Numbered from the stretch's first letter, positions 1-64,000 are shown. The stretch is 64,000 nucleotides of DNA from Pirellulales bacterium (GCA_044369655.1 JBILWX010000005.1:2476-66475); one strand, 5' to 3'. Notes: a model not told the origin generated them from the sequence alone. A program made the numbers and translations.

Positions 1-257
1 GCGTGTGCCTGTGGCCTTCCGGGGCCGGGGAGCCCCGCCAAGCCTGGGCGGAAAGCACGCTGGAAATGGACGCCTTCACCCCCGACTTCCTCGACTGGTA
101 TCTCGCGAGCGGCCTGTGGCGGGGCAAGGCGGGCGCCTGCGGCTTCCAGGACGAGCGGCTCCCGCTGCGGCTGCTCACCGGCAGCCCCTCGAACGTCGTC
201 GGCCTGCCGGTCGAGCTGATCGAGCAGATGCTCGCAGAAATCGATCGCTTCCACTGA
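1..257 (+). CDS. maf: Maf family nucleoside triphosphate pyrophosphatase, C-terminal part (5' truncated by window)
   Basis: YLASGLWRGKAGACGFQD...GSPSNVVGLP matches the Maf C-terminal KAGxY/NVVGLP motifs. Confidence 0.85.
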   Translation, partial: VCLWPSGAGEPRQAWAESTLEMDAFTPDFLDWYLASGLWRGKAGACGFQDERLPLRLLTGSPSNVVGLPVELIEQMLAEIDRFH

Positions 258-276
258 ACCACCTTTGGGTCTGCGA

Positions 277-408
277 GGGGCTGCCCATGCCCCAGGAGCC
301 GGCGTAGCTGGCCAGCGCAGCCATGGATGGCGCAGCGCAGCCAGCTCCGAGTGAGCGGAGCCCAGGATGGGCGCAGCGAACGTCCGGCGATGGGGCGTGG
401 GCAGCCCC
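277..408. repeat. Structured ~132-bp palindromic intergenic repeat, copy 1 (REP/MITE-like)
   Basis: 18-bp terminal inverted repeat GGGGCTGCCCATGCCCCA/TGGGGCGTGGGCAGCCCC with nested internal hairpins; about 17 differences from the copy at 2236-2366 by manual alignment; lies between convergent maf and clpS. Confidence 0.9.
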
Positions 409-419
409 GAACCGTGGCC

Positions 420-797
420 CTACTCCGGCTCGGGCTCGATCGAGGCCGACATCGCGCCCTTCGAGCGGCGCAGCAGGCGGTCGGCGCCGAAGGCGTGGAT
501 CTGATCCCGCTTCAACTCCGCATGCTCCTTCGTCGTCGTCAGCACGATCACCCGCCCCTGGGAGTCGACCTCTTTTGCCAGCAGGTAGCCCTTCTCCGGC
601 GGATGCCCGAAGAGCTTCTGGAGCATCGCCACCACGTACTGGTAGGTGTGGTCGTCGTCGTTCCAGAGCACCACGTGGTAGCGCGGCTGCTTCTTGGGCC
701 GACTGTCGCTCTTCTGCTTGTCACTGCGTGGGGGCGTGGCGGGGGCCGGGGCGTCCTCGATGGCCTCCTCGGCGGCGGCACTGGCGGTGGCGGTCAT
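420..797 (-). CDS. clpS: ATP-dependent Clp protease adaptor ClpS
   Basis: YHVVLWNDDDHTYQYVVAMLQKLFGH...EVDSQGR ClpS core; start chosen at ATG 797. Confidence 0.9.
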   Translation of the reverse strand: MTATASAAAEEAIEDAPAPATPPRSDKQKSDSRPKKQPRYHVVLWNDDDHTYQYVVAMLQKLFGHPPEKGYLLAKEVDSQGRVIVLTTTKEHAELKRDQIHAFGADRLLRRSKGAMSASIEPEPE

Positions 798-937
798 GGG
801 ATGGCACACTCCGGCGGGTTTCCCGTACCCCGTCGACAGGACGACGAGGACAACCTGACAGGAACCGTTCCACAGTATAAGGTGTGGCCCTCCGCCGGTG
901 GCTGTCACCCCGCGGATTCCCAGGGAGATATGCCGTC

Positions 938-2218
938 GTGCTCGATCGCCGCTTCGTCGCCGACAATGTGGACCTCGTCGCCACCAACTGCCGCCAGCGG
1001 GGCTCGTCCGCCGACGTGGCCAGGTTTGCCGAACTCGACCGTCTGCGGCGGCAGATGCAGGCCGACATCGACCGGCTCAACCAACAGGCCGGCCAGGTGA
1101 GCAAGTCGATCGCCACCGCGGCCGACGCCGCCGAACGAGAGGCCCGCAAGGCCGACGGCCGGCGGCTCCGCGAAGAGGTCTCGGCGTTCGAGGCGAAACT
1201 GGCCGAGATCGTCCAGGAATCGGACGTGATCCTCCGGGCGATCCCCAACCTCACGCATCCCGCCGCGCCGGTGGGGGGCGAGGACGCCGCCGTCGAGATT
1301 CGCCTGGGGCGGACGCCCGTCGCCGACTTCGAATACAAGCCGCTCGATCACGTCGAACTCGGCGGCCGCCTCAAGCTCTTCGACTTCGAGGCCGGTGCCA
1401 AGGTGGCCGGACACGGCTTTTATTTTCTCACCAACGATGCCGTCCTCCTGGAGTTGGCACTGCAGCGGTATGCAATCGACCTGCTGATGCGGGAGAACTT
1501 CACGGTGATGACCACGCCCGACCTCGCGCGGGACACCATCCTCGAGGGCACCGGCTTCATGCCCCGTGGCCCGGAGACGCAGATCTACTCGATCACCGGC
1601 AGCGATCTGTCGCTCGTGGCCACGGCCGAGATCACGCTCGGCGGCGCGATGCACGAGCGGATCTTCGAGGCCGAGGAACTGCCGCTCAAGCTCTGCGGCA
1701 TCAGCCACTGCTTCCGCACCGAGGCCGGCGCCCACGGTCGCGCCACCCGCGGCCTCTACCGCGTGCACCAGTTCACGAAGGTGGAGATGTTCGCCTACAC
1801 GCTTCCAGAACAGAGCGAGGACATGCACAACTACCTGCTCGACCTGGAGTGTGAACTCTTCGACGGCCTCGGCATCCCCTACCGTGTCATCGACACCGCC
1901 AGCGGCGATCTGGGCGGCCCCGCCTATCGGAAGTTCGACCTCGAGGCCTGGATGCCGGGCCGCGGCGAAAAGGGGGAGTGGGGCGAGGTGACGAGCACCT
2001 CCAACTGCACCGACTACCAGGCGCGCAGGCTGGCGGTGCGGTATCGCAAGCCAGGCGAAAAGGGCACCTCCTACGTCCACACACTCAACGGCACGGCGAT
2101 CGCGATCAGCCGCGCGATCATCGCCATCCTGGAAAACTACCAGTGCTCCGACGGCTCGATCGTCGTCCCCGACGCGCTCGTGCCGTGGATGGGCAAGAAG
2201 AAGATCGAACCGCGGTAG
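938..2218 (+). CDS. serS: Serine--tRNA ligase
   Basis: N-terminal coiled coil, ATAE, CFRTEAG, GLYRVHQFTKVE, STSNCTDYQARR, HTLNGT; GTG start 938 after GGAGA. Confidence 0.97.
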   Translation: MLDRRFVADNVDLVATNCRQRGSSADVARFAELDRLRRQMQADIDRLNQQAGQVSKSIATAADAAEREARKADGRRLREEVSAFEAKLAEIVQESDVILRAIPNLTHPAAPVGGEDAAVEIRLGRTPVADFEYKPLDHVELGGRLKLFDFEAGAKVAGHGFYFLTNDAVLLELALQRYAIDLLMRENFTVMTTPDLARDTILEGTGFMPRGPETQIYSITGSDLSLVATAEITLGGAMHERIFEAEELPLKLCGISHCFRTEAGAHGRATRGLYRVHQFTKVEMFAYTLPEQSEDMHNYLLDLECELFDGLGIPYRVIDTASGDLGGPAYRKFDLEAWMPGRGEKGEWGEVTSTSNCTDYQARRLAVRYRKPGEKGTSYVHTLNGTAIAISRAIIAILENYQCSDGSIVVPDALVPWMGKKKIEPR

Positions 2219-2235
2219 ATCCTCTCCATCCACGA

Positions 2236-2366
2236 GGGGCTGCCCATGCCCTGAGAGCCGGCGTTGCTGACCAGCGCAGGCAGGATGCCGGAGCGCAGTC
2301 AGCATCGAGTGAGCGAAGCCCAGGATGGGCGTAGCGAACGTCCGGCGACAGGGCATGGGCAGCCCC
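2236..2366. repeat. Structured ~131-bp palindromic intergenic repeat, copy 2
   Basis: Perfect 18-bp inverted repeat GGGGCTGCCCATGCCCTG/CAGGGCATGGGCAGCCCC; homologous to 277-408; lies between convergent serS and the S1-domain gene. Confidence 0.9.
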
Positions 2367-2377
2367 GGCGCGCCCTC

Positions 2378-4129
2378 TCACCACTTGAGGCCGAACTTCT
2401 CGCCGGCAGACTTACCGCCGACGCTGCCCGTGCCGCCCTTCAGCATGCCCATGCGCTTCTTCACGACCGGTGCCGGCGGCACTTCCTCGGCCGCCGCATC
2501 CTCGGCCGCCGCACCGTCGTCGGCCGCCGCCGCAGGCACGGCAGCCAGCGCCTTGATGGAGAGCGACATCCGCTGCTCGTCGGGATCGATGGCGAGCACT
2601 CGGCACTCCACCGACTCCCCTTCCTTGACGACGTCGCCCACGCTGCGAACGTGACGGTTCGCCAGTTCGGACACGTGCACGAGCCCCTCGACTCCCGGCT
2701 CGAGTTTCACGAAGGCGCCAAACTGGGCGATCCGACTGACTACGCCGCGCACCGTGGCGCCGACGTGGTATTTTTCGCCGGCCCGCTGCCATGGGCTCTC
2801 GACGAGATCGCGGGCCGAGAGGCCGATCTTCCCGGTGTCGCGGTCGATTTTCTTGACGACCACACGCACCCGCTGGCCGGGCTGCAGCACGTCGGCCGGG
2901 TTCGCCACGCGCTCCCAGGAGAGTTGGCTCACGTGCACGAGCCCCTCGACTCCCTCGCCGATGTCGACGAACGCGCCGAAATCGCGAACCGACCGGACGG
3001 TGCCGTCGAGCGTGGTGCCCACTTCCAACGTTTCCAGAAGCTTCGTCTTCGCCTCGGCGGCCTGTTTCTCGATCACCGCCCGGCGCGAAAGCACGAGCCT
3101 GCGGGCGGCCGGCACGATGTCGGTGACGAGGCTTTCGAGCGTCTGCCCGACCATCTCCTCGAGATTTTCCACCCGCCAGGTGCTCACGAGGCTCGCCGGC
3201 ATGAACCCGCGCAATCCCGCCACGTCACATTCGAGGCCACCCTTGTTGGCCGCCGTCACCCGGGCCTCCACGATCATGCCGGCTTGGAGCTGCGACCAGT
3301 CTTCTACGGCCACGGCGCGGTTGGCAAAGGCGACGTCGTAGAGACCGTCGTCCTCGTTGCGGAGGCCGACGCTGAGTTGCAGCACGTCGCCGACCGCGGG
3401 AACCAGTTCGAGATCGAGCCCGGCGAGTTTCATCGCCCCCTGCCGCCGCTCGCCGAGGTCGATGAACGCCGTATCGGCGCCGAGCGACAGCACCGTGCCG
3501 GTGAGCCGCGCCCCTGGCTCGAGCGGAGCATCGGCCCGTGCCGGCGTCGACGCCGTGATCAGCTCGTCGAGCGACACCCCGGCCAACGCCGCCTCGAAAT
3601 CCTGTTCCAGATCATCGTCGAGCGCAGCCCGCAGGTTCGGCACCGCGACCCGCTTGGCCGGAGGCAGAACGTCCTTGAAGGGCGACTTCTCGGCCGCGCC
3701 GCCGCGTTTGTCTCGACGGCCTTCGCGACGCGGAGCCGCCGACTGGCCCCGGGCGGCATCCGCGGCAGGTGCCGCTGCGACCGGCGCGGCATCCGCGGCA
3801 GGTGCTGCTGCGACCGGCGCGGCGGAAGGTGCCGACGTCACCTCGGCCCCAGGTGCTGATGCGAGCGGTGCTGATGCGAGCGGTGCCGGTGCTGCCGGAG
3901 CCGCCGGTGCCGCGGCCGCCCGCGGAACCTGCAGCCCAGCAGTCGCCGCCGGGGCCGGAGCGGAAAAATATTCATACCGCGGCGCGGGCCGCGGCGGCTT
4001 CACGCCAGGACGCTGGGTGCCGATCGGAATCCGCTTGGACTGCGATCCGGAATTTCCCTGCTGGGAAGGCTGCTGGGCAGCGGCGTCGCCTTCCGGGGGC
4101 GTCGAGGAAGGCTCTGGCGTTGAACTCAT
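2378..4129 (-). CDS. S1 RNA-binding domain protein (RpsA-like, about four S1 repeats) with a long Ala/Pro-rich N-terminus
   Basis: S1 motifs NKGGLECDVAGLRGFMPAS, DFGAFVDIGEGVEGLVHVSQL, QFGAFVKLEPGVEGLVHVSEL. Confidence 0.85.
   Translation of the reverse strand: MSSTPEPSSTPPEGDAAAQQPSQQGNSGSQSKRIPIGTQRPGVKPPRPAPRYEYFSAPAPAATAGLQVPRAAAAPAAPAAPAPLASAPLASAPGAEVTSAPSAAPVAAAPAADAAPVAAAPAADAARGQSAAPRREGRRDKRGGAAEKSPFKDVLPPAKRVAVPNLRAALDDDLEQDFEAALAGVSLDELITASTPARADAPLEPGARLTGTVLSLGADTAFIDLGERRQGAMKLAGLDLELVPAVGDVLQLSVGLRNEDDGLYDVAFANRAVAVEDWSQLQAGMIVEARVTAANKGGLECDVAGLRGFMPASLVSTWRVENLEEMVGQTLESLVTDIVPAARRLVLSRRAVIEKQAAEAKTKLLETLEVGTTLDGTVRSVRDFGAFVDIGEGVEGLVHVSQLSWERVANPADVLQPGQRVRVVVKKIDRDTGKIGLSARDLVESPWQRAGEKYHVGATVRGVVSRIAQFGAFVKLEPGVEGLVHVSELANRHVRSVGDVVKEGESVECRVLAIDPDEQRMSLSIKALAAVPAAAADDGAAAEDAAAEEVPPAPVVKKRMGMLKGGTGSVGGKSAGEKFGLKW
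3753..3886. repeat. Intragenic tandem repeats (33 bp x2+ and 15 bp x2+) in the low-complexity N-terminus of the S1 protein
   Basis: GCGGCATCCGCGGCAGGTGCYGCTGCGACCGGC at 3753 and 3786; GGTGCTGATGCGAGC at 3852 and 3867. Confidence 0.85.
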
Positions 4130-4155
4130 CGGTCTCTCGGGCTCTGGAAAAGAAA

Positions 4156-4239
4156 TGCGGGAAACAGGACTTGAACCTGCACGGTATTACTACCACCAGG
4201 CCCTCAACCTGGCGCGTCTGCCAATTCCGCCATTCCCGC
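4156..4239 (-). tRNA. tRNA-Leu (anticodon GAG), CCA not encoded
   Basis: Reverse complement GCGGGAATGGCGGAATTGGCAGACGCGCCAGGTTGAGGGCCTGGTGGTAGTAATACCGTGCAGGTTCAAGTCCTGTTTCCCGCA folds as a cloverleaf with a long variable arm. Confidence 0.97.
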
Positions 4240-4312
4240 AGCGGTGCGAACCACGAGCAATCATCTCGAACAGAAGGCCCGTGGAGGTATTCTCAACCGG
4301 CCCCGACCACAG

Positions 4313-4894
4313 TCAAGCAGCGTTCACGGGAGGCGACGAAATCGGCTGCGTTGAACTGGCAATGCCACCGAACGCGGCCAGGCCGCCCATGAAAGCCAGG
4401 CTCCAGGCCACGTCGCCGACGGGCATCCACCGGTAAAAAGGCAGCCCCGCCGTGTAGCAGGCAATGAGGCCCGCGGCCGTGTGGGGATAGTCGTTGCTCA
4501 GGCACCAGTGGGCAAAATTCGTGGTCAGGAAGAACACGAGCGAACTCGCCAGAGCGCCCCCCAGAATCGTCAGCACCCGGCCCTTCCGCACCATTCCGCC
4601 CAACAGCACCGGCCAGGCAAACGCGGCGTAGATCACGCCCGCCATCACGAAACCGCTGAACGAGTCGCCATAGCCCGGCAGGGCCAGATTGCTGATCGCC
4701 AATGCCGACAGGGGAACCGTGGCGGCCACGAGCGGATTGGGAAAGACGGCCCCGGCCGCGATCGCGGCCCCGGCCAGCGGCGTGACGTTGGCCGCCGGCT
4801 GCCAGAGCCGACCCGCCACCGACACCGCGACGAGCGCGAACCAGACCCCGCAGAGCATGGCGAACGAGGGGCGAAGCTTCGAGACGTTTTCCAT
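4313..4894 (-). CDS. DUF6580-like integral membrane putative transporter
   Basis: Multiple TM segments; NVTPLAG, SSLVFFLTTNFAHW, YPHTAAGLIACYTAGLPF pattern. Confidence 0.7.
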   Translation of the reverse strand: MENVSKLRPSFAMLCGVWFALVAVSVAGRLWQPAANVTPLAGAAIAAGAVFPNPLVAATVPLSALAISNLALPGYGDSFSGFVMAGVIYAAFAWPVLLGGMVRKGRVLTILGGALASSLVFFLTTNFAHWCLSNDYPHTAAGLIACYTAGLPFYRWMPVGDVAWSLAFMGGLAAFGGIASSTQPISSPPVNAA

Positions 4895-4998
4895 GGGCGG
4901 CCGTGACTCCGGCGGACGGTGGGTCGCTCGGTGGGGTAAGCACCGGCGGGGAACGCCCGATACACTACCGGTTTTTGGGTTTCGAGCAAGCGAAAACC

Positions 4999-7233
4999 AT
5001 GCCCAACGGCCCAGACGGGACCACTGCCATGCCAACCCCGCCGGCGAAACCAGCACGCAAATCCCGCAGCCTCACGGTCGAGCGGCGGGATGACGGCGTG
5101 GTCGTGCTGTCGTTTTTCGTGCCCGACCATGGGCAGAACGTGCTCACGCCGGAGACGATGGCAGAGTTGTCGCAGGCACTCGACAGCCTGGAAGCCGGGC
5201 CGCCGACCACGGCGGTGGTGATCCAATCCACGCGGGCCGGCTCCTTTTTCGCCGGTGCCGAGATGGCCCGACTCGACCGCCTGTCTGACACGCCGGCCGC
5301 GGAAATCGAGCGGCTCTGCTCCGCCGGTCGCGCGCTCTTCTCGCGACTCTCCGCCTCCGCCTGGCCGAGCGTGGCGATCATCGACGGCATCTGCCTGGGG
5401 GGCGGTCTCGAACTCGCCCTCGCCTGCGATCTCCGCGTTGCCACCGATGCCGCCCACACCGCGCTCGGTTTCCCCGAGGTGAAACTGGGCCTGCTGCCCG
5501 GGTGGGGAGGCACGGTTCGCCTCGCGCGGCTGATCGGCCCCGGCGCCGCGGTGGAACTGGCGGCGGCGGGCGAATCCGTCGATGGCCCCACCGCCGCTCG
5601 GCTGGGACTGGTCGATGCCTGCGTGCCGCCCGATCAGGCGATTGGTTCGGCCTGCCGACTGGCAGCACTCGCGCTGGCCCGACAGAGCCACCTGGAGCGG
5701 CGGCGGCAACAGGCCGGACGGGTGCCGCTCGTCGCCGAAGAGAGGGATTTCCTCGAGTCGATGTCGGCGGCCGTGATCCTCGGCCGCAGCGGCGGGCACT
5801 ATCCCGCCCCTCTGGCCATCCTGGAAACGATTCTTGCGGGCATCGACCTGCCTGCCGAGCAGGCGGCGCGGAGCGAAGCCGCCGCCTTTGCGAAGCTCGC
5901 CACAGACGACGTGTCGCGGCAACTCATCCGGGTGTTTCGGCTGGGCGAGCGGAACCGCCGGGACAGCGGGCTCGACGACCGCGCGACCGACGCTGCACGG
6001 GGCACTACGCCGACGATCGCGCCACGGACGTGTGACCGCCCCGCGGTCATCGGTGCCGGCATCATGGGGGCGGGCATTGCAGCCAGCCACCTGCGGGCCG
6101 GCTTCGCGGTGACGCTCATCGACGTGCAGGCCGACACGCTGGCCGGCAGCGTCGCCGGAATCCTCGACGAGGCGGCCTGGGACCGGGCGACCAAACGCAC
6201 CGACCAGGCCCGGGCGGTCACGCTGTCGGGCAGGCTCCACACGGCCACCCGCATGGCGGCGATCGCCGAGTGCGACCTCGTCATCGAAAGCGTGCTCGAA
6301 CGGGCCGACATCAAGCGGCAGGTGCTCGTCGACATCGAACGGACGGTGGGCCCGGGAACGGTCATCGCCACCAACACTTCGACCAACCCGATCGCGAAGC
6401 TGGCGGAACCGCTCCAGGATCCGTCCCGGTTCTGCGGCATCCATTTCTTCAATCCCGTCCGCCGCATGACGCTCGTGGAGGTGATCCGCGGCCCGGCCAC
6501 GAGCGACGAGACCGTCACCACCGCCGTGGCCCATGTCAAACGGCTCGGCAAGTGCCCGATCGTCGTTCGGGACAGCCCTGGCTTTCTGGTCAACCGCGTG
6601 CTGATGCCCTACCTCCACGAGTCGGTGGAGATGCTCCGCGAGGGGATCGAGGCGAAGCGGATCGACCGGGTGGCCCGGGGCTTCGGCATGCCGATGGGAC
6701 CGCTGGAGCTCTACGACATGATCGGACTCGACACGGCCTTCTACGCCGGGCTCGTGTTGAGCGCCGCCTACGGCGATCGGATCGAGGCTTCCCCCCTGAT
6801 TCCGGCGCTCGTGAAATCGGGACGGCTCGGCCGCAAGAGCGGCGCCGGCTTCTATCACTACACCAGCGGCGGCCAGCAGGCCAGGATCGAACGCCCCGAT
6901 GAAGGTGTGGCGAAACTGATCAGGCCATATGCGCTCCCGTCCCGCGAGACCACCGACGCGACGATCGCCGACCGCCTCCTCCTGCCCATGCTCTTGGAGG
7001 CGCTCCGCGTGCTCGAGGAGGGCATCGTCCGCGACGGTCGCGACGTCGATCTGGCGGTGATCCATGCCCTCGGCTTCCCGGCATTCCGCGGCGGCCTGCT
7101 GTCATGGGGCAACTCGCTCGGCGCCGCGGAGGTGGTCCGTCGGCTGGCACCGCTGGCCGATCTCGGCATCCGCATGCACCCCACCCCGCGACTGCTCGCC
7201 ATGGCGGCCGCGGGGGAACCCTTCACCCCCTGA
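4999..7233 (+). CDS. fadB: Fatty-acid oxidation complex alpha subunit (enoyl-CoA hydratase + 3-hydroxyacyl-CoA dehydrogenase)
   Basis: GICLGGGLELALACD, GFPEVKLGLLPGWGG, GAGIMGAG, TNTST, GIHFFNPV, PGFLVNR; start uncertain (4999 or 5029). Confidence 0.93.
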   Translation: MPNGPDGTTAMPTPPAKPARKSRSLTVERRDDGVVVLSFFVPDHGQNVLTPETMAELSQALDSLEAGPPTTAVVIQSTRAGSFFAGAEMARLDRLSDTPAAEIERLCSAGRALFSRLSASAWPSVAIIDGICLGGGLELALACDLRVATDAAHTALGFPEVKLGLLPGWGGTVRLARLIGPGAAVELAAAGESVDGPTAARLGLVDACVPPDQAIGSACRLAALALARQSHLERRRQQAGRVPLVAEERDFLESMSAAVILGRSGGHYPAPLAILETILAGIDLPAEQAARSEAAAFAKLATDDVSRQLIRVFRLGERNRRDSGLDDRATDAARGTTPTIAPRTCDRPAVIGAGIMGAGIAASHLRAGFAVTLIDVQADTLAGSVAGILDEAAWDRATKRTDQARAVTLSGRLHTATRMAAIAECDLVIESVLERADIKRQVLVDIERTVGPGTVIATNTSTNPIAKLAEPLQDPSRFCGIHFFNPVRRMTLVEVIRGPATSDETVTTAVAHVKRLGKCPIVVRDSPGFLVNRVLMPYLHESVEMLREGIEAKRIDRVARGFGMPMGPLELYDMIGLDTAFYAGLVLSAAYGDRIEASPLIPALVKSGRLGRKSGAGFYHYTSGGQQARIERPDEGVAKLIRPYALPSRETTDATIADRLLLPMLLEALRVLEEGIVRDGRDVDLAVIHALGFPAFRGGLLSWGNSLGAAEVVRRLAPLADLGIRMHPTPRLLAMAAAGEPFTP

Positions 7234-7279
7234 TCTTCCCGGCACCCGCCCCTCTCGCGTGCCACACCCCCGTAGCGTC

Positions 7280-8467
7280 ATGCCTCTCACCCCCGCGACT
7301 TCGCCCGCCACCACCCCCGTCATCGTCGGCTGCTGCCGCACCGCCATCGGTCGCGCCCACCCCGATCGCGGCGTGTTTCGCCGGGTGCGTGGCGACGAAT
7401 TGGCCGCGACGGTCGTCGAGGCGGCGGTGCAACGCAGCGGCGTCGAGCCGGACACCATCGAGGACCTGATCCTCGGTGCGACACAGCAGCGGGGAGAACT
7501 GGGCGGCAACGTCGCGAGGTGTGTCGGGCTGATGGCCGGTCTGCCATTCGCCGTGGCCGGCACCACGGTCAACCGCCTCTGCGGATCGTCGCTGGAGGCG
7601 CTCGCGCAGGCAAGCCATGCGATCATCGCGGGCGCTGAAAACGTGCAGGTGGTCGGCGGCGTCGAGCACATGCAGCATCTGCCCATGGATTCAGCGATCG
7701 ACATCCATCCGCGGGCGTTCGCCCGGTCGAGCCGGGGCATGCTCTCGATGGGCATGACGGCGGAGCACCTCGCGGCGGCGCATGGCATCTCGAGGCGGCG
7801 GCAGGAGGCCTATGCGCTCGAGAGCCACGCCAGGGCGGCGCGGGCCCGCGACACCGGACTGTTCGACGACGAAATCGTGCCGGTGATCGGGCACGACGAG
7901 GCGGGGGGAGTGGTGGAGGTCGTCCACGACCAGTCGATCCGCCGCGACAGCACGGCAGAGCAGCTGGCGGCGCTCGAGCCGGCGTTTCTGCCGAAGATCG
8001 GCACGATCACCGCGGCCACGAGCGCGCCGCTGAGCGACGGCGCCGCCGCACTCGTCGTGATGTCGCTGGCTGAGGCGCGACGGCAGGAGCTCGAGCCACT
8101 GGCCCGCGTGATCGGCACCGCCGTGGTCGGTGTGCCGCCCGCGTTGATGGGCACCGGGCCGGTGGCCGCCACGCGGAAGCTGCTCGACCGCACGGGAGTC
8201 GCCCTCGGCGACATCGACCTCGTCGAACTCAACGAGGCGTTCGCGGCTCAGGCGATCCACTGCATCGACACCCTCGGCCTCGACCCGACGAAGGTCAACG
8301 TGCGCGGCGGTTCGCTCGCGATCGGCCATCCCCTCGGCGCCAGCGGCGCCCGCATCGCCACCACGCTGCTCCATGCGATGCGTGATACCGGAGCGACGAT
8401 CGGGCTGGCCACGATGTGCATCGGTCTCGGTCAGGGCATCGCCGTGCTCTTCGAAAGGATCGACTGA
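7280..8467 (+). CDS. fadA: 3-ketoacyl-CoA thiolase
   Basis: NRLCGSS catalytic Cys, ELNEAFA, GHPLGASG, MCIGLGQG. Confidence 0.94.
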   Translation: MPLTPATSPATTPVIVGCCRTAIGRAHPDRGVFRRVRGDELAATVVEAAVQRSGVEPDTIEDLILGATQQRGELGGNVARCVGLMAGLPFAVAGTTVNRLCGSSLEALAQASHAIIAGAENVQVVGGVEHMQHLPMDSAIDIHPRAFARSSRGMLSMGMTAEHLAAAHGISRRRQEAYALESHARAARARDTGLFDDEIVPVIGHDEAGGVVEVVHDQSIRRDSTAEQLAALEPAFLPKIGTITAATSAPLSDGAAALVVMSLAEARRQELEPLARVIGTAVVGVPPALMGTGPVAATRKLLDRTGVALGDIDLVELNEAFAAQAIHCIDTLGLDPTKVNVRGGSLAIGHPLGASGARIATTLLHAMRDTGATIGLATMCIGLGQGIAVLFERID

Positions 8468-8476
8468 CGTCCCGTC

Positions 8477-11400
8477 ATGCCCACCGCAGCCATTTCCAGC
8501 CCCGGCGGCCGCCCTGAACCGCATCCTGCGGACGGGAGGCCGAACGATGCCACCATGCCTGGTGCCGCATCGCCGGCCGCGGTGTCGATGATGGGATTGA
8601 TGCTCGCGCGGCTCGAGTCGTCCTACGATCGTCCTGCCGTCTGCGATGCCCTGGACGAACGACGGACCTGGACCTGGGGTGAGCTTGTCGCGGCGGCCGT
8701 CGAACTCGCCGATCACTTTGACAGCGCGGGCCTCCGCCGGGGCGACAGGCTCGCGCATGTGGGATCGCACTCCGCCGACTGGATCGTTATCGACCTGGCC
8801 TGCCAGTTGGCTGGCATCGTGCACGTGCCGCTCCATGCCGATGCGACCGCCGGGGAGCACACCGCCCAATTGGCATGGCTGGCGCCCCAAGGCTTCGTAT
8901 GGAGCGGCTCCAGCCGGGGCGGAGGCTCCGTTGCCGGCGTCCCGATCGCCCTCGATCTGCGGCCGCAGCCTCGGTCGCATCAACGAACGTCTTCACACGG
9001 CGCGATCGATGCCGGCGTGCTGAAGTCGGCCAACTGGCGGCGGCGGCACGCCGACCGCGCAGCGCTCCGCGACGACGTCGCACGGTATGCCGAGTCGTGC
9101 GATCCCGATGCCCACAGCGTGATCCTGCTCTCCTCCGGCACGACCGGCCGGCCGAAGGGCGTCGTGCACTCGCAGCGGTCGGTGGTCACCAACGCAGTCG
9201 CCGCCACCAGAGTCTTTCTCGACGAGCCCGACGACGTGCGGCTCTCGTGGCTGCCGCTGAGCCACTCGCTCGCCCGCACCGGTGATCTGGTCACGGCACT
9301 GGTCCGCGGCGGCTGCCTGAATGTCGTCACCGACCGTCGCCGGGTACTCGACGCCTGCCGGGTGCTGCCGCCGACCGTCGTGCTGGGCGTGCCCGCTTTT
9401 TTCGAGCGGCTGGAACGCGCCGCCGAATCGGGACGGATTCCCGACCTGCCGGCGGCGCTCGGCGGCCGCGTGCGGGTCTGCGTGTCGGGCGGAGCGGCCC
9501 TCCGAGCGCGGACCGCGGCGGCGTTTTCCAACCGCGGCCTGCCACTGGTGCAGGGCTACGGTCTCGCCGAAGCAGGGCCGGTGGTCACGCTCTCCAATCC
9601 GCGGATCGCGCGGCCCGGCACCGTGGGGCCGGCGATCGAGGGTGTGGAACTCTCGCTCGATGCTCGGCCCGCCACGCGCGGACAGCTGCTCGTGCGAACT
9701 CCCAGCCGTGCGCTCGGCGTGATCGGAGACGACTCGCAGCATGCGCAGACCGAATGGATGGAGACCGGCGACCTGGCCGCCATCGACGCCGACGGCCACG
9801 TTCGCATCACGGGCCGAATCGTCGACACGCTCGTCTTGTCCGGCGGCACGAAGGTGCCGCCCGCCGAGGTGGAAGCGGCGCTGGCGGAGGATCCGGTCGT
9901 CGCGCAGATCTGCGTGGTGGGCGATGGCCTGCCAGCGCCGGTTGCGCTCGTCGTGCCGGAGCCTGCCGTGCTGCGGGCGGCCATCAGGCGGATGGGCGTG
10001 CGGGTCTGGAGTCGGCGGGCCGCCCTGCGTCACCCGCGGGTGCTGCAGTGGCTCGCGCGCCGGCTCGCACGGCGTCAGCGGCATCTCCCCAGGGGCTTTC
10101 GGGTGCGGCGGGCCGTGTTGATCGGCCGGCCGTTCGACGCCGCCCACGGCGAGGCGACCGAATCGCTCAAGCTCATGCGACCGGCGATCGCCTCGCACTT
10201 TGCCGCGGAGATCGCCGCGGCGGCCGAGACGGTGCCACCTTCGTGGATGGCGGTGGTGTCGCCCGGGCCGGCATTTCGGTCACAGCCCGCCGACAGCAAG
10301 CCCCTGCCAGGAGGACAGGACATGGCGACTCGCAGCAGTTGGGCGGCCGCAGGCCTGTGGGGTGGGGCGCAGGCAGATGCCGCCGACCCGCACGGATTCT
10401 CGCGGGCCGCTGCACTGGCAGTGGAGCCGCTGCGTGCTGCGGTCGCGGACGTGGTCGAGCGGGCCGACCGCGTCGTCGCGGACCTGCGGGAACAGTCGCG
10501 GCTGTACGACGCCGTGAGTCCAGGAGACGCCTCCGCCTGGTCGCCAGCGCCTCTGGACGATGCCCCCGCAGCGCCCGTCGGAACATTCTCGGCGACGGCG
10601 GAGGCGGCGCTCGGCGAGGCCGGACTCTGGGGGCTGCTCGTCCCGGAACGGTTTGGAGGCACCGGCTGCACCCTGCAGGAATTGGCACGCGTCATCACGC
10701 GGTTCGCCGCCGACGCACCCACGGCCGCCGGCATGCTCTCGGTCCATTCGTCGATCGGCGCGGTGGCCGCGCTGTCGACGTTCGGCACGCAGAGCCAGCA
10801 GGAGCGGCATCTGCCCGGCCTCGCGCAGGGGCGGCCGCTCTCGATCTTCGGCGCCACCGAGCCCGACGCCGGCTGCGACCTGCATGCGATCGGCTCACGC
10901 CTGGAACACGACGCCGGCCGGGTGCTGCTTACCGGCACGAAGATGTTCATCACCGGCGCGACCTACGGCCGGCTTATCAAGCTGCTGGCCCTGCTCGATG
11001 GTCGGCCCGCGGTCGTGCTCGTGCGGCTGCCCGCTGCCGACACGCCGTCGTTTCGACTGCGGCACTACGGGCTCCATCCCCTGAAGCACGCCCACAATGC
11101 GGCGCTCGAGTTCAATCGCCACGAGGTGGACGCCGCCGACATCCTGCCGCCGCCTGCCGGCTCGTCCGATGGCATGCCGATCGTCTGGCATGGCCTCAAC
11201 CGCGGCCGTGTCACGCTCGCCGCCCAGGCGGCAGGCACGCTGCGGCTGCTCGTGCGGCACGCCCGCGACCACGCCCTCCGCCGCCGCACCTGGGGCGAGC
11301 CGATCGCGTCCCGGGAACTCGTGCAGGGACGGCTGGCACGGATCCAAGCCGGCATCGTCGCCTGCGACAGCCTCGCCGCCTGGGCGGCGGCGGCGATCGA

Positions 11401-12064
11401 CGCCGGCCAGTCGGGCGAACTGGAAGCGATCATCGCCAAGATCGTGGCGGGAGAGTGCGTGCGCGAGGGGGCGATCAACAGCCTCGGCGTGCACGGCGGC
11501 CGGGCGTTTCTCGTCGGCCATCCGCTCGGCGACTCTTTCCACGACCACTTCGCCGTGACGGTCTACGAGGGGGAGAGCGAACTGCTCGGGCTCGCCCTCT
11601 TCAAGGGGCTCGCCAAGCACCATCCGCTCGCCGGCCTCGCCCGCGGGGCCTCTGGCGGCAGACGGGCCGCCGCATGGCTCGCGTGGCGGATCGGGCTCCT
11701 CGGCCGGCGGCCCGGCGGCCACGATCGCGGCATGCTCGACCGCCGGCTACGGGATCACGCCGCCGACGCGCGGCGGCTGCTCGATCTGGCGGCGATCCGC
11801 ATCGACCGCGGCATCCGCCGGCATGGCAAGACGTTGACCGACCGGCAGCTGCTCGTCGGCGGCTGGTCGGCCGAGGTCCGCGATCTGGTGAGCGTGCTCG
11901 CGGTAACGCATCATGCCGACGCGACGGGCGACGACACCGATCTCCTGGCGGCCGACTGCTGGTGCCGGCTGGCACTCGCCCGCGCCCGCGGCCGACGGCT
12001 GACCGCCTCGGACCACGCGGCACTGGCGTCGCTCGGGCGGACCGTGGCGAAGCACGGAGCATAA
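8477..12064 (+). CDS. Fusion of a long-chain acyl-CoA synthetase (AMP-binding) and an acyl-CoA dehydrogenase
   Basis: N-half SSGTTGRPKG, GYGLAE, TGD, GR motifs; C-half GLLVPERFGG, TEPDAGCD, GTKMFIT, HGGRAF, YEG. Confidence 0.88.
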   Translation: MPTAAISSPGGRPEPHPADGRPNDATMPGAASPAAVSMMGLMLARLESSYDRPAVCDALDERRTWTWGELVAAAVELADHFDSAGLRRGDRLAHVGSHSADWIVIDLACQLAGIVHVPLHADATAGEHTAQLAWLAPQGFVWSGSSRGGGSVAGVPIALDLRPQPRSHQRTSSHGAIDAGVLKSANWRRRHADRAALRDDVARYAESCDPDAHSVILLSSGTTGRPKGVVHSQRSVVTNAVAATRVFLDEPDDVRLSWLPLSHSLARTGDLVTALVRGGCLNVVTDRRRVLDACRVLPPTVVLGVPAFFERLERAAESGRIPDLPAALGGRVRVCVSGGAALRARTAAAFSNRGLPLVQGYGLAEAGPVVTLSNPRIARPGTVGPAIEGVELSLDARPATRGQLLVRTPSRALGVIGDDSQHAQTEWMETGDLAAIDADGHVRITGRIVDTLVLSGGTKVPPAEVEAALAEDPVVAQICVVGDGLPAPVALVVPEPAVLRAAIRRMGVRVWSRRAALRHPRVLQWLARRLARRQRHLPRGFRVRRAVLIGRPFDAAHGEATESLKLMRPAIASHFAAEIAAAAETVPPSWMAVVSPGPAFRSQPADSKPLPGGQDMATRSSWAAAGLWGGAQADAADPHGFSRAAALAVEPLRAAVADVVERADRVVADLREQSRLYDAVSPGDASAWSPAPLDDAPAAPVGTFSATAEAALGEAGLWGLLVPERFGGTGCTLQELARVITRFAADAPTAAGMLSVHSSIGAVAALSTFGTQSQQERHLPGLAQGRPLSIFGATEPDAGCDLHAIGSRLEHDAGRVLLTGTKMFITGATYGRLIKLLALLDGRPAVVLVRLPAADTPSFRLRHYGLHPLKHAHNAALEFNRHEVDAADILPPPAGSSDGMPIVWHGLNRGRVTLAAQAAGTLRLLVRHARDHALRRRTWGEPIASRELVQGRLARIQAGIVACDSLAAWAAAAIDAGQSGELEAIIAKIVAGECVREGAINSLGVHGGRAFLVGHPLGDSFHDHFAVTVYEGESELLGLALFKGLAKHHPLAGLARGASGGRRAAAWLAWRIGLLGRRPGGHDRGMLDRRLRDHAADARRLLDLAAIRIDRGIRRHGKTLTDRQLLVGGWSAEVRDLVSVLAVTHHADATGDDTDLLAADCWCRLALARARGRRLTASDHAALASLGRTVAKHGA

Positions 12065-12096
12065 CGGCGGCCTCTTCCGGGTCTGGCCGCTCGTGC

Positions 12097-13173
12097 CTAC
12101 CGGCTTGTGACGAGCGCCGGCCACCAGCTGCAGAGGTACCAGGCGCGGGGCGTGGTCCATTCGGCGAAGGCCTCGAGGGCCGTCCGTCCCGCCATGCCCG
12201 GAGCGGCCATCCCCTGCGTGCCCGCGGAAAAGTCGCCGTTGAGCACGTCCTTCAAAAGCCCGCGGGGCTTCGAATACCGAACGACGCGGGCGGTCTCCTT
12301 CGTGAGGCCCGCCAACTCCACCGCCCGCGCGACGGCATCCTCCAGGAACCCGATACGATCGACCAGGCCGGCGTCGACGGCCTGTTGGGCCGTGAAGATC
12401 TGGCCCGTGGTCACGCTCGCGAGCTTCTCGTCGTCGAGCTTCGGTCGCCCCTGTTTGACGATCTCCTTGAACCGGGCGAACATCTCGTCGACCAGACTCT
12501 GCAACACCTTCCTCTCGCGCTCGGCCAGCTCGGGCGTGCGGTCCTTCGTGGGGCTGAGCATCTCCTTGAGGGGGCCGCTGGTGATCGAGTCGTCCTCGAT
12601 GTCGAACCTCTTCAACAGTTTCGACACGTCGAAGTGCGGGATGATCACGCCGATCGATCCGGTCAGCGTGGCCGGCTCGGCGAAGATCACGTCATCGCGG
12701 CCGCCGTTGGCCATGGCCACGTAATAGCCGCCGCTCGCCGCGATGCCCCCCATGCTCACCACGACCGGCAGGTTGCGTTCCTTGGCGAGCTCCGCCAGCC
12801 GGTAGTGGAGTTCGTCGCTGCCGCTGACCGTGCCACCCGGAGAATCGACGCGGAGCACGATCGCCTTGACGCTCTCGTCCTCCTTGACGTGATCGAGCTG
12901 CGCCCGGGCGAAGCCGTTGCCCCCCATGATGGCGCCGGCGATGTCGACGATCGCCACCTTCGAGGACGCCATTCTCGCGAGCGAGTGGTATTTCTCCACC
13001 ACGTGTGCGTCGCGCTGGAAATACTGCGCCGCCGCCCCGGCGCTGGCCAGCGCCGAGAGCACCGCGACGCCTGCGATCGACCAGGCGATCCACGCACTCC
13101 AGCGGCCCCAGATTCCTCCCTGCTCCAGGATCACTCGTGTCGGCGGCGGTGAGAGCGTCTGTTCGATCTGCAT
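12097..13173 (-). CDS. sppA: Signal peptide peptidase SppA (short, 36K type)
   Basis: N-terminal TM, LRVDSPGG, AASGGYY, TGSIGV, GPLK, GLVDRIG. Confidence 0.93.
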   Translation of the reverse strand: MQIEQTLSPPPTRVILEQGGIWGRWSAWIAWSIAGVAVLSALASAGAAAQYFQRDAHVVEKYHSLARMASSKVAIVDIAGAIMGGNGFARAQLDHVKEDESVKAIVLRVDSPGGTVSGSDELHYRLAELAKERNLPVVVSMGGIAASGGYYVAMANGGRDDVIFAEPATLTGSIGVIIPHFDVSKLLKRFDIEDDSITSGPLKEMLSPTKDRTPELAERERKVLQSLVDEMFARFKEIVKQGRPKLDDEKLASVTTGQIFTAQQAVDAGLVDRIGFLEDAVARAVELAGLTKETARVVRYSKPRGLLKDVLNGDFSAGTQGMAAPGMAGRTALEAFAEWTTPRAWYLCSWWPALVTSR

Positions 13174-13216
13174 GGTGGAGCTCCGACGGGTGGCGGTGAC
13201 GGGACGGAACACCAGT

Positions 13217-13246
13217 TTGCCATTTTTCGACGCATGCCGTTACTCT
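13217..13246 (+). promoter_or_regulatory. Possible sigma70 promoter for the epimerase gene
   Basis: TTGCCA-18 nt-TACTCT in the divergent intergenic region. Confidence 0.3.
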
Positions 13247-13343
13247 GACCCCCTGTCGGGCACGATTCCCGGGCACGGCGGTGCCGCGGGAGCTTGTCCC
13301 GGCTGCATCAGTGAGATTGACAGCGCGAGAGGAGAGTGGCGAC

Positions 13344-14090
13344 GTGTTTGTGTGTGTCAGTACCGAGTGTTTTCCCGATCTGCCGCTGGCCAAGGCGATG
13401 GAGCGGCTGGCGGAACTCGAATTCACCGCCGTGGAGATCGATGTCCACGAAGGGGGGCCCCACCTGCAGCCTGGTGGCGTGGCCGCCAACCCCGAGGCGG
13501 CGATCGCTGCCTGCAGCGATCTGCAGCGGCTCCGCCCGGTGGCCATCTCGTTTGCGTCCCCCGAGACCCCCGAACTCTACGACCGCTTCGCGGCCTGCTG
13601 CCGCCTCGCGAAGTCGCTTGCGGTGGTGACCATCGTGGTCGACGCTTCGGAGCTGGGCACGCCGTTCAATGGTGAAATCGAGCGGCTGCGCAAGATGGTG
13701 GCGATCGCGTCGGCGCTGGGAATCGTGGTCGGTGTAAAAACCACCGCCGGCCGCATGACCCAGGATGCCGAAACGACCGCCTCGCTCTGCCGCAACGTGC
13801 CCGGCCTCGGCGTCACGCTCGACCCGAGCCACTTCATCCACGGCCACAAGAAGCAGGCGTCGTGGGAGCCGATCCTCAAGTATGTCTGTCACGTCCACCT
13901 GCGCGACACCAAGCCCGACGCGCTGCAGGTGCGGATTGGCCAGGGATGCGTCGAGTACGGGAAACTCGTCAGCCAACTGGAGCGGGTGGGCTACAAGCGT
14001 GCCCTGTGCGCCCACATGCCGCCGCTCGACAACGTCGAGCAGGTCGCCGAACTCCGCAAAATGCGGCTGCTGCTCGAAAGCCTGCTCTGA
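13344..14090 (+). CDS. Sugar phosphate isomerase/epimerase (xylose isomerase-like TIM barrel)
   Basis: LEFTAVEI, GVTLDPSHF, HVHLRD, IGQGCVEY; GTG start after AGAGGAG. Confidence 0.8.
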   Translation: MFVCVSTECFPDLPLAKAMERLAELEFTAVEIDVHEGGPHLQPGGVAANPEAAIAACSDLQRLRPVAISFASPETPELYDRFAACCRLAKSLAVVTIVVDASELGTPFNGEIERLRKMVAIASALGIVVGVKTTAGRMTQDAETTASLCRNVPGLGVTLDPSHFIHGHKKQASWEPILKYVCHVHLRDTKPDALQVRIGQGCVEYGKLVSQLERVGYKRALCAHMPPLDNVEQVAELRKMRLLLESLL

Positions 14091-14095
14091 ATATC

Positions 14096-14128
14096 CGTGG
14101 AAAAAGCCATCCAAGGCCTTTTTCCACG
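14096..14128. terminator. Inverted repeat between convergent genes (possible bidirectional terminator or operator)
   Basis: 11-bp stem CGTGGAAAAAG/CTTTTTCCACG. Confidence 0.45.
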
Positions 14129-14205
14129 AAGTCGACCGCCGCTTCCTGCGGCGGATAACTGTATCGATCTGCTGCTAGGGGTCGCCGGACCATCGACTCC
14201 GATGC

Positions 14206-16689
14206 CTACCGGAGCGTGGAGCCGGAGGCTTCGGCCCGGCTGGCCATCTCGGCGTAGGTCTGCGACTGCGTGTCGTCACCCTGCTCGGCGTACATCGTCG
14301 ACAGGTTGCCATAGGCGACCGCCAGAGATCGTTCCTCGAGCAGCTTGGCGTCGACCGCGGCCACCATCAACTCGACGCCCCGACGGCTGAGGGCCATGGC
14401 GTCATCGCGTCGATCGACCTGCCAGTAGGAGATCGCCATGCTGACGTACGATTCGCCGAGCTGCCCGACTTCGCGGTCGCGATCGAGCCTGGGATTGCCC
14501 TCCCACATGGGGATCACCCGGTCGAACCAGGTCACCGCCGTGGCATGGTCACCCCGCTGCAGGCTGTGCATGATGCCGATGCGGAAGAGCAGGTCGCCGA
14601 CATGTTTGCGTTCCTTGTCGGTCAGTTGGCGATGTTCGCCACCCCGCTCGAGGTACGCCGCGGTGAGCGTCGCGTTGTCGAGCATGTCGGAGGCGTCGCC
14701 ACGGAGTTGAGCGGCGGCCAGGGCATCGAGCAGCCCGAGCCCCACCTCCCAGTCGATTTCGCGCCGCCGCCACGGATCCTTCACCGACTCGCCCATGCGG
14801 TCGCGAAGTTCCAGCAGTCGCTTCACCCACGGGAGCGGCTCGACCGAATCGGCCGAGCCGGCTGCGACCGTCAGGACGCCGCGGCACAGCTGCAGTTCCA
14901 GCGTCTGCTGGACAGCCGCCTCCCCCTTGCACTCGGCGACGACGGCCTCGCTCCGGGCGATCCACTTGGGGATCACCCGGCTCTTTTGCTGCCAGGTTCC
15001 CTGGGCGATCGCCTGGGCCGTACCCAGATGGGCGTCGAGCATGATCTCCCGCGAAGCCTGCTGCACCGCGGGGGAACGCTTGACAAGTAACGCCGACGAC
15101 CGACGGATCGCCTCCGCGAAGTGCTCCACGGCCTTTTGGTGGTCCGGCGTGGCACCGGCCAGTTCGATGCGGCCCAGCAGCCGCTCGACCTGTGCCGCCA
15201 CGAGCGGCGGGGTGTTGGGCGTGGCTTTCACGGACTCGACGACGGCGCGGGCCTCTCCGGGACGGTCGAGGGCCACGAGAATCCCGCCATGCTTCATCTT
15301 GGTCCACACGTCGGACGGGTCGATCTGTTCGGCGACCTCCGCCAGCCCCAAGGCCTGCTGCCACTTCCCCTGCTCGCACATGAGCACCATCAGGAGCCGA
15401 TGGGCGCGAAGGTGCCTGGGATCGATCTCGACCGCGTATTGCAGGTCAGCCACGGCGTAGGCGCTGCACGTGTCGATCTCCCCCTCGGCCCGCAGCACGA
15501 ACGACTCCGGATCGAGCGGCTCGATCATCACCGCGGTGGCCGATTGGGTGCCCGGCTTGACGCTGAAGATGACGCCCCGCTCCGGAAACACCTCGCCGAT
15601 CGAGACGCCCTGCTCGTCGAGGATCGACACCGTGCGCAGGTCGGCGATCTCCAACTGCTTGGCCAGGTCGCCGACCGCGACGGGTTCGGCCAGCTTGATG
15701 CGAATCGCCGACACGATGTCTCCCTCGATCGTGACCTCGACCCGCTCGAAGGGCTCGATCTTCCAGAAAAATCCTCGCGTGCCATCCTCCCGGGTAAAGG
15801 GTTCGCCCGCGCCCCAGCCGGCCCGCAGTTCTTCGCCGGTGGTCTTGCCGGGATAGACGCCGCGAAAGCTCGCCGGGTCGATCGACAGCGTGGGCGTCTC
15901 GTCGGGAGTGGCGGCCACCGGAGCGGTGACCGTGGTCTTCGATGCCCGCTCGGTCGGCGGCACCACCGCAGGGCGCACGGCGGCCGGCGCGGCGACGGCG
16001 GAGGCGTCTTCGGTGCCTGGATCGGCGGTGTCGGCAGTCGTCGTCTCGGACTTGGCCGGGCTCCCGACGGCCAACGAGACCGGAGGCTTCGCGGTCGGCT
16101 TCGGCAGCACGGCCACCTTGTCGGTCAGCCAGCGCTTGAGCACGCTCGTCTCGGGCCCCAGCTCGGACTTACCGGTGGATTCCTCGACTGCCGGGGCAGT
16201 TGCCGGGGTCGCCGCCGGTGCTCCTGTCGGCACGAGATCGGTCCATTCGGCAGTGAGTCGGCCGGACGGCTCCGCGGCCGCCCCGGACTCCGAACGCAGC
16301 ACGGCCGGAGCAGGTTTGACCTCCGCGCGGAAGGCCGGTTCGGCGACGTCTGCGGATGGTTTCGCGACCCGTTGGGCTGAGAGTTGGCCGGAAGCTGCGG
16401 GCAACTTGCTCCCGGCGAGCGGCTGTGGCTGGGCCGGCGATGCAGTGGCGGACCGCCCGCTCTCCGTCTGATTCTTGGGCACGGGGACAGCCCCCTGCTG
16501 CCGTTCTGCCTTCTCCTTCGCGGCGGGATCACCGATCGATTCGATCCACCGCGGCAGACGCATGATCGCCCGCGGCGGCTCGGACCGCGTGATGTCGTCG
16601 GCATGGATGGCGCCGGCGACCGCGAACGCGGCAGCGGCGGAGAACAGTGATCGCGAGACAGAACGAGGCAGGCACCGCAGCGTGGCCAC
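14206..16689 (-). CDS. Secreted TPR-containing hypothetical protein
   Basis: Signal-peptide-like N-terminus, Pro/Ala linker, TPR-like helices (AVEIDPRHLRAHRLL; AYGNLSTMYAEQG); GTG start after GGAGG. Confidence 0.7.
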   Translation of the reverse strand: MATLRCLPRSVSRSLFSAAAAFAVAGAIHADDITRSEPPRAIMRLPRWIESIGDPAAKEKAERQQGAVPVPKNQTESGRSATASPAQPQPLAGSKLPAASGQLSAQRVAKPSADVAEPAFRAEVKPAPAVLRSESGAAAEPSGRLTAEWTDLVPTGAPAATPATAPAVEESTGKSELGPETSVLKRWLTDKVAVLPKPTAKPPVSLAVGSPAKSETTTADTADPGTEDASAVAAPAAVRPAVVPPTERASKTTVTAPVAATPDETPTLSIDPASFRGVYPGKTTGEELRAGWGAGEPFTREDGTRGFFWKIEPFERVEVTIEGDIVSAIRIKLAEPVAVGDLAKQLEIADLRTVSILDEQGVSIGEVFPERGVIFSVKPGTQSATAVMIEPLDPESFVLRAEGEIDTCSAYAVADLQYAVEIDPRHLRAHRLLMVLMCEQGKWQQALGLAEVAEQIDPSDVWTKMKHGGILVALDRPGEARAVVESVKATPNTPPLVAAQVERLLGRIELAGATPDHQKAVEHFAEAIRRSSALLVKRSPAVQQASREIMLDAHLGTAQAIAQGTWQQKSRVIPKWIARSEAVVAECKGEAAVQQTLELQLCRGVLTVAAGSADSVEPLPWVKRLLELRDRMGESVKDPWRRREIDWEVGLGLLDALAAAQLRGDASDMLDNATLTAAYLERGGEHRQLTDKERKHVGDLLFRIGIMHSLQRGDHATAVTWFDRVIPMWEGNPRLDRDREVGQLGESYVSMAISYWQVDRRDDAMALSRRGVELMVAAVDAKLLEERSLAVAYGNLSTMYAEQGDDTQSQTYAEMASRAEASGSTLR

Positions 16690-16971
16690 GAAAGAACCCT
16701 CCTTGGTTACGGACGGCAAACGCCCGAAGGCGAGGGGAGGGTAGGTGTCGGAATTCACCGCGTCCAGAGCAGATGGGACCCGAATCCGCCCCACATACGA
16801 GGTTCCCCGAAAAGGCCGGTGCCGCCATCGCCGGCGTGACGGGACTGTTGCCACCCCCGAGGCGGTGCTACATCCTTAGGTGACCGAAGTCGGTGGCCGT
16901 GGAAAAAGCCTTCCCCGGCGATGACTTTCAGCCCAAACGCCCCACCTCCCCAGAATGCACGTTCGTCGCCC

Positions 16972-18456
16972 ATGAACAAGTACCGTCCGCAGCATGTCGT
17001 CGTCATCGGTGGCGGAATGGCCGGGCTGTCTGCCGCCGAGGCCCTGACGAGATCCGCCGTCGACGAACCAGCGGCCCGGCGAGTGACGCTGATCGAGCCA
17101 GCGGGACGGCTCGGCGGCGTGGTGGCGACGGTGCGCCGGGACGGTTGGCTCATCGAGCGTTCCGCCGATAGCTTTCTGGCCGCGCGGCCCGAGGCGGTGG
17201 ACTTGGTCGAGCGAGCTGGGCTGACGGACGAGTTGATCGGCGTCGATCCACGAGTCAGACGGGCACTCGTGCTCCACCGTGGTCGCACCCAGCCTGTGCC
17301 CGCCGGATTCAGGCTGCTCGCCCCCGGCCGGGTGCGGGGCATTCTGACCACGACGCTGCTGACCCCCGTGGGTCGTCTCCGGCTGCTCGGCGAACGGTTC
17401 GTACCGCCGAGGAACAAGGGGGTCAGCGATGAATCCCTGGAGCACTTTGCGGTTCGCCGGCTGGGACGCGAGGCCTTTGAGCGGCTCGTTCAGCCGCTCG
17501 CTGCCGGCATCTGGACCGCCGATCCCGCCCGTCTCAGCATGGCCGCGGCGTGCCCCGAGTTTTTTGCCATGGAACTCTCCGCCGGCAGCCTCTGGGCGGG
17601 AGAAGAGCGGCGGGCGAGGTCTGCGGCGGGAAGCTCCCCGGCGGCAGGCGCCCGCTACGGTCAGTTCCTCACGCTCGCCACCGGCATGGAAACCCTGCCG
17701 CGGCGTCTGGCAGACACGCTTGCAGCCCGGGGCGTGCAGTTCGTCACGGCCACCGTCGATGGTCTCCGGCGGCGGCCCGACCGTGCCTGGGAGGTGTGCC
17801 TGCATGGAGCAGCAGCCGCGGACACGCCACGGACGGAAGACGGCGGACACGCCACCAACCACGTCCATCCTCCTGCGGTGATCGAGGCCGATGCCGTCAT
17901 CGTGGCCGTGCCGGCGGCGCCGGCGGCGGCCATGCTGCGGTCTGTCGGCCCGGCGCTGGCCGACGCACTGGCGGCGATCGAATACGCTGGTTCCGCGATC
18001 GTGTCGCTGGGGTTCGCTCGGGAAGACGTGGCCCATCCACTCGACGCTGCCGGGCTGGTGGTGCCGCGTCGCGAGGGCCGGCGCATCCTTGCAGTCAGCT
18101 TTTCAAGCCAGAAGTTTCCGGCGCGGGCGCCGACCGGCTCGGTGCTGATGCGGACGTTCGTGGGGGGCGCCCTCGATCCCCAGACGGCGGAACTCAACGA
18201 CGATCGGCTGGTTCCGCTCGTCCTTGCAGAGTTGCGGGACATCCTGGGAGTCCGGGGCAGGCCGCAGGTCGTGCAGATCGATCGGTGGCAGGGAGCCATG
18301 CCGCAATACACGGTGGGCCACGCAGACCGCGTCGCGAACATCCAGCGGCTGGTCGCTGAACACAGCGGACTGGCCCTCGCGGGAGCGGCCTATGAAGGCG
18401 TCGGCATCCCGCAGGTGATCGCAGCGGGCCAGCTGGCGGCCGCGAAGGTGTCGTGA
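16972..18456 (+). CDS. hemY: Protoporphyrinogen/coproporphyrin oxidase, HemY type
   Basis: VVIGGGMAGLSAA FAD motif, RLGG, AMPQYTVGH, AYEGVGIP. Confidence 0.92.
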   Translation: MNKYRPQHVVVIGGGMAGLSAAEALTRSAVDEPAARRVTLIEPAGRLGGVVATVRRDGWLIERSADSFLAARPEAVDLVERAGLTDELIGVDPRVRRALVLHRGRTQPVPAGFRLLAPGRVRGILTTTLLTPVGRLRLLGERFVPPRNKGVSDESLEHFAVRRLGREAFERLVQPLAAGIWTADPARLSMAAACPEFFAMELSAGSLWAGEERRARSAAGSSPAAGARYGQFLTLATGMETLPRRLADTLAARGVQFVTATVDGLRRRPDRAWEVCLHGAAAADTPRTEDGGHATNHVHPPAVIEADAVIVAVPAAPAAAMLRSVGPALADALAAIEYAGSAIVSLGFAREDVAHPLDAAGLVVPRREGRRILAVSFSSQKFPARAPTGSVLMRTFVGGALDPQTAELNDDRLVPLVLAELRDILGVRGRPQVVQIDRWQGAMPQYTVGHADRVANIQRLVAEHSGLALAGAAYEGVGIPQVIAAGQLAAAKVS

Positions 18457-18464
18457 AGCGCGGC

Positions 18465-18707
18465 TTACTTCTTCTTCGCCGCCGCTGCCGGAGCCTTGCC
18501 ACCCGCGGCTGCGTCGCCCTCTTCCTTGGCCTTCTTCTTTTTCTTCATCGCAGTCTTCATGACCCGCACCTTGGGAAGTCCCAGGGGGCTGCGGCCATCC
18601 TCCCAGCGGTCCTGCTCCTGGAGCTTGAGGATCCGCTCTCCACGGGACAGGACACCCCGGGCACTGGAAGATCCCTTACGAATGCGGAGGCTCTTGTCCA
18701 TGGTCAT
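18465..18707 (-). CDS. PVC-superphylum signature small basic protein (TIGR04137-like)
   Basis: MTMDKSLR...VLSRGERI...W...SPLGLPKVRV followed by a Lys-rich tail. Confidence 0.88.
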   Translation of the reverse strand: MTMDKSLRIRKGSSSARGVLSRGERILKLQEQDRWEDGRSPLGLPKVRVMKTAMKKKKKAKEEGDAAAGGKAPAAAAKKK

Positions 18708-18784
18708 CGGCGTGGATCCTTCTCTGGGGCGGCGCACAACGGGGGCGGCCGGCGGCGACCAAAATGCCGCGGCCGGGCCCCCAG

Positions 18785-18813
18785 AGATTAGAAACAGCCT
18801 GCCCCGCCTTCAA
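18785..18813 (-). promoter_or_regulatory. Putative sigma70 promoter of the small basic protein gene
   Basis: Minus strand TTGAAG-17 nt-TAATCT. Confidence 0.45.
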
Positions 18814-18902
18814 GCCCTTCCCCGCCAATCCCGGGCGTCGCGGCCGAGCCGGATCGGAAAACAGCGGCTGGCGGGCTTTTTTCGCATGTCTTCCGCAGCC
18901 TG

Positions 18903-19763
18903 TCAGACTGTCACGCCCGCGATTCGTTCGAGGAATTTTTCCATGGACGGTGGACGTTGGTCGGGCTCGGCTGCGATGCAGGACATGATGGCCGTGGCGA
19001 GGGGGGCCGGCATGTCCGCCCAAAGCTCGCGAATGTCTCGCGGCGGCGAATCGTGCCGCAGGGCCGCCTTTCCCCCGGAAGCCCTCGGCCACGGCATGTC
19101 CAGCGTGCAGATCTCGTACGCCGTCACGCCAAAGGAGAAGATGTCGAGCCGTTTGTCGACATGGCGACGGCGGACGACCTCAGGGGCCATGTAGCTCGGG
19201 GTGCCGATCCGATTTCCCGGCTGGAGAAACGCGGGCTTGTCCGGCACGGTGAGACCGAAATCGAAGAGCATGAGATGACCATCCGGACACAACATGAGGT
19301 TGCGTGGGCAGATGTCGCGGTGGATGAACCCGGCGTTGTGGACCGTGGCGATAGCCGTGGCCGCCTGCCGCACGAGATCGAGCCGTTGTGACGGCACGAA
19401 CGGTTCCCGTGCCGACATCGCCGTGTGGAGCACCGTCCCCGGGATGAATTCCATCAGGATGTAGGCCTCGCCCGCAGTCGACTCTCCCCATTCCAGCGTC
19501 TTGGCGATGTTCGGCCCGAGGATACGGGAGCCGATCTCGCCCTCGCCGGGCTTGTTCAGCCCGCGGTAGCGTCCTTCCACCGGCCCGCTTTTCTTGCCAT
19601 CGATGATCTTCAGCCCCCGCACTTGGCCCGTCGCGATATCGCGGACCTTGTAGAACTGCGACATCGTGCCGCTCACGCCCTCCCGCATCCGTTCGTAACG
19701 GCGCCAGAGATCGACACGGGGCTTCCCTCCGAAAAACCGGGAGAGGAATCCGGAAACAGGCAT
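18903..19763 (-). CDS. Stand-alone Ser/Thr protein kinase (atypical motifs)
   Basis: GLKII, HRDICPRN, DFG, GTPSYMAPE, DIFSFG. Confidence 0.88.
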   Translation of the reverse strand: MPVSGFLSRFFGGKPRVDLWRRYERMREGVSGTMSQFYKVRDIATGQVRGLKIIDGKKSGPVEGRYRGLNKPGEGEIGSRILGPNIAKTLEWGESTAGEAYILMEFIPGTVLHTAMSAREPFVPSQRLDLVRQAATAIATVHNAGFIHRDICPRNLMLCPDGHLMLFDFGLTVPDKPAFLQPGNRIGTPSYMAPEVVRRRHVDKRLDIFSFGVTAYEICTLDMPWPRASGGKAALRHDSPPRDIRELWADMPAPLATAIMSCIAAEPDQRPPSMEKFLERIAGVTV

Positions 19764-19854
19764 GGTGCGGGGGTCGGTGGTGGGTGCTGCTCGCCGCGGT
19801 GCAAAGCCGCCGGTTCGAGCAACCTCCTCCAGGATACCATGCTGCCGGCCATCC

Positions 19855-20658
19855 TCACGGATAGAGCACGGGATTGAGGGGATCGTCCATGACCTCGCCG
19901 ATCCGCGTGGCGGGGGTCCATTTGTCGTGGTCGGCCTGCTGATTGGCATTCTTCGGCTCGGCCAACCGCATGTCGATGTCCATGTAGATCACCGTATGGA
20001 CTTGGCGCGGCGCGGTCGTCGTGTTGGGGCCGGCGCGGTGGAGCGTCCAGCCGAGGTGGAACGACACGTCCCCGGCCGCATAGGGCTCGGTCACCTCCAG
20101 CACCCCCTGTTCCCTGATCGCCTCGCGAATGATGCGTTCCGAGGTGTCCGAGATCTCGAGATCGCGGCCGATCCGCTTGAGATGGCTGCCCCGTCCGAAC
20201 GAGAGCGGCCCCATCTCGAGCGGCACGGCGTGCAGCGGGATCCAGGCAGTCACGCTCAGCGGACTGGCCATCGGCCAGTATTGCTGGTCGGTATGCCAGG
20301 GCGTGAATCCGCCGCTGGGTTCCTTGTAGAGCGCCTGGTCATGCCACAGCCTCACCCCCCGCGTGCCGAGCAGTTCCGTGGCGATCCGCGCCAGCCGCCT
20401 CGAAAAGGTGAGCCGTTTGGCGTCCGGGCTCTTCTCCCAAAGGTTGCCCACCTGGATGAATGCCTTGCCGTAGGTGTCGCGCCGTTCCAATGGCACGTCC
20501 GCCATCGGGTTGTGCTCCATCGTGACCCGGGTGATTTCGTGCTTGCAGGCGTCGAGCGTGGGGAGATCGAACACCTCCGGCAGCCGAATGAATCCATCGT
20601 CACGAAACTGCTGCTTCTGGGCGTCGGTGAGCGGGTAGGGGGCGTCGAGCGTGGTCAT
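19855..20658 (-). CDS. Phytanoyl-CoA dioxygenase (PhyH) family Fe(II)/2-oxoglutarate oxygenase
   Basis: FRDDGFI, TPWHTD, TAWIPL, GDVSFH, TLHRAGPN. Confidence 0.9.
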   Translation of the reverse strand: MTTLDAPYPLTDAQKQQFRDDGFIRLPEVFDLPTLDACKHEITRVTMEHNPMADVPLERRDTYGKAFIQVGNLWEKSPDAKRLTFSRRLARIATELLGTRGVRLWHDQALYKEPSGGFTPWHTDQQYWPMASPLSVTAWIPLHAVPLEMGPLSFGRGSHLKRIGRDLEISDTSERIIREAIREQGVLEVTEPYAAGDVSFHLGWTLHRAGPNTTTAPRQVHTVIYMDIDMRLAEPKNANQQADHDKWTPATRIGEVMDDPLNPVLYP

Positions 20659-20872
20659 GGGGGATCTCCGTACTCCGTGACGAAACGGCGAGGCAAGCTG
20701 ACGCCGGCCCGGGCCGGCGCTTCCTCGGCAGGAATCCTGACAGGAGCAGCCCGTCCGATCTCCGCCGGACTCGCCACGAACTGATACTATTTTGATCCTG
20801 TCCCTGGCCTCCCGGTGGCTTCCTGGCTTCGATCCCATTGCTCGGACTCGCCATCCCGCCCTGCCGCCCTCC

Positions 20873-21745
20873 ATGCTTCCCGATCTCGAACATGTCGTGC
20901 CGACACCGGGGCGCTCGCTCGCCTGGGACGCCTTCGACCTGCCCTGCTTTCCCTACCGCTGGCACTTTCATCCCGAATACGAACTGACGCTGATCACATC
21001 CGGACATGGAAGGCGATTCGTCGGGGATTCGATCGAGCCCTTCGATGCGGGTGATCTGGTCCTGCTCGGCCCCCACCTGCCGCACACCTGGCATTCGGCG
21101 GTCGCCCGCGGACACCGCAGCCGGGCCATGGTGATCCGGTTTGCCGCCGATTTCCTGGGAAACGGTTTTTTCGAGCGGCCGGAACTGACACGGATCAACG
21201 GCCTGCTCGGGCGTTCCTCACGGGGGATCGTGTTCTGTGAGTCTGCCGCGCGGCAGATCGCACCTGTGGTCGAGGCCACAGGCCACTCCCCTCCGTTCGA
21301 ACAGTTGCTCGCGCTGCTGCAGATTCTGCAGGGACTGGCGGTGCGGGGACGGGGCCGACCGCTTTCCAGCCTGGCCTACGAGTCCGCTCCGCGGTCACGC
21401 GACGCAAAACGGATCGATCGTGCCTGCCGCTACTTTCTCGAGCACCTGGAACGGCCGTTGTCGCTCGCGGAGGTGGCGGCCGTGGCCAATCTGTCGCCAG
21501 CGGGTTTCAGCCGCTTCTTCCGCCGCATGACGGGGCGGACGTTCGTGGGCTGGGGGCATGAAGTCCGCATCGGGCATGCCTGTCGGCTGCTGGTGCAAAC
21601 CGACCGCTCGGTGCTCGACATCGCGATCGACTCAGGGTTCGGCAACCTGTCGCACTTCAACCGCGTCTTCCGACGGCTGCGTGGCCGCACGCCCCGGGAG
21701 TTTCGGGAAGGACACGGTCGCCCCGCCGTCGTCAGGCCTTCTTGA
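20873..21745 (+). CDS. AraC family transcriptional regulator (cupin + double HTH)
   Basis: WHFHPEYEL, GPHLPHTW; FSRFFRRMTG, SGFGNLSHFNRVFRR, TPREFR. Confidence 0.93.
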   Translation: MLPDLEHVVPTPGRSLAWDAFDLPCFPYRWHFHPEYELTLITSGHGRRFVGDSIEPFDAGDLVLLGPHLPHTWHSAVARGHRSRAMVIRFAADFLGNGFFERPELTRINGLLGRSSRGIVFCESAARQIAPVVEATGHSPPFEQLLALLQILQGLAVRGRGRPLSSLAYESAPRSRDAKRIDRACRYFLEHLERPLSLAEVAAVANLSPAGFSRFFRRMTGRTFVGWGHEVRIGHACRLLVQTDRSVLDIAIDSGFGNLSHFNRVFRRLRGRTPREFREGHGRPAVVRPS

Positions 21746-21902
21746 GGGCGGCCAGTTCGGCGTGCGCGGCAGCGAGTTCCTTCTCGAGCCTGGGCACCTC
21801 GGCCGGGTCGTCGGGCTGCTTCTTGGCGCCCGTCAGCAACTGCTGCAGTTTGGCGATCTTCTGCTGCAGCACTTCCAGCCGCTTTTTTTCTTTCTTGTCC
21901 AT
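21732..21902 (-). CDS. Small coiled-coil hypothetical protein (56 aa)
   Basis: MDKKEKKRLEVLQQKIAKLQQLL...; GGAG upstream; coding-like codon usage. Confidence 0.7.
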   Translation of the reverse strand: MDKKEKKRLEVLQQKIAKLQQLLTGAKKQPDDPAEVPRLEKELAAAHAELAALKKA

Positions 21903-21969
21903 CGCACGTGCTCCACTCGAACGAACCGATGCGGCGAACCGGGCAACACCCGACCGCCAGATCGTGGCA

Positions 21970-22632
21970 TCACTCTCCAGCAGCTGCCGCCGGTGCGGCC
22001 TCGGAGCCGCCTGCGGCAGGCTCGCGAAATACCGATCCCGCCCTGCCATCTCGGTAGCGGTCGTCACCCTGCTCCCCTGCGTCCGCATCGCGGTCGAGGG
22101 CGGCGTCGGCACGACGCGTGCCGGAAGGCATGCTCACGCCGCCGCTTTCCCCTCGATTCGGGCCCGTGTGCAACTGGCGCATCCAGCCCGACAGCAGCAC
22201 CACGCCCAGCATCAGCCCGAGCGTGACGGAGAGCCACTTGGCCCGGTCGTTCCGCACCCACTGCGTGCCCTCCCCGCGTCCGACCAGCGCACTGGCGAAG
22301 TAGAAGGCCACCATCGCCAGCAGGAACTTCGCACCGAACAGGGCGTGGTAGTTGTACTGTCGCATCCAGAAGCCACCTTCCCAGCCTTCCGCCTTCACCC
22401 GGGCATTGAACAGCAGGAAGTTTGCCAGACCGCTCGCCAGCAGGACGGTGATCGCACCGATCACCCACGGCAGCCAGCGCCGGCGGATCGCGTCGTGGAT
22501 CCTGTCCCGCGTGGCGGTGTCGATCTCGGAGAGCGCCGGCACCAGCGCGAAGCGGGCGAAGACGAGGCCACCCATCGCCGCGACGGCGGCGAGCACGTGG
22601 GCCCAGCGGAGCAGGAGGAGGGTCGGGTCCAT
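21970..22632 (-). CDS. Four-TM membrane protein (CopD/DUF4149-like)
   Basis: [15 protein letters not shown] first helix plus three further hydrophobic segments. Confidence 0.65.
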
Positions 22633-22802
22633 GGAGTATTCCTGGGATGATGACTTCGGACCGGGGCATGGTACCCGATGGCAAGCCTGTCCCCAAACGA
22701 GCGGCTGGGATCGGCCATTTGTGGACCCCGTCGCACGGCGATTACAGTGCGGCTCACCTCAGGCGGGCCGCCGCCCTTCGGACACCTTCCACGAACCACG
22801 CC

Positions 22803-23333
22803 ATGCTTCCCGACGACGTGCCTCCACCGAATGAATCGCTGGAGGATCTGCTGGCCGCTTTCGGACACGGACTGACGGGCGAACGAGCGCATACCCGCTG
22901 GATGCGGCTGGCGCTCGAGGAAGCGCGGATGGCCGCGGCCGAGGACGAGGTGCCGGTGGGTGCGATCGTGGTGGCGGCCGGTCGGGTGATCGCCAGCGCC
23001 CACAACCAGCGGGAACAGCTGGCCGACCCCACGGCCCATGCCGAGATGATCGCGCTCACGCAGGCCGCCGCGGCGCTCGGCTCCTGGCGGCTGGAGGGCT
23101 GTACGCTCTACGTCACGCTCGAGCCCTGCCCGATGTGTGCCGGCGCGATCCTGCAGGCCCGCGTGCCCATCGTGGTCTGGGGCGCTCCCGACCCCAAGGC
23201 GGGTGCCGTCGAATCGCTCTACAGGCTCTTTGAAGACCCGCGGCTCAATCACCGCGTCGACCACACCGGCCGGGTGCTGGCCGACGAATGCGGCCAGATC
23301 CTGAGCGCCTTCTTTCGAGGGAAGCGAAAGTGA
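22803..23333 (+). CDS. tadA: tRNA adenosine(34) deaminase
   Basis: [32 protein letters not shown]-terminus. Confidence 0.94.
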
Positions 23334-23456
23334 AGTCAGCCTTCGCAGTCGTCGCCATCCAAGCCCGCAGCGCAAGCGAGAGAATGCGTTCCCACCGGTG
23401 ATAACCCACCGCCGGGACGGCAGAAGTCTCGTCGCTACGGCGAGGATACGCCTAAC

Positions 23457-23707
23457 GCTCCTCGAGCTTCCGCCGATCCCAGCTCCCCGTTTTGACTGCA
23501 TGGCAGGATGCCATGCGCAGCACCAGCAAACTGCGTTTGCCAAGAAAAAACGACACGATGTCGTGTTTTTCGTGCAGACGGCTCCTCGAGCTTCCGCCGA
23601 TCCCGGCTCCCCGTTTTGACTGCATGGCAGGATGCCATGCGCAGCACCAGCAAACTGCGTTTGCCAAGAAAAAACGACACGATGTCGTGTTTTTCGTGCA
23701 GACGGCT
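23457..23707. repeat. 124-bp tandem repeat, two copies, containing three hairpins
   Basis: Units 23457-23580 and 23581-23704 differ at a single base; lies between convergent tadA and gltA. Confidence 0.95.
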
Positions 23708-25061
23708 AGCTGCGATTGGTGATCGGCACGAATTCGCGGAGGGTTTCGCCCGTGTAGATCTGGCGCGGACGGCAGATCTTCTTCGTGGGCGAATGGTGCA
23801 TCTCGATCCAGTGCGCGATCCAGCCCGGCAGCCGTCCCATCGCGAAGAGCACGGTGAACATCTGCACCGGGATGCCCATCGCCCGGTAGATGACCCCCGA
23901 ATAGAAGTCGACGTTGGGATAGAGCTTGCGCTCGATGAAATACTCGTCGGCGAGCGCGACCTCTTCCAACTGCTGGGCGATGTCGAAAATCGGATCCCGC
24001 AGCGAGAGCTTGGCGAGGAGCTTGTCGCAGGTGGCCTTGATCAGCTTCGCGCGGGGATCGTAGTTCTTGTAGACGCGATGGCCGAAGCCCATCAGGCGGA
24101 ACCCCGAGTCCTTTTTCTTGGCCAGATCGACGTACTTCTTCACGTTGCCGCCGTCGGCGCCGATCTTCTCGAGCATCTCCACGCAGGCCTGATTGGCACC
24201 GCCGTGGAGCGGCCCCCAGAGGGCGGAGATGCCGGCCGAGATGCTGGCAAAGAGGTTGGCGTCGCTCGATCCCACCATGCGGACCGTCGAGGTGGAGCAA
24301 TTTTGCTCGTGATCGGCATGCACGATCAACAGCATGTCGAGGGCGTCGGCGAAGTCGGGGTCGCAGTGGTACTCCTCGCACGGCACGGCGAACATCATCT
24401 GCAGGAAGTTTTCGCAGTAGGAGAGATCATTGCGAGGATAGATGAGCGGCTGGCCGATCGACTTCTTGTGGCTGTACGCCGCGATGGTGGGAAGTTTGGC
24501 CAGCAGACGATGCACGCTCACTTCGACCTGCCGCGGATCGCGGACGTCGAGCGAATCCTGGTAGAAGGTCGACAGGGCGCCCACCACGCTGCCCAGGATC
24601 GCCATGGGATGCGCGTCTCGGGGAAACCCGTTGTAGAAGCTGCGCATGTCCTCGTGGATCATCGTGTGGTGCGACAGCGCCATCCGGAACCCGTCGAGCT
24701 CGGCGGCGTCGGGCAGCTTGCCGTAGATCAGCAGGTAGGCCACCTCGACGAAGTCGCACTTCTCGGCCAGGACTTCGATGGGATAGCCGCGATAGCGCAG
24801 GATGCCCTTCTCGCCGTCGAGAAACGTGATCGCGCTGGTGGTGGAGCCGGTGTTGACGAAGCCCTCGTCGAGGGTGATGGCGCCCGTCGAACTCCGCAGC
24901 TTGGCGATGTCGATGCCGTGTTCCCCTTCCGTGCCCACGACCACCGGCAGTTCGGTGACGCGGCCGTCGATCTCCAGCCTGGCCTTCCCCGCCGACTTGG
25001 CACCCGGCCACGGTGGCACTGCAGCCGCTGGTGGCACGGCGGACGTTGCTGGAACACTCAT
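23706..25061 (-). CDS. gltA: Citrate synthase
   Basis: GILRYRGYPI, HADHEQNCST, GPLHGGAN, MGFGHRVYKNYDPR, YPNVDFYSG. Confidence 0.97.
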   Translation of the reverse strand: MSVPATSAVPPAAAVPPWPGAKSAGKARLEIDGRVTELPVVVGTEGEHGIDIAKLRSSTGAITLDEGFVNTGSTTSAITFLDGEKGILRYRGYPIEVLAEKCDFVEVAYLLIYGKLPDAAELDGFRMALSHHTMIHEDMRSFYNGFPRDAHPMAILGSVVGALSTFYQDSLDVRDPRQVEVSVHRLLAKLPTIAAYSHKKSIGQPLIYPRNDLSYCENFLQMMFAVPCEEYHCDPDFADALDMLLIVHADHEQNCSTSTVRMVGSSDANLFASISAGISALWGPLHGGANQACVEMLEKIGADGGNVKKYVDLAKKKDSGFRLMGFGHRVYKNYDPRAKLIKATCDKLLAKLSLRDPIFDIAQQLEEVALADEYFIERKLYPNVDFYSGVIYRAMGIPVQMFTVLFAMGRLPGWIAHWIEMHHSPTKKICRPRQIYTGETLREFVPITNRS

Positions 25062-25188
25062 GGGCACGATCTCCTGGGCGTTGGGGCTGCCGGCACCAAG
25101 CGGAGCGCCGGCAGCGAATGTCCGCCGAAAACGGCAGTCTAGCCCGCTCGGCACTGGTCGGCAATCGTGCGCAGGCGACTGCCGATCG

Positions 25189-26607
25189 TCAGCGTGTCTT
25201 CCGGGGCTGGCTTGCGGTCTGGGCGGCCGGCTGAGCCGCGCCTCCGGCGGGATCGTCGTCGAAAATCGTCCAGACAGGAGTTCGTTCGCGGATGACGGTG
25301 AGATACTCTTCCATCTCTCGTTTGCGCCGCTCGTCCTCGAGCGTGCTGCGGATCTCCACCTGGGCCTCGATGAACGGCGTGCGTCCGGCCTCCGTCCGCT
25401 CGATCACCCGCACGATGTGCAGGGCAGAGCCGTCTTCGAGAATCGCGCTCAACTGCCCCACAGGCAGCGTGAAAACCGCCTCGTCGACGACCTTCGATAC
25501 CAGGCTCCCCTTCGTCGTCCAGTCGTAGGCTCCGCCGGTCGAAGCCGTCGGCCCCTCGGAACGGCTGCGGGCGACGTCGGCGAACGGCTTGCCCTGCATC
25601 ACGTCGTTGCCCATGGCAGCCAGCAGGCTCCATGCCTGTCCGCGGGGGCGGCTGGCCGAGATCTTCACGGAAAGCTGTTCGAAACGGACCTTGGCCGGAT
25701 ACTCGTAGTCGGCCAGATGATTCTGGTACCAGGCGATCATTTCCGCGTGCGGAATCTCCCCGTCATCGACCACCTTCTGCTGCACCCATTGCTGGGCGAG
25801 AGCACGCTCGAAGAACGTCTTCCGGATGCGGTCGAGCGACTGTCCCCTGGACCGCAACAGCTGGTCGTATTCGAGGGCGTTGGCCACCCCCGCATCCTTG
25901 ACCAGCCGCGGCAGTTGCTGCTGGTCGAACGCCTCGTTGACCTTCTTCTCGATCTCCGGCAGCCGATCCTCGGGAATCGTGCGGCAGGCGTCGACGTAGA
26001 CGATCAACGATTCGACATGCTGCTTGATCACCTGCCGGCAGATTTGCGTCTTCAGTTCGCGGATCTGCTCGGGCGTGAGTCCTCCCGAGACCTTGTCGAG
26101 CCAGGCGAGCGCCGAGGGAGTGAGCAGGTCTCCCTCCAGCACGACCTCCGGACCGACGCGGGCAACGACACGGGCATTGTCGAGCGATTGCATGGCCGCC
26201 GGCTGTCCAGAGGCGGCGGTACCCGACGGCAGCGTTTCCTCGAAACCGGCCTGGATGACGGCGGACTTGCGACCCGCCTCCACTCCTGCCGCGTCGATCG
26301 GGGCGGCGATGGGTTCGAGCGGACCGCCGGGGTTGGCAAGAATGCTCGACAGCACATGGTTGTCCACGCCGGCCTTGGCACCGCCGGTGCGACCGGGCCA
26401 GCCCTCGGGCCGCGACAGGGCCTTGGGAACATGGGGCATCTGCCCGGGACCGACCATGCTGCGAGCGGCAGGGGCCGCGGCGGCCGGATCGTCGGACGGC
26501 GGCGACGGGTTCTGGGCCGATGCGATGCCCGCAGTGAGCAGGGCGACCGCGCAGCATGTGCCGGCAATGCTGACGCGCACCTGGGATTGCGGGCCGGGAT
26601 GGTTCAT
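25189..26607 (-). CDS. Secreted PpiC-type peptidyl-prolyl isomerase (SurA/PrsA-like)
   Basis: Signal peptide; FADVARSRSEGP..GG..W..KG, AVFTLPVGQLS, HIVRV; start overlaps the mfd stop. Confidence 0.85.
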   Translation of the reverse strand: MNHPGPQSQVRVSIAGTCCAVALLTAGIASAQNPSPPSDDPAAAAPAARSMVGPGQMPHVPKALSRPEGWPGRTGGAKAGVDNHVLSSILANPGGPLEPIAAPIDAAGVEAGRKSAVIQAGFEETLPSGTAASGQPAAMQSLDNARVVARVGPEVVLEGDLLTPSALAWLDKVSGGLTPEQIRELKTQICRQVIKQHVESLIVYVDACRTIPEDRLPEIEKKVNEAFDQQQLPRLVKDAGVANALEYDQLLRSRGQSLDRIRKTFFERALAQQWVQQKVVDDGEIPHAEMIAWYQNHLADYEYPAKVRFEQLSVKISASRPRGQAWSLLAAMGNDVMQGKPFADVARSRSEGPTASTGGAYDWTTKGSLVSKVVDEAVFTLPVGQLSAILEDGSALHIVRVIERTEAGRTPFIEAQVEIRSTLEDERRKREMEEYLTVIRERTPVWTIFDDDPAGGAAQPAAQTASQPRKTR

Positions 26608-29600
26608 CACGGTCTCGGTCGGGGACGGGCTGGACCCGCCGGGCGGCCCGCGTTCCTTCCGCTGGGGGCCGCCACGGGTGGGGGACTATAGGGACGCCCG
26701 CGAACAGGTCGCAAGAGCGTCCTGACCAGTGCCAAAAGACGGTCCGGATCGTCGGCAACCCGCTGATCCAGCGGCACCACCGCAGTTCTGTCGCCGACGA
26801 CACGCAGCGTCTTCCCCCCAGCCTGCCAGGCCGCCCGCAACCGCTGGATGGCCTGAGGATCATGGTGGCCGATCATGAGCATTCCCGGCTGACGGGTGAT
26901 GGAATCGATGCCATGGGCCGCGGCGGCGACCCGCAGCCGGGCAAACTCGAGCATTCTGGTCACCTCGACCGGCAGGGGGCCGAACCGGTCGACGAGTTCC
27001 GCCGCGAGGTCGTCCACCTGCCCCTCTCCGGCTACCCGCGAGAGCCGGCGATAGACGTCTATCTTCGCGCGGAAGTCGGGGATGAAGTCGCGCGGCAGCC
27101 AGGCAGCGCCGGGCAGATCGATCGTCACCGGGGGTGGTTCGGCCGGCGGCATCGCCTTGAGCCCGCGGACGGCCTGCTCGAGCAACCGGCAGTAGAGTTC
27201 GTAGCCGACCGTGGCGATGTGCCCGCTCTGCTGCGTCCCGAGGAGATTCCCCGCGCCCCTGATCTCGAGATCGCGCATCGCCAGCGAGAAGCCGGCGCCC
27301 ATGCTGGAGAACTCCTGGATCGCACGAAGCCGCTTGGCCGCCGTGCTCGTGAGCGTGGCCGCCTCGTCGACGAGGAGGTGGCAGTAGGCGCGGTGGTGCG
27401 AGCGGCCGACACGGCCGCGCAACTGATGCAGGTCGGCGAGGCCGTAGGTGTCGGCCTCGTCGATGAAGATGGTGTTGGCCCGCGGAATGTCGAGGCCGCT
27501 CTCGATGATCGTCGTGGCCAGCAGGATGTCGGCATGGCCGGCCACGAAGGCGAGCATGACCTCTTCGAGTTCCGACTCCGACAACCGCCCGTGGGCGATG
27601 ACGATCTTCGCCTCGGGGACGATCTGCGTGAGCCGATGCGCCACCTTGTGGATGTCGTGGATCCGGTTGTGCACGAAGAACACCTGCCCGCCCCGCGCCA
27701 GCTCCCGGTCGATGGCACCGCGGATGAGCCGCTCGTCCCAGCGGGCCACGCGGGTCTCGACCGCGATCCGGTTGGCGGGAGGCGTGGTGAGATTCGAGAT
27801 GTCGCGGATGCCGAGCATCGCCATGTGCAGCGTGCGCGGGATCGGCGTGGCGGTCATGGTGAGCACGTCCACACTGGCGCGGAGCGCCTTGAGCCGCTCT
27901 TTGACGTCGACGCCGAATCGCTGTTCCTCGTCGACGACCACGAGCCCCAGGTTGGCGAAGTGGATATCGGCCTGCGCGAGACGGTGTGTGCCGATGACGA
28001 TGTCGACGGTGCCGCGGGCAAGGCCCTCCAGTGTGTCACGTTCCTCCCTGGTGCCGGTGAGCCGGGAGAGCGCCCGGATCGTGAACGGGAATTCGGAAAA
28101 TCTGGCGACGAACGTCCGGCGATGCTGCTCGGCCAGCACCGTCGTCGGCACGAGCACGGCCACCTGGGCCCCGGCCTCCGCCACCTTGAACGCCGCCCGC
28201 ATCGCCAGTTCCGTCTTGCCGAATCCGACGTCGCCGCAGAGCAGCCGGTCCATGGGTCGCGGCCGCTCGAGGTCGGCGCGGATCGCCTCGATGGCCGTGA
28301 GTTGGTCGGGCGTCTCGTCGAAGGGGAATGATCCCTCGAAGCTGCGCTGCCAGGGCGTGTCGGGCGGGAAGGCCACGCCCGGACGGCTCTCCCGTCGGGC
28401 CTGCAACTGGATCATGTCTGCGGCCATGTCGGCGACGGCCCGCTCGACCGCAGCCTTCTGCCTCTCCCAGAGGGAGCCGCCGACCTTGGCAAGCTTGGGG
28501 GCGAGTTTGGTGCCGCCCACGTATTTCTGCACCAGATCGATACAGGAAGCCGGCACGTAGACCCGCGTGCTTTCAGCGAATTCGATCTCGAGGAACTCCT
28601 CCGTGCGGCCGTGTTTCTCGAGCAACTTGAGGCCCTTGTAGCGACCGATGCCATGGGCGACATGCACCACGTAGTCGCCCTCGTGGAGATCGAGGAACGT
28701 GTCGATCGCCCGTGACAGCCGCTGCTTCGTCGGCCGCGCCGCCGCCACGTCCTCGCGGCGAAACAGTTCCGCACTCGAAATCAGCACGATCTTCTCGGGC
28801 ACGAGCCGGAATCCTCCGGAGAGGTGGCCCCGGGCAAAGTGCAGCCGGCCGGACCGCGCCGGACCGCACTCTGCGAGCAGTTCCCGCAGCCGCTTCTCGT
28901 CGGCTTCTGTCGGCGCAACGACGCACACCTCCTGATCCTTGCCGACCGTTTCGAGTTCTTCGCGGACGCGGTCAAGCACACCCGTGAACCGCTCCACGCT
29001 CTCGATCGCCAGGAGTGCCGTCGTCTCGAGGCTCGACGGTGCGACGGCGGCGAGCGTCACCGAGGGGAACCGATAGATTCTGGAGAACACCTCGGCAGGA
29101 TCGGAAACCATGCCCGCACCGCCCCCATCCCCCGCGGCGTGGCTCAGTCGCTGGTAGGCGCGAGAGGCCTCCTCGGCGATTTCGCCGGGTTCAACGAGGG
29201 CCCACCACGAGCCCGCCGGCACGATGTCGGCCAACTGCGTCCGTCGCACCGGCTGACCGCCCGTAACCACTCCGGTCCGCCCCAAGGCGGTGAGGGCGAT
29301 GGCCGTGAGCGCGTCGACGCTCCGCTGACTGACGGTATCGAAGGTGCGGAGTGACTCGATCTCGTCACCGAACAGTTCGACGCGAACGGGGCGTTCCCAG
29401 TCGGTGGCGAAGAGGTCGAGAATGCCGCCGCGGCGGGCGAACGTGCCGGGCTGGTCGATGGCATCGGTCATCGACCAGCCCCGCGCCAGGAGCCAGTCGG
29501 CGAACTCCGCCGGATCGAGCCGCCCTCCCACGACAAGGTGCCGGGTGCTGGCCTCGATGTCGCGTGGATCGGCAAGCGGAGACAGGAGGGCCTGAACAGT

Positions 29601-30014
29601 GGTGACGATGATCCGCGGATGGTCGGCTGCAGGGCCAATGAGGCGTTTGACCAGCGTCAAACGCTCGGCCTCCGTCGGATCGCCGACCAGCGGGCCGTCG
29701 CCGATGCCCTCCAGTGCCGGCAGCATGGCGACCGGGAGCGGCGTGAACAGCGCGAGATCGTCGAGGAAGAATTCCGCATCCGCGGCGTGCGGCAGCACGA
29801 CCACCAGGAGGCCGGCCGGAGCTGGTTCGCCCGCCAGCGCCTGTGCCAGAGCGGCTGCCGTGAGCGCAGACGCCGACCCCCAGGTTCCGCCGATCGTGCC
29901 GCCATGTCCCGCCCGGAGACTGGCGACCACCTCGGCGAACCCGTTGTGCGTATCGAGCGTTGTGGCAAGGCCCAGCAATCGCCCGGCCCGCCGTGAAGCC
30001 GCGGAATCAGCCAC
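26607..30014 (-). CDS. mfd: Transcription-repair coupling factor
   Basis: FARRGGILD, VVHVAHGIGRY, CGDVGFGKT, DEEQRFG, TATPIPRT, QLRGRVGR, RDLEIRGAGN; start set at GTG 30014. Confidence 0.96.
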   Translation of the reverse strand: MADSAASRRAGRLLGLATTLDTHNGFAEVVASLRAGHGGTIGGTWGSASALTAAALAQALAGEPAPAGLLVVVLPHAADAEFFLDDLALFTPLPVAMLPALEGIGDGPLVGDPTEAERLTLVKRLIGPAADHPRIIVTTVQALLSPLADPRDIEASTRHLVVGGRLDPAEFADWLLARGWSMTDAIDQPGTFARRGGILDLFATDWERPVRVELFGDEIESLRTFDTVSQRSVDALTAIALTALGRTGVVTGGQPVRRTQLADIVPAGSWWALVEPGEIAEEASRAYQRLSHAAGDGGGAGMVSDPAEVFSRIYRFPSVTLAAVAPSSLETTALLAIESVERFTGVLDRVREELETVGKDQEVCVVAPTEADEKRLRELLAECGPARSGRLHFARGHLSGGFRLVPEKIVLISSAELFRREDVAAARPTKQRLSRAIDTFLDLHEGDYVVHVAHGIGRYKGLKLLEKHGRTEEFLEIEFAESTRVYVPASCIDLVQKYVGGTKLAPKLAKVGGSLWERQKAAVERAVADMAADMIQLQARRESRPGVAFPPDTPWQRSFEGSFPFDETPDQLTAIEAIRADLERPRPMDRLLCGDVGFGKTELAMRAAFKVAEAGAQVAVLVPTTVLAEQHRRTFVARFSEFPFTIRALSRLTGTREERDTLEGLARGTVDIVIGTHRLAQADIHFANLGLVVVDEEQRFGVDVKERLKALRASVDVLTMTATPIPRTLHMAMLGIRDISNLTTPPANRIAVETRVARWDERLIRGAIDRELARGGQVFFVHNRIHDIHKVAHRLTQIVPEAKIVIAHGRLSESELEEVMLAFVAGHADILLATTIIESGLDIPRANTIFIDEADTYGLADLHQLRGRVGRSHHRAYCHLLVDEAATLTSTAAKRLRAIQEFSSMGAGFSLAMRDLEIRGAGNLLGTQQSGHIATVGYELYCRLLEQAVRGLKAMPPAEPPPVTIDLPGAAWLPRDFIPDFRAKIDVYRRLSRVAGEGQVDDLAAELVDRFGPLPVEVTRMLEFARLRVAAAAHGIDSITRQPGMLMIGHHDPQAIQRLRAAWQAGGKTLRVVGDRTAVVPLDQRVADDPDRLLALVRTLLRPVRGRPYSPPPVAAPSGRNAGRPAGPARPRPRP

Positions 30015-30239
30015 GTCGGACAGTGTAGTCCACGCGGCCCCCCCCGCTCGCTGCGTCGGGCAAGAAGCACCGGAGGCCTCCCGGCACCAGATCGGCAGGG
30101 CCGTCTGCACGGACGCCGCAATCGGCAAATTCCCCGAAAAATCGGCCCCTGACGCAAGGGGCCATTTATCGTGTATTTTTGAAGGGTGTCTGCCCGGCCG
30201 TCGCCGGACCAGCCAGCCCACCCCAGAGGAGCCCACCCC

Positions 30240-32012
30240 ATGGCCACCGTCTCCCGCCCCCGCGCCTCCGAAGCCTTCGTCAGTGGGGCCGACGTGGTCG
30301 TTGAGTCGCTGATTCGCCAGGGTGTGGACGTGATCTTCGCGTATCCAGGCGGCGCGAGCATGCCGCTCCACCAGGCGCTCACCCGCGCCGCCGACAGGCT
30401 GCGGACGATCCTGCCGCGGCACGAGCAGGGGGGCGGATTCGCCGCCCAGGGCTATGCCCGGACGACCGGGAAGCCGGGCGTCTGCATGGCGACGAGCGGC
30501 CCGGGAGCGCTCAACCTCGTCACCGCGATCGCCGACGCCAAGATGGACAGCGTGCCGCTGGTCGCACTCACCGGACAGGTGGGCACCAGCGTGATCGGCA
30601 CCGACGCATTCCAGGAGACGCCCATCGTCGAGGTCTGCCGTGGCATCACGAAACATCACTATCTGGTGACCGATGCCAACGACATCGCCAGGGTGATGCG
30701 TGAGGCGTTCCACATCGCCACCACCGGCCGGCCCGGCCCCGTGCTCGTCGACCTGCCGAAGAACGTCCAGCTGTCCCAGATCGTGCCGGATTACGACGCG
30801 GCGATGAACCTGCCCGGGTATCATCCAGACCTTCGCAAACCGCACCCGGAACAGATCGCCCAGGTGGCCGCCGCCATCAAGCGGGCGAAGCGGCCCGTGC
30901 TCTACGCGGGTGGTGGCGTAATCGCGGCCGATGCCTCGGCCGAACTCCGTGAACTCGTCAGGCTGACCGGCATTCCGGTCACGATGACGTTGATGGGCCT
31001 GGGTGCATTTCCCGGAGATGACCCGCGCAGCCTGGACATGCTCGGCATGCACGGCAGCGTCTATGCCAATCAGGCCGTCGATCAGGCCGACCTGCTGATC
31101 GCCGTCGGCGTGCGGTTCGATGACCGGGTGACGGGCAAGGTGTCGGAGTTCGCCCAGCACGGCTTTATCGTGCACATCGACATCGATCCTTCCGAGATCA
31201 ACAAGAACAAGCTTGCTCACGTGCCGATCGTGGCCGACGTCAAGGAGTCGCTGGCCCAGCTCAATGCCATCGTGGCGGCCCCGACCGCGCCTCTGGACGA
31301 TTGGTATGCCCAGATCGATGCGTGGAAACGGGAGGATCCGTTTTCCTACGATCGCTCGTTCGACAGTATTCTGCCCCAGCACGCGATCTCGGAACTCTCG
31401 CGGCTCACGGCCGAGCGCGACACGATCATCACCGTGGGCGTGGGTCAGCACCAGATGTGGGCTGCGCAGTTCTATAAGTTCCGGCGGCCCCGGACGTGGC
31501 TCTCGTCCAGCGGACTGGGCACCATGGGTTTCGGACTGCCGGCAGCGATGGGGGCCAAGGTGGCCCATCCGGAGTCGCTGGTGATCGACATCGACGGGGA
31601 CGGCAGCATCCTGATGAACATCCAGGAGTTTGCCACCTGCCACTGCGAGAACATCGCCGTGAAGGTGCTGCTTCTCAATAACCAGCACCTCGGAATGGTG
31701 GTGCAATGGGAGGACCGGTTCTTCAAGGGCAACCGGGCCCACACGTATCTTGGCCCCGTCGGCAACCCCGAGGCCTCCGGCCAGGGCAACGGCATTTCCC
31801 CGGAGTCTCGCTACCCAGACTTCGTGAGCATCGCCAGGGGATTCGGCTGGCAGGCCGAGACGGTCGTGAAGAAGGGCGACCTCGAGGCGGCCCTGAAGAG
31901 GCTCATCGACGCTCCTGGGCCGGCGTTGCTCGACGTGCAGGTGCCGTATCAGGAGCACGTCCTGCCGATGATCCCCTCGGGCGGCACGGTTCGCGACCTC
32001 ATCAAGCGGTAG
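30240..32012 (+). CDS. ilvB: Acetolactate synthase large subunit
   Basis: [42 protein letters not shown] ThDP motif. Confidence 0.96.
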
Positions 32013-32016
32013 CGGA

Positions 32017-33333
32017 TCACGGCTTGTCGTCTGCGGAATCCGGGTTGTCTTCCGAATCGTTCCCTGCGACGGGGGCCGGTGGCTTCAGGTCCGCAAGAGC
32101 CTGGCGAAGCGTGGCCTCTTCAGGATTGGCGTCCAGTTCCAAGGCCGCCCGCCGCAGCGTCTGCGCCAGTTCACCAAAGGCCGGCTGGCCCGCGGCGTCC
32201 AGCAGCGCCAGGCCACGCTTGGAATCATCGGTGAGAATGGCGTCGGCGAGCACCGCCAGCCGCCAGGCTGCCCGCCTGCAGACCTCGCGCGGAATCAACT
32301 GTTCGACCACCGGCTGACCGGACGGGTCGACGAGCATGGCTGGTGGGGCGAACGCCGGCGAACTCCCGTCGGGCAGGCCGCCAGCCTGCCGCTCGAGCAG
32401 GATACGGTCCGCTGCGGAAGCATCCCGTTCGAGCGACACGATGGCAAGCCTTCCGATGGACGCGACGAGGGCTGCGACATCGACCTTCGAATCAGGGCCG
32501 GCTACGGCCGCCAGCGCGGCCGCCGCACGCACCCTCACGTTGATCGAGCGACCGTCGTCGCCGAGGATTCTCGCCACTTCACCGACCGTCGCCGGCGCAG
32601 CGGGCCCCAGCAACGGCAGCATCGACAAACAGCGTGACGCCAGCCAGTCGCTCCCGACAGCCGCCTCCGGAGGAGTCGCCTCTTTGAGGATCGAGACGAT
32701 GACCGGATTCGCCACGGCCGCCATGCGTTGCTGTTCGTCGACCAGCCCTTTTGTCGCCTCGACATGCCGGGCCAGACCGACACAGGCCGCAATCCGCACC
32801 GCCTGGGGAAGGGTGGTATTCGAGACAGCCTTTGCCAGCACGGCTGCCGCTGCCGGCAAGGGCTTTCGGTCGACGCCCTGCAACTCACCGATCATCAGCA
32901 TGGCATTGACGCGTACCACCAGATCCACGTCTTGCTTGTCGGCCAACGACTCCATGTACGTCAGGAAGGTCTTGGTCGCCTCGTCGGCCGCTTTCTCGTT
33001 GGCAATGTCTCCGAGGAGGAATTCTCGCATCCGCTTGCGGACCCGCTCGATCGAGGTGCGATTGGCTTCGAGTTCCAACTGCGGCAACGCGATCTGTTCG
33101 AGAAAACCTCGCGCCGCTGCGTCGAACGCATTGCCTCCCCGCATGGACTCCTTATAGGTGCGGGTCTCTCCGGCGGACTCGACCTGTGTCCAGCCCGAGA
33201 ACCGCGCCTCGTCATCCTGACCGAGGGCCGTGCCACCCGCCCCCATCACTCCCAACGTCGCCACGAGCGCTGCGGCACGCAGACGAACGCCGAATATCTG
33301 ACACCGGAATGGGCGGGGGTGCAGGACTCTCAT
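32017..33333 (-). CDS. Secreted helical (HEAT-like) hypothetical protein, last gene of the pilM operon
   Basis: Signal-peptide-like N-terminus; repeated VRxxA helical motifs. Confidence 0.65.
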   Translation of the reverse strand: MRVLHPRPFRCQIFGVRLRAAALVATLGVMGAGGTALGQDDEARFSGWTQVESAGETRTYKESMRGGNAFDAAARGFLEQIALPQLELEANRTSIERVRKRMREFLLGDIANEKAADEATKTFLTYMESLADKQDVDLVVRVNAMLMIGELQGVDRKPLPAAAAVLAKAVSNTTLPQAVRIAACVGLARHVEATKGLVDEQQRMAAVANPVIVSILKEATPPEAAVGSDWLASRCLSMLPLLGPAAPATVGEVARILGDDGRSINVRVRAAAALAAVAGPDSKVDVAALVASIGRLAIVSLERDASAADRILLERQAGGLPDGSSPAFAPPAMLVDPSGQPVVEQLIPREVCRRAAWRLAVLADAILTDDSKRGLALLDAAGQPAFGELAQTLRRAALELDANPEEATLRQALADLKPPAPVAGNDSEDNPDSADDKP

Positions 33334-33349
33334 CTCGAATGAACCGTCG

Positions 33350-35242
33350 CTATTTCTTGGGTGCAAAGGGGTTGCCGAATGGCGAGTCGCCGGCGGCCGG
33401 CGGCTGAACAGGGCGATCGCCGGCAGGAGTGGCCCCCTCGCCGGCCTGCAACGTCGGCAGATAGCGGTCGACATCCGCCTGGGAATCGGCCGAGGAGGCG
33501 ACTTCGTAGGTTCCATCCGGCCGGAGGAAAATCATTTCGAGCGGTTCGGGCGGTGGGGTCGGCTTGCCTGTCCGGGTCTCCGCGCGATCCTCAGGTCGGC
33601 CACGGACATCCAACAACACACGATCCGTCACGATCGACTCGCCCCGCGACCGCGGATCCCCCCGTTTGTTGAGCAGCGGATCGACGTTCGCAAGGCCGCC
33701 CACTTCCATCAGAAGCCAACGCAGACCGTATGCCCCTGCACTCGTCTGGCCCAGGATCATCGTGGCGATGGTGCCGGGCTTCAGCCGCTTGAGCTCCTGT
33801 TTTTTCATTGGCTGCACGAGCATCCGGATCCCGTCAGGCACCACCACCGGCGACGTGGCGGCGCTCACGGGTGATTCGAGCGTGGGCTGCTTGGCGACCG
33901 CCGCATCCACGAGGTGGCGGCTCGGCACATTCAGATTCGGATTCAAGCACACCGCTTTCACCCGGTACCGGTACGTCCGTCCCGGCACGACTGCCAGATC
34001 GATGAACCGAAACAGGCGGTATTCCAAGCCCTTGGCCACGAGCCCCTCGGCGCCGGGCATCCCCGCAGCACCTTCAAGCCCCATCACTGCGCCAGGTCCA
34101 CCAGGCATACCAGGCCCACCAGGCATCCCCGGCGGGCCAAAAGTGTTGAGAACCTGGCCCCCGGTCGCTCCACCAAAAACATTCGTGTTGGCCTCGGCAT
34201 TCTCCTGATCGGCCTTGGCCTTGGCTTTCTTCGCCTCGGCATCCCGCTGCAGAAAGTCCGTAAACCAGGGATGCAAGGCGTTGAAGCCCCAGGAGCCTTC
34301 CTTCAACTGCGGCATCGGAATAGAGAACGGCAGGGGCGACTGTGCCTGATCCCGCGGTTCCAACTCGGGGGGAAGCAGGATTTGGGGCAAGAGCGGCTCA
34401 GGCTGGATTCCCGCCCAGTCGGCGGCATAACGACGGGCTACGGCCTTCATGTCGATGGGTGTCCACTTCTCACCGGCACCGGGAAGCACCTCCGTCTTTT
34501 CGATCCGGTAGCTGCTCCACATGGGCGTATCACGGACGGCGTCACGAAGGCTTGCTGTCTCGAACCGGCGGTCGTATTCCTTCCATTGCTTGGCCACGGG
34601 GATCAGTCCGGTCACGAGCACGTAGGGCACGACCTTGCCCTGCGGGAGATTCTGATCCGCTTGAGGAGGCGCCGTTCCCATGTCCGGCGGAACCTGCGGT
34701 CCGGCCGGCATCGGCCCTGCCGGCCGGCCGCCCCGCGCCGGTCGAGGGGGCTTTCCCGCGGGGCCTGGGTCCAGATTGAGCGGTCGGTCAGGGGCGGGTC
34801 GATCCCCTGCCGCCTTGGGCTTCACCGCCAGAACGGCGACGCTCGCCACCGCCCGCAAGTCTTCGATAGGAAGGATATCGGGACTGCTGCGCCGGGCGAG
34901 TTCGCCGACCAATGGCTTATTGAACATCGCATGCGGCGGCGCAGGCACGACTTTGGGCGAGAGCCACTTCGCCACGGTTTTGGCCAGTCCCTTCTCACTG
35001 GTCAACTCGTCGTCGGGCACGATCTTGACTTCCTCGATGTGCTTGGCGGTCAACGCCGCGTCGGCGACGATTGCATCCGGCTGCTGCGTCGGAGACGGCC
35101 GCATGGTTCGGACCGCTGAGACCCCGCCCCACGCCAGTCCGCAGGCCGCCAGAGCGACCATGCCGACGACGACCTTGTCGCCGTGAGCCAGCAGAAACGT
35201 CAGCACCTTCTCTTTGTCGAAGCTGACCCGGGGCGGTTTCAT
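33350..35242 (-). CDS. Membrane-anchored hypothetical protein with an FN3-like segment (pilM operon)
   Basis: N-terminal TM; RLFRFID..V.PGRTYRYRVK..NPN; ATGA overlap with the upstream gene. Confidence 0.7.
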   Translation of the reverse strand: MKPPRVSFDKEKVLTFLLAHGDKVVVGMVALAACGLAWGGVSAVRTMRPSPTQQPDAIVADAALTAKHIEEVKIVPDDELTSEKGLAKTVAKWLSPKVVPAPPHAMFNKPLVGELARRSSPDILPIEDLRAVASVAVLAVKPKAAGDRPAPDRPLNLDPGPAGKPPRPARGGRPAGPMPAGPQVPPDMGTAPPQADQNLPQGKVVPYVLVTGLIPVAKQWKEYDRRFETASLRDAVRDTPMWSSYRIEKTEVLPGAGEKWTPIDMKAVARRYAADWAGIQPEPLLPQILLPPELEPRDQAQSPLPFSIPMPQLKEGSWGFNALHPWFTDFLQRDAEAKKAKAKADQENAEANTNVFGGATGGQVLNTFGPPGMPGGPGMPGGPGAVMGLEGAAGMPGAEGLVAKGLEYRLFRFIDLAVVPGRTYRYRVKAVCLNPNLNVPSRHLVDAAVAKQPTLESPVSAATSPVVVPDGIRMLVQPMKKQELKRLKPGTIATMILGQTSAGAYGLRWLLMEVGGLANVDPLLNKRGDPRSRGESIVTDRVLLDVRGRPEDRAETRTGKPTPPPEPLEMIFLRPDGTYEVASSADSQADVDRYLPTLQAGEGATPAGDRPVQPPAAGDSPFGNPFAPKK

Positions 35243-36729
35243 GACAACCTCCTCCGTCCGATGACACGATCCAGCACAGCCGCCTTGGGCTTGTCGCCTG
35301 AATCCTCGGGAGCGGGATCATCGACCTGGCCTGATTCCAAGCCGACGGCTTTCTCATCAGGGGGTGTGGCCAGCCCGACAGTCCCGCGGAGTTCAAGATT
35401 GACGTCGTACAACCGGCCAGCGGTTCCCGGTGCCGGCGTGCCTGGGTCAGCCCCGGGCGGCCCGCTGACCGACTGCGGCGCCCCAGCGTTGATCCTGAGT
35501 TGACGGACGTCGATGGGAACTGGCGAGGTCGCCAGATCGACCAGCAACGAGTCGATCCGGCGCTGGTCGATCACGACCCGCAACACAAACGGCATCAGGT
35601 GAACCATCTGGCAATCGGCCGCTGCAGCCAAGGCCGCGGCGTCCAGGGGTTGTCCCGAAAAATCGACGTAGATCCAGTTGCGTAGCGCGGCATCCGGGTC
35701 GCTGGGAGCCCCTCCTTCACCCTCCGGGGCAGTTGGTGCAGCCGGGGCCGCCGGGCCGCCGGGCGGCCCGCCCCGCGCAGCGCCCGTAAATCGAGGGTGG
35801 GGGGGGCGTCCGAGGCCGGCCACAGCACCTGGGGCACCCGGCGGCGCCATTTCCGGCGGCGGCGCCATGCCATCGGCCCCTGCTTGTGCCGCTACTCTCG
35901 TGATCCGCCCACCGGCCTGTCCGCCAGGATTATCCTCTGCCGCCGGATACCCGACGGAGAGTTCGTCCACGACCGCGATGGCGGCGTTGTGCGGGCCGCT
36001 GGCTGATTTATTGGCACGGGCCACCGCGTCGCAGAGCAACCCATACACCCACAACTCTTCCTGACCGAGCAGCACCTGCGCCGTCGAGGGCACCTTGTCC
36101 CACTTGAACGATGCGGCAATACGATTTTGGTTGTCGGCGTTCCACGTCATGACATACGGCGATTCCTCGACCTGAACTTCCGCTGCCCCCAGCCGGGAGC
36201 GGCCGGGTTCTGCACGCGGCACCGACTGCGGCTGGCCTGGATCCACCGCATCGGTGATGGCGTCTTCTACGCCCATGCGTTTGGGCAAATCCCGCACGAG
36301 CGACCGCGTATTGTTTTGATAGCGTTCGAGGAGCTTGCGGCTGAGCTTGCCGTCCGGTTTGAGAGCCTCCACCTTCTCCACGAAATCGTTCCCCAGGGCT
36401 GCAGGCCAGACCCGCAGTGGCTGCTGGCTCTCCCAAAACCGCCGCCACTCAGCGAAGGTTTCTCGCTTGACACGCATGGTGCTGGCGTCGATGTCGTTGG
36501 TCCAAGACTCGTTGGGATGCTGCGTGATCTTGCGAACGTCCTCCATTGCCTTGATGTGTCCGTTGATCGTCCCCCGTTGGGCCTCGATCTTCGTGACCAG
36601 TTCGCCGCGAGCCATGAACAACAATGGCAACAACACCAGCGGCACAATGACCGTCAGCAGCCAAAAGTGGTATTTGGCGAACGCCTCCACCACGGGACGC
36701 GACTTGTCGACGGCGGAAATCTTGGCCAT
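35239..36729 (-). CDS. Membrane-anchored hypothetical protein (PilO position in the pilM operon)
   Basis: N-terminal TM followed by a coiled coil; directly downstream of pilM. Confidence 0.7.
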   Translation of the reverse strand: MAKISAVDKSRPVVEAFAKYHFWLLTVIVPLVLLPLLFMARGELVTKIEAQRGTINGHIKAMEDVRKITQHPNESWTNDIDASTMRVKRETFAEWRRFWESQQPLRVWPAALGNDFVEKVEALKPDGKLSRKLLERYQNNTRSLVRDLPKRMGVEDAITDAVDPGQPQSVPRAEPGRSRLGAAEVQVEESPYVMTWNADNQNRIAASFKWDKVPSTAQVLLGQEELWVYGLLCDAVARANKSASGPHNAAIAVVDELSVGYPAAEDNPGGQAGGRITRVAAQAGADGMAPPPEMAPPGAPGAVAGLGRPPHPRFTGAARGGPPGGPAAPAAPTAPEGEGGAPSDPDAALRNWIYVDFSGQPLDAAALAAAADCQMVHLMPFVLRVVIDQRRIDSLLVDLATSPVPIDVRQLRINAGAPQSVSGPPGADPGTPAPGTAGRLYDVNLELRGTVGLATPPDEKAVGLESGQVDDPAPEDSGDKPKAAVLDRVIGRRRLS

Positions 36730-36815
36730 GGCGTGAAACGAGTGGAAGAAGACGGGATGGGTGGCCCAGAAGCGGTGGAAGAGAGCGGTAAAGGAACGTC
36801 TCGGTCAGAACCTCG

Positions 36816-38963
36816 TCACTCCGTCCCCGCGGCGGGCGGCTGTGATGATGGGGGTGGGGCCTCCCCGGCAGGCCTGGGCTGCCAACAGAATTGCAGCGTG
36901 AAGTCGTAGCGTTTGACCCACAATTCCTGCTGCTCGGACGCCTCGGGCACTTCCGGCCGCGGCGGGCCGGCAGGCGGGAGCTGGACGCCTTGGCTCGGGC
37001 TTGCCACCGGAAGCCGCACCCTTTTCAAGGAAGACGACTCGATAATGACAGGATAACCGATTCCGAGCTCGGAAAGGCTCACTTCCTCTCCCGCCAGCGG
37101 TCCGGCAGAAACGACCAGCCGAGCCTCGTCATCCATCAGGTTTTTGACGAGTGTATCGCGGAGGAATTGGGCGCCTTCCGACGGCTTGTGGCGATCTTCG
37201 TTGTGGAAGTGATAGCCCCGCAATTCGACGACCCACCCGGCACCGACCGGGGCGGAGAGTTCCTTCTTTTTCTTGGCCTGACCGTCTTCCACGGCGGCTC
37301 CATCTCCAGGCGGCTCCTGCGTGCCGGCTGCTTCCCCGTCCTGCGGAGCGGATTGGCCGGCAGCGTCGGGGGCAGCCGCCTGCTCGTCAGCTGCCGCATC
37401 CTCGCCGATATGGGTTTCCGCCCACTGCTGCTGGACGGTCCCGAACCAGACGGCGAGATCGGGAAAATACTGGCAGTCCATCCTGTCGATGTGAAGCTCC
37501 CGTCGATCGGCCGGATTCTCCGGCACCGTGTCCCCCTCGTCACGGGGCAGCAGTGCCTGCACCGCCCGCAGTATGTCGAGGGTCTCGAACCTGCGGTTTT
37601 GCACTTCCGCCAGCCACTGCTGCTGGGCGATCGCCGCTGTCTGCCGTTCTCGCACCTGACCAATGGCGGACGTCGCCGCCGCCGATTGCTTTTTGACCGC
37701 CTCCGCCTTGCCGAACGCTGCGGCGTAGAGGTCGGGCGTATACGCCGTCCAGGCGGCGTACATGCCGCCGTAGCTGATGAGTGCGGCAGCCAACAGTCCG
37801 ACCAAGGCCATCACTGCCGACGGTTTTTTGGACTCGATGATGCGATCGCGGACGATCTCGTCAGGGAGCAAGTTAGTGCCGATGGCCGCGGCTTTGGCAG
37901 CCTGCAGAGCAAGGCCGTAGGCGGTTCCAAAGGCGACCTGGTGCTCCTTGAAGACCGGATTGGACAAGACCGCCGCCCCGTCCAGTCCCTTGAACGCATC
38001 CAGTCGCTGCACATCCAGCTGCAGCTGCTGCCCCACGAAGTCGGTCAAGCCACGGAGCTTCGTGGCATTCCCCAGCAAGAGCACCTTGCCGATGGTCGCC
38101 GCACGATCTGTGCCCGTGAAGTAATTCAGCGACCGCTGGAGCTCGGCGGCGAATTCATTGAACACCGGCTTCATGGTCTTGAAGACGGCTTTCGGATCCT
38201 CGGCCTTGACCGCATTGCGTTTGAGGTTTTCCGCCCTCGAGAACGTCAGTTTCATCCCCTGCACGAGGGCCTTCGTAAAATTGCTGCCGCCCGACGGAAT
38301 GCTTCGCTGCCAGACGCGCCTGCCGTTGGTGACCACCAGATCGGTCGAGTCGACGCCCACTGAGACCAACGCGATGAACGGTGCCGGCTGATCCGGATCA
38401 AGGGTGGCAGGATCTGGCAACTGGTCGAAGATGGCGACGTTCGCCAACGCGATCGGCGCCAGCTGCAGCACGTCGACTTGAATGCCCGCCTGCATGAGCG
38501 GAGCCAGCGCCTTGAACACCTGTTCGCGCTTCATCGCGAACAGGGCCACCTCCGCGTCGAGCACGAACCCCTCGGCCTCCATCCCGGACGCGAGTCGCTG
38601 CCAGCGCCACACGACCTGCTCGAGCGGGAATGGGATCTGCTGCCGGGCCTCGTATTTCACGATGTCCGGAATCTTCTTGGCCTCGATCGGCGGCAGTTTG
38701 ATGAACTTCGAGAGGCCGAGATTCCCCGGCACCGAGACGGCGACGGTGTCCCCCTTCAAGTCATGGCGGCTGAGCAGTTGCTCGAGCGCCGATTGCACCA
38801 GTTCGACGGGGTCGGCTTCGGGCTGCGTGAGAATCATCGGATATTCGATGTACTCACAGGCCACGGCCTCGAGCTTGCGGGGATCCGCCGAAATCCGGCA
38901 ACGCAGCGCCTTCAGGGCGCATTTCCCGATGTCGATTCCCCACACGTAAGCGCTTCGGGCCAT
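36816..38963 (-). CDS. pilM: Type IV pilus assembly protein PilM with a C-terminal TM/PilN-like extension
   Basis: WGIDIG..ALKA, YEARQQIPFPL, ELQRSLNYF, AYGLAL, then NLLP + TM + periplasmic region. Confidence 0.88.
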   Translation of the reverse strand: MARSAYVWGIDIGKCALKALRCRISADPRKLEAVACEYIEYPMILTQPEADPVELVQSALEQLLSRHDLKGDTVAVSVPGNLGLSKFIKLPPIEAKKIPDIVKYEARQQIPFPLEQVVWRWQRLASGMEAEGFVLDAEVALFAMKREQVFKALAPLMQAGIQVDVLQLAPIALANVAIFDQLPDPATLDPDQPAPFIALVSVGVDSTDLVVTNGRRVWQRSIPSGGSNFTKALVQGMKLTFSRAENLKRNAVKAEDPKAVFKTMKPVFNEFAAELQRSLNYFTGTDRAATIGKVLLLGNATKLRGLTDFVGQQLQLDVQRLDAFKGLDGAAVLSNPVFKEHQVAFGTAYGLALQAAKAAAIGTNLLPDEIVRDRIIESKKPSAVMALVGLLAAALISYGGMYAAWTAYTPDLYAAAFGKAEAVKKQSAAATSAIGQVRERQTAAIAQQQWLAEVQNRRFETLDILRAVQALLPRDEGDTVPENPADRRELHIDRMDCQYFPDLAVWFGTVQQQWAETHIGEDAAADEQAAAPDAAGQSAPQDGEAAGTQEPPGDGAAVEDGQAKKKKELSAPVGAGWVVELRGYHFHNEDRHKPSEGAQFLRDTLVKNLMDDEARLVVSAGPLAGEEVSLSELGIGYPVIIESSSLKRVRLPVASPSQGVQLPPAGPPRPEVPEASEQQELWVKRYDFTLQFCWQPRPAGEAPPPSSQPPAAGTE

Positions 38964-39232
38964 GGCCGTTACCGGAACATCCTTGGGGCGTGTGTCGGCT
39001 GGGGGTCGAAGAGTCGCCAAACGCTTCTCTATCAACACTTTATGAGCGATGCGCGCGGAGTGTCAAACGGACCGCATCCACGCCGGGAAGGGCGGGGCCG
39101 ACCGGCGGACAGCCCCCCGAACACCTCCGCTGGTGGGCAGCCCGTGATTCCATCGAGCACGCTGGCGAGCGGCCCCGCCCGGCTCCCCGAGCCTGACGGT
39201 TTCCGCTGTCCGCTGACGCTAAACTCTGTCCC

Positions 39233-41812
39233 ATGAAACCCGACCGCATCGCCGTTTCCCTTCCCTGTCACTCGCTCCATGATTTCCCTACATGGCTCGA
39301 AGAAGAGGAGGCCGATGCGTTGCTGTCGGCCTGGACGGCTGCCTGGCATCCGTGGCTGATCGCCGCCGTGAGCACCGCCCCCCGCTGGGCAAGTGTCGAC
39401 CTGCCGCCGGCCGACACCCCCACCCTCGGTATCGTTCCAGTTCCCTGGGACGATCGGTTCGCCCTGCAGGCGGACGCCCTCTGCACGGCTGGTTCGTGCT
39501 GGGTGCGCGGCGTGTCTGGCCAGGAGGCAATCGTCGCGGCTGCGGCAGCCGCCATGGCCGGCGAAGAGCCCGTTGCACCAGTGCTGCCGGGCTCCCCCCT
39601 TGCCGACGAATTTCACGCGCTCGGCCTGGCCACACTGCTGACCGAACTGCTGGCACAGCGGATGCGTTCGTCAGCCAGCCTCGACGGCACCGGCTTCGAC
39701 GACGCGGCCGTGCGGGCGGCGCGGGCCGCAGTCGGCGGCGATGAAACAGCCGCCCGGTCAGCCCTCAGCGAATGCTACGGCTGCCTCGAGTCGACGCGGG
39801 CCCACTTTTATCCCGTGGACGTCTGGCTGCTGGACCTCGTTCTGTTGGCCGAATCGACGCTGGGCGAGGGGCTCGAACGCGAACTCGCCACGGCCGTGCC
39901 GGCAACGCTCATCGCCACGGGCCGCGTGATCGAGCAACTTGCCACCCGCAATCCCACGGTGTTGACGCGCGTGCGGGAGCGATGCGCAGCCGGCGTCTTC
40001 GCCCCGGCCGGCGGCCGTTACGACGCGCAACCACTCGATGCCTGCACGCCCGAACAGATCGTCGCCTCGTTCGAACGAGGCATGGCGGCATGGCAGAAAC
40101 ATGTGGGCGCGACCCCCGTCACATACGCCCAGCAGACGGGCGGCTCGTCGGCAATTCTGCCGCAGCTGCTGGCCGAACTGGGCTTCACGGGCGCCATCTG
40201 GACGTTGTTCGACGGCACGCCGCTGCCCGATCCCGGCAGCAGCCGCATCCGTTGGGAAGGCAGCGGCGGTGGATGCATCGACGGCGTTGCCCGGCCTCCG
40301 CTCGATGCCCGCGCTGCCCGGACGATCCTCTCCCTGCCCGAACGGCTCGGCGATGCCATGGACCACGACCACACCGCCGTCGTCCAGTTTGCCCACCATG
40401 CCGGCACCGCGAGCCCGTGGTTCGACGCTCTGCGGCGAATCGGCGGCTCGAGCACCGTGCTGGGAACGTTCGTCACGGCTGCAGATTTTTTCAACCGCAC
40501 CGCCGGGGCAGGCACCGTGGTCGCATTCGAGCCGGATGCATTCCCTGTGGGGATTCCTGCCGGGCCGTCCAACGGCATGTCCGCTGGCAGCGACGATCCC
40601 GTGGCCGCCCGCGTGGCGGCCGCCCGGGACGAAGCCCGCCGCATCGCGACGGCAGCCGAACCGTTCCGCCAGCTGTTGCCGACCGGCGGATCCGCAGCGG
40701 CACCGCCACCGCGGACCACCGACCGGGGCAGCCGCTCCGCCTGGAACCTCGGAACGTTGTTGAGCGGAGGCACACGGGCCGATGAGGACCTCGTGCTTGC
40801 ACACGACTCGCTGCGTGTTCAGGTGCACCGACAGACCGGCGGGCTGCTCTCCGTGCGGCGGCCTGCGGACAGGGGCAACCGGCTGTCGCAGCGGCTGGCC
40901 CTCCGCACGACCCGGCCCGCACCACCACCGGGCCAGCCGTGGGAAGACGTGACTGAACGTGCCTCGTATTCGGCCATGGAAGCCGACTCGATCGAGCGTC
41001 TCCCCGCCGCCGACGGCCGGGGCGAGGCGATCGTGAGCCGTGGTCGACTCACCACCGGGCGGAACCGCGACCTGGGGTCGTTCACACAGCGGATCGAACT
41101 CGTCGCCGGCCTGCCGGTGGCACTGATCGACATCGACGTGCGGCTCGTCGACGCCCCCGTCGGCCCGCTCTTCGAACACCACCCTGCCTGCCGTTTCGCC
41201 TGGCATGAAAACGAGGACATGGATGTCCGCCGCAGCCTGCACACGCAGTCGATCGCCACCGAGCGTGGGCTCTTCACGGCGCCATGGTTCATCGAACTCT
41301 GCCGCCCCGGCGAGCGGGATGGGAGCATCACCATCCTCACCGGCGGCCTGCCGTGGCACATGCGTTCGAGCCCCCATATGCTCGATTCGATCCTGCCCTC
41401 GGCGACAGCAACGCCACGCCCCGGCGAGCCCTCCTGCCGGCTGGCGGTGGGGATCGGGATCGACCGCCCCTGGGATCTGGCGGCCGCACTCCTGGCTGAT
41501 CCACTCGGCACCGCGTTGCCGTCGTCAGCCTGCCGGCCCATGATCCCGGCCAACGTCCGGCTCATCGCGGGGCCGGTACGGCACGAGGGGGACAGGCTCG
41601 TCGCCGCCCGAATTGGGCTGCTCGAGTCGGAGGGTCGGCCGGGAGAGGTGCGACTGGAATGGGCGACCGGCGTGGCCCGGGTCCGCGACGTTGTCACCGG
41701 CAGCGGGCATCCCGCCCACGGCCCCGGGGAGCCTGCGACGATCGACGGCCATGTGGTCACCGTGACGTTGCGACGGTATCAATGGCGGCACCTCGACGTG
41801 GAGTTTGACTGA
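39233..41812 (+). CDS. Hypothetical protein with GH38/alpha-mannosidase-like architecture
   Basis: LPQLLAELGF, IRWEGSGG, RVQVHRQTGGLLSV resemble GH38 segments; TGATG overlap with cmk. Confidence 0.6.
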   Translation: MKPDRIAVSLPCHSLHDFPTWLEEEEADALLSAWTAAWHPWLIAAVSTAPRWASVDLPPADTPTLGIVPVPWDDRFALQADALCTAGSCWVRGVSGQEAIVAAAAAAMAGEEPVAPVLPGSPLADEFHALGLATLLTELLAQRMRSSASLDGTGFDDAAVRAARAAVGGDETAARSALSECYGCLESTRAHFYPVDVWLLDLVLLAESTLGEGLERELATAVPATLIATGRVIEQLATRNPTVLTRVRERCAAGVFAPAGGRYDAQPLDACTPEQIVASFERGMAAWQKHVGATPVTYAQQTGGSSAILPQLLAELGFTGAIWTLFDGTPLPDPGSSRIRWEGSGGGCIDGVARPPLDARAARTILSLPERLGDAMDHDHTAVVQFAHHAGTASPWFDALRRIGGSSTVLGTFVTAADFFNRTAGAGTVVAFEPDAFPVGIPAGPSNGMSAGSDDPVAARVAAARDEARRIATAAEPFRQLLPTGGSAAAPPPRTTDRGSRSAWNLGTLLSGGTRADEDLVLAHDSLRVQVHRQTGGLLSVRRPADRGNRLSQRLALRTTRPAPPPGQPWEDVTERASYSAMEADSIERLPAADGRGEAIVSRGRLTTGRNRDLGSFTQRIELVAGLPVALIDIDVRLVDAPVGPLFEHHPACRFAWHENEDMDVRRSLHTQSIATERGLFTAPWFIELCRPGERDGSITILTGGLPWHMRSSPHMLDSILPSATATPRPGEPSCRLAVGIGIDRPWDLAAALLADPLGTALPSSACRPMIPANVRLIAGPVRHEGDRLVAARIGLLESEGRPGEVRLEWATGVARVRDVVTGSGHPAHGPGEPATIDGHVVTVTLRRYQWRHLDVEFD

Positions 41813-42477
41813 TGATCATCACCCTCGACGGACCGGCCGGCGCCGGCAAGAGTTCGGCCGCTCGTGCCCTGGCCGCCAGGCTGGGTTGGTGCTACATGGA
41901 CACAGGTGCGATGTATCGGGCCGTGGCCCTGACGGCACTCGAACGGGGCTTGCCGCTTGACGATGCGACCCGCATCGCGACGCTCGCCGAACACCTCCGC
42001 ATCGAGTTCCGCGACGGCCGTGTGAACGTCGACGGCCGTGATGTCTCGGTGGAAATCCGCACGGAGCGGATCACGGCGGCGACCCGACCGGTGGCCGATG
42101 CCCCGCCGGTGCGCGACGCGATGAAGCGGATCCAACGCCGCATGGCGGAGGGCATCGACGTCGTTACCGAGGGCCGCGACCAGGGCTCGGTGGTGTTTCC
42201 GCAGGCCGAGTTGAAGGTATTTCTCACCGCCTCGCCCGAGGAGCGGGCCCGGCGGAGGCACCGCGAGGAACTCGGCCGCGGCCATGCCCCGACGCTCGAG
42301 TCGGTGCTTGAATCGCAATCGCGGCGGGATGCGGCCGACTGCTCGCGCCCCGTGGGAGCGATGCGACAGGCCGACGATGCCGTCCTCCTCGAGACCGACG
42401 GGCTGTCGGCCGAGGAAGTGGTGCAGCGTCTGGTCGAGATGGTCGAGACATGCCGGCGGCCGCGGGGGTCGACATGA
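41812..42477 (+). CDS. cmk: Cytidylate kinase
   Basis: ITLDGPAGAGKSS, DTGAMYRA, EGRD.GSVVFP. Confidence 0.96.
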   Translation: MIITLDGPAGAGKSSAARALAARLGWCYMDTGAMYRAVALTALERGLPLDDATRIATLAEHLRIEFRDGRVNVDGRDVSVEIRTERITAATRPVADAPPVRDAMKRIQRRMAEGIDVVTEGRDQGSVVFPQAELKVFLTASPEERARRRHREELGRGHAPTLESVLESQSRRDAADCSRPVGAMRQADDAVLLETDGLSAEEVVQRLVEMVETCRRPRGST

Positions 42478-43244
42478 CCCCTGCTCGCGATACCGGCCCG
42501 GAACATGGCCGGGAGGTGCCGACCGGCACCGGTGGCCACCGTGGGTTCGGCCGCTGCCTCTACGACTGCCTGTGGGTGCTCTGCCGCACGCTGGCGGTAT
42601 CCCTGTTCGGCTTTCGCGTCCGCTTTGCCGAACCGCTGCCACGGCATGGCGGGCTCCTCGTCCTGTCGAGTCATCAAAGCCATCTCGATTCGCTCCTGCT
42701 GGGCCTGGCGACCGACCGCAGGCTGTCGAGCCTGGCCCGGAGCTCGCTCTATCACTTCAAGCCGTTCGCCGCGGTCATCACGGCACTCGACGCGGTGCCC
42801 ATCGATCGCAACGCCTCGATGGTGAAAGCGATGAAGGCGGTGATCGCCCGACTCCGTGACGGCCGTGCCGTGGTCGTCTTTCCGGAGGGGACGCGAACCA
42901 CCACGGGGCGGCTGGGGGAAATCAAGAGCGGCTTCTCGCTTCTGGCGAAGAAGGCCGGCGTGCCGATCGTGCCGGTGGCGATCGTAGGCGCCCACGAATG
43001 CTGGCCCCGAAGCCGGCTGCTGCCGCGGCCGGGCCGCATCCGGCTGGAGTTCGGTCACGTGATTCCGGCCGCCGAAATCGCGCGACTCGACGAGCAGTCT
43101 ATTCTCGAACTCTGCGCGGCCAGGCTCCGCGAACTCGACGCCAATGCCCGACGCCTCCGCGCCGGACTCGGGGCGAACACTCCGATGGCTCCGCCACCCT
43201 CCGCAGCTCCCGTCTCTCCGCCCGCGCACGCTGAAGCGACGTGA
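42474..43244 (+). CDS. plsC: 1-acyl-sn-glycerol-3-phosphate acyltransferase
   Basis: HQSHLD (HX4D), FPEGTR, PIVPVAI; ATGA overlap with cmk. Confidence 0.9.
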   Translation: MTPARDTGPEHGREVPTGTGGHRGFGRCLYDCLWVLCRTLAVSLFGFRVRFAEPLPRHGGLLVLSSHQSHLDSLLLGLATDRRLSSLARSSLYHFKPFAAVITALDAVPIDRNASMVKAMKAVIARLRDGRAVVVFPEGTRTTTGRLGEIKSGFSLLAKKAGVPIVPVAIVGAHECWPRSRLLPRPGRIRLEFGHVIPAAEIARLDEQSILELCAARLRELDANARRLRAGLGANTPMAPPPSAAPVSPPAHAEAT

Positions 43245-43250
43245 ATGCCG

Positions 43251-44042
43251 CTACCCCGTGTTCCCGCCGGACGCGGAGCGGGTGAAGGCGACGCCCAGTT
43301 GCTCCGGGGGCGGGCTGGCAGGGAAATGGATCTGCGGCACCGTCTTGATCGCGTGCCTGAGCGCCTGCTCCCAACTGGAGCGGATGTCACCCAACTCGGG
43401 ATCGCTGGCGTCGAGACGGCGGTAGCGTTTTACGGAAAAGTCGTCGTTGGCGTAGACCAACAGGTCGATCGGCGGGCCAACGGCGACGTTCGACCGCATG
43501 GTCGAATCGAGTGAGATGATCGCATAGGTCACCGCCTGCTCGAGCGTGGTCTCGCCGAAGCGGATGCCGCGGTCGAGGATCGGCCGTCCGTACTTGCTCT
43601 CGCCGATCTGGAGAAACGGCGACAGCCGCGTGCAGCGGAGCGGGTTGCCCTGGGCGTAGATCAGGTAGAGCTGCGGCGATTCGCCCCGAATCTGCCCGCC
43701 CACCAGCAGGTTGACCGAAAAGTTGATCTTGTCCCGCTCCATGTATTCCCGATCGAGGGCCCCGACCGCACGGACCTGTTGCCCGACGCAGCGGACGGCG
43801 TCGTAGAAGTTCCCGGCGCTCGCCAGGCCATCGCCGGCACGAAATTCCTGCTCGAGCCGTGTCATCACCGACTGCGTGAGAGACAGGCTGCCGCTCGAGA
43901 GGATCGTGAACATGCGCTCGCCGGGGATCACGAAATTGTGCATTTTCCGGCACACCTCCACCTGGTCGATCCCCGAGTTGGTGCGGGAATCAGAGGCCAG
44001 CACGAGGCCCTGATGGGTGCGAATTCCGACGCAATAGGTCAT
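43251..44042 (-). CDS. anbu: Anbu proteasome-type Ntn protease
   Basis: MTYCVG...ASDSRTNSGID, LYLIYAQGN, QIGESKYGRPILDR, STMRSN..VGPPID. Confidence 0.92.
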   Translation of the reverse strand: MTYCVGIRTHQGLVLASDSRTNSGIDQVEVCRKMHNFVIPGERMFTILSSGSLSLTQSVMTRLEQEFRAGDGLASAGNFYDAVRCVGQQVRAVGALDREYMERDKINFSVNLLVGGQIRGESPQLYLIYAQGNPLRCTRLSPFLQIGESKYGRPILDRGIRFGETTLEQAVTYAIISLDSTMRSNVAVGPPIDLLVYANDDFSVKRYRRLDASDPELGDIRSSWEQALRHAIKTVPQIHFPASPPPEQLGVAFTRSASGGNTG

Positions 44043-44164
44043 CGAAGCCTCGGTTTTGCCTGTGGTTGATGGCGAGAACGGGAATGGCGCAAAACTTGCT
44101 GTGGTAGCACCCGACGAGGTTCGCAGACTAACGAACCCGGTGTTTTCGTCAAGGAAAACGGCGG

Positions 44165-45706
44165 ATGACGACCCACCAGCACACGGCCGCTGCCCGCGGT
44201 TCAGGCACAGACTGCCCACCTTCCGCGCAGGAAGGTCTGTTCGCGGGCTATGAACTCGGGGCGGCCTACGACGAAATGTTTGGCGACGTGCTCGCCGACG
44301 TCCCCTCCCCCCGGTCCCATTATGAACCGCTGTACCACCGGTTGCGGCAGACAAGCCCGGAGGATTTCCGTCGTCGGAAGGCGATGACCGATCTCTCGAT
44401 GCGGCAGGATGGGGTGGGATTTACAGTCTACCGTGCCGACGAGGGAATCGAGCGGGTGTGGCCGATGGACCCGGTGCCGCGGATCATTCCGGCCTCGGAG
44501 TGGCGGCAGATCGAGGCGGGCCTGACCCAGCGAATCAATGCCCTCAACCTCTTTCTCTGGGACGTCTACCACGAGCAGCACATCCTGCGCGACGGTGTCG
44601 TGCCTGCCGGGCTCGTGCTGCAGGGAACCTTCTTTCGCCGCGAGTTCGTCGGGGTCAACGTGCCGCGACGCATCTACATTCACATCTGCGGGACCGACCT
44701 CATCCGCGCAGCCGACGGCGAATACCTGGTGCTCGAGGACAACGCCCGCACGCCGTCGGGCGTCAGCTACATGCTGCAGAACAGGCAGGTCATCAAGCGG
44801 GTGTTTCCGTCGCTGTTCAACGACTACGACGTCCTTCCCAATGACGATTATCCGGCGGCTCTGCTCGACGTCCTGCAGTACATCGCTCCGGAATCGGTGT
44901 CGCAACCCACGGCCGTGCTGCTCAGTCCGGGCATGTACAACTCCGCCTACTTCGAGCACAGCTTCCTCGCCCAGCGGATGGGCATCGAACTCGTCGAAGG
45001 CCGGGACCTGCTCGTCGACGGCAATCGCGTCTTCATGCGGACCACGCGAGGCCGCCAGCGGGTCGACGTCATCTATCGCCGGATCGACGACGATTTCCTC
45101 GACCCGCTCACGTTCCGGCCCGACAGTGCGTTGGGCGTGCCCGGGCTCGTGAACGCCTACCGTGCCGGCTCGGTGGCGCTCGCCAATAGCATCGGCACCG
45201 GGATCGCCGACGACAAGGGAATCTATCCGTTCGTGCCCGACATGATCCGCTACTACCTCAAGCAGGAACCGCTGCTCAACAACGTCGAGACTTTCCGCCC
45301 GGAGATTCCGGCACACTTCAGCCACGTGATCGAAAACCTGGAGAAGCTCGTCGTCAAACGGGTCAACGAATCCGGAGGCTACGGCATGCTCGTCGGACCG
45401 GCGTCCACGAAACAGCAACGGGATGAGTTCCGCGACCTGATCCGGGCGAACCCTCGGGATTTCATCGCCCAGCCGACGATCCAACTCTCCACGCACCCCA
45501 CCTTCGTGGACGGACGCCTCGAAGGCCGGCACCTCGACCTGCGGCCGTTCGTGCTCTGCGGGGAGCGGGTGACGGTCACTCCGGGCGGACTGACCCGCGT
45601 GGCGCTGCCGAAGGGCAGTCTCGTCGTGAACAGTTCCCAAGGGGGCGGCAGCAAGGACACGTGGATCCTTGCCGAGAAGACCGCCGCCGGCACCCGGAAT
45701 CAGTGA
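44165..45706 (+). CDS. Circularly permuted type 2 ATP-grasp protein
   Basis: [67 protein letters not shown]. Confidence 0.94.
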
Positions 45707-45714
45707 GGCCGCGC

Positions 45715-46665
45715 ATGCTCAGCCGGGTCGCCGACGCGTTGTTTTGGATGAGCCGTTACCTGGAACGGGCCGACCATCTGGCCCGGGCGGTCGATGTCAC
45801 CTTTCAGCTCGATCTCGACCTGCACGGCGTGCTCGCCAACCCCGTCGAACTGGAGTGGAACGCCCTGCTGTCGCTGCTGCGGCAGCCTCCTCCGCAGATC
45901 CGGGACGGCGAGCACCCTGTCGGCGCCGTGCAACGCTGGCTCCTGCTCGACAACTCCAACACCGGGAGCGTGATGGCGTGCGTGAACCGTTCCCGCAACA
46001 ACGCCCGGAGCATCCGCGGCTCGATCAGCCCGTCGATGTGGCGGGAGCTCAACAAGCTCTACTGGCGGCTCTCCGACGCCACGCAGGCGGCTCGGGTGGC
46101 GGAATCGCCGCATGATTTCTGCGAGGAAACGCAGATGGGCGTCCTGCTGTTCCACGGCGTGTGCGAGGCGACCCTCATGCACGACGAGGGCTGGCACTTC
46201 ATCCAACTCGGCCGGTATCTGGAGCGGGCCGAGAAGGTGCTGCGCATCCTCGATTCCAAGTTTGGACTGCTCGAGCGGGCCGACGCCGCCGACCTGCCGA
46301 TCAGCAACCTCCAATGGGGAGCGGTCCTCAAGAACTGCGCGGCTTACGAGGCCTACCAGCGACTCTATATCAGCCGGGTCGAGCCGGAGCGGGTCGTGGA
46401 ATTCCTGCTCACGAACCCCGACTTCCCGCACTCCGTGCGGTTCTGCCTGGCTCGCGTCCTGCAGTCGCTCACCGAAATCAGCGGGCGGCTGCCCGATCGC
46501 TGCGACGACGAGGTGGTGCGAACGGTGGGCCGGTTGCTCAACGATCTGATCTATCTGGATGGCGCCACCCTCGATGGCGAACGGCTGCACTCGTTTCTCG
46601 GCGCCTCCCTCTCCCGCTGCGCGCGGATTGGCAACCTCCTGCAGCAACAATACGCCCTGCAATAG
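45715..46665 (+). CDS. Alpha-E domain protein
   Basis: MLSRVADALFWMSRYLERA and a second GRYLERA; FPHSVRFC. Confidence 0.93.
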   Translation: MLSRVADALFWMSRYLERADHLARAVDVTFQLDLDLHGVLANPVELEWNALLSLLRQPPPQIRDGEHPVGAVQRWLLLDNSNTGSVMACVNRSRNNARSIRGSISPSMWRELNKLYWRLSDATQAARVAESPHDFCEETQMGVLLFHGVCEATLMHDEGWHFIQLGRYLERAEKVLRILDSKFGLLERADAADLPISNLQWGAVLKNCAAYEAYQRLYISRVEPERVVEFLLTNPDFPHSVRFCLARVLQSLTEISGRLPDRCDDEVVRTVGRLLNDLIYLDGATLDGERLHSFLGASLSRCARIGNLLQQQYALQ

Positions 46666-46700
46666 CCGCAGGCATGCCCTCCGGTCGTGGAGACGATGCG

Positions 46701-47654
46701 ATGATCCTGGAAATCCAACACGAAACGGCGATGGAGTATTCGCACCCGGTGAGCGAATGGCTCTGCGAACTGCGGATGGAACCGGTGAGCGACGGCTCGC
46801 AGCGGTGTCACTCGTTCCAAATCAGCATCGGCCAGCCGGTGAACCTCTGCAACTATCTCGACGGCTTCGGGAACCGCGTGCACCACTTCAATCTGCTCAA
46901 GCCCCCGACGACCCTGCGCATCCTCGTCGCCAGCGTCGTCGAAACCGAGGACACGGGCATCGGCCCCATGGCCAGCCAGGTGACGTTCCCGCCCGAAGCG
47001 ACCGCTCACGGCTGGCAACTGCCGCTCGAGACGTTCGATTACCTCCCTCTCCGCGGACCGGTCCAGGCCACGCCGCTCCTGGAGCCGCTCCTGACGGAAC
47101 TGCGGCCGATGCCGAGGATGCGTGTAGGCATGTGGGTCTGCCAGGTCGCCGAGTATATCCGGGGCCGTTTCGCCTACGCCCGCGATGTCACCGATGCCAC
47201 CTCGCCGATCGACCACTTGCTCACCCGCGGCAAGGGAGTCTGCCAGGACTTCACGCACCTGATGATCGCGGTCCTGCGGTCATACGGGGTGCCGACCCGC
47301 TACGTCAGCGGTTACATCCACCGTGAGAACAAGGAGTCCCAGAGCCACGCCTGGTGCGAGGTGTGGCTCCCCGATATCGGCTGGACCGGGTTCGACCCCA
47401 CGAACGGCTGCCCCGTGAACGGGCATTTCGTGAAGACGGCGGTCGGGCGGGATTTCTCGGATGTCCCGCCCAACAAGGGCACCTACCGCGGCACCGGCGA
47501 CGAGCGGATCAAAGTCCGCGTCGCCACACGCACGCTCGATCGCCTGCCGTCCCTGTCGTGGCATGACCAGTTGGCCCCGCTCGACGTGCCCGTGCACGCC
47601 GTGTTGCGGACGGCGCCGATCTACGCCGACGAGGATGATCTCCAACAGCAGTGA
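46701..47654 (+). CDS. Transglutaminase family protein with bacterial N-terminal domain
   Basis: DGFGNRVH; Cys-His-Asp triad GVCQDFTH / SHAWCE / GFDPTN; GRDFSDVPP. Confidence 0.93.
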   Translation: MILEIQHETAMEYSHPVSEWLCELRMEPVSDGSQRCHSFQISIGQPVNLCNYLDGFGNRVHHFNLLKPPTTLRILVASVVETEDTGIGPMASQVTFPPEATAHGWQLPLETFDYLPLRGPVQATPLLEPLLTELRPMPRMRVGMWVCQVAEYIRGRFAYARDVTDATSPIDHLLTRGKGVCQDFTHLMIAVLRSYGVPTRYVSGYIHRENKESQSHAWCEVWLPDIGWTGFDPTNGCPVNGHFVKTAVGRDFSDVPPNKGTYRGTGDERIKVRVATRTLDRLPSLSWHDQLAPLDVPVHAVLRTAPIYADEDDLQQQ

Positions 47655-47689
47655 GGCACTGGTGCGGCGGCATCTGCGGCCGGAAGCGG

Positions 47690-48682
47690 TCACGCTCCTG
47701 CCAGACGAACCAGCCGTTCGGCGATGTCGGCCCGCGTGGCGGCGATGATGGGCATCGGCCGTCGGATGTCATACGGGCGTCCGTCGATCCCCCAGTAGAC
47801 CCCCCCTCGCTCCTCGACCCAGAGTTTGACGGGCAGCACGTCCCAGGCCATCTGCTTGGGAAACTCCGCCGAGTTGTCGTGGATCACCGCCAGCCGTCGC
47901 TTGGTCCCCAGCGCCAAGCTGGCCATGGAGTGGGGAATCCGGCTTTCGATCGCCATCGCATGGGCTCCGGTCCGCAGCGCATCATGCAGCTTCACGAACG
48001 CGGGATGCGATCGGCCGCTGTCGCTCTGAGGGTTGAAGAGCAGGCAGCCGTCCATCAGTATGCCGATCGACGCGAAGTCGTCGGCCGGCAGCCAGCGGCC
48101 CCCGTCATCCGTCATCCGCAGCACCGCCGCTCCGAGACCACGCTCGGCGACGCCGAGCGTGGTCCCGTCGAGCGACAGCATCACCGACAGCCGTGGTTCT
48201 CCATGCTCGAGGCGGGCGACCATCGGACCACAGATGCCCATTTCACCGCAGATGGAGGCGGTCGTGCCATCGAGCGGATCGATGAGCCACGCCTCGGGCA
48301 GGGCATGCAGGTCCGCCGTGGCCGGTCCCTCCTCGGAGACGATCGGAAGATCACGGATCGCCACGAGCGCCTGGGTGAGATGGCGATCGAGGCCGAGGTC
48401 GAGCGCCGTCACGTAATCACCGACCGATTTTTGCTTGATGGGCATGCCGTTCTTCGCCACGGGAAGCCCGCCCGCAGCGTGATTGCCGTCCTCCATGTCG
48501 CTTTCTCGCAGCGCCCGGTCGGCCGCTTCGATGACGGCGACGGCGACTTCAAGCGTTGCCGCCGACACCAGTCGCTCCGAGTGGTCAGCGCGTTCGAGGC
48601 TGCGGAGCAGGTCGGAGCGGAACCGCAATCCAGGTTGCATGTCAGAACGTCCCAGGGCAGATGTTTCGAGGCCTCCCGGCAT
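47690..48682 (-). CDS. Inositol monophosphatase (FIG) family protein
   Basis: DYVTALD, SEE, WLIDPLDGT, WD....L.VEERGG; start uncertain (48640 or 48682). Confidence 0.8.
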   Translation of the reverse strand: MPGGLETSALGRSDMQPGLRFRSDLLRSLERADHSERLVSAATLEVAVAVIEAADRALRESDMEDGNHAAGGLPVAKNGMPIKQKSVGDYVTALDLGLDRHLTQALVAIRDLPIVSEEGPATADLHALPEAWLIDPLDGTTASICGEMGICGPMVARLEHGEPRLSVMLSLDGTTLGVAERGLGAAVLRMTDDGGRWLPADDFASIGILMDGCLLFNPQSDSGRSHPAFVKLHDALRTGAHAMAIESRIPHSMASLALGTKRRLAVIHDNSAEFPKQMAWDVLPVKLWVEERGGVYWGIDGRPYDIRRPMPIIAATRADIAERLVRLAGA

Positions 48683-48761
48683 GGCGGCAGCTCGCCAGAA
48701 TGTAGCCTCTGCGGCCGATTCCGTGGGCCCGATCCCGACCGTTGTCCACGATGCCGTGAGG

Positions 48762-51700
48762 CTACGGCTGCGCGGCGCGGGCCCGCTTGAACGGATCGAC
48801 CGTGCCGCCACCTGGGCCGGGGGGCGGCGCGTTGGACGACTGGCCGAACGGCAGCAGCTTTGGCCAACCGAGGTTCATGCCGGGCCAGGGCGGCGCAGTG
48901 GTCGCTGGCGCAGCCACCGCGTCGCCTGTCGGCGGGGCTGCCGGCGGGGCTGCCGGCGGCAGTGGTACGGCGGTGACTGCCGGACCGGCCCCTCCCTCGG
49001 ATCGGAGCGGAGGCGTTGCCCCGGGGCCGGCGAGCAGGTCGCTGGGCTGGGGGAATGCCACGGCGGCGGATCCGCCCGACGCCGCCGGCGGGCTGGTGGA
49101 GACGACGGCGGCGGGGATTCCGCCGGCGCCACGCTCGAGGACACGAATCGACACGTCGTCGATGCGTGCTTCCCCCATTCCCGTGAGCGCGAAAGTGACG
49201 GTGAGCGGCTCCTCCGAGCCGTCGGCGGGCACGATGCGGTAGAGCACCAGCCGCCTCCATGCCGGCGTCATGCCCACGCGTTCGGCGAGGGCCGGCCCAC
49301 CGAGCGAGTCGAAGACGAGCAGCCCGTCCACGCTCCCCTTGATCGGTCGCGGCACCCAGACCCGGGCCTGGATTTCCAGCAGCCGGCCGGCCGGTGCACG
49401 AACCGCCGGCGTGGTGACCCAGACAGGTGGTGTCTCCACGACCACAGGCGCATCAGCAGCCGACGTCGGCTCGACTTTCATCACCAGGCTGCCGGCGCCC
49501 ACGGCGGGCTGCGCGCGGTCGATCTCCACCGCCGTGCGGAGAGACTGCTGCTCGAGGGCAAAATGCCGCCAGCCCGCACCGGCCAGATCCTCGATGCGTT
49601 CCATGCCGCCGCCGGCCAGCAGCTCGGTCGTCGGCGAGGTGGCCGACAGTGCGTCGATGAATCGCCAGTGCTCCGCGAGCGTGGCATCGGAGGTGGAGAG
49701 CGGACTGGCCACCATCGAACCGGTGGCCAGCACGCCACGTTCCCATGTGAGCCTCTCCACCTGTCCGGCGATGGCAGCCGCTCGGCGCAGACGCTCGATC
49801 GCCAGTGCTGGATCAGCCGCCGCCGCTTCGGCAAGCCGCACGTCCTGCTGGGCCTCGGCGAGCATCGCCGCCACCGGCAGGTTGCCCAAGGCCGCGGGCG
49901 GGAGCCGCCCCAGCAGGCTCAGGTCATCGGCCAGCACGCCGTCCGCGAGCACCCGCGCCGAAGCCAGTTCGAGCGGCACGAGCCCCCGGACACGTTCCTG
50001 CACGTGCGACGTCACGGCTGGATCGCCGCTGAGCAGCACCAGCGAATGGGCCCGAAAGGAGTCGAGCGTCAGGGAAATTCCCCCGGTCACCCGCTTGTGC
50101 CGCAGCGGCCGCAGACCGCCGGGAGAAACCTCCCAGGCCTGATGCGCTTCGGGGACGCCGGGAACCAGCAGCGTGAGCGGCTGGGTGTCGCGGGGAATGT
50201 CGCCGTGATAGTGACGGGCCACGATCTGCGATCCCTGCACACAGCGCCAGACGACGACCATCCGTGCCCGGGCCGCCTCCAGCACCACTGCCTGCACCTC
50301 CGGGTCGCTCGATTGTGCCGCTGCCGCGAAGCGGCCTGCGGCACCCCATGGCTCGAGCAGTTTCAGTTGCAGGTTCATGGCCAGCGCGGCGGCCGCACGA
50401 GCCCGCGACTCGTGATCTTCTCCATCGATGCGACGGCGCGACGAAAAGAGGATGCCGCGAGTGCCAGCCGACACCGCCGCCAACGATGCCAGACAGAGGC
50501 TCTCCGGATCGACCGCCAGCCCCTGACCGCCGACGCCCGACAAGGCCGCGGCCTGCCGCGACGTGCGCTCATCGATCTCCGTGGCCAGCGCAGCCAGAAT
50601 CGGGGTCCCTGGCCGGGTGAGGCGCGGACGCTCCCGCAGCCAGGAAAGGTAATCGAGGAGTTCGAGACTGGTGCCGAGCACCGTGCGACGGGCCACGAGC
50701 ATGTCCACGTGGCGGGAGACGGATCGGAGTCCTGAATCGGCCGCTGCGATCGTGGGCCTGTTGCCACGGGAGTCGCACGTCCGCACCCGCCGCACCCGCT
50801 CGGCAAGGTTCTCCACGTCGTTCTCGGCCAGTCCGTTGCCCATGTCCCAGAACAGCACCCTGTCCCAGCGGGACGAGAAACTCGGGAGCGAATCCACATC
50901 GCGGATGTCGATGTCGGGCAGTTGGGGAGGCGGCGCAATCAGCCAGACATCCGCCCGCTGGGCCTCGGCAAGCAGATCGGCGGTCGGGGGCGAGGCCAGC
51001 CGAACGCAGTTGAAGCCGAGCCTCGCTAGGGTTTCGAGGGATTCGCCGTTGTGATCGAGGCTCCGTGGAAAGAAGGGCAACCCACCCACCTCCAGCACGC
51101 CCCGCGTCAGTGCCGCGTTGGGAGCCGCCGCCGTCGCAGCGCCAACAGGCTCGGTGAATGCCGCCTGCCGCACGGTGGACCGGCCAGCGGTTTCTCCGCC
51201 AGCGGTCGCCTGACCGCTCGGGGCGGCGGCAGCGATCGCGCCCTGCACATGCAGGTCGTCGATGGCCACGTCGTAGTGACCGGGCGCGGAATAGAGTTCG
51301 AGCACGACATGGGTGGCCCGCGCCCCCGCAAGACTGCCGCCTCGGCCGTGCTCGGCACGAAGCGCGGAAAGCTGTCGTTCCAATCCGACAACCAGATCGT
51401 TCGCCTCCAACAACTCCCAGCGGTCGGGGTGTCGGGACACGGCGCCCTGAACCATGACGTCGATGGGGCGACCGGTCTGCGCGGACACGAAGTTTGGCAG
51501 GAGGACGCGCACGCCGAGCCGGATGGCCGGACGATTGGCACGCACCCAGACGGAAACCCGGAATTCGTCGATCACGCTCACACTGCCGATCGGGAACTCG
51601 AGCCGCAGCGTCGTGCCAGCGGCCGCATCCACAATGATTCGCTCACCGGCTTCACCCCGGTGGGCCGCATCGCGTGCGATGCCGTGGCCGGACACACGAG

Positions 51701-51866
51701 GGCTGCAGTCTGCATCGGCCAGAAACCACCTCGCCCGCCCCTGCTCAAACCCCTCTTCCACGTCGGCGGCCTGAGATCCGGCGGCGTGCAGGAGGACGAA
51801 GCAGCACCAAACCGCCGGCAGCAGTCGACGAACAGGCGGCAGTGGCAGCGTGGGCGGACCGGGCAT
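48762..51866 (-). CDS. Large secreted hypothetical protein (possible CBM-like + GH-like barrel + CBM-like)
   Basis: Signal peptide; GGLPFFPR...LARLGFNCVRL; C-terminal LAGGGME..W..GAGSL..ARIDDVSI. Confidence 0.65.
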   Translation of the reverse strand: MPGPPTLPLPPVRRLLPAVWCCFVLLHAAGSQAADVEEGFEQGRARWFLADADCSPRVSGHGIARDAAHRGEAGERIIVDAAAGTTLRLEFPIGSVSVIDEFRVSVWVRANRPAIRLGVRVLLPNFVSAQTGRPIDVMVQGAVSRHPDRWELLEANDLVVGLERQLSALRAEHGRGGSLAGARATHVVLELYSAPGHYDVAIDDLHVQGAIAAAAPSGQATAGGETAGRSTVRQAAFTEPVGAATAAAPNAALTRGVLEVGGLPFFPRSLDHNGESLETLARLGFNCVRLASPPTADLLAEAQRADVWLIAPPPQLPDIDIRDVDSLPSFSSRWDRVLFWDMGNGLAENDVENLAERVRRVRTCDSRGNRPTIAAADSGLRSVSRHVDMLVARRTVLGTSLELLDYLSWLRERPRLTRPGTPILAALATEIDERTSRQAAALSGVGGQGLAVDPESLCLASLAAVSAGTRGILFSSRRRIDGEDHESRARAAAALAMNLQLKLLEPWGAAGRFAAAAQSSDPEVQAVVLEAARARMVVVWRCVQGSQIVARHYHGDIPRDTQPLTLLVPGVPEAHQAWEVSPGGLRPLRHKRVTGGISLTLDSFRAHSLVLLSGDPAVTSHVQERVRGLVPLELASARVLADGVLADDLSLLGRLPPAALGNLPVAAMLAEAQQDVRLAEAAAADPALAIERLRRAAAIAGQVERLTWERGVLATGSMVASPLSTSDATLAEHWRFIDALSATSPTTELLAGGGMERIEDLAGAGWRHFALEQQSLRTAVEIDRAQPAVGAGSLVMKVEPTSAADAPVVVETPPVWVTTPAVRAPAGRLLEIQARVWVPRPIKGSVDGLLVFDSLGGPALAERVGMTPAWRRLVLYRIVPADGSEEPLTVTFALTGMGEARIDDVSIRVLERGAGGIPAAVVSTSPPAASGGSAAVAFPQPSDLLAGPGATPPLRSEGGAGPAVTAVPLPPAAPPAAPPTGDAVAAPATTAPPWPGMNLGWPKLLPFGQSSNAPPPGPGGGTVDPFKRARAAQP

Positions 51867-52221
51867 GAAGTCTCCACGGTGGCCGTGGCGGGGAGCAGCG
51901 GCGGCGGTGCGGAAGGCGGGTGTGTACCACCCGGTGCGTGGCAGGCTCCAGAGCGATCGCCCCTGCCCGTGTCCCCGTCGAAGCCCCGGATTGTCGGCCG
52001 CAAGGCGGCTGCTCGTGCCGGTTTTTCGGAGTCTGCCGGCGAATCGGCCCCCTCGCCAAAAACGGCCCCTGTTCCGCGGAATTTACCAGCCTGGATTCGC
52101 GACACGCCCATGAACATTCGGTTAGGATAGCCGTGTCCGCCGCGGTTCCTGCCGGCTTCACGCAGCGTGACCGCTTCTCGGAGGCGCTGTGGTCCCGCAC
52201 GACAGAGTCCCCGATCGCCCG

Positions 52222-52257
52222 CCTGCCCCACCTGCCCCACCTGCCCCGCCTGCCCCT
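52222..52257. repeat. 9-bp tandem repeat (CCTGCCCCN)x4
   Basis: CCTGCCCCA CCTGCCCCA CCTGCCCCG CCTGCCCCT. Confidence 0.85.
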
Positions 52258-52291
52258 CCCCGCCTTTGCCCTGCCAGGTCTGCCGCTCATC

Positions 52292-53803
52292 ATGACGCCG
52301 TCGACGGCTGACGAAGTCGCGAATCTCTTGGAGCAGCTCGATCTCGTGCCGGGGGCTCGCCTCGACGCCGTCTGGAGCGAATTGGGCGGCCATAACGTCC
52401 CGGTGGCCGATTTCGGGGCCGCGCTCGTCCGCCATGAGCTGCTGACGCGGTATCAACTCGATCGGCTGCTCCGGGGAGAGGACACGGGCTTTTACTACGG
52501 CAGGGCCAGGATTCTCTACCAGGTCGGAGCCGGCTCCTTTTCCCGGGTGTATCGGGCCATCCACGCCGACACTGGGCAAATCCTTGCCGTGAAGGTGCTC
52601 CGCAGCCGCTACAGCTCCGATGCGGAGAAGTGCAAGTCGTTTCAGCGTGAAGGGGAGATGGGCCGGCTCCTCCGGCACCCCAACATCGTCGCCATCGAGG
52701 ACGTGGGCCGGGAAAACAGCACCAGCTACATCACGATGGAGTTCGTCGAGGGCCAGACGCTGCGGGAATTAGTGCGTGTTCGCGGAGCCATCGACCTGCC
52801 GCGGGCGCTCGGCCTGATCCTCCAGATGGCGGAGGCGTTGGAATACGCCCATCGCCTCGGCGTGACCCACCGCGATATCAAAGCCTCCAACGTGCTCATC
52901 TCCTTTACCGGGAATGCGAAACTCGTCGACTTCGGTCTCGCAGCCGGCGATTCGACCGCCAGCAAGGCACTCCGCCGCACCGATCAGCCCCGAACGGTCG
53001 ACTATGCGACGTTGGAGACTCTCGGCAAGGTCAAGGATGACAGTGTCCGCAGCGACATCTACTTTCTCGGCACCGTCGCCTATCTGTCGCTCTGCGGAGC
53101 GTCGGCGTTGACCGAGTCGCGAGATCGGGCCGTCCGCACCGACCCGCGCCGGTTCACCGGCGTGGAACCGCTCGGCTGGAGAGCGCCCGAACTGCCGCAC
53201 GACGTCGTGGAAGTGGTCACTCGCATGATGCATCTCGACCCGAAAGAACGCTGGCAGACGGCGATGGAAGTGCGGCGGGCGTTGGAGCCGTTGGTCGCCA
53301 GGCATGTGACGGCCGCACCGTCGACTGCCTCGGGTGCCCCACGGGCCGCCGCCAAGCCGGGGGCTTCCCGGAAGAAGCCCGCCGCCGTCACAGCCTCGGC
53401 AACTCCGGCCGGCGTGAAGGGAACACTCATGCTGGCCGAGGCCTCGCCACAGGAGCAGACGGAACGCCGAGAGTTCTTCAAGAACCTCGGGTACAAGGTG
53501 CTGCTCACGGAGAATCTGCAGCGCGCTCTGGTGCGGTGTTCCGAGACGCCACGGGCCGCCGATTGCCTCGTGATCAGCGGGACATCCTTCGGGGAGTCGG
53601 CCGTGGAGGCATTCAACACGCTGGCCGAGGATCCGTTCCTGAGAAACGTCCCTGCCATTCTACTCGTCGATCCAGCGCAGCCGGAACTGACGGGACTGGT
53701 CAGGGAGGACGAGCGTCGCAGGGTGGTCACGGTTCCGCTGCAACAAGCCGAAGCGACTACGGTTCTCGACGCCCTCATCGGCATGTCAGCGACGGGCACT
53801 TAG
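52292..53803 (+). CDS. Ser/Thr protein kinase with a C-terminal receiver-like domain
   Basis: GAGSFSRVY, AVKVL, HPNIV, HRDIKASN, DFG; C-terminal alpha/beta REC-like pattern. Confidence 0.88.
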   Translation: MTPSTADEVANLLEQLDLVPGARLDAVWSELGGHNVPVADFGAALVRHELLTRYQLDRLLRGEDTGFYYGRARILYQVGAGSFSRVYRAIHADTGQILAVKVLRSRYSSDAEKCKSFQREGEMGRLLRHPNIVAIEDVGRENSTSYITMEFVEGQTLRELVRVRGAIDLPRALGLILQMAEALEYAHRLGVTHRDIKASNVLISFTGNAKLVDFGLAAGDSTASKALRRTDQPRTVDYATLETLGKVKDDSVRSDIYFLGTVAYLSLCGASALTESRDRAVRTDPRRFTGVEPLGWRAPELPHDVVEVVTRMMHLDPKERWQTAMEVRRALEPLVARHVTAAPSTASGAPRAAAKPGASRKKPAAVTASATPAGVKGTLMLAEASPQEQTERREFFKNLGYKVLLTENLQRALVRCSETPRAADCLVISGTSFGESAVEAFNTLAEDPFLRNVPAILLVDPAQPELTGLVREDERRRVVTVPLQQAEATTVLDALIGMSATGT

Positions 53804-54237
53804 ATGTAATACATCGGTTCATTGATCGCGCGGGAACGGTCCACGAGGTCGGCGAACGTGATGCTCCGCAGGGTCTCCGTCTCCGCCCGGGCCACCTGTC
53901 GCCAGGCCTCGAGCAGCACCGTCACCGTCCGCGATCGCCCGGCGAGGTCAGCCGTCACGGCCGTCACGAGTTCATCGGGCCCCTCGATCACGCGAAACAC
54001 GTCTTCCAGCGTGATTTCCTCCGGCGGCCTGGCCAACTGGTAGCCACCGGCGGCACCGCGTGTGCTGATGACGATTCCCGATCCCTTCAGTTGCAACAGA
54101 ATCTGCACGAGGAAGCGGGAGGGCACCCCGTGGGCTTCGCAGATCGAGCGAATCCGCACCGGTTCGCCGGCGGTCCACTGGCGTGCAAGTTCGAGCACGG
54201 CGATCGCGGCATATTCGGTCTTCGCGGAGAGTCTCAT
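53800..54237 (-). CDS. Rrf2 family regulator, CymR-like
   Basis: MRLSAKTEYA, STRGAAGGYQLARPPEEI; no three-Cys Fe-S motif; ends MYYI. Confidence 0.9.
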   Translation of the reverse strand: MRLSAKTEYAAIAVLELARQWTAGEPVRIRSICEAHGVPSRFLVQILLQLKGSGIVISTRGAAGGYQLARPPEEITLEDVFRVIEGPDELVTAVTADLAGRSRTVTVLLEAWRQVARAETETLRSITFADLVDRSRAINEPMYYI

Positions 54238-54255
54238 CCCGGCTCCGGAGCAAGG

Positions 54256-54972
54256 TCAGTGATCGCGGGAGTGAAGACCGCACTCCGTCTTGGCCGTGCC
54301 GCTCCAGCGACCGGCCCGCTCGTCCTCACCGAAGGAAACGGCCCGGGTGCACGGCCAGCAGCCGATGGAGATGTAGCCCTGATCGTGCAGCGGATTGTAG
54401 GGCACGTCCTCACGTACGATCGCGTCCCAGACCCGTGCCTTCGTCCAGTTGGCGAGCGGCGAAATCTTCACCACGCCGAACTTGTGGTCCCAGCCAACGG
54501 TCGGCGCACCAGCGCGATCGGAACTCTGGTCCCGGCGGATGCCGCTCATCCAGGCATCGTACCCCGCAAGGACGCGACGGATGACGGCGATCTTGCGGTC
54601 TCCGCAGCAGCGATTGGGGTCGGTTTGATGGAGTGGGCCGCCGTGCAGCCGCTCGTATTCCTCGACCGTCGTCTCCGGGCGCTCGAGCGACACCTCGATC
54701 CCGTACCGCCGGGCGATGCGATCGCGCACTTCGAGCGTCTCCTTGAACTGGTAGCCCGTGTCGAGATTGAAGACAAAGGTGCTCGGGGCGAGGGTTGCCA
54801 GCCAATGGATGATCAGGCATCCCTCGGGACCGAAGGCCGTGGCCATCGTCAGCCGCTGGCCGTAGCGCTGCGCCGCCCACGAAATGATCTCCGGAGGCTC
54901 GAGGCCCTCGAGCGCGCGGTTCGCTCGGGCCAGGTCCTCCAGGAATTCTGGTGAGACGCCGGTGGAGGCCAT
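54256..54972 (-). CDS. cysH: Adenylylsulfate/PAPS reductase
   Basis: LDTGYQF, CC..RK, GIRRDQ, SIGCWPCT, RAGRW, ECGLH; start 54972 or 54993. Confidence 0.94.
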   Translation of the reverse strand: MASTGVSPEFLEDLARANRALEGLEPPEIISWAAQRYGQRLTMATAFGPEGCLIIHWLATLAPSTFVFNLDTGYQFKETLEVRDRIARRYGIEVSLERPETTVEEYERLHGGPLHQTDPNRCCGDRKIAVIRRVLAGYDAWMSGIRRDQSSDRAGAPTVGWDHKFGVVKISPLANWTKARVWDAIVREDVPYNPLHDQGYISIGCWPCTRAVSFGEDERAGRWSGTAKTECGLHSRDH

Positions 54973-55298
54973 TTCAATGACGTTCACGCCCATGGAAGTC
55001 GCCCACTGCACGCCATACCTGACGGGAGCGGGATCCTGCGTTGCCGCAATCCTGCAAATGTTGCCCAAACAGGTTAACAATAGGCTCTTGACCGGGATTT
55101 ATCGACCCTTGGCGAGGAATGCCGTATGAACAGCCCGTACAACCGGAAAGTTTACCGGTTTTTCCTGCGCTGCCGTCTTCGATCGGCGGCATGGTGAGCC
55201 ACCCGGCCCAAGAACGCCGCCCCCTTCGAAATCAGTCCGGAAAACGGAACAATGCCGGGTGTTCAGGGGCGTTTGATATCCGGCAGGAGACTCGAGGC

Positions 55299-56771
55299 AT
55301 GGCAAGGTCCGTGGCATTGGCAGTCGATCTGGGGGCCTCCGGGGGACGGGTCGTTTCCGGAGCCTTCGACGGCAGGCTGCTGGAATTGGAGGAGATTCAC
55401 CGTTTTGAAAACGGGCCGGTCGCCATGGGCGGCGAACTGGTGTGGGATCTGGTGCGACTCTGGCAGGAGGTGGTCGACGGCCTGCGGGCGGCCGCTGCCC
55501 GCCACGGCCGCACGGTCTCGAGCGTCGGCGTCGACACCTGGGGCGTCGACTTCTCGTTCCTGACGGCCGATGACGCGTTGCTGGCCAATCCGGTCTGCTA
55601 CCGCGATTCCCGCACCCAGGGAATGCTCGCAGCGGCCGAGGCGATCGTGCCACGCGATCAAATCTTCGCGGCCACCGGCCTGCAGTTCATGGAACTGAAC
55701 TCGCTCTATCAACTGCTCGCGCTCAAGCGGCGTCACCCGACCGTGCTGGCGTCAGCCGACCGGTTGCTCATGATGCCCGACCTCGTCCACTGGCTGTTGT
55801 CGGGCGAGCGCTCGAACGAGCGGACCAACGCCACCACGACGCAGTGTTTCGATCCCCGACGCCGAGACTGGGCCTTCGACATGCTCGATCGGTTCGGGCT
55901 GCCCCGCCACGTGTTCGGACCGCTCGTCGAGCCGGGCTTGAATCTGGGGCCTCTGCGGCCCGAGGTGGCGGCAGAGACGGGACTCTCGGGCGTACGGGTG
56001 ACGGTGCCGGGCACGCACGATACCGCCAGCGCCGTGGCCGCGGTGCCCGCACTCGAGCCCCCCTGCAGCCGACCGGATTGGTGTTATGTGAGCCTCGGCA
56101 CCTGGGCCCTGGTGGGCGCCGAGATCGATAACCCGCTTGTCACACCGGAATGCCTGAGTCGCAACTTCACCAACGAGGGCGGCGTGGGCGGCACGACCCG
56201 CCTGCTCAAGAATGTCTGTGGACTGTGGCTCGTGCAGCAATGCCGCGCACGTTGGCAGCGGGCCGGCCAGGCCTGGAGCTGGGACCGACTCACGTCGCTC
56301 GCGGCCGAGGCAACTCCGCTGGCGACGCTCGTCGACCCCAACCATCCCGCGCTGGTCGCGCCGGCCGACATGCCCGAGGCGATCCGCAGCCTCGCCCGCA
56401 GTGCCGGGGAGCCCGTGCCGGAGACGACCGGTGCCGTCATCCGCGCCGCCCTCGAGAGCGTCGCCGCCGCGGTTCGCAAGACGCTCGAGGAACTCGACGG
56501 CTTGCTCGGCCACCGGGTGGGGCGAATTCATGTCGTGGGCGGCGGCGTCAAGAACGCACTGCTCTGCCAAATGATCGCCGATGCGACGAACCGCCCCGTG
56601 GTGGCCGGGCCGGTGGAGGCGACCGCGATCGGCAATCTGCTCGTGCAACTCGTCGCTCGCGATGGTGCGGTCGATCTTCACGCCGTGCGATCGGTGGTTC
56701 GTGACAGCTTCGAGCTGACGCACTACGAGCCACGAGACGCCGCCCGCTGGAACGACCGCCTGCGCTCGTGA
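55299..56771 (+). CDS. rhaB: Rhamnulokinase (FGGY family)
   Basis: AVDLGASGGR, GVDTWGVDF, YRDSRT, HDTASAV, FTNEGG, EATAIGN; AGGAG ribosome-binding site. Confidence 0.9.
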   Translation: MARSVALAVDLGASGGRVVSGAFDGRLLELEEIHRFENGPVAMGGELVWDLVRLWQEVVDGLRAAAARHGRTVSSVGVDTWGVDFSFLTADDALLANPVCYRDSRTQGMLAAAEAIVPRDQIFAATGLQFMELNSLYQLLALKRRHPTVLASADRLLMMPDLVHWLLSGERSNERTNATTTQCFDPRRRDWAFDMLDRFGLPRHVFGPLVEPGLNLGPLRPEVAAETGLSGVRVTVPGTHDTASAVAAVPALEPPCSRPDWCYVSLGTWALVGAEIDNPLVTPECLSRNFTNEGGVGGTTRLLKNVCGLWLVQQCRARWQRAGQAWSWDRLTSLAAEATPLATLVDPNHPALVAPADMPEAIRSLARSAGEPVPETTGAVIRAALESVAAAVRKTLEELDGLLGHRVGRIHVVGGGVKNALLCQMIADATNRPVVAGPVEATAIGNLLVQLVARDGAVDLHAVRSVVRDSFELTHYEPRDAARWNDRLRS

Positions 56772-56798
56772 CGTCGTGAAACCGCCGCCGGGCGTGCC

Positions 56799-57170
56799 TT
56801 ACTGTTGCAAGGCGCTGACGACGATCAGCGACAAGAGCGCTCCCACCACCAGGACAGCCGCCCAGACCGCACGGCTGAGCCAGACCCGTGCCCGCATCGC
56901 GTCCTGCTCCTGCTGTAGGCGTTCCGTCTCGCGCTTGTGCTCAAGGCTCGATTCGGCCGACAGCACGAAAAATTCATTGCACTTGGGGCAGACGACCCGT
57001 TGCCCAAGCATCGACTCCGACACCTCGAGCACGTGCCCCCGCGGACAGGGCACATGGAGTTTGGCGTCGTGCGTTCCAGCAGGTGTCCTGCAGATCGGAC
57101 AGACGCTTCGACCGGCGTCGGACACACTCGGCCCACGGTAGCCACAGATGCAGGAGATGGAATCGGCCAT
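56799..57170 (-). CDS. Double zinc-ribbon protein with a C-terminal TM helix
   Basis: CICG, CPIC, CPRGH, CPKC, then a coiled coil and a hydrophobic tail. Confidence 0.75.
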   Translation of the reverse strand: MADSISCICGYRGPSVSDAGRSVCPICRTPAGTHDAKLHVPCPRGHVLEVSESMLGQRVVCPKCNEFFVLSAESSLEHKRETERLQQEQDAMRARVWLSRAVWAAVLVVGALLSLIVVSALQQ

Positions 57171-57182
57171 GTCCGAAGTCTA

Positions 57183-59132
57183 TCACGCCGCCCGATGCTG
57201 CGACGCCGGCTTCTTCGTGGCGGTGCCGTGCTCGACATGCACGATCGAGTCGGCAAGCGCCAGCGTGCTGGCCCTGTGGGTGATCATGATCACGGTGCGG
57301 TTTTCCACGTAGCGTGCAAGTGATTCGTGAATCAGCCGCTCGCTCTCCACGTCGATCTGGCTGGTCGCCTCGTCGAGCACGAGGATCTCGGCATCCCGCA
57401 GAATCGCTCGCGCCAGCGCGATCCGCTGTCGCTGACCGCCCGAGAGGCGAAAGCCGTTCGGTCCGACCATGGTGCGATAGCCGTCCGGGAAATCGGCGAT
57501 GAACTCGTGGGCGTGCGCCTGTTTGGCGGCCGAGATGATCTCCTCCTCGGTGGCATCCCAGCGGCCGTAACGGATGTTGTAGAGGATCGACTCGTTGAAC
57601 AGTTCGGTCTGCTGGGTCACCAGCGAGATCCGTCGGCGGACGTCGTGCAGTGCCAGGTCGGTGAGCGACACGCCGTCGAGCATCACGTCTCCCGACGTGG
57701 GGTCGTAGAAGCGGCAAATGAGGTTGATGAGCGTGCTCTTTCCCCCTCCGTTGGGCCCCACGATCGCCACCCGCTCGCCAAACCGGATGGACAGGTTCAC
57801 GTTCTTCACGACCGTGTCGATGCCATCGTAGCTGAACGACACGTTCCGCAGGCTGATTTCCCGGTGCGGAGAGGGGAGACTTTTCGGCGCCGCCGCCTCG
57901 CGGAGCTTCGAGGGCGTGTCGAGCAGCGGATAGAGCGATTGGGCACCGACGATCCCCAGGTTCAGACCGGTGAGCACGCCGGAGAGCTTGCGGACCGGGT
58001 CGCTGGCGCCGATCAGCATGCCGAAGAAAACCATGATCCCCGGCACGGTCATGGGACGGTCCGTCATCGTGATGCCGAAGATCTGGGTCTGCTGGTTGAT
58101 CACCAGCCAGGCGCCGACGGCGATCGACGTGGCCACCATGCCGATGCCGAGAATCTCGGTGATGGGATTCGCCAGCGCGAAGTAGAAGGTGTGCCACATG
58201 CCGGTACGGAGCATGTCGCCCGTGCAGTTACGGAACCGCTGTCGCTCGAAATCCTCCATCGTGTAGGCCTGCACGGTCAGCACGTTGTTGAGGGTCTCGA
58301 GCAGCACGTGATGGAAGCCCTTGGAACGCGCGAGAATGTGTTTGGAAACGCTGCGGATGCGGCGGTTCAGCCAGACCATCAGGAACCCGACGATCGGCGC
58401 CAGCGTCAGGCAGGCGAGGGTGAGCTGCCAGGAGATGCAGAAGGCACCGGCGAGGCAGGCGACGATCTTCAGCGGTTCCGTGATGGCGCCGCCGTAGACG
58501 GCGGTGATGCCGCCGGCAAGCATGTCGGTGGTGTGGGTCAACTGCGACATGAAGCCGGCCGAACCGTGCCGCATGAACTGCGCCCTGTCGAGTTCGATCG
58601 CCTTGTCGAACACGCGCAGACGGAGGTCGCGGCTGATGTTCATCGCCACCCAGCCCACCATCATCGTGCTGGCAAGCAGGAATGCGTGCTTCAGAAACGT
58701 GCTGACGACGATCAGGCCCACGACCAGCAGCACCGTTTGGAACGGGTCGGTCGGCAACAGCCGGTCGAGCCAGGGGGCGAGTTTCCGAGCAGAATAGGCG
58801 ATCGCCTCGTCACGACGGCGGTCCATGACGAGTGTGTCCAGGCGGCTGCGGGCCGTGGTGGCGGCTGCGGGCTCGAGCGATCCGGCCGCCAGCGTCTCCT
58901 CGAGCGCGGTCGTTTCCCGGCCAGCAGCCTCGATACGGTCCACCGCGGCGGCGATCCGCCGGCCGTTCCATGACTGCAGCGACTCGCCGTTGAGCGTCAC
59001 CTCGATGACCGGAAAGAGGGCGGCGATGTTGGCGCCCCACAGCCCGGCGACGCAGGCCGAGCAGAAGAACGCCGCGAGAAGGAAAGGCCAGCTTTTGACC
59101 GCGTCGCGAAGCGCTCGAAAAAAGTGATTCAT
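57183..59132 (-). CDS. ABC exporter, fused permease/ATPase (MsbA-like)
   Basis: TM domain; GPNGGGKS, LSGGQRQR, LDEATS, ITHR. Confidence 0.93.
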   Translation of the reverse strand: MNHFFRALRDAVKSWPFLLAAFFCSACVAGLWGANIAALFPVIEVTLNGESLQSWNGRRIAAAVDRIEAAGRETTALEETLAAGSLEPAAATTARSRLDTLVMDRRRDEAIAYSARKLAPWLDRLLPTDPFQTVLLVVGLIVVSTFLKHAFLLASTMMVGWVAMNISRDLRLRVFDKAIELDRAQFMRHGSAGFMSQLTHTTDMLAGGITAVYGGAITEPLKIVACLAGAFCISWQLTLACLTLAPIVGFLMVWLNRRIRSVSKHILARSKGFHHVLLETLNNVLTVQAYTMEDFERQRFRNCTGDMLRTGMWHTFYFALANPITEILGIGMVATSIAVGAWLVINQQTQIFGITMTDRPMTVPGIMVFFGMLIGASDPVRKLSGVLTGLNLGIVGAQSLYPLLDTPSKLREAAAPKSLPSPHREISLRNVSFSYDGIDTVVKNVNLSIRFGERVAIVGPNGGGKSTLINLICRFYDPTSGDVMLDGVSLTDLALHDVRRRISLVTQQTELFNESILYNIRYGRWDATEEEIISAAKQAHAHEFIADFPDGYRTMVGPNGFRLSGGQRQRIALARAILRDAEILVLDEATSQIDVESERLIHESLARYVENRTVIMITHRASTLALADSIVHVEHGTATKKPASQHRAA

Positions 59133-59351
59133 GTACCGCAGCTTTCGGCATGCCAGGAGAAAATGGTTCCTCCTGCATCGGAACGACCACGCCTACGACC
59201 CTACCGGGGACCGTCGGACGACGGCACGGGCAGGATGCACGGGGCCGGGCAAACTGGGATGTCTGTCCCGGTGCGCGATCCCATGCGCGGCGAGAGAATA
59301 GGGATCCCCCCGCCGTGTGGCAAGCTGAATTGGCTGCACAAAGTCGACGCG

Positions 59352-60238
<887 letters not shown>

Positions 60239-60242
<4 letters not shown>

Positions 60243-60598
60243 GACGACTGCCCGCCCGCGCCCACAGGCCGGCCGGCGCCATCCTGCTCACGCATATACA
60301 TCATTCGCAACTGGTGCTGGATTTCCTCCAACATACGCCTCTCGTCCTCGGTCAGGTTGCCGGCCGTCTTTTGCTCCAGCATCGTGAGCGTGTCGATGAA
60401 ATGACGCGCCGTCGGCAGGTTGCGGTGTGCCTGCTTGGTGATCGGATTCGGAATGCGGCCCAGTGCCATCAGCGCCTGAGTAAAGAGGGTATGGGCGAGG
60501 AACTCGAACGTCGCCGGCGGCGATTGCCCCGGAAGGGAATCCCCTGCGGATCCGCTCTCTGCGGACGGCCCGTCGTCACCGTCGTTGGCTGCGTTCAT
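60239..60598 (-). CDS. DUF1844 domain protein
   Basis: QALMALGRIPNP, ARHFIDTLTMLEQKTAGNLT. Confidence 0.85.
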
Positions 60599-60609
60599 GG
60601 CGGTTCTCC

Positions 60610-63559
<2,950 letters not shown>

Positions 63560-63673
63560 GGTCGACGCCGAGTCACGCCGCCCCCAGGGCCCCCGCAGAA
63601 CTGGTGTCGACCCAGAGGGCCGGGACGGGCTAGTCTACGACCCGGCCCGTTTCTCGCTGCGAAGGGATGAATC

Positions 63674-64000
63674 ATGCGAACGATTTCCACCCGGTTGGTC
63701 TCCCGTGGGTCGGTCTGGTTCTTGGTCTCGTACACGGTGGCATGCTGTTGCCTCCGTCCGGCGCTGGCCCAGCCCGTCGGCGGCGAACCGGAGGTCCAGA
63801 CCGTGGTGGGGGCTCGGCAGGCGCTCGACCAGTTCTTCACGAATCCCGGCGAAGCGCTGCCGGCGACGATGCTGCAGAAGGCCGAGGGCGTCGCGATTTT
63901 CCCCAATATGATCAAGGGAGGATTCATTCTCGGCGTGAACTACGGCCGCGGCGTGCTGCACGTCCGCAACCCTGATCGCACCTGGAGCCCGCCGGTGATG
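63674..64000 (+). CDS. Lipid-binding SYLF (Ysc84) domain protein, 3' truncated; absent from the ORF track because no stop lies in the window
   Basis: Manual translation: signal peptide, then LQKAEGVAIFPNMIKGGFILGVNYGRGVL...WSPP. Confidence 0.85.
   Translation, partial: MRTISTRLVSRGSVWFLVSYTVACCCLRPALAQPVGGEPEVQTVVGARQALDQFFTNPGEALPATMLQKAEGVAIFPNMIKGGFILGVNYGRGVLHVRNPDRTWSPPVM

Follow-up and report, generated by a model that had tools for sequence, protein, structure and literature searches.

The 64,000-nucleotide stretch of Pirellulales DNA analysed here (the window) carries two copies of a multi-copy non-coding repeat that has a conserved branched fold and is gained and lost between genes. 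We consider it likely (probability about 0.6) that this repeat is a non-autonomous element of the REP/BIME type, mobilised as a single DNA strand that an HUH (Y1) transposase with its gene elsewhere would cut and rejoin.

Copy 1 occupies positions 273..414 and copy 2 positions 2232..2370, both given on the plus strand. The conserved unit reaches a few bases past the stems on both sides, and in copy 1 these limits include the family-conserved terminal GA and the outer bases. The stem-to-stem cores, 277-408 (132 nt) and 2236-2366 (131 nt), are those that a sequence-only reading of the window had already located, and the convergent genes that it saw around both copies were also found: copy 1 lies between the 3' end of a Maf-family gene (3..257, plus strand) and clpS (420..797, minus strand), and copy 2 between serS (938..2218, plus strand) and a gene for an S1-domain protein (2378..3640, minus strand, with a start possibly further upstream). 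From its foot inwards the fold has an 18-bp outer stem, then a tandem GA/GA and a 5-bp stem, which leads to a three-way junction with two arms. In copy 1 the 5' arm of the outer stem (277..294) pairs with its 3' arm (391..408), and the tandem GA/GA separates it from the 5-bp stem that closes the junction (298..302 with 384-388). Arm 1 (303..349) is built of 2 bp, a pyrimidine mismatch, a 7-bp stem, a GC pair step, a GNA/GNA internal loop and a hairpin with a (T)GGA loop, and arm 2 (351..381) of 2 bp, a tandem GA/GA, a GC pair step, a GNA/GNA internal loop and a 5-bp hairpin with a GGA loop. The corresponding parts of copy 2 are the outer stem (2236-2253 with 2349-2366), the junction stem (2257-2261 with 2342-2346), arm 1 (2262..2307) and arm 2 (2309..2339). 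Both arms finish with a GC step followed by a GNA/GNA internal loop and a short GGA-capped hairpin, the subunit form that had been described beforehand.

The two window copies differ by 16 substitutions and one indel, in agreement with the earlier estimate of about 17 differences. Ten of the 17 belong to five compensatory pairs, exactly those proposed from the sequence, and another converts a T·G pair to T-A, a change that had likewise been noticed. The remaining six all fall at unpaired positions (one beside a tandem GA, three at the middle bases of GNA motifs, one at the pyrimidine mismatch and one as the extra loop T). Folding z-scores relative to shuffled sequences range from -6 to -9 for the window copies on both strands, whether these are folded as RNA or as DNA. 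A third BLAST match in the window, at about 28109-28141, was rejected as a weak, chance partial match in what is apparently coding sequence. Elsewhere in the window, positions 23426-23640 hold a tandem pair of three-module units with a period of about 124 bp that come from other repeat families, one module of which recurs at 6502.

To look beyond the window, 116 copies were aligned, two from the window and 114 from loci found by a search pattern that fixed the junction stem and parts of arm 2; these columns therefore prove nothing, the junction-stem columns (298..302 in copy 1) having been set by the pattern in most of the aligned rows. Under the named structure 96.2% of the cells are paired, and 38 of the 49 pairs vary on both sides, with 561 such cells compared with 135 in shuffles, whereas sliding the pair partners as a control lowered pairing to 30-40%. 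When changes were mapped on a tree to allow for the relatedness of the copies, same-branch double changes in paired columns numbered 218, against 23.6 +/- 7.7 (maximum 61) in 2000 re-pairings. The covariation is strong and phylogenetically repeated, and the feature is real; the conserved secondary structure first proposed from two copies holds on 116 copies and on the tree. Among the outer-stem pairs 19 of 20 covary. G·T cells exceed A·C cells (173 versus 41), which identifies the GA-rich strand as the strand with conserved pairing.

Nearly invariant G·A motifs surround freely varying middle bases: in the GNA/GNA loop of arm 1, which the search pattern did not fix, the tree shows 0-2 changes at the G and A positions and 32-39 at N. 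An extra GA/GA is present at the foot in 121 of the 219 parsed copies, and past it two further bases covary, forming a Watson-Crick pair in 90 of these 121 copies, in three versions. The foot carries GA in 144/219 copies, mostly as GTGA or GCGA on the GA-rich strand (GTTC or GCTC on the opposite strand). Sheared G·A pairs are described as making GCGNAGC and GCGNNAGC DNA mini-hairpins more stable, a stability that, in the accessible text of that source, the RNA versions do not share (PMC13037366), and we infer that the GNA/GNA internal loops of the element form sheared pairs. Complex single-stranded DNA motifs are said to be rare and hard to distinguish from RNA in the portion available of another source (PMC5737381).

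It is conceivable, though very improbable, that the covariation is a by-product of replication, in which template switching would repair the palindrome arms against each other and recombination among hairpin mosaics would spread the copies, with no dedicated enzyme and no selected fold. Template switching is reportedly able to create and maintain hairpins, and the ends of some copies are fully palindromic or of mixed type, while partial duplications flank inserted modules (see below). However, such a process cannot fix a non-Watson-Crick G·A while the base between varies freely, and it leaves unexplained the near-identical copies (93-97% identity) that are found at unrelated loci across species.

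Rather than the two copies first supposed, the genome to which the window belongs (G000; 4.1 Mb, 92% complete) holds about 56: BLAST and HMM searches gave 60 matches, comprising 51 near full length, five partial or cut by contig ends and four weak fragments. None of the 56 lies within a gene called by our own hexamer gene caller and none of 222 copies in other genomes lies within a gene, so that the repeat is high-copy, extragenic and palindromic, as REP, BIME and REPIN sequences are. Convergent siting, true of both window copies, does not extend to the family: among the 47 copies of G000 with both neighbours called, 17 are in convergent and 30 in tandem gaps, and the 162 such copies of other genomes divide into 61 convergent, 88 tandem and 13 divergent. 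Divergent gaps are avoided in G000 (0/47, compared with about 23% of gaps; p = 1e-5) and hold 13/162 copies elsewhere. The genes beside the G000 copies look ordinary by eye.

With a covariance model, 121 of the 140 further genomes searched from this Pirellulales-type family proved to carry the element, spread over 11 of 12 genera. None of the 95 genomes that represent other families of the order had it. The DNA runs that contain the window are labelled lake water or freshwater. A phage collection gave no match to the repeat, viral contigs gave none to its core pattern, and in 72,556 plasmid records the single partial match, of 46 bases, was judged to be chance.

In tandem gaps the GA-rich strand is co-directional or antisense to the neighbouring genes in 18:12 copies in G000 and 49:39 elsewhere (pooled 67:51, p = 0.17), and this lack of an orientation bias relative to transcription favours, indirectly, a DNA over an RNA structure. 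With respect to replication, the GA-rich strand falls on the G/T-poor strand in 24/34, 16/23 and 9/14 copies at three thresholds (p = 0.02, 0.09 and 0.42, respectively). The orientation counts bear on the main alternative explanation, namely that the repeat acts as RNA: a stable scaffold would display a pair of CsrA-type A(N)GGA loops in each copy, the copies working at the 3' ends of mRNAs or forming a dispersed sponge, with selection keeping the fold. The commonest loops, CAGGATG or CATGGATG, have the form of A(N)GGA in a hairpin, which is given as the CsrA motif (PMC10729762, accessible part), four CsrA-family matches occur in the 4.1 Mb of G000 (on contigs C202, C68, C242 and C49; L336-L339), and the avoidance of divergent gaps noted above would also fit a role in transcripts. 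Nevertheless, the copy is antisense to both neighbours in 51 of the 118 tandem gaps, so that read-through RNA would bear TCC loops there; of the roughly 230 arm-2 loops listed, 40 or more are without A(N)GGA; the sites of the element vary between species instead of being conserved; no sigma-70-like promoter was found in positions 200-2450; and an RNA role would leave the spread of the repeat unexplained. In two metatranscriptomes of relatives, available as assembled contigs for which strand and ends are not given, copies run into varied flanks with no pile-up of ends, a picture compatible with a discrete RNA as well as with its absence. The RNA explanation is unlikely. The central G of the hairpin loops is almost fixed, which the stability of DNA triloops alone would not need and which counts against the REP/BIME-type reading; some TnpA-REP enzymes, however, are described as reading loop bases sequence-specifically (PMC8266576, in part), and a fixed GGA thus cannot decide between DNA and RNA.

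Presence and absence of the element were compared at the sites of the window copies. In 13 genomes that retain both anchors of the serS/S1-gene gap, five have a full copy, six have other repeats or chimeras (four chimeras begin like the element) and two are empty, with short gaps of some 45 and 65 bp; a third empty allele was seen on a metagenome contig. In one relative (G004, locus L065) a different repeat of about 120 bp occupies the site of copy 2 and shares its design, with a GA foot, a long outer stem and a branched interior. Of the 11 relatives whose sequence covers the region downstream of clpS, a single one carries a copy, which is diverged and has another upstream gene, and no empty allele of copy 1 was found in metagenome contigs. 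Among the listed contigs of five lake or freshwater DNA runs, whose assemblies break at the repeat, no joint skipped a whole copy. Neither an excised circle nor a precise empty/filled pair was seen, and this counts against the preferred explanation of transfer as single-stranded DNA.

Like REP, BIME and REPIN sequences, the element occurs as doublets, tandem arrays and mosaics. Head-to-head (inverted) doublets with spacers of about 20-75 bp were observed at about a dozen loci, together with tandem arrays. In the 44 element-bearing gaps of G000 other repeats are far more frequent than chance would give: REPs of the class 3 type (described below) number 10 where 2.6 were expected, and three further repeat modules occur 6, 9 and 4 times where fewer than 0.4 were expected, expectations that take no account of the length of the gaps. 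At two unrelated loci (G000:C121:11738-12318 and C181:13166-13751) five or six modules form mosaics that are nearly identical and in the same order, suggesting that a composite of about 500 bp may have moved as a unit. A partial duplicate of the resident element often follows an inserted module, and one internal position is a recurrent breakpoint. At L059 (genome G010), G000:C141:5623-6153 and C258:12442-12920 a multi-hairpin module interrupts resident repeats and is accompanied by partial duplications, in direct orientation, of about 17-80 bp, several of these insertions lying directly after a CT dinucleotide. The mosaics of the element resemble the variation and tandem assembly of BIMEs that have been attributed to strand transfer by TnpA-REP (PMC3333891, as far as its accessible text goes).

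The ends of the copies were also considered in relation to other transposase classes, since a non-autonomous element could instead be a MITE, with an 18-bp terminal inverted repeat on which a DDE enzyme would act, or a rolling-circle passenger of an IS91-type (Y2) transposase. Bacterial MITEs and ERIC-type units measure 125-170 bp, are intergenic and have a terminal inverted repeat and a stable predicted fold; the element is alike in all of this, including its MITE-like size. It differs in that no target-site duplication was detected and in that its terminal repeat covaries rather than keeping its sequence, the 19 of 20 covarying outer pairs being unlike a terminal repeat that is read by sequence. 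Flanking direct repeats show no excess at 5 bp (32 versus 25.4), 6 bp (7 versus 5.8) or 8 bp (0 versus 0.2), and the excess at 4 bp (105 versus 81.7 in shuffles, maximum 96) may be explained by the symmetric GA-containing ends. As for rolling-circle transfer, IS91-type genes are present in 125 of 176 family genomes, in genus g3 they occur in 7 of the 8 element-positive and in none of the 13 element-negative genomes, and at L397 half a copy lies just past an IS91-like end. Yet IS91-like ends are dissimilar to the element, and four genomes (G019, G020, G049 and G106) have Y2 matches and no element, the tracking with IS91-type genes being limited to g3. Movement by either of these classes appears rather improbable. 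Genus g3 itself is split into repeat-free and repeat-bearing lineages: 13 of its 21 genomes have neither the element nor the class 3 REP pattern, and no IS91-type match either, and seven of the other eight are IS91-type-positive. A widespread IS91/ISCR-like family of about 545 aa with a conserved end motif (L375-L399) was recorded in this bacterial family.

The enzyme that would mobilise the element was sought in G000 among the Y1, Y2, IS110 and reverse transcriptase families and at transposase loci of relatives. A RAYT/IS200-like gene flanked by copies, which the sequence-only reading had proposed to look for, did not turn up among 135 Y1, IS91-type and IS110 loci, at none of which a full copy flanks the transposase gene. 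At the 103 Y1 loci among these (some repeated) a full copy was absent from beside the gene, and the best match reached 27 bits compared with 130-169 for listed true copies. The same absence was seen at the 32 IS91-type or IS110 loci, and no Y1 homologue was found in 264 further loci, most of them element-bearing. Within G000, which is 92% complete, no reverse transcriptase was found, and neither its one IS110 gene nor its IS91 fragment carries a copy. Of 452 copy-adjacent proteins, the 33 of at least 70 aa without a G000 homologue were scanned against Pfam and gave no transposase or nuclease. The two PF01797 genes of G000 were discarded as partners because their flanks hold a different short inverted repeat. 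REP-associated-type Y1 genes lie at G000:C12:5638-5976 and C207:2660-2866 (L001 and L002), and the short terminal inverted repeats in their flanks also occur some 48 times in G000. The guide/cleavage-site pairing rule said to hold for IS608 was also rejected, as only two of three pairs fit at the element ends.

A class 3 TnpA-Y1 gene of G000, at C54:15476-15940 (L224), was found with the protein of a relative and had been missed by Pfam PF01797. It has the HVH and Y----Q motifs and is flanked by arrays of its own GCGNNAGC-tipped REPs, of which a regular expression finds about 190 genome-wide. In the available text of Quentin et al. 2018 (PMC6006769) this class is described as mainly planctomycete, with atypical high-copy hairpins and a CnGA foot, and as having had no experimental test. 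The class 3 enzyme of G000 is the leading candidate for the element, a tentative and still doubtful assignment. Class 3 matches occur in 39 of 151 family genomes. The gene is present in 35/122 element-positive compared with 0/19 element-negative genomes (Fisher p = 0.004), a co-occurrence that is not independent given that 13 of the 19 negative genomes belong to one genus. The tip frame GA-GC-GNNA-GC-GA of class 3 REPs was found at 8 of 30 class 3 loci and at 0 of 42 class 2 loci, and arm 2 of the element repeats the GA-GC...GC-GA frame, its loop being enlarged by an inserted hairpin. Upstream of 13/219 copies, at a distance of 21-28 nt, the opposite strand carries a class 3-type REP, and four more copies have one at other distances. 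Against this candidate, the class 3 query has no match in 87 of the 122 element-positive genomes, the element is present at none of the 30 class 3 loci, where the genes carry their own shorter REPs, and the class 3 REP pattern is without a match in element-rich genomes (G001, G002, G014, G022, G046, G048 and G057) and in 16 of 17 genomes of genus g24. Genome G019 has 10 matches to the pattern and no element.

In the REP/BIME-type explanation, the GA-rich strand would fold once unwound and a protein would read the G·A motifs and GGA loops, so that only copies that keep the fold would spread. Cleavage close to the foot of the outer stem would release a single strand and insert it with no target duplication, and the surviving insertions would lie mainly just past gene ends. 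The REP/REPIN-like character first suggested for the two copies is consistent with the copy number, intergenic siting, presence/absence, doublets and mosaics, whereas the link to an HUH enzyme is one that we infer. A bolder proposal, which we hold to be unlikely, is that selection has shaped a three-way-junction fold of stacked G·A motifs in what would be a natural single-stranded DNA. The enzyme that recognises and mobilises it would belong to a type with no earlier connection to repeats, and after transcription the GGA loops of the element might also act as dispersed CsrA-binding sites. With no greater likelihood, that fold would be far more elaborate than the described REP or attC hairpins.

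Comparison with known systems places the element near several of them. CsrA-binding RNAs of the CsrB/RsmZ type have A(N)GGA-like hairpin loops, as the element does; the element differs in having two loops per unit only and dozens of dispersed, polymorphic copies in both orientations, and no promoter or terminator was found. With REP/BIME/REPIN sequences and their TnpA-REP enzymes (RAYT, class 2 Y1 HUH; the E. coli REPtron), as presented in the accessible parts of PMC3333891 and PMC8266576, it shares high copy number, intergenic position after gene ends in either orientation, inverted doublets, tandem arrays, mosaics, the lack of a clear target duplication and imperfect stems that are kept. It differs from them in its length of about 140 nt with a three-way junction, compared with single hairpins of 21-65 nt, and in lacking both the GTAG/GTGG 5' foot and a transposase gene flanked by copies (PMC3333891, PMC8266576). 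The element thus works like a REP/BIME, yet it has no GTAG foot and flanks no transposase gene at the loci scanned, and for this reason it is filed as a variant of the REP/BIME kind. Class 3 hairpins, as described in part of PMC6006769, have in common with it the planctomycete host, a foot ending in GA, as in most copies of the element, and the GA-GC...GC-GA tip frame seen in arm 2, and they are further tied to it by the REPs at a fixed distance upstream of some copies and by the class 3 enzyme that G000 encodes. In contrast to them, the element is five times longer and branched, has a GGA hairpin inserted in place of the GNNA tetraloop and has a foot that is mostly GTGA/GCGA instead of CnGA (PMC6006769); it is absent from the flanks of class 3 genes and is present in genomes where the class 3 REP pattern is lacking.

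The element had been called unnamed, and no Rfam family or published description matched it, within a literature that was mostly open full text. No Rfam 15 family matched at the gathering threshold, and of three weak matches of 15-18 bits none lay over the core of a copy, the nearest one ending ahead of copy 1. The full-text literature searched held no description of the repeat family, most subscription papers lying outside that search. The Rhodopirellula-1 motif is likewise a repeated structured motif from Planctomycetes (PMC2864571); as far as the accessible part of that source goes, it has unrelated end motifs, variable interiors and no resemblance to the element by eye, and it is taken as unrelated. 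In the text available, surveys of GTAG/CGTC REPs treat Planctomycetes only for tagged short hairpins (PMC3733652), and no planctomycete information was found in the accessible portion of 10.1101/119735.

REPs described so far consist of one short hairpin each, and elaborate folds in natural single-stranded DNA are said to be rare (PMC5737381, in its accessible text). Against this background the family offers hundreds of aligned natural variants that map the selected positions of a branched fold, and it could serve directly as a substrate in tests of class 3 TnpA-Y1 enzymes and as material for studying how REP/BIME mosaics spread. It also serves as a warning to screens for RNA motifs, as textbook covariation stems here from a mobile repeat. 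In the biology of its hosts, the element is probably ordinary selfish or semi-domesticated DNA.
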